DNA from: an uncultured archaeon | GTDB taxonomy: Archaea > Asgardarchaeota > Heimdallarchaeia > Heimdallarchaeales > Kariarchaeaceae | Direction of reading: 5' to 3' | NCBI GenBank assembly: GCA_964645535.1 | Contig: CAZYCQ010000082.1 | Coordinates: 1 to 10,255, forward strand | Length of the DNA: 10,255 bases | Shown here: one piece after another, positions 1 through 10,255 of the stretch | How the letters are laid out: each line of letters opens with the position of its first letter | Numbering within the stretch: the first letter of the stretch is position 1 | The notes under the pieces: generated by a model | What the model saw: the letters and a program-made list of their open reading frames with translations, nothing else | The model's database searches: none | What the model was told of the DNA's origin: nothing | Made by a program: the position numbers and the translations under genes

Positions 1-326
1 GCCTTATAGTCTTTTGGATTTACATTATTATTTTTTGCGACAGTAAATAACCAATGTTCCAAATCTTTTTCGAACTCAATGATTATTGCATTATGATACC
101 TGTAGACGGAAATACCATATTTGTGGTCAAGTAAAACGGAGCCCTGTAATTCAGCGTTTAAATTTTGATTGTCCTTGTCGATAATTCCTATTCCTGATCT
201 GTTTTCTCTGATTTTTCGTATGACTCTAGGCTTACCACCAACATGGTCGATACTGAGATCAGTTTTCTTATGTTTGAATAGTTTAAACATATGTGTATCG
301 TTGTCGCATTCGACATGAACCATCAT
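1..326 (-). CDS. TOPRIM-like (OLD/AriB-like) nuclease, partner of the adjacent ABC ATPase; 3' end lies outside the window
   Basis: My translation from ATG 326 is MMVHVECDNDTHMFKLFKHKKTDLSIDHVGGKPRVIRKIRENRSGIGIIDKDNQ...IIIEFEKDLEHWLFTVAKNNNVNPKDYK, open to the edge. It has an N-terminal hVE-x-x-x-D motif, a GGK turn, a DxD motif (IIDKD) and a later LE-x-W motif. It overlaps the ATPase stop as ATGA and has a GGAGGAG SD about 8 nt upstream. It is absent from the ORF track because its stop is outside the window. Confidence 0.75.
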   Translation of the reverse strand, partial: MMVHVECDNDTHMFKLFKHKKTDLSIDHVGGKPRVIRKIRENRSGIGIIDKDNQNLNAELQGSVLLDHKYGISVYRYHNAIIIEFEKDLEHWLFTVAKNNNVNPKDYK

Positions 327-1384
327 GTGGGTAACTCCTCCTCTTCCCCGAATAACATGCCAATATTCATGATTAGATCTATTTCGTTGATTTGCCTTAC
401 TTGGTCCTTGGAGAGCAGTTTGAATTCCGATTGGAAATCCTTGTATCTAGAAACGAAGAGGTTAAGGTCATCTAGATCTACTTTGCTAATCAAATTTTCC
501 AAGAAATATGGATTATGGGTGGTCAGAATGATTTGGTTTCCTTTTTGAAAAGGATTTTTCGCAATGTCTTCTGCAAGATCAAGAATATGTGAAGGGAACA
601 TGAAGGATTCCGGTTCATCAAAACAGAGGATGGAATTCTTGTTTGATAGAAGTGCCATGTAATAAAAAATTGATGCTTTTAATGTATCAGAAAGCAATTG
701 TAAGGGAAAGTTTACCACTATGTCGCCCTCTTGCTTCTGAAAAAGCATTTTTTTCTCAGCAATTTCAAAAACAACACGATAACCAAACAATGAGAAAAGA
801 TCTCTGATAAATTCTCTTCTTTCCTTGGATGCCCATATTGTTTGGAAGAGGTTTCTCCCATCGGGTGGTCTTAAGGTTGATCCTTTTTGGCTATCTATAT
901 CTACATCGAGATTAATATTTGTACTGAAATTATAGAATTTTATGGATTTGAAATCTATCAGTTCGTCTATATCCCAAAGGGTCAGGATACCATCATAGCC
1001 GATCTCAGCAAGGGTTTTATCATTCTGTTTTTTTTGTTTCTTGACAACTTTTATTCCTTCACTGTCTCCTTGAATTGTTAATTGTAGATTTTTTTGTTTT
1101 TCTCCTTTTGAATAACTTATTGAGATTTCAATTTCTTCATCTATATTCCGGTCATAGAACAAATCAATCCAAGAATTGTATCTGATTAAACTTTGCAGAT
1201 ACGAACCGAAATTATCTTCATCAACATTGGCAAAAGCTCCTAAAAACGCAAGTAGTTCAATTACATTTGATTTCCCGGTATTTGTATCTCCTATAAGCAC
1301 TGTTAGCTTGTTGAATTGCATAGTAACGGCTTTAAGGCTTTTGTAGTTTTTCACAGTAATTTTTTTGATGAACATTATACTCAT
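323..1384 (-). CDS. ABC-class ATPase (AAA_15/AAA_21-like; OLD/AriA-type)
   Basis: N-terminal IKKITVKNYKSL, Walker A GDTNTGKS (1268-1291), degenerate signature LLSDT, Walker B/D-loop ILCFDEPESFMFP and H-loop LTTHNPY. No transmembrane segments. Alternative start at ATG 1375. Confidence 0.9.
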   Translation of the reverse strand: MSIMFIKKITVKNYKSLKAVTMQFNKLTVLIGDTNTGKSNVIELLAFLGAFANVDEDNFGSYLQSLIRYNSWIDLFYDRNIDEEIEISISYSKGEKQKNLQLTIQGDSEGIKVVKKQKKQNDKTLAEIGYDGILTLWDIDELIDFKSIKFYNFSTNINLDVDIDSQKGSTLRPPDGRNLFQTIWASKERREFIRDLFSLFGYRVVFEIAEKKMLFQKQEGDIVVNFPLQLLSDTLKASIFYYMALLSNKNSILCFDEPESFMFPSHILDLAEDIAKNPFQKGNQIILTTHNPYFLENLISKVDLDDLNLFVSRYKDFQSEFKLLSKDQVRQINEIDLIMNIGMLFGEEEELPT

Positions 1385-1412
1385 CTCGATTTTCTATACA
1401 AAAGGATTTCTC

Positions 1413-2561
1413 TTACAAAGGAAATACCTTTTTTCTTCGGGGAAATCTAGATCCCTGCTTGTTACTTCCTTCAATGAACTCAGTGAGCACTTCCCAATCT
1501 GGTCGAAGTGGTACCTTGGTCGTCCTCATCCTTTTTGGAGAAATTTTAATTTTCACTCCTTGAGGTAGAAATTGTGATCGTAAGACAAGAGCCACTGCAA
1601 CGAATAATTGGTTGTCAAGTTTATGAATCTTGATGAATAAGGGAGATGCTCTTCGTGTCATTTCTTTAGAATCTGGTTCTACGTTGACCTTGAAACCGTC
1701 CGAACCAAAGAAATAGTTATGTGGCAAACCAAAGATTACACGTTGCGGGTGAACCTGAGGCTTTTGACCCTTCTGTATCTCCCTGATGAGGTCATGGTCT
1801 GATTTGAAATTCCTTTCCGCAGATTTCCCCATCACTTTACCATTTCTCCCATAGCTTCGATATAAAGCCATTTGTTCTCCTACTAAATTGAGAAGAGTCA
1901 ATGCGTTTGTATCGTTTTCAAGAATATCAATTCTAGTAAACGCACTGAAAGCCGAAAAAGGAGGTTGTGAATTTAATCTCCCGATATTATTTGATTTGCA
2001 AAATTCGTTGATTTTTTTCTCAAGGGAGTTGATGGCTTTTGGTTGACTATAGAATATTTTTCCATCTAAACTTATTTTCCGGAAATTGATCGATCCGTAC
2101 CCTTTTCTCGCGCGTGACCCCATGTTACCAAAGAGAGCAAATGCGGTGAGGGCTTGTTGAAGTTCATTTAACTGATCTTGTTGCAATCCTCGGCAGGCAA
2201 TTGTAATTCTTCCAATTGTGTTTGGTGAGATATACTTTCTTTCTGGTCTACCACTATAATGGATCACCCCATATCCAAGATAGACCAAACCGCCTTTGTT
2301 TTTAAAATTAACCCTTGTTTGCCCTTGCCTATAACTTTCCAGATTTAGGTGGATTCGGGAGGCATTATTGGTTGATCCAAAGATAAAATCTTCTTTCTCC
2401 TTGAGTTGTTCCAGGCTTTTCAATTTGGCAAAGGCAACGGCTCTCCACCAGAATCTGAGTGATCCTTTAAAACTTGGCAACCTGAACTCAGCTGTTTTCT
2501 GGTTACTCCCAGCAATGAACATTGGTGTCACAATTTCGAAATCTATCGTAAATTTGTGCAT
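1413..2561 (-). CDS. cmr1: Type III-B RAMP protein Cmr1 (Cas7 group)
   Basis: Motifs VTPMFIAGS...EFRLPSFKGSLRFWWRA, E..IFGS, G-rich loop FGNMGSRARKGYGS, FGLPH and RRASPL. GGAGG SD upstream. Confidence 0.95.
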   Translation of the reverse strand: MHKFTIDFEIVTPMFIAGSNQKTAEFRLPSFKGSLRFWWRAVAFAKLKSLEQLKEKEDFIFGSTNNASRIHLNLESYRQGQTRVNFKNKGGLVYLGYGVIHYSGRPERKYISPNTIGRITIACRGLQQDQLNELQQALTAFALFGNMGSRARKGYGSINFRKISLDGKIFYSQPKAINSLEKKINEFCKSNNIGRLNSQPPFSAFSAFTRIDILENDTNALTLLNLVGEQMALYRSYGRNGKVMGKSAERNFKSDHDLIREIQKGQKPQVHPQRVIFGLPHNYFFGSDGFKVNVEPDSKEMTRRASPLFIKIHKLDNQLFVAVALVLRSQFLPQGVKIKISPKRMRTTKVPLRPDWEVLTEFIEGSNKQGSRFPRRKKVFPL

Positions 2562-2566
2562 TGATT

Positions 2567-3340
2567 CTATCCTCCAACTTTTCTCATTTCAATTCGACCA
2601 TACCCTACCGCGGTTTTCCCACCGATGCCGAAATTCAGGAGATGTTCTTTGATTTGTGAAGTTACCCTTTTAAGGTTATCTTTTTGAAGACCATTCCTGT
2701 CTTTGGTGCGACTCAGTATACCCCAAAGGAATTTTGACCCCTTTGAAACTGTAATGAATTGAATGGGAATGGGATTGTACCAGTCTCCTGGAGGAGATGT
2801 ACCACCTGACGAGTAGTAAGGTTGATAATGAGGTGTCATAATATCCAATCTCAATTTGACTGAAAGGGGTATCGCATCAAGGAATACGAAATCGTCTACC
2901 TTTTTGTCTTCTTTGGCATTGTTTTTGCTTTCTTTCTTCTCCTCTTTTGCCTTGGCTTGTTCTGAGGCTTTCCAGATTCCCTTAATGGTAGTGCCTGGGA
3001 TAAACGGAAGACCTTGAGTATGGTCGAAGGTGAAACCGTTTTCCATGGGGTGGGCATTTCCCATACCTATGATAAGATCGGACATGCACTTCATTTCAAA
3101 AAGAAGTCCATTACTTTTTCGAACCATTTTCCGGTAACGCAGGTTGTATTCGTCTTTTGAATGGATGTTATTGAATTCCTTAATGTAGGCATTTATCCAT
3201 CCATGTGATTTAGAAATTTCCTTGTTAATGTTCCAAGGAAAGTACTTGTTGAAAACAAGTCCCATGTTTGCTGCATTGCTGATTGGTCTCCTTCCATAGG
3301 TTGGCATTGGCACGATTTCTTGATCCTTATAGTTAATCAT
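2567..3340 (-). CDS. cmr6: Type III-B RAMP protein Cmr6
   Basis: Motifs LIIGMGNAHPMENGFTFDHTQGLPFIPGTTIKG, FLDAIP, DIMTPHYQPYY, PGDWYNPIPIQF and GIGGKTAVGYG. I moved the start to ATG 3340 (257 aa), which overlaps the cmr5 stop by 8 nt and has a GAGAGGGA SD. Confidence 0.93.
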   Translation of the reverse strand: MINYKDQEIVPMPTYGRRPISNAANMGLVFNKYFPWNINKEISKSHGWINAYIKEFNNIHSKDEYNLRYRKMVRKSNGLLFEMKCMSDLIIGMGNAHPMENGFTFDHTQGLPFIPGTTIKGIWKASEQAKAKEEKKESKNNAKEDKKVDDFVFLDAIPLSVKLRLDIMTPHYQPYYSSGGTSPPGDWYNPIPIQFITVSKGSKFLWGILSRTKDRNGLQKDNLKRVTSQIKEHLLNFGIGGKTAVGYGRIEMRKVGG

Positions 3341-3794
3341 TCGAATCCCTCTCAATCGTGGCGTTGGCAAATCGCTTGACCCATTGAAGAAGGAGAAGTG
3401 CCTCCTCCTGCGCACGCATGTACGTCATTTGGTCAGAACTAATGATTTCGTCTATTACCTGTAAGGGAGATGGCTCGTCCTGTATCCCGTACACCCTTTG
3501 CAGAATCCACTTGCTGACGATCCCATAGAGTTTCTTGTGGGCTATTTCATCAGGTTTGTCTTTTTTTTCTTCTGTGGACTCTGAATCATTCGCATTATTG
3601 TCTTTTTTCCCCACCTTTCCGTTTGCAGCTTCCATCGCAAGGGCCTGACCTAAACCGTTTCGTACAATGATGGCTGGTAAACTTTCAACATAGCTGCGAA
3701 ATTTCTTGGCAATGTTTAGATCACCTTCTGCAATTTCTTGAACTGCTTGCAGAGCTAATTGGGCTCGTTCATGATCAAGTGTGATTGCTGTCAT
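3333..3794 (-). CDS. cmr5: Type III-B small subunit Cmr5 (Cas11)
   Basis: Motifs TLDHERAQLAL, FRSYVESLPAIIVRNGLGQALA and YMRAQEEALLLLQWVKRFA. GAGGTGAT SD upstream. Confidence 0.93.
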   Translation of the reverse strand: MTAITLDHERAQLALQAVQEIAEGDLNIAKKFRSYVESLPAIIVRNGLGQALAMEAANGKVGKKDNNANDSESTEEKKDKPDEIAHKKLYGIVSKWILQRVYGIQDEPSPLQVIDEIISSDQMTYMRAQEEALLLLQWVKRFANATIERDSND

Positions 3795-3805
3795 ATCAGA
3801 TCACC

Positions 3806-4609
3806 TCAGAACCGAACCTCCGAGAAGAGGCAGATCCCTTGGCCAACGGTCTCATTACCGCCCAATTGAACGTAATCTTGACCGAATTTTTCGAACAGGG
3901 GATCATCTTCACCATTGCGGGAAAAGAGCATGGCATAAAAGACAGTGTCAGTTGCGACCCATTCCTCGTACCAGAGGTTTTTGCTTGTCTTGGTTTCACT
4001 CTTCAGCACATTTCTTGCTTGGATCATGAGGCCATATTTCGCGAACCACTTGAAGTCATTATCATGAAGAACTATAAGCTGATCCTTTACTCTTTTTTTC
4101 GTCGATTCATGGGGGATGAATTTCTCAAAAATAGTCGTGATCTCCTCGAAACCCGTATTGCCTTTCCGCTTGAACTCTCTGTCTTCAAGAACAATTGATC
4201 CGTGATCCGGTCCGACATATTCATTCCGCCCGACTTCAGGGACAGGAATCTTGGTGTCATTCCCAAGAACTTCGAGGTCTCGGTTGAGACGTTCAAGCAC
4301 ATAGGGACAGGTTACCCAATAGTACGTTTTGGATAGGCTCCGGATAGGGAGCATTAGCAATCTTCCATCAGAGAAGACTATATTGCCAGCATTGTCTTGG
4401 GTACCAAAAGAGCCACTTAGTTTATGATTGGCGTCGTCATGGTTTACCTCAAAATGGTGCCTGAGGCTTCCCTTTATCCCTGTTCCGGGAATGAAGGGAT
4501 ATTCTGTAATTCCTTCACGGGCAAAGGGCAGGTCCACGAATGTCTCGGATCTCCCTATACCCACATGCATCTGTGTTTCAGCAAATATTGATAGCATTTT
4601 TCCTTTCAT
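3806..4609 (-). CDS. cmr4: Type III-B backbone RNase Cmr4 (Cas7)
   Basis: Motifs ETQMHVGIG...VDLPFARE (H15 and catalytic D26 retained), PFIPGTGIKGSLR, DGRLLMLPIRS, WVTCPYVLER, LWYEE and QLGGNETVGQG. GGTGAT SD upstream. Confidence 0.96.
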   Translation of the reverse strand: MKGKMLSIFAETQMHVGIGRSETFVDLPFAREGITEYPFIPGTGIKGSLRHHFEVNHDDANHKLSGSFGTQDNAGNIVFSDGRLLMLPIRSLSKTYYWVTCPYVLERLNRDLEVLGNDTKIPVPEVGRNEYVGPDHGSIVLEDREFKRKGNTGFEEITTIFEKFIPHESTKKRVKDQLIVLHDNDFKWFAKYGLMIQARNVLKSETKTSKNLWYEEWVATDTVFYAMLFSRNGEDDPLFEKFGQDYVQLGGNETVGQGICLFSEVRF

Positions 4610-4615
4610 GGTCTA

Positions 4616-5731
4616 TCACCACGTTCCAACAAGAAATTGGCCAAATCCAAATCTAGTGAATTGACCAATCTTGGTTCTTGAACCTGCTAAAATCTCCATT
4701 TCTTGAGTTTCTTCCGCCCTAAAGAAGAAGACGCTTCCCGCAGGCACGAAAGCATCAAGTTGTATGGGTTTATTACAGAACATGTTCCACCCCCCTATCC
4801 GTAACGGTTTTCCGACGGTTGACCCTATGAACCTGACATCATTCAATTGCAGATCCTCTACAAGGGCATCGAGGACATTTATTCTCTCATGGTCATCGTT
4901 CATATTCGGTCGATAATGGGTGAGGAAATAGATAAAGAATTTGCATCCTTGATCGTCTTTGTTCAACTGCTTAATTTTTGGCAATTCCAGTTGCTTATTT
5001 TCCTCGAGCTTGATGACCCCAAATTTGCCTTCCCCACCTAAGGGAGTCACTAACCTTTGAAATTGCAACTTATCTGATGATTGAAGGTACATTGACAGGT
5101 TTACTTTTTCCCTGAACCGAACGTATTCTCGTGTAAAGAACCCTCTCTCATTGGCTGAGCTCTTACTTCCAATCTCCAAAAACACACCCGGTTGAAATTC
5201 TCCTTCATGAAAATCAGAACCCTTCCATAATTGCTCAATTGGTTGTGCAGTTTCTAGGTTAAGGAACCCCTTAAGTTGTTCAAGTGTTATATATCCGTCC
5301 TTTATGTTGTCAAATGAACTTGAATTGTTCGTTCTCAGTGGATGGACGGGCTTTTCTGCACTTGGAATTACCATATTCACGCTTTCATCGGGACGGAGGA
5401 AGTTAAAGCCCTCTTCTTGCTTGACAATAAAGTTCGGGGCAGGTACAAATGTTTTACCGTCCTTTTCGATGAATGGTCCGAAGAAATCCAACGGTTCAAT
5501 ATCATGGATGTCCTTTCCAACTAGGGCTGCGATGTCGTTATTCCATTTGCCTTGACCATTCCAACCGTTTTCTCGGGCAATGGCTGCACGGAACGCTCCG
5601 ACTAAGGTAAATGCGCTGGGCGGAAATTGTCCTCCGATAACCTCCCAGGTTTTCGCAAACCTGTCAAAGGGTGCATTTGCCCTGAAAAATAAACGATCTA
5701 CTTGCTCAAAAACTACTTTCTGTTTATTCAT
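4616..5731 (-). CDS. cmr3: Type III-B Cmr3 (Cas5 group)
   Basis: Motifs DRLFFR..PF, FPPSAFTLVGAFR, GPF, PAP, LGGEGK, IGGWN, VPAGSVFFF and GFGQF. Overlaps the cmr2 stop by 8 nt. Confidence 0.94.
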   Translation of the reverse strand: MNKQKVVFEQVDRLFFRANAPFDRFAKTWEVIGGQFPPSAFTLVGAFRAAIARENGWNGQGKWNNDIAALVGKDIHDIEPLDFFGPFIEKDGKTFVPAPNFIVKQEEGFNFLRPDESVNMVIPSAEKPVHPLRTNNSSSFDNIKDGYITLEQLKGFLNLETAQPIEQLWKGSDFHEGEFQPGVFLEIGSKSSANERGFFTREYVRFREKVNLSMYLQSSDKLQFQRLVTPLGGEGKFGVIKLEENKQLELPKIKQLNKDDQGCKFFIYFLTHYRPNMNDDHERINVLDALVEDLQLNDVRFIGSTVGKPLRIGGWNMFCNKPIQLDAFVPAGSVFFFRAEETQEMEILAGSRTKIGQFTRFGFGQFLVGTW

Positions 5732-7571
5732 ACTTCCTCACATTCTCCCTGTAAAACTTCAGGAATCTAATGAACCCGAAATTATAGCCATTTTCAGTTC
5801 CTGAACCCCGTTTCCTGATTTTGCAAAGATCAATCAGTTCCTTGCAGGTCTTTTTCACCTCAGGCCTGTTTTTCAACCCCTCTTCTTGATTTATCTCCCT
5901 GCTGGAATAATATTTCGCCACCAATAAATCTGCAATGATTGGATCATCTGCCTCAAATCCTAATTTCTCCAGAATACCAATTGTCTGATAGAAGAAGGAA
6001 TTGCTGAATTTATACCTGTCAATCTGCTTTTCCAAGCATTCCAATCGCGTGAGAACCTTTTGATTCTTTTCATCAAACCATGTAGATACCCATTGGTGCT
6101 TGGTTGTGGATGGAAAGAGAACCGATATTGCGAAACTGGATCTGCCGTTGCCATCCTTGGCTACCTCGTCAAGCTGGTGATGTGCCTCCTGAAGGGCAAC
6201 ACGCAGAGGAAGCTTGTGATGGGTCATCACAATCCCTGCTGAAATGGTCGCTTGAGTTCCCAATATTTGCTGATATGATTCTTGGATTTTTGAGGCACAA
6301 TCTAGAACCTTGGTTATGGGAAGAATGGCCAATACATCGTCACCTCCTGCGTAAATCAGTTTCCCTTCATACTTCTCTACAGTATCTGGAACTCCTTTAG
6401 CAAATTTGCCGAGGTTCTTGCTGATTTGATTAGGATCCTTGGCTTCTGAAAAGAGTTTTCCGAGTGAATCGCCATCCATGAGTAGGATTGCATAGAAGGT
6501 TCCAGGTGTATTTTCCAATTCTTTGTATATTTGTTGTAACTTAAAAACAAGTTCAGCTCTTCCCTTTTCATCTTGCAAATCCAGGTTCTTTAGAGAATCG
6601 GGGTAGTATGCATCACTGGTCAAACTGAAAAACAAGGGTTTCTCAGATTGTTTTTTCGTTTCATATGGGTACTCCACATACTCCACTATCTTGTTGGCGT
6701 AATCATCCATTAGATCCTTGGTCTCCTGATCTAGCTCATCAAATTGCTTCTCAATCCAAGTCAACCAAGGAAGTGCAGCAAAGTATGTGGTGGATGGATA
6801 ATTCAGAAGTTCAGCTTTCAATGCCGAAAGGTTGTAAGTGTTCACCAACCATTCGGGAAATAGACGTTTGATTGTGCCCATTGCAGAAAGCCATTCTTCC
6901 TCATCAAAATCTGAAACAGATCTTTTACGGGCTCGGTAGGCTTCGCTGAACGTTCTCCAGAATTTTCTCCGATCTTGATTTCTGAACTCACCTGAAAGAT
7001 CCGCCAATTCCCCGAACATGGTACATCCTACCCATTCTTCTGATGGTGGAAGTGTCAAACGATTCAGCTTGCCAAATTTATCCCTTCCTAGCCTGTCAGA
7101 AACCGTCCAGTTGAGTGTCCAATAGGAATTGACTTGGCGTTGCCATATCTTCTTCTGTTTATCTGTCAACAAACCTTGAGGTAGCATCTTAAAAATTTCG
7201 TCGGCAATCTTCTTCCATGCATCCCAAAAAGAACTCTCAATATACTTAGCGAAAGCAATTGCTGCTGTTTCATTAGAATTCTTGACTTCTATCTTGAAAA
7301 AGTGAGGAAGTGACCCAAACAAGCTGCCTTCCCCTTTCAAATTACTTTCCTTGACCAATCCAATGAGGGTGTCATTGCTCAGATCAACATACGGTGACAC
7401 AATATTGGCATCAATGTTCTTCAAATCCCTGTATTCCTCAAAAGCTGTAATCATTGATGCAGAAAGGTAAGACAGCATGAACGAACCCGCCCAGAGATCC
7501 CGAGTCTTTCGAACCTTTGAGATGAATTCTTGCACAGGGTTAATGGTAACTTCAATAAAGAGCGAACTCAA
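5724..7571 (-). CDS. cas10: Cas10/Cmr2 large subunit; cyclic oligoadenylate synthase lacking the HD domain
   Basis: Begins at PVQEFISKVRKTRDLWAGSFMLSYL. Palm2 motifs are YAILLMDGDSLG and LIYAGGDDVLA (GGDD at 6336-6347), followed by ATISAG. TTG start, 615 aa; an in-frame TAG shortly upstream excludes an N-terminal HD domain. Confidence 0.96.
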   Translation of the reverse strand: MSSLFIEVTINPVQEFISKVRKTRDLWAGSFMLSYLSASMITAFEEYRDLKNIDANIVSPYVDLSNDTLIGLVKESNLKGEGSLFGSLPHFFKIEVKNSNETAAIAFAKYIESSFWDAWKKIADEIFKMLPQGLLTDKQKKIWQRQVNSYWTLNWTVSDRLGRDKFGKLNRLTLPPSEEWVGCTMFGELADLSGEFRNQDRRKFWRTFSEAYRARKRSVSDFDEEEWLSAMGTIKRLFPEWLVNTYNLSALKAELLNYPSTTYFAALPWLTWIEKQFDELDQETKDLMDDYANKIVEYVEYPYETKKQSEKPLFFSLTSDAYYPDSLKNLDLQDEKGRAELVFKLQQIYKELENTPGTFYAILLMDGDSLGKLFSEAKDPNQISKNLGKFAKGVPDTVEKYEGKLIYAGGDDVLAILPITKVLDCASKIQESYQQILGTQATISAGIVMTHHKLPLRVALQEAHHQLDEVAKDGNGRSSFAISVLFPSTTKHQWVSTWFDEKNQKVLTRLECLEKQIDRYKFSNSFFYQTIGILEKLGFEADDPIIADLLVAKYYSSREINQEEGLKNRPEVKKTCKELIDLCKIRKRGSGTENGYNFGFIRFLKFYRENVRKYE

Positions 7572-7698
7572 ACTTTTCCAACCCCCGATTGTGTATCCTC
7601 CCCCTTCCTGGGGCTACTTCCTAGTAATTCTCTCATGGACATGCATTGCAAAGAAATACATCCTCCCATTGCAAACAAATGAAGAATGTCGTCAATCA

Positions 7699-7712
7699 AT
7701 ATAAACCTTTCC
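7699..7712 (-). promoter_or_regulatory. Putative archaeal BRE + TATA box for the cmr2-cmr1 operon
   Basis: The minus strand reads GGAAAGG-TTTATAT in the 159-bp gap between csx1 and cmr2. Confidence 0.5.
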
Positions 7713-7730
7713 AGAATATGAATGCTCCAT

Positions 7731-9083
7731 TCATTCCAGATGGCTAGGATCTTCCTCTTCGTCTTCTCTCAAACTTTCTAGATATTCTCTGAACAAATCT
7801 CTGAGTGTTTCCCTTAACTTGTCTGCATTTCTTGGACTTCTCCTGAACCCTCCATGGTTCATGTCATTCCTCGGTTCCTTTATCTTGTTGTAGGCAACTA
7901 TATCTGCATCAAAATGCTTTTTGATATACTCAAATTTCTTCTCGTCAATCCTGTTAGGTTTCTTCAAGTCACTGCCAACCTTTTCAATAATTGCCATATT
8001 GATAAAATCCTCCACCTCTTCCCTTTCAGTTTCGTTATAGATGTCTGCATTTTTGTCTAACTCCAACATAATTCGGGTAATAATAAGCTCCCTGAGAAGC
8101 GTAAAACCTTGTTGCACAAGATCGTGCTCTATGCACCAGAGGATGGCAACCAATTGGTTCTTGATCTCCTTACGGAAAGGAGCTTCCATATCTATCCCAT
8201 TGGTTTCCAAAAGCTTCCGTAATTTCTCAATGAATTGGTCAAACAAAGATTCATAGACCTTGGGGAATCCCTCTGGAAACTCTTTCTTATCAAGAAGCTT
8301 GGCAAAATCAAGCTTGTCAATATCTTGCCCTCTCACAAACTTGACCGCGCGATTGAACCTTGTCAATTCCTGCTCTCGTAGTGTGAATTGTTTCCCCAAC
8401 TCTTTCATTTTTTTGGAATAAATTTTCTTCCGTTCCTCATTGAAAAGGTAAGTTAACCGGGATACGTCTCCTGTCTGATTGAATATGTCCGCCGCAGAGG
8501 TCAACTCGTTGAGGAACACGAATGAAGAAAGATCAACTACTGGAACCAATCGGTTCTTGAGGGGTATACTCTCTATCTGCTGCCGTGTCCCAAGAGTTTC
8601 AAATGCCCCGTATACCACCCGATTGATGGAAGCCGACTTAAGGAGACCTGAGTAGTTGAAAATCACCGATGCAATGAATGGCATGGATCGAAAGCTGTGG
8701 GTAATATCAAAGGATATCTCATCTTCCACGTCAATCAATTTGTAAATAGTCTCAAATATTTCCATTACTTCGGCTTCCGTAAACCCTTTTGGTATGGAAA
8801 CCGGAACAATTGTTACGTTTGAATTGGTAGATCTGAACCTTTCATCTCCAATTTCCGTTAATTTTGCCGTTACATTTTTCCAGTTCCTCTCTCTTGCATC
8901 GTCTGTCATCAGTATGTAAAATCGATCTTCGCTTGTCCAATCTGTACAAAACAGCTCTATCAACGCCAATTGGATGTAGTTGGTAGCCGAAGCTATTCTT
9001 TGACCAGTTCCCTCTCCACAATAATAGTGGACCTCCTCGTAATATCCAAATCCCAAGAAAGAAAAGAACACCTTTCTCCCCAT
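7731..9083 (-). CDS. csx1: Csx1 (TM1812-type) CARF-HEPN cOA-activated ribonuclease
   Basis: N-terminus MGRKVFFSFLG...Y, CARF motif FDITHSFRSMP (DxTH[G/S]), YGAFE, PVVDLS and C-terminal HEPN motif RNDMNH (R-X4-H, 7854-7871). The true start is probably ATG 9083 (450 aa) or 9089, not 9419. Confidence 0.92.
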   Translation of the reverse strand: MGRKVFFSFLGFGYYEEVHYYCGEGTGQRIASATNYIQLALIELFCTDWTSEDRFYILMTDDARERNWKNVTAKLTEIGDERFRSTNSNVTIVPVSIPKGFTEAEVMEIFETIYKLIDVEDEISFDITHSFRSMPFIASVIFNYSGLLKSASINRVVYGAFETLGTRQQIESIPLKNRLVPVVDLSSFVFLNELTSAADIFNQTGDVSRLTYLFNEERKKIYSKKMKELGKQFTLREQELTRFNRAVKFVRGQDIDKLDFAKLLDKKEFPEGFPKVYESLFDQFIEKLRKLLETNGIDMEAPFRKEIKNQLVAILWCIEHDLVQQGFTLLRELIITRIMLELDKNADIYNETEREEVEDFINMAIIEKVGSDLKKPNRIDEKKFEYIKKHFDADIVAYNKIKEPRNDMNHGGFRRSPRNADKLRETLRDLFREYLESLREDEEEDPSHLE

Positions 9084-9165
9084 AAGCATCAAAACAGAAT
9101 ACTGATATTTTAAGTTTCCAGAATTGAGGCAAAATTTTTTTAATAATCCTGCAAATTCAATCCAT
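9084..9165. promoter_or_regulatory. Divergent promoter region between csx1 and csx15
   Basis: 82-bp AT-rich gap. Minus-strand GGAAA-CTTAAAATA (9119-9106) lies about 25 nt before the csx1 ATG. Plus-strand AAAA-TTTTTTTAATAA (about 9131-9146) lies about 20-25 nt before the csx15 ATG. Neither gene has an SD, consistent with leaderless archaeal mRNAs. Confidence 0.45.
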
Positions 9166-9654
9166 ATGGCTGAAGAACTAGCAATGAAGGCAACTGTATC
9201 TGCCGTCCAAAATGCAGGACCCGCAGTTGCAAATCGATTAAAAGCACTGTTTTCAAGGAAGAAAAACAAATTTGCAGGTTTCCCTCTTCTTAACCTTTCA
9301 GGCCATCCTCTCACCAGTAAGGCAATCTCGATTCTTGAAAGCGAATTCGGTATAAACCAATTGCAGATTATCGAGATCAAGGTAGGATCCGTGAATGTGA
9401 AAAAAATTATCGATTTCACCGAAAATCTCGTCGAGCAGATTTACGAAAAGATTGGTGATAAATTGTTGACCGGTGAATATCTTGTCATTCCACCAGGATT
9501 TGCGCCACTCTCCCTGTCCCTTTTTGCATTCCTGCATGGCATAACCGGTCATTTCCCCCATATCGTCATTCTTCAAAAAGAAAACACTACCTACGTTCCC
9601 ACAAGTGTGATCGATCTCCAATCAATTCGGGATACAGCAAGAGAATCAAGATGA
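9166..9654 (+). CDS. csx15: Csx15-family CRISPR-associated protein (putative cOA ring nuclease) with an N-terminal extension
   Basis: Motifs LLNLSGHPLT, LVIPPG, FLHGITGHFP and IDLQSIRDTARESR match the Csx15 pattern as I recall it (N-x-S-HPL ... LHG-x-x-G-x-FP ... LQ-x-x-R-x-x-AR). Adjacent to csx1. Start at ATG 9166 (162 aa) or 9184. Confidence 0.78.
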   Translation: MAEELAMKATVSAVQNAGPAVANRLKALFSRKKNKFAGFPLLNLSGHPLTSKAISILESEFGINQLQIIEIKVGSVNVKKIIDFTENLVEQIYEKIGDKLLTGEYLVIPPGFAPLSLSLFAFLHGITGHFPHIVILQKENTTYVPTSVIDLQSIRDTARESR

Positions 9655-9665
9655 AATATCGACCC

Positions 9666-9682
9666 TTTTTTTCAAAAAAAAA
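9666..9682. terminator. Putative oligo-T terminator, possibly bidirectional
   Basis: T7-C-A9 tract starting 11 nt after the csx15 stop; gives oligo-U on both strands with no GC-rich hairpin. Confidence 0.4.
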
Positions 9683-10009
9683 TTTTGTCCAAAACCCTTG
9701 GAAATGAGTAAATCTGTCTATATTCTTTCGAAATCATTCTCATTTTGTTTCTTTAATTCATTGAATGCAAATGCACAGACGGTTTTATATTCTTGGTCCC
9801 GTGTAGATCCGTCCCTATCCATTAAAAATGAAAATTATTTTTGAATTTAGGTTTATATCAATAAATTTTCTTGGATTTCGAAAATCGAATTTCCTTCAGA
9901 ATTTGTTTACTCTACAAAGATTTTTAAATTAAATCTTCAGATTTTTTCAAATATGAACAAATGATTTTCTAGGCAAAATACGAAATTTGAATATTTATGG
10001 TCTGAAAGA

Positions 10010-10255
10010 ATGTGTGGTTTGGGAATTGATATGATTCTCCAACTTCATGGGCTGACCTCTTCAAATTTTTGGTACGATTCTGAAAGTGCAGAATTCTCCA
10101 TCTCCACTTCGGGAAAATGGCCTGTACAATCTCGGATTCGCGCACGTGCGTTTTCAGAAATCCTTATTAGAAAGGCTGAGAATGGAGAAAACATAACGGT
10201 CTCATTGACTGAGAATCCTAGAAATAGGTTGAAACTAGTGGGAATGCTATCCAAC
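10010..10255 (+). CDS. Hypothetical protein, truncated by the window edge; strand uncertain
   Basis: The plus frame is open from ATG 10010/10031 to the edge (MILQLHGLTSSNFWYDSESAEFSISTSGKWPVQSRIRARAFSEILIRK...) and follows an AT-rich intergenic stretch. The antisense frame (10045..10254, minus) is also open. Confidence 0.3.
   Translation, partial: MCGLGIDMILQLHGLTSSNFWYDSESAEFSISTSGKWPVQSRIRARAFSEILIRKAENGENITVSLTENPRNRLKLVGMLSN

Follow-up and report, generated by a model that had tools for sequence, protein, structure and literature searches.

The locus described here raises the question of whether a gene pair that adjoins a CRISPR operon is wired into the CRISPR response or merely shares its address. 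The locus occupies a stretch of 10,255 nucleotides (hereafter the window) from an Asgard archaeon sampled from a hot spring, where a type III-B operon is followed by genes for an ABC ATPase and a small TOPRIM-like protein. A preliminary description of this DNA proposed that the two form a PARIS-like or split-OLD pair serving the Cmr system, and we examined the genes, their relatives and their genomic surroundings with this proposal in mind.

Organization of the locus

The gene cmr1, the ABC ATPase gene and the small ORF all lie on the minus strand (Table 1). The layout given in the preliminary description holds at the level of the bases, namely an ATPase gene beginning 28 bp past the cmr1 stop, an ATGA overlap preceded by a strong Shine-Dalgarno-like motif at the start of the small ORF, and the TOPRIM motifs VECDND, GGK and IIDKD, all of which are present in that ORF. 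The GGAGGAG motif doubles as coding sequence for the acidic tail of the ATPase, and a similar GGAGGA stands ahead of the TOPRIM ATG in a relative recovered from Logan (L186). As the ATPase homologues start at the second ATG (residue 4; 1373-1375), the true spacer after cmr1 may be 37 bp. No terminator-like site was detected on the coding strand of the spacer by a scan for bacterial-type sites, and the stretch TTTTGTATAG within it could be an archaeal TATA-like element. In L186 the equivalent spacer is shorter (18 bp) and in a second relative (G001) it is longer (39 bp); its sequence is not conserved.

Table 1. Features of the window, with the evidence on which each assignment rests
Feature	Position	Strand	Evidence
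Small stand-alone OLD-type TOPRIM gene, 5' two thirds (108 codons)	3-326	-	Homologues, homologue model
ATGA stop/start overlap, ATPase/TOPRIM coupling	323-326	-	ORF coordinates and sequence
ABC ATPase gene, 353 aa	323-1384	-	Pfam, PADLOC, AF2 model, VIA
GGAGGAG, resembling a Shine-Dalgarno motif, 8 nt before the TOPRIM ATG	335-341	-	Sequence
Spacer from cmr1 stop to ATPase start, 28 bp	1385-1412	-	Sequence
cmr1, terminal core gene of the type III-B operon	1413-2561	-	Pfam RAMPs 3.6e-16; PADLOC Cmr1 7e-37
cmr6	2567-3415	-	Pfam, PADLOC
cmr5	3333-3794	-	Pfam, PADLOC
cmr4	3806-4609	-	Pfam, PADLOC
cmr3	4616-5731	-	Pfam, PADLOC
cas10/cmr2, HD-less, GGDD intact	5724-7571	-	Pfam, PADLOC, Cas10 sequence
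csx1, CARF-HEPN, RNDMNH motif, signalling effector of the locus	7731-9086	-	PADLOC CARF_HEPN 6e-91; sequence
Leader-like flank after the CRISPR repeat, conserved	10111-10198	-	Recurrence in relatives
Single 37-nt CRISPR repeat	10199-10235	-	Pattern match, 0 expected by chance

The window opens on the first base of its contig (C82), which truncates the small ORF after codon 108. The remainder of the gene is absent from every other contig of the genome, and the Logan contigs from the one run that holds this stretch reach leftward only to base 45. Homologues of the small ORF were nevertheless recovered with E-values of 4e-37 and 8e-21 in a search of 1.84 billion representative proteins, and in every relative examined the homologue lies directly 3' of an ATPase homologue, which indicates that both ORFs are real genes. 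At the other end of the operon, the listed 562-aa ORF for Csx1 probably starts too early, as the PADLOC alignment begins at residue 116. This CARF-HEPN protein and the intact GGDD of Cas10 also bear on the earlier suggestion that the pair supplies a nuclease missing from an HD-less Cas10: with the cyclase motif kept and an effector encoded upstream, none is missing.

The contig ends 20 nt into a CRISPR spacer. The 37-nt repeat occurs in 46 copies in arrays on three contigs of the window's own genome (G000; C33, C69 and C82), and in the relatives G001, G002 and L186 the same repeat and flank immediately follow the TOPRIM gene. In L186 the sequence after the TOPRIM gene matches the other end of the window, and both contigs are about 10.2 kb long, a configuration that prompted us to consider a circular element. 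We rejected this since the shared piece is the CRISPR repeat with its leader-like flank, which recurs at several arrays, and since the G002 contig continues into ordinary chromosomal genes.

The ATPase and its TOPRIM partner

The ATPase is an SMC/Rad50/OLD-type head without a coiled coil. It matches the Pfam models AAA_15 (3.3e-20) and AAA_21 (2.7e-16) and, among PADLOC models, HEC-01A (7e-22), AriA (1e-21) and AbiLi (1e-18), with Old in the same span (1e-17 to 1e-22) and PDC-M07A scoring similarly. It retains Walker A (G32-S39), the Walker B and catalytic residues D256-E257, the H-loop H290 and an LSDT variant of the signature, that is, the full motif set of an OLD-family ATPase, and G32, K38, E257 and H290, along with others, are invariant across 54 homologues. 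A sequence search of solved structures gave no match for the ATPase. Its AF2 model (pLDDT 91.5) aligns by VIA with an SMC head (Z 20.7), the Thermus scotoductus (Ts) OLD protein (6p74; Z 17.4), GajA (16.2) and AriA (8ux9_B; 16.1). Overall, Z-scores of 16-21 were obtained against SMC, Rad50, PtuA, OLD, GajA and AriA heads, so neither the structures nor the similar PADLOC scores discriminate AriA from the other ATPase families.

The full-length homologues of the small protein are 147-177 aa long, typically about 155 aa. The window copy contains the residues that are invariant or nearly so in the family (E6, C7, D10, H28, K32, D50, D52, E90 and W92); in sets of 29 and 54 homologues E6 is invariant, while D10, D50, D52 and E90 are invariant or at least 90% conserved. 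No Pfam or PADLOC model matches the protein, and a sequence search of solved structures with its profile returned only spurious coiled-coil matches. We therefore turned to the AF2 model of a full-length homologue that is 62% identical to the window protein (pLDDT 93.8). Foldseek against the PDB gave nothing at E<=0.001 with this model, and the exhaustive aligner VIA, run against 48,161 chains, did give matches, the six best of which are all OLD-family or OLD-related TOPRIM domains: Ts OLD (Z 8.6), GajA (7.5), Burkholderia (Bp) OLD (7.3), retron Eco2 (6.1), PH0156 (6.0) and AriB (5.9). In the Atlas the model neighbors the OLD-like_TOPRIM, DUF3226 and DUF4435 clusters, with a TM-score of 0.63 to the first (PF20469). 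Hallmarks of the TOPRIM superfamily are a parallel sheet of four strands with helices on its flanks, a conserved glutamate following strand 1, and a DxD motif with additional acidic residues for two metals. The TOPRIM fold that the preliminary description had read from motifs is thus borne out by structure searches, and the predicted fold combined with the conserved Glu and DxD places the family in the TOPRIM superfamily, with OLD-type affinities.

A model of the ATPase:TOPRIM complex reached an ipSAE of 0.36 against 0.00 for the best control, with at least 76% contact agreement between runs and a partner pLDDT of at least 83. Solved complexes attained that mark in 58 of 80 cases and mismatched pairs in 2 of 110, but values of 0.60 or below were seen in only 7 of the 80 and in both of the passing mismatches; the prediction that the two proteins associate therefore passes weakly.

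Affinities with known systems

The reading of the pair as PARIS-like or split-OLD (class 4 of the OLD family) stands, in that an ABC ATPase and a TOPRIM protein whose fold matches OLD structures are encoded by separate, coupled genes. With PARIS the pair shares this arrangement of adjacent coupled genes, an AAA_15/AAA_21-type ATPase, a TOPRIM fold resembling AriB (8v46_D) and carriage on a mobile element or virus. PARIS, whose AriB is a TOPRIM protein of about 300 aa, is activated by viral anti-restriction proteins, forms a 6:3 assembly and cleaves tRNA-Lys. However, AriA is about 55 kDa and AriB, which contains DUF4435, about 35 kDa (PMC11464382, PMC13700489), whereas the proteins here are about 40 kDa and about 18 kDa, making the TOPRIM component half the size of AriB. 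DUF4435 (PF14491) was matched neither by the window TOPRIM (E<=10) nor by 29 family members (E<=0.1), and the PADLOC AriB model gave one weak match among 54 members (5.5e-5), confined to the first 70 residues. Judged by size and by these profiles, the pair is not a member of PARIS in the strict sense.

Class 1 OLD proteins (Thermus scotoductus 6p74; P2 Old) provide the best structural match of the TOPRIM protein (rmsd 2.7 A over 112 residues, chain residues 372-523), a close match of the ATPase and the same acidic E...DxD...E set. Unlike the present pair, they combine both domains and a dimerisation insert in a single polypeptide; here there are two genes, and the TOPRIM protein is much smaller, with a C-terminal helical tail of its own. 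Small free-standing TOPRIM-like proteins partnered with an AAA_15/21 ABC ATPase are also known from AAA_21+DUF4276 pairs and from DUF3226 (PH0156, PDB 2p62), which share the motif logic E-[GC]-x-x-D, DxD and E-x-W. The sequence relation to DUF3226 is not significant, however (best E-value 0.0075, in 2 of 29 members), and DUF4276 has no match in the TOPRIM family. The window's genome itself encodes an AAA_21 + DUF4276 pair on another contig (C24; DUF4276 7e-8), and homology to its DUF4276 protein was rejected at an hhalign probability of 1%. Likeness to MAD3/MAD4 of the MADS system is weak: NCBIfam MADS3 matches at 2.9e-11 (43 bits, against a cut-off of 420 bits) and PADLOC mad4 at 1.7e-3 in 2 of 54 members, scores far under the family cut-offs, and no further MADS genes lie nearby.

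Linkage to type III CRISPR systems

The preliminary description counted a lack of enrichment of homologous pairs near type III loci as evidence against its proposal, and such a lack is what we find outside the window's genus. Cas10 lies beside the pair in G000, G001 and L186, and probably in G002, all of one genus; among 29 Asgard genomes, pair and Cas10 share a contig in two, both of this genus. No Cas10 was found near the pair in the 26 Asgard genomes outside the genus, in 8 Thermoproteia or in 50 other bacterial and archaeal genomes, the nearest in the last set being 185 kb away, counts affected by undercounting because many contigs are short. In a complete genome of the same order (G015), the cmr operon and the pair are 183 kb apart. 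In a second Asgard lineage (G039) only 85 bp separate the pair from a 15-repeat array.

Inside the genus the association seems closer than chance neighborhood. G001, L186 and probably G002 share the order cmr1-ATPase-TOPRIM-array, with same-strand spacers of 18-39 bp between cmr1 and the pair. Amino-acid identity among the Cmr-linked loci is 43-83% for the Cmr proteins and 44-76% for the pair, and on these values the pair, stably linked to the operon in this lineage, has co-diverged with the Cmr genes. In the ABC tree a branch of 2.74 changes per site separates the Cmr-linked ATPases from the 52 others. Similarly, the only close matches of the window TOPRIM among the 1.84 billion proteins come from G002 and G001 (62% and 44% identity), the remaining matches being at 27-38%; the fourth Cmr-linked relative was found through a separate search. 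The divergence and the long branch could reflect a new function.

As the linkage is of long standing and close, with the pair enclosed by cmr1 and the array, a lineage-specific recruitment is possible, in which the Cmr system took over the cassette as an additional output or as a guard; it could be, for instance, an ATP-driven nuclease recruited by target-bound Cmr, or one that fires when Cmr or its cOA/Csx1 pathway is inhibited. We regard this as a tentative alternative. In its favor are the position between cmr1 and an array, which three confirmed species-level relatives and a probable fourth retain while pair and Cmr genes co-diverge, the short same-strand spacers free of terminator-like sites of the bacterial type, the long genus-restricted branch on which the catalytic residues are retained, and G003, a member of the genus in which these queries found neither cmr1 nor the pair. 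There is also a precedent in the Cas_RecF+RFas and Cas ABC_ATPase+sRRM modules of archaeal type III loci, which are reported to be CRISPR-specific (Vestergaard 2014, PMC3973734; Shah 2018, PMC6546367) and in which an ABC ATPase of AAA_15 type (about 300-420 aa) likewise precedes one or more partners of 150-200 aa that have no known domain. However, one genus amounts to a single evolutionary event, and co-inheritance of the locus explains the linkage equally well. The unconserved spacer may hold a promoter of the pair's own, and Csx1 and a cyclase that looks active are already encoded at the locus. In contrast to the Cas_RecF/RFas modules, the family at large lies mostly away from cas genes; arrangements like those modules were seen at the type III loci of L167 and L177, and their candidate small partners gave no HMM match to our TOPRIM profile (E<=10) and none in Pfam. 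Finally, neither protein contains a CARF, SAVED or other signal-sensing domain in Pfam searches, and the models show ABC and TOPRIM folds only. With a family unlinked to Cas10 beyond the genus and no sensor domain, the earlier proposal of a type III accessory guarding the Cmr/cOA pathway is not supported outside the genus and stays a tentative reading within it.

Distribution, mobility and decay of the pair

The pair itself is conserved as a unit. The ATPase precedes the TOPRIM gene at all 10 loci of the relatives and, when the 80 best bacterial and archaeal loci are considered, at 72 of them, and the two genes overlap by 4 bp in 40 of 61 clean homologous pairs. Its distribution is patchy, with 30 of 400 Asgard genomes (7.5%) and 15 of 351 Thermoproteia; relatives with the pair in the host phylum carry the names Promethearchaeota and Heimdallarchaeota. 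In the ABC tree bacterial and archaeal phyla are intermixed, and the neighbors vary, comprising TIR-LRR and HerA-NurA genes in one genome and HNH, TPR and housekeeping genes elsewhere. One contig (in G035) has two copies of the pair. Furthermore, a temperate virus, Geoglobus ahangari pleomorphic virus 1, encodes members of the family as gp15 and gp16 (A4 7e-141, A5 4e-59), adjoining a RelE toxin gene. A central family member had no match in a plasmid collection, and IMG/VR yielded only five weak ATPase relatives, at most one of them a likely member. Metagenome contigs for P0008, P0016 and P0009 were too short for gene context. In three genomes (G015, G088 and G016) the ATPase is intact and the TOPRIM gene is degraded.

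This decay pattern, the tight coupling of the two genes, the viral copy beside relE and the match to AAA_21, which is annotated as a putative AbiEii/type IV TA component, would suit an addiction module in which a TOPRIM toxin held in check by the ATPase stabilizes its carrier island or virus, here the CRISPR locus. We consider this very unlikely, since the architecture is closer to ATP-gated defence nucleases than to classical toxin-antitoxin pairs, and it overlaps with an abortive-infection reading with which it is compatible. Least likely of all is a housekeeping factor for DNA repair or chromosome maintenance of the Rad50/RecF/OLD kind, comparable to the essential Cran1 of Sulfolobales, a class 5 archaeal OLD relative that is not a defence protein (PMC12796447): the top structural matches of the ATPase are indeed SMC and Rad50 heads, but patchy presence, variable neighborhoods, carriage by a virus and decayed copies speak against it.

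Proposed function and implications

Based on these observations we propose that the pair is, most likely, an autonomous defence cassette that has settled in the CRISPR locus of one genus and not a general type III accessory. Specifically, we assign a probability of roughly 0.55 to its being a widespread, mobile split-OLD cassette that was captured once beside cmr1 and is a locus-mate of Cmr. Such a cassette would consist of an SMC/OLD-type ABC ATPase of about 330-350 aa and, translationally coupled to it, a mini-TOPRIM nuclease of about 155 aa, in effect an OLD nuclease split over two polypeptides, PARIS-like yet forming a separate, unnamed family. The ATPase is expected to dimerise on ATP and to hold or gate the small TOPRIM subunit until an invading virus or plasmid provides a trigger, whereupon this subunit would cut nucleic acid through a putative two-metal site formed by E6/D10, D50xD52 and E90. 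By analogy with OLD and Gabija the substrate may be DNA or, if AriB is the better guide, tRNA, and the outcome would be defence or abortive infection. In the one Asgard genus a single capture would have placed the cassette between cmr1 and the CRISPR array, where it is probably expressed by read-through from the cmr operon, as a possibly synergistic companion of Cmr.

A bolder version, which we hold to be doubtful, is that the type III-B locus has domesticated the cassette as an ATP-driven nuclease arm or guard of Cmr, and that the TOPRIM family of about 155 aa constitutes an undescribed, widespread class of OLD-type defence systems in Archaea and Bacteria. If domestication did take place, the long Cmr-linked branch would mark the change of function, and a guard would respond to a block of Cmr or of cOA signalling.

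The proposed capture of a defence cassette concerns a two-gene ATPase/mini-TOPRIM system, previously unlisted, that is spread over many archaeal and bacterial phyla and an archaeal virus, and which catalogues of defence systems would miss because its nuclease partner has no Pfam or PADLOC model. As the smallest OLD-type TOPRIM partner among those met here, the protein may serve as a model for how ABC ATPases gate TOPRIM nucleases. The Asgard genus, for its part, offers a natural case in which to ask whether innate cassettes that settle in CRISPR loci become wired to them.

Anatomy of the locus

The window spans bases 1 to 10,255 of contig C82 in a 3.6-Mb, 89% complete genome (G000) of an archaeon of the Asgard phylum, the source sample being a hot-spring metagenome. 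Homologues of the pair bear the names Promethearchaeota and Heimdallarchaeota. Its genes were assigned with Pfam and PADLOC. As the preliminary description had it, the ABC ATPase gene lies 28 bp behind cmr1 on the same strand, or 37 bp if the second ATG, at which the ATPase homologues start, is taken as the start codon. The stop codon of the ATPase gene and the start codon of the small ORF share the four bases ATGA, and GGAGGAG stands 8 nt ahead of this start, which bears out the proposed coupling and strong SD sequence. The small ORF, of which the contig end leaves 108 codons, contains all of the VECDND, GGK and IIDKD motifs attributed to it.

Features of the type III-B locus and the attached gene pair in the window
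Feature	Position	Strand	Basis or remark
csx1 (CARF-HEPN)	about 9086-7731	minus	Pfam, PADLOC
cas10/cmr2	7571-5724	minus	Pfam, PADLOC
cmr3, cmr4, cmr5, cmr6	between cas10 and cmr1	minus	Pfam, PADLOC
cmr1	2561-1413	minus	Pfam, PADLOC
ABC ATPase, 353 aa	1384-323	minus	Pfam, PADLOC
small ORF (putative TOPRIM)	326-3	minus	ORF and sequence motifs
37-nt CRISPR repeat, one copy	10199-10235	minus	repeat of the locus, at the window's other end
conserved leader-like flank	10111-10198		beside the repeat; region 10111-10255 also has 20 nt of a spacer

The HD domain is absent from Cas10 by Pfam, PADLOC and sequence, and the pair had been suggested to supply the lacking nuclease activity. As Cas10 keeps GGDD and Csx1 has the HEPN motif RNDMNH, the signalling arm is complete and no nuclease is obviously missing. 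The listed csx1 ORF is 562 aa long (7731-9419, minus strand), its true start probably being near 9086 because the PADLOC alignment begins only at residue 116. The shorter gene leaves space for a divergent 176-aa ORF (9124-9654, plus strand), which has no match in Pfam and a 161-aa homologue at the same location in L186, a Logan contig with a Cmr-linked relative.

The TOPRIM and ATPase proteins

The small protein has no match in Pfam, NCBIfam or PADLOC, and retrieved 26 matches at E<=0.001 from 1.84 billion representative proteins, all 139-177 aa long except the repetitive P0006 (357 aa). In an alignment of 29 sequences E6, D10, H28, E90 and W92 are invariant and C7, K32, D50 and D52 nearly so, the conserved acidic residues occurring in the order expected of TOPRIM domains. 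A model of P0004, a full-length homologue 62% identical to the window protein (pLDDT 93.8), gave no significant match with Foldseek. Exhaustive structural alignment against 48,161 chains placed OLD-family or OLD-related TOPRIM domains in the top six positions, namely Thermus OLD (Z 8.6, rmsd 2.7 Å over 112 residues), GajA (7.5), Burkholderia OLD (7.3), retron Eco2 (6.1), PH0156/DUF3226 (6.0) and AriB (5.9), followed by unrelated Rossmann-like folds at Z 5.6 and below. An Atlas search agreed (OLD-like_TOPRIM TM 0.63, DUF3226 0.54, DUF4435 0.49). The conserved residues and these moderate structural scores support the TOPRIM fold predicted from the motifs.

The ATPase matches AAA_15 (3.3e-20) and AAA_21 (2.7e-16) in Pfam and HEC-01A, AriA, AbiLi, PDC-M07A, Old and GajA in PADLOC (1e-13 to 1e-22), none of which stands out as the best. 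Across 54 homologues there is no variation in Walker A, in Walker B and its catalytic glutamate, in the H-loop or in the signature motif, an LSDT variant. The AF2 model of the ATPase (pLDDT 91.5) has no coiled coil and can be aligned to the heads of SMC and Rad50 proteins (Z 17.7-20.7), to retron PtuA-type ATPases (18.5) and to Thermus OLD (17.4), PtuA (17.4), GajA (16.2) and AriA (16.1).

Complex prediction with the complete pair of G001, a genome of the window's genus, gave an ipSAE of 0.36 against 0.00 for the best control, a mark that 58 of 80 solved complexes attain, as do 2 of 110 mismatched pairs; values up to 0.60 comprise only 7 of the 80 solved complexes but both mismatches that passed. 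With contact agreement of at least 76% between runs and partner pLDDT of at least 83, this lends weak support to a predicted ATPase-TOPRIM complex.

Comparison with known systems

The anatomy of an ABC ATPase with a separate, coupled TOPRIM gene was rightly likened to PARIS or a split OLD: PARIS, class 4 of the OLD family, has the same architecture (PMC10568477, PMC12796447). However, the TOPRIM protein lacks DUF4435 and is half as long as AriB, and a single member of 54 in the pair family touches the PADLOC AriB model; the partner is not AriB. PARIS has been reported from Asgard genomes (PMC13700489), and the present family would escape screens reliant on AriB/DUF4435 models because it does not match them. 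In concept, the small proteins closest to the partner are those of DUF4276 and DUF3226 that pair with AAA_21 ATPases, and sequence comparison showed no significant relation of the TOPRIM family to them. The window's genome encodes a second, different coupled pair on contig C24 (L183:779-2523), with a 389-aa AAA_21/AAA_15 ATPase and a 192-aa DUF4276 protein (7e-8) carrying YVEGxxD, DSD and EIESW motifs.

Archaeal type III loci carry Cas_RecF+RFas and ABC_ATPase+sRRM pairs (PMC3973734, PMC6546367). We found ABC ATPase and small-partner modules of such type near Cas10 in two crenarchaeal genomes, their small partners having no match to the TOPRIM profile. Five complete crenarchaeal genomes (G768, G746, G787, G751 and G766; loci L151-L154 and L157) share a conserved pair in which the gene of an AAA_21/AAA_15 ATPase, about 300 aa long, is followed by an overlapping gene for a 172-209-aa protein, which matches the TOPRIM profile weakly over its first 40-50 residues only. 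This pair, which may define a further mini-TOPRIM family, is separated from Cas10 by 28 kb to 1 Mb, except where the genome has no Cas10.

Linkage to type III systems

A lack of enrichment of homologous pairs near type III loci had been named as a refutation of the proposed role, and outside the window's genus this is the result. Among 29 pair-bearing Asgard genomes Cas10 (PF22335) shares the pair's contig in two, G000 and G001, both of this genus. It is near the pair in none of 50 genomes of other phyla (185 kb separate them on the sole shared contig) and together with it in none of eight Thermoproteia, and in the complete genome G015 of the same order a cmr1-cas10-cmr3-4-5-6 operon lies 183 kb from a decayed pair. 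Therefore, taken over all its members, the family is not linked to type III systems. The suggestion that it guards type III systems or supplies a missing nuclease is not supported across the family and survives as a minority possibility in the window's genus.

Within that genus, G001 has the order cas10-cmr3-4-5-6-cmr1-ATPase-TOPRIM, and L186 carries the whole locus, csx1 included (identity to the window: Cas10 83%, Cmr3 81%, Cmr4 78%, Cmr5 69%, Cmr6 66%, Cmr1 66%, ATPase 76%, TOPRIM 63%). In G002 one contig stops in cmr6 and another opens at ATPase residue 21, cmr1 being unassembled; in G003 neither cmr1 nor the pair was found. Three independent assemblies of a G002-like pair (L049, L050, L051) are all interrupted at an identical position within the ATPase gene, and this may point to a repeat or to strain variation where cmr1 and the ATPase gene meet.

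The locus's own 37-nt repeat comes directly behind the TOPRIM gene in G001, G002 and L186, as five copies starting 55 bp past the TOPRIM stop in G002 and, in the other two, as a single copy that closes the contig together with a leader-like flank. Thus, in relatives with known downstream sequence the pair is inside the CRISPR-Cas locus. The five-copy array of G002 (L017, G002:C211, 1502-1896) has slightly degenerate repeats and near-duplicate spacers, a unit of 122 nt recurring at 89% identity, and resembles an array end that is decaying or has been duplicated. In the window's genome the same repeat builds long arrays on contigs C33 and C69. The variant seen at the window end also makes up an array that opens C69 with at least 22 repeats, so C82 probably continues into C69; additional arrays are on C33 and at C69:13616-14610.

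A quick tree joins the Cmr-linked ATPases in one clade, whose branch is 2.74 changes per site long, and close matches of the window TOPRIM come only from genus relatives, the remainder being 27-38% identical. In G039, of a second Asgard lineage (L020, G039:C211, region 2369-5148), an array of 15 repeats, built on another 37-nt repeat, has a degenerate final copy, and the pair lies 85 bp beyond it, no cas genes being seen on this 5.8-kb contig. The association with a CRISPR locus is one capture event, at most two. Recruitment of the pair to a type III-B function in the window's genus might be read from the linkage, but simple co-inheritance of a defence locus is equally compatible with it, and we regard recruitment as unlikely.

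A conserved, probably autonomous and mobile ATPase-TOPRIM cassette

The ATPase gene is directly upstream of the TOPRIM gene in all ten relatives' loci first found. When one genome of each prokaryotic species was scanned with the ATPase profile, 464 relatives were confirmed, belonging to Planctomycetota, Chloroflexota, Bacteroidota, Methanosarcinales, Thermococci, Bathyarchaeia, Thermoplasmata, Asgard and other groups. The TOPRIM gene is immediately downstream in 72 of the best 80 loci, and the two genes overlap by the same 4 bp in 40 of the 61 clean pairs. A Heimdallarchaeota contig (L014, G035:C70) bears two diverged whole pairs 11.5 kb apart (1229-2723 and 12725-14219), with genes for an HNH endonuclease and a DnaB-like ATPase nearby.

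The pair occurs patchily, in 30 of 400 Asgard genomes and in 15 of 351 Thermoproteia (8 of them strong), and archaeal and bacterial phyla are interleaved in the ABC tree. Neighbours vary from a TIR-LRR protein with HerA-NurA in one genome to HNH, TPR or plain metabolic genes, and decayed copies occur. Furthermore, the temperate Geoglobus ahangari pleomorphic virus 1 carries a full pair in gp15 and gp16, which clearly belong to the family. These genes of a pleolipovirus (L189, BK065157.1, 5364-6805), annotated as AAA family ATPase and hypothetical protein, lie between two wHTH regulator genes and not far from a gene for a RelE toxin. Conserved pairing, patchy presence, a mixed tree, varied neighbours, decay and carriage by a virus are together what is usually seen with mobile cassettes for defence or abortive infection.
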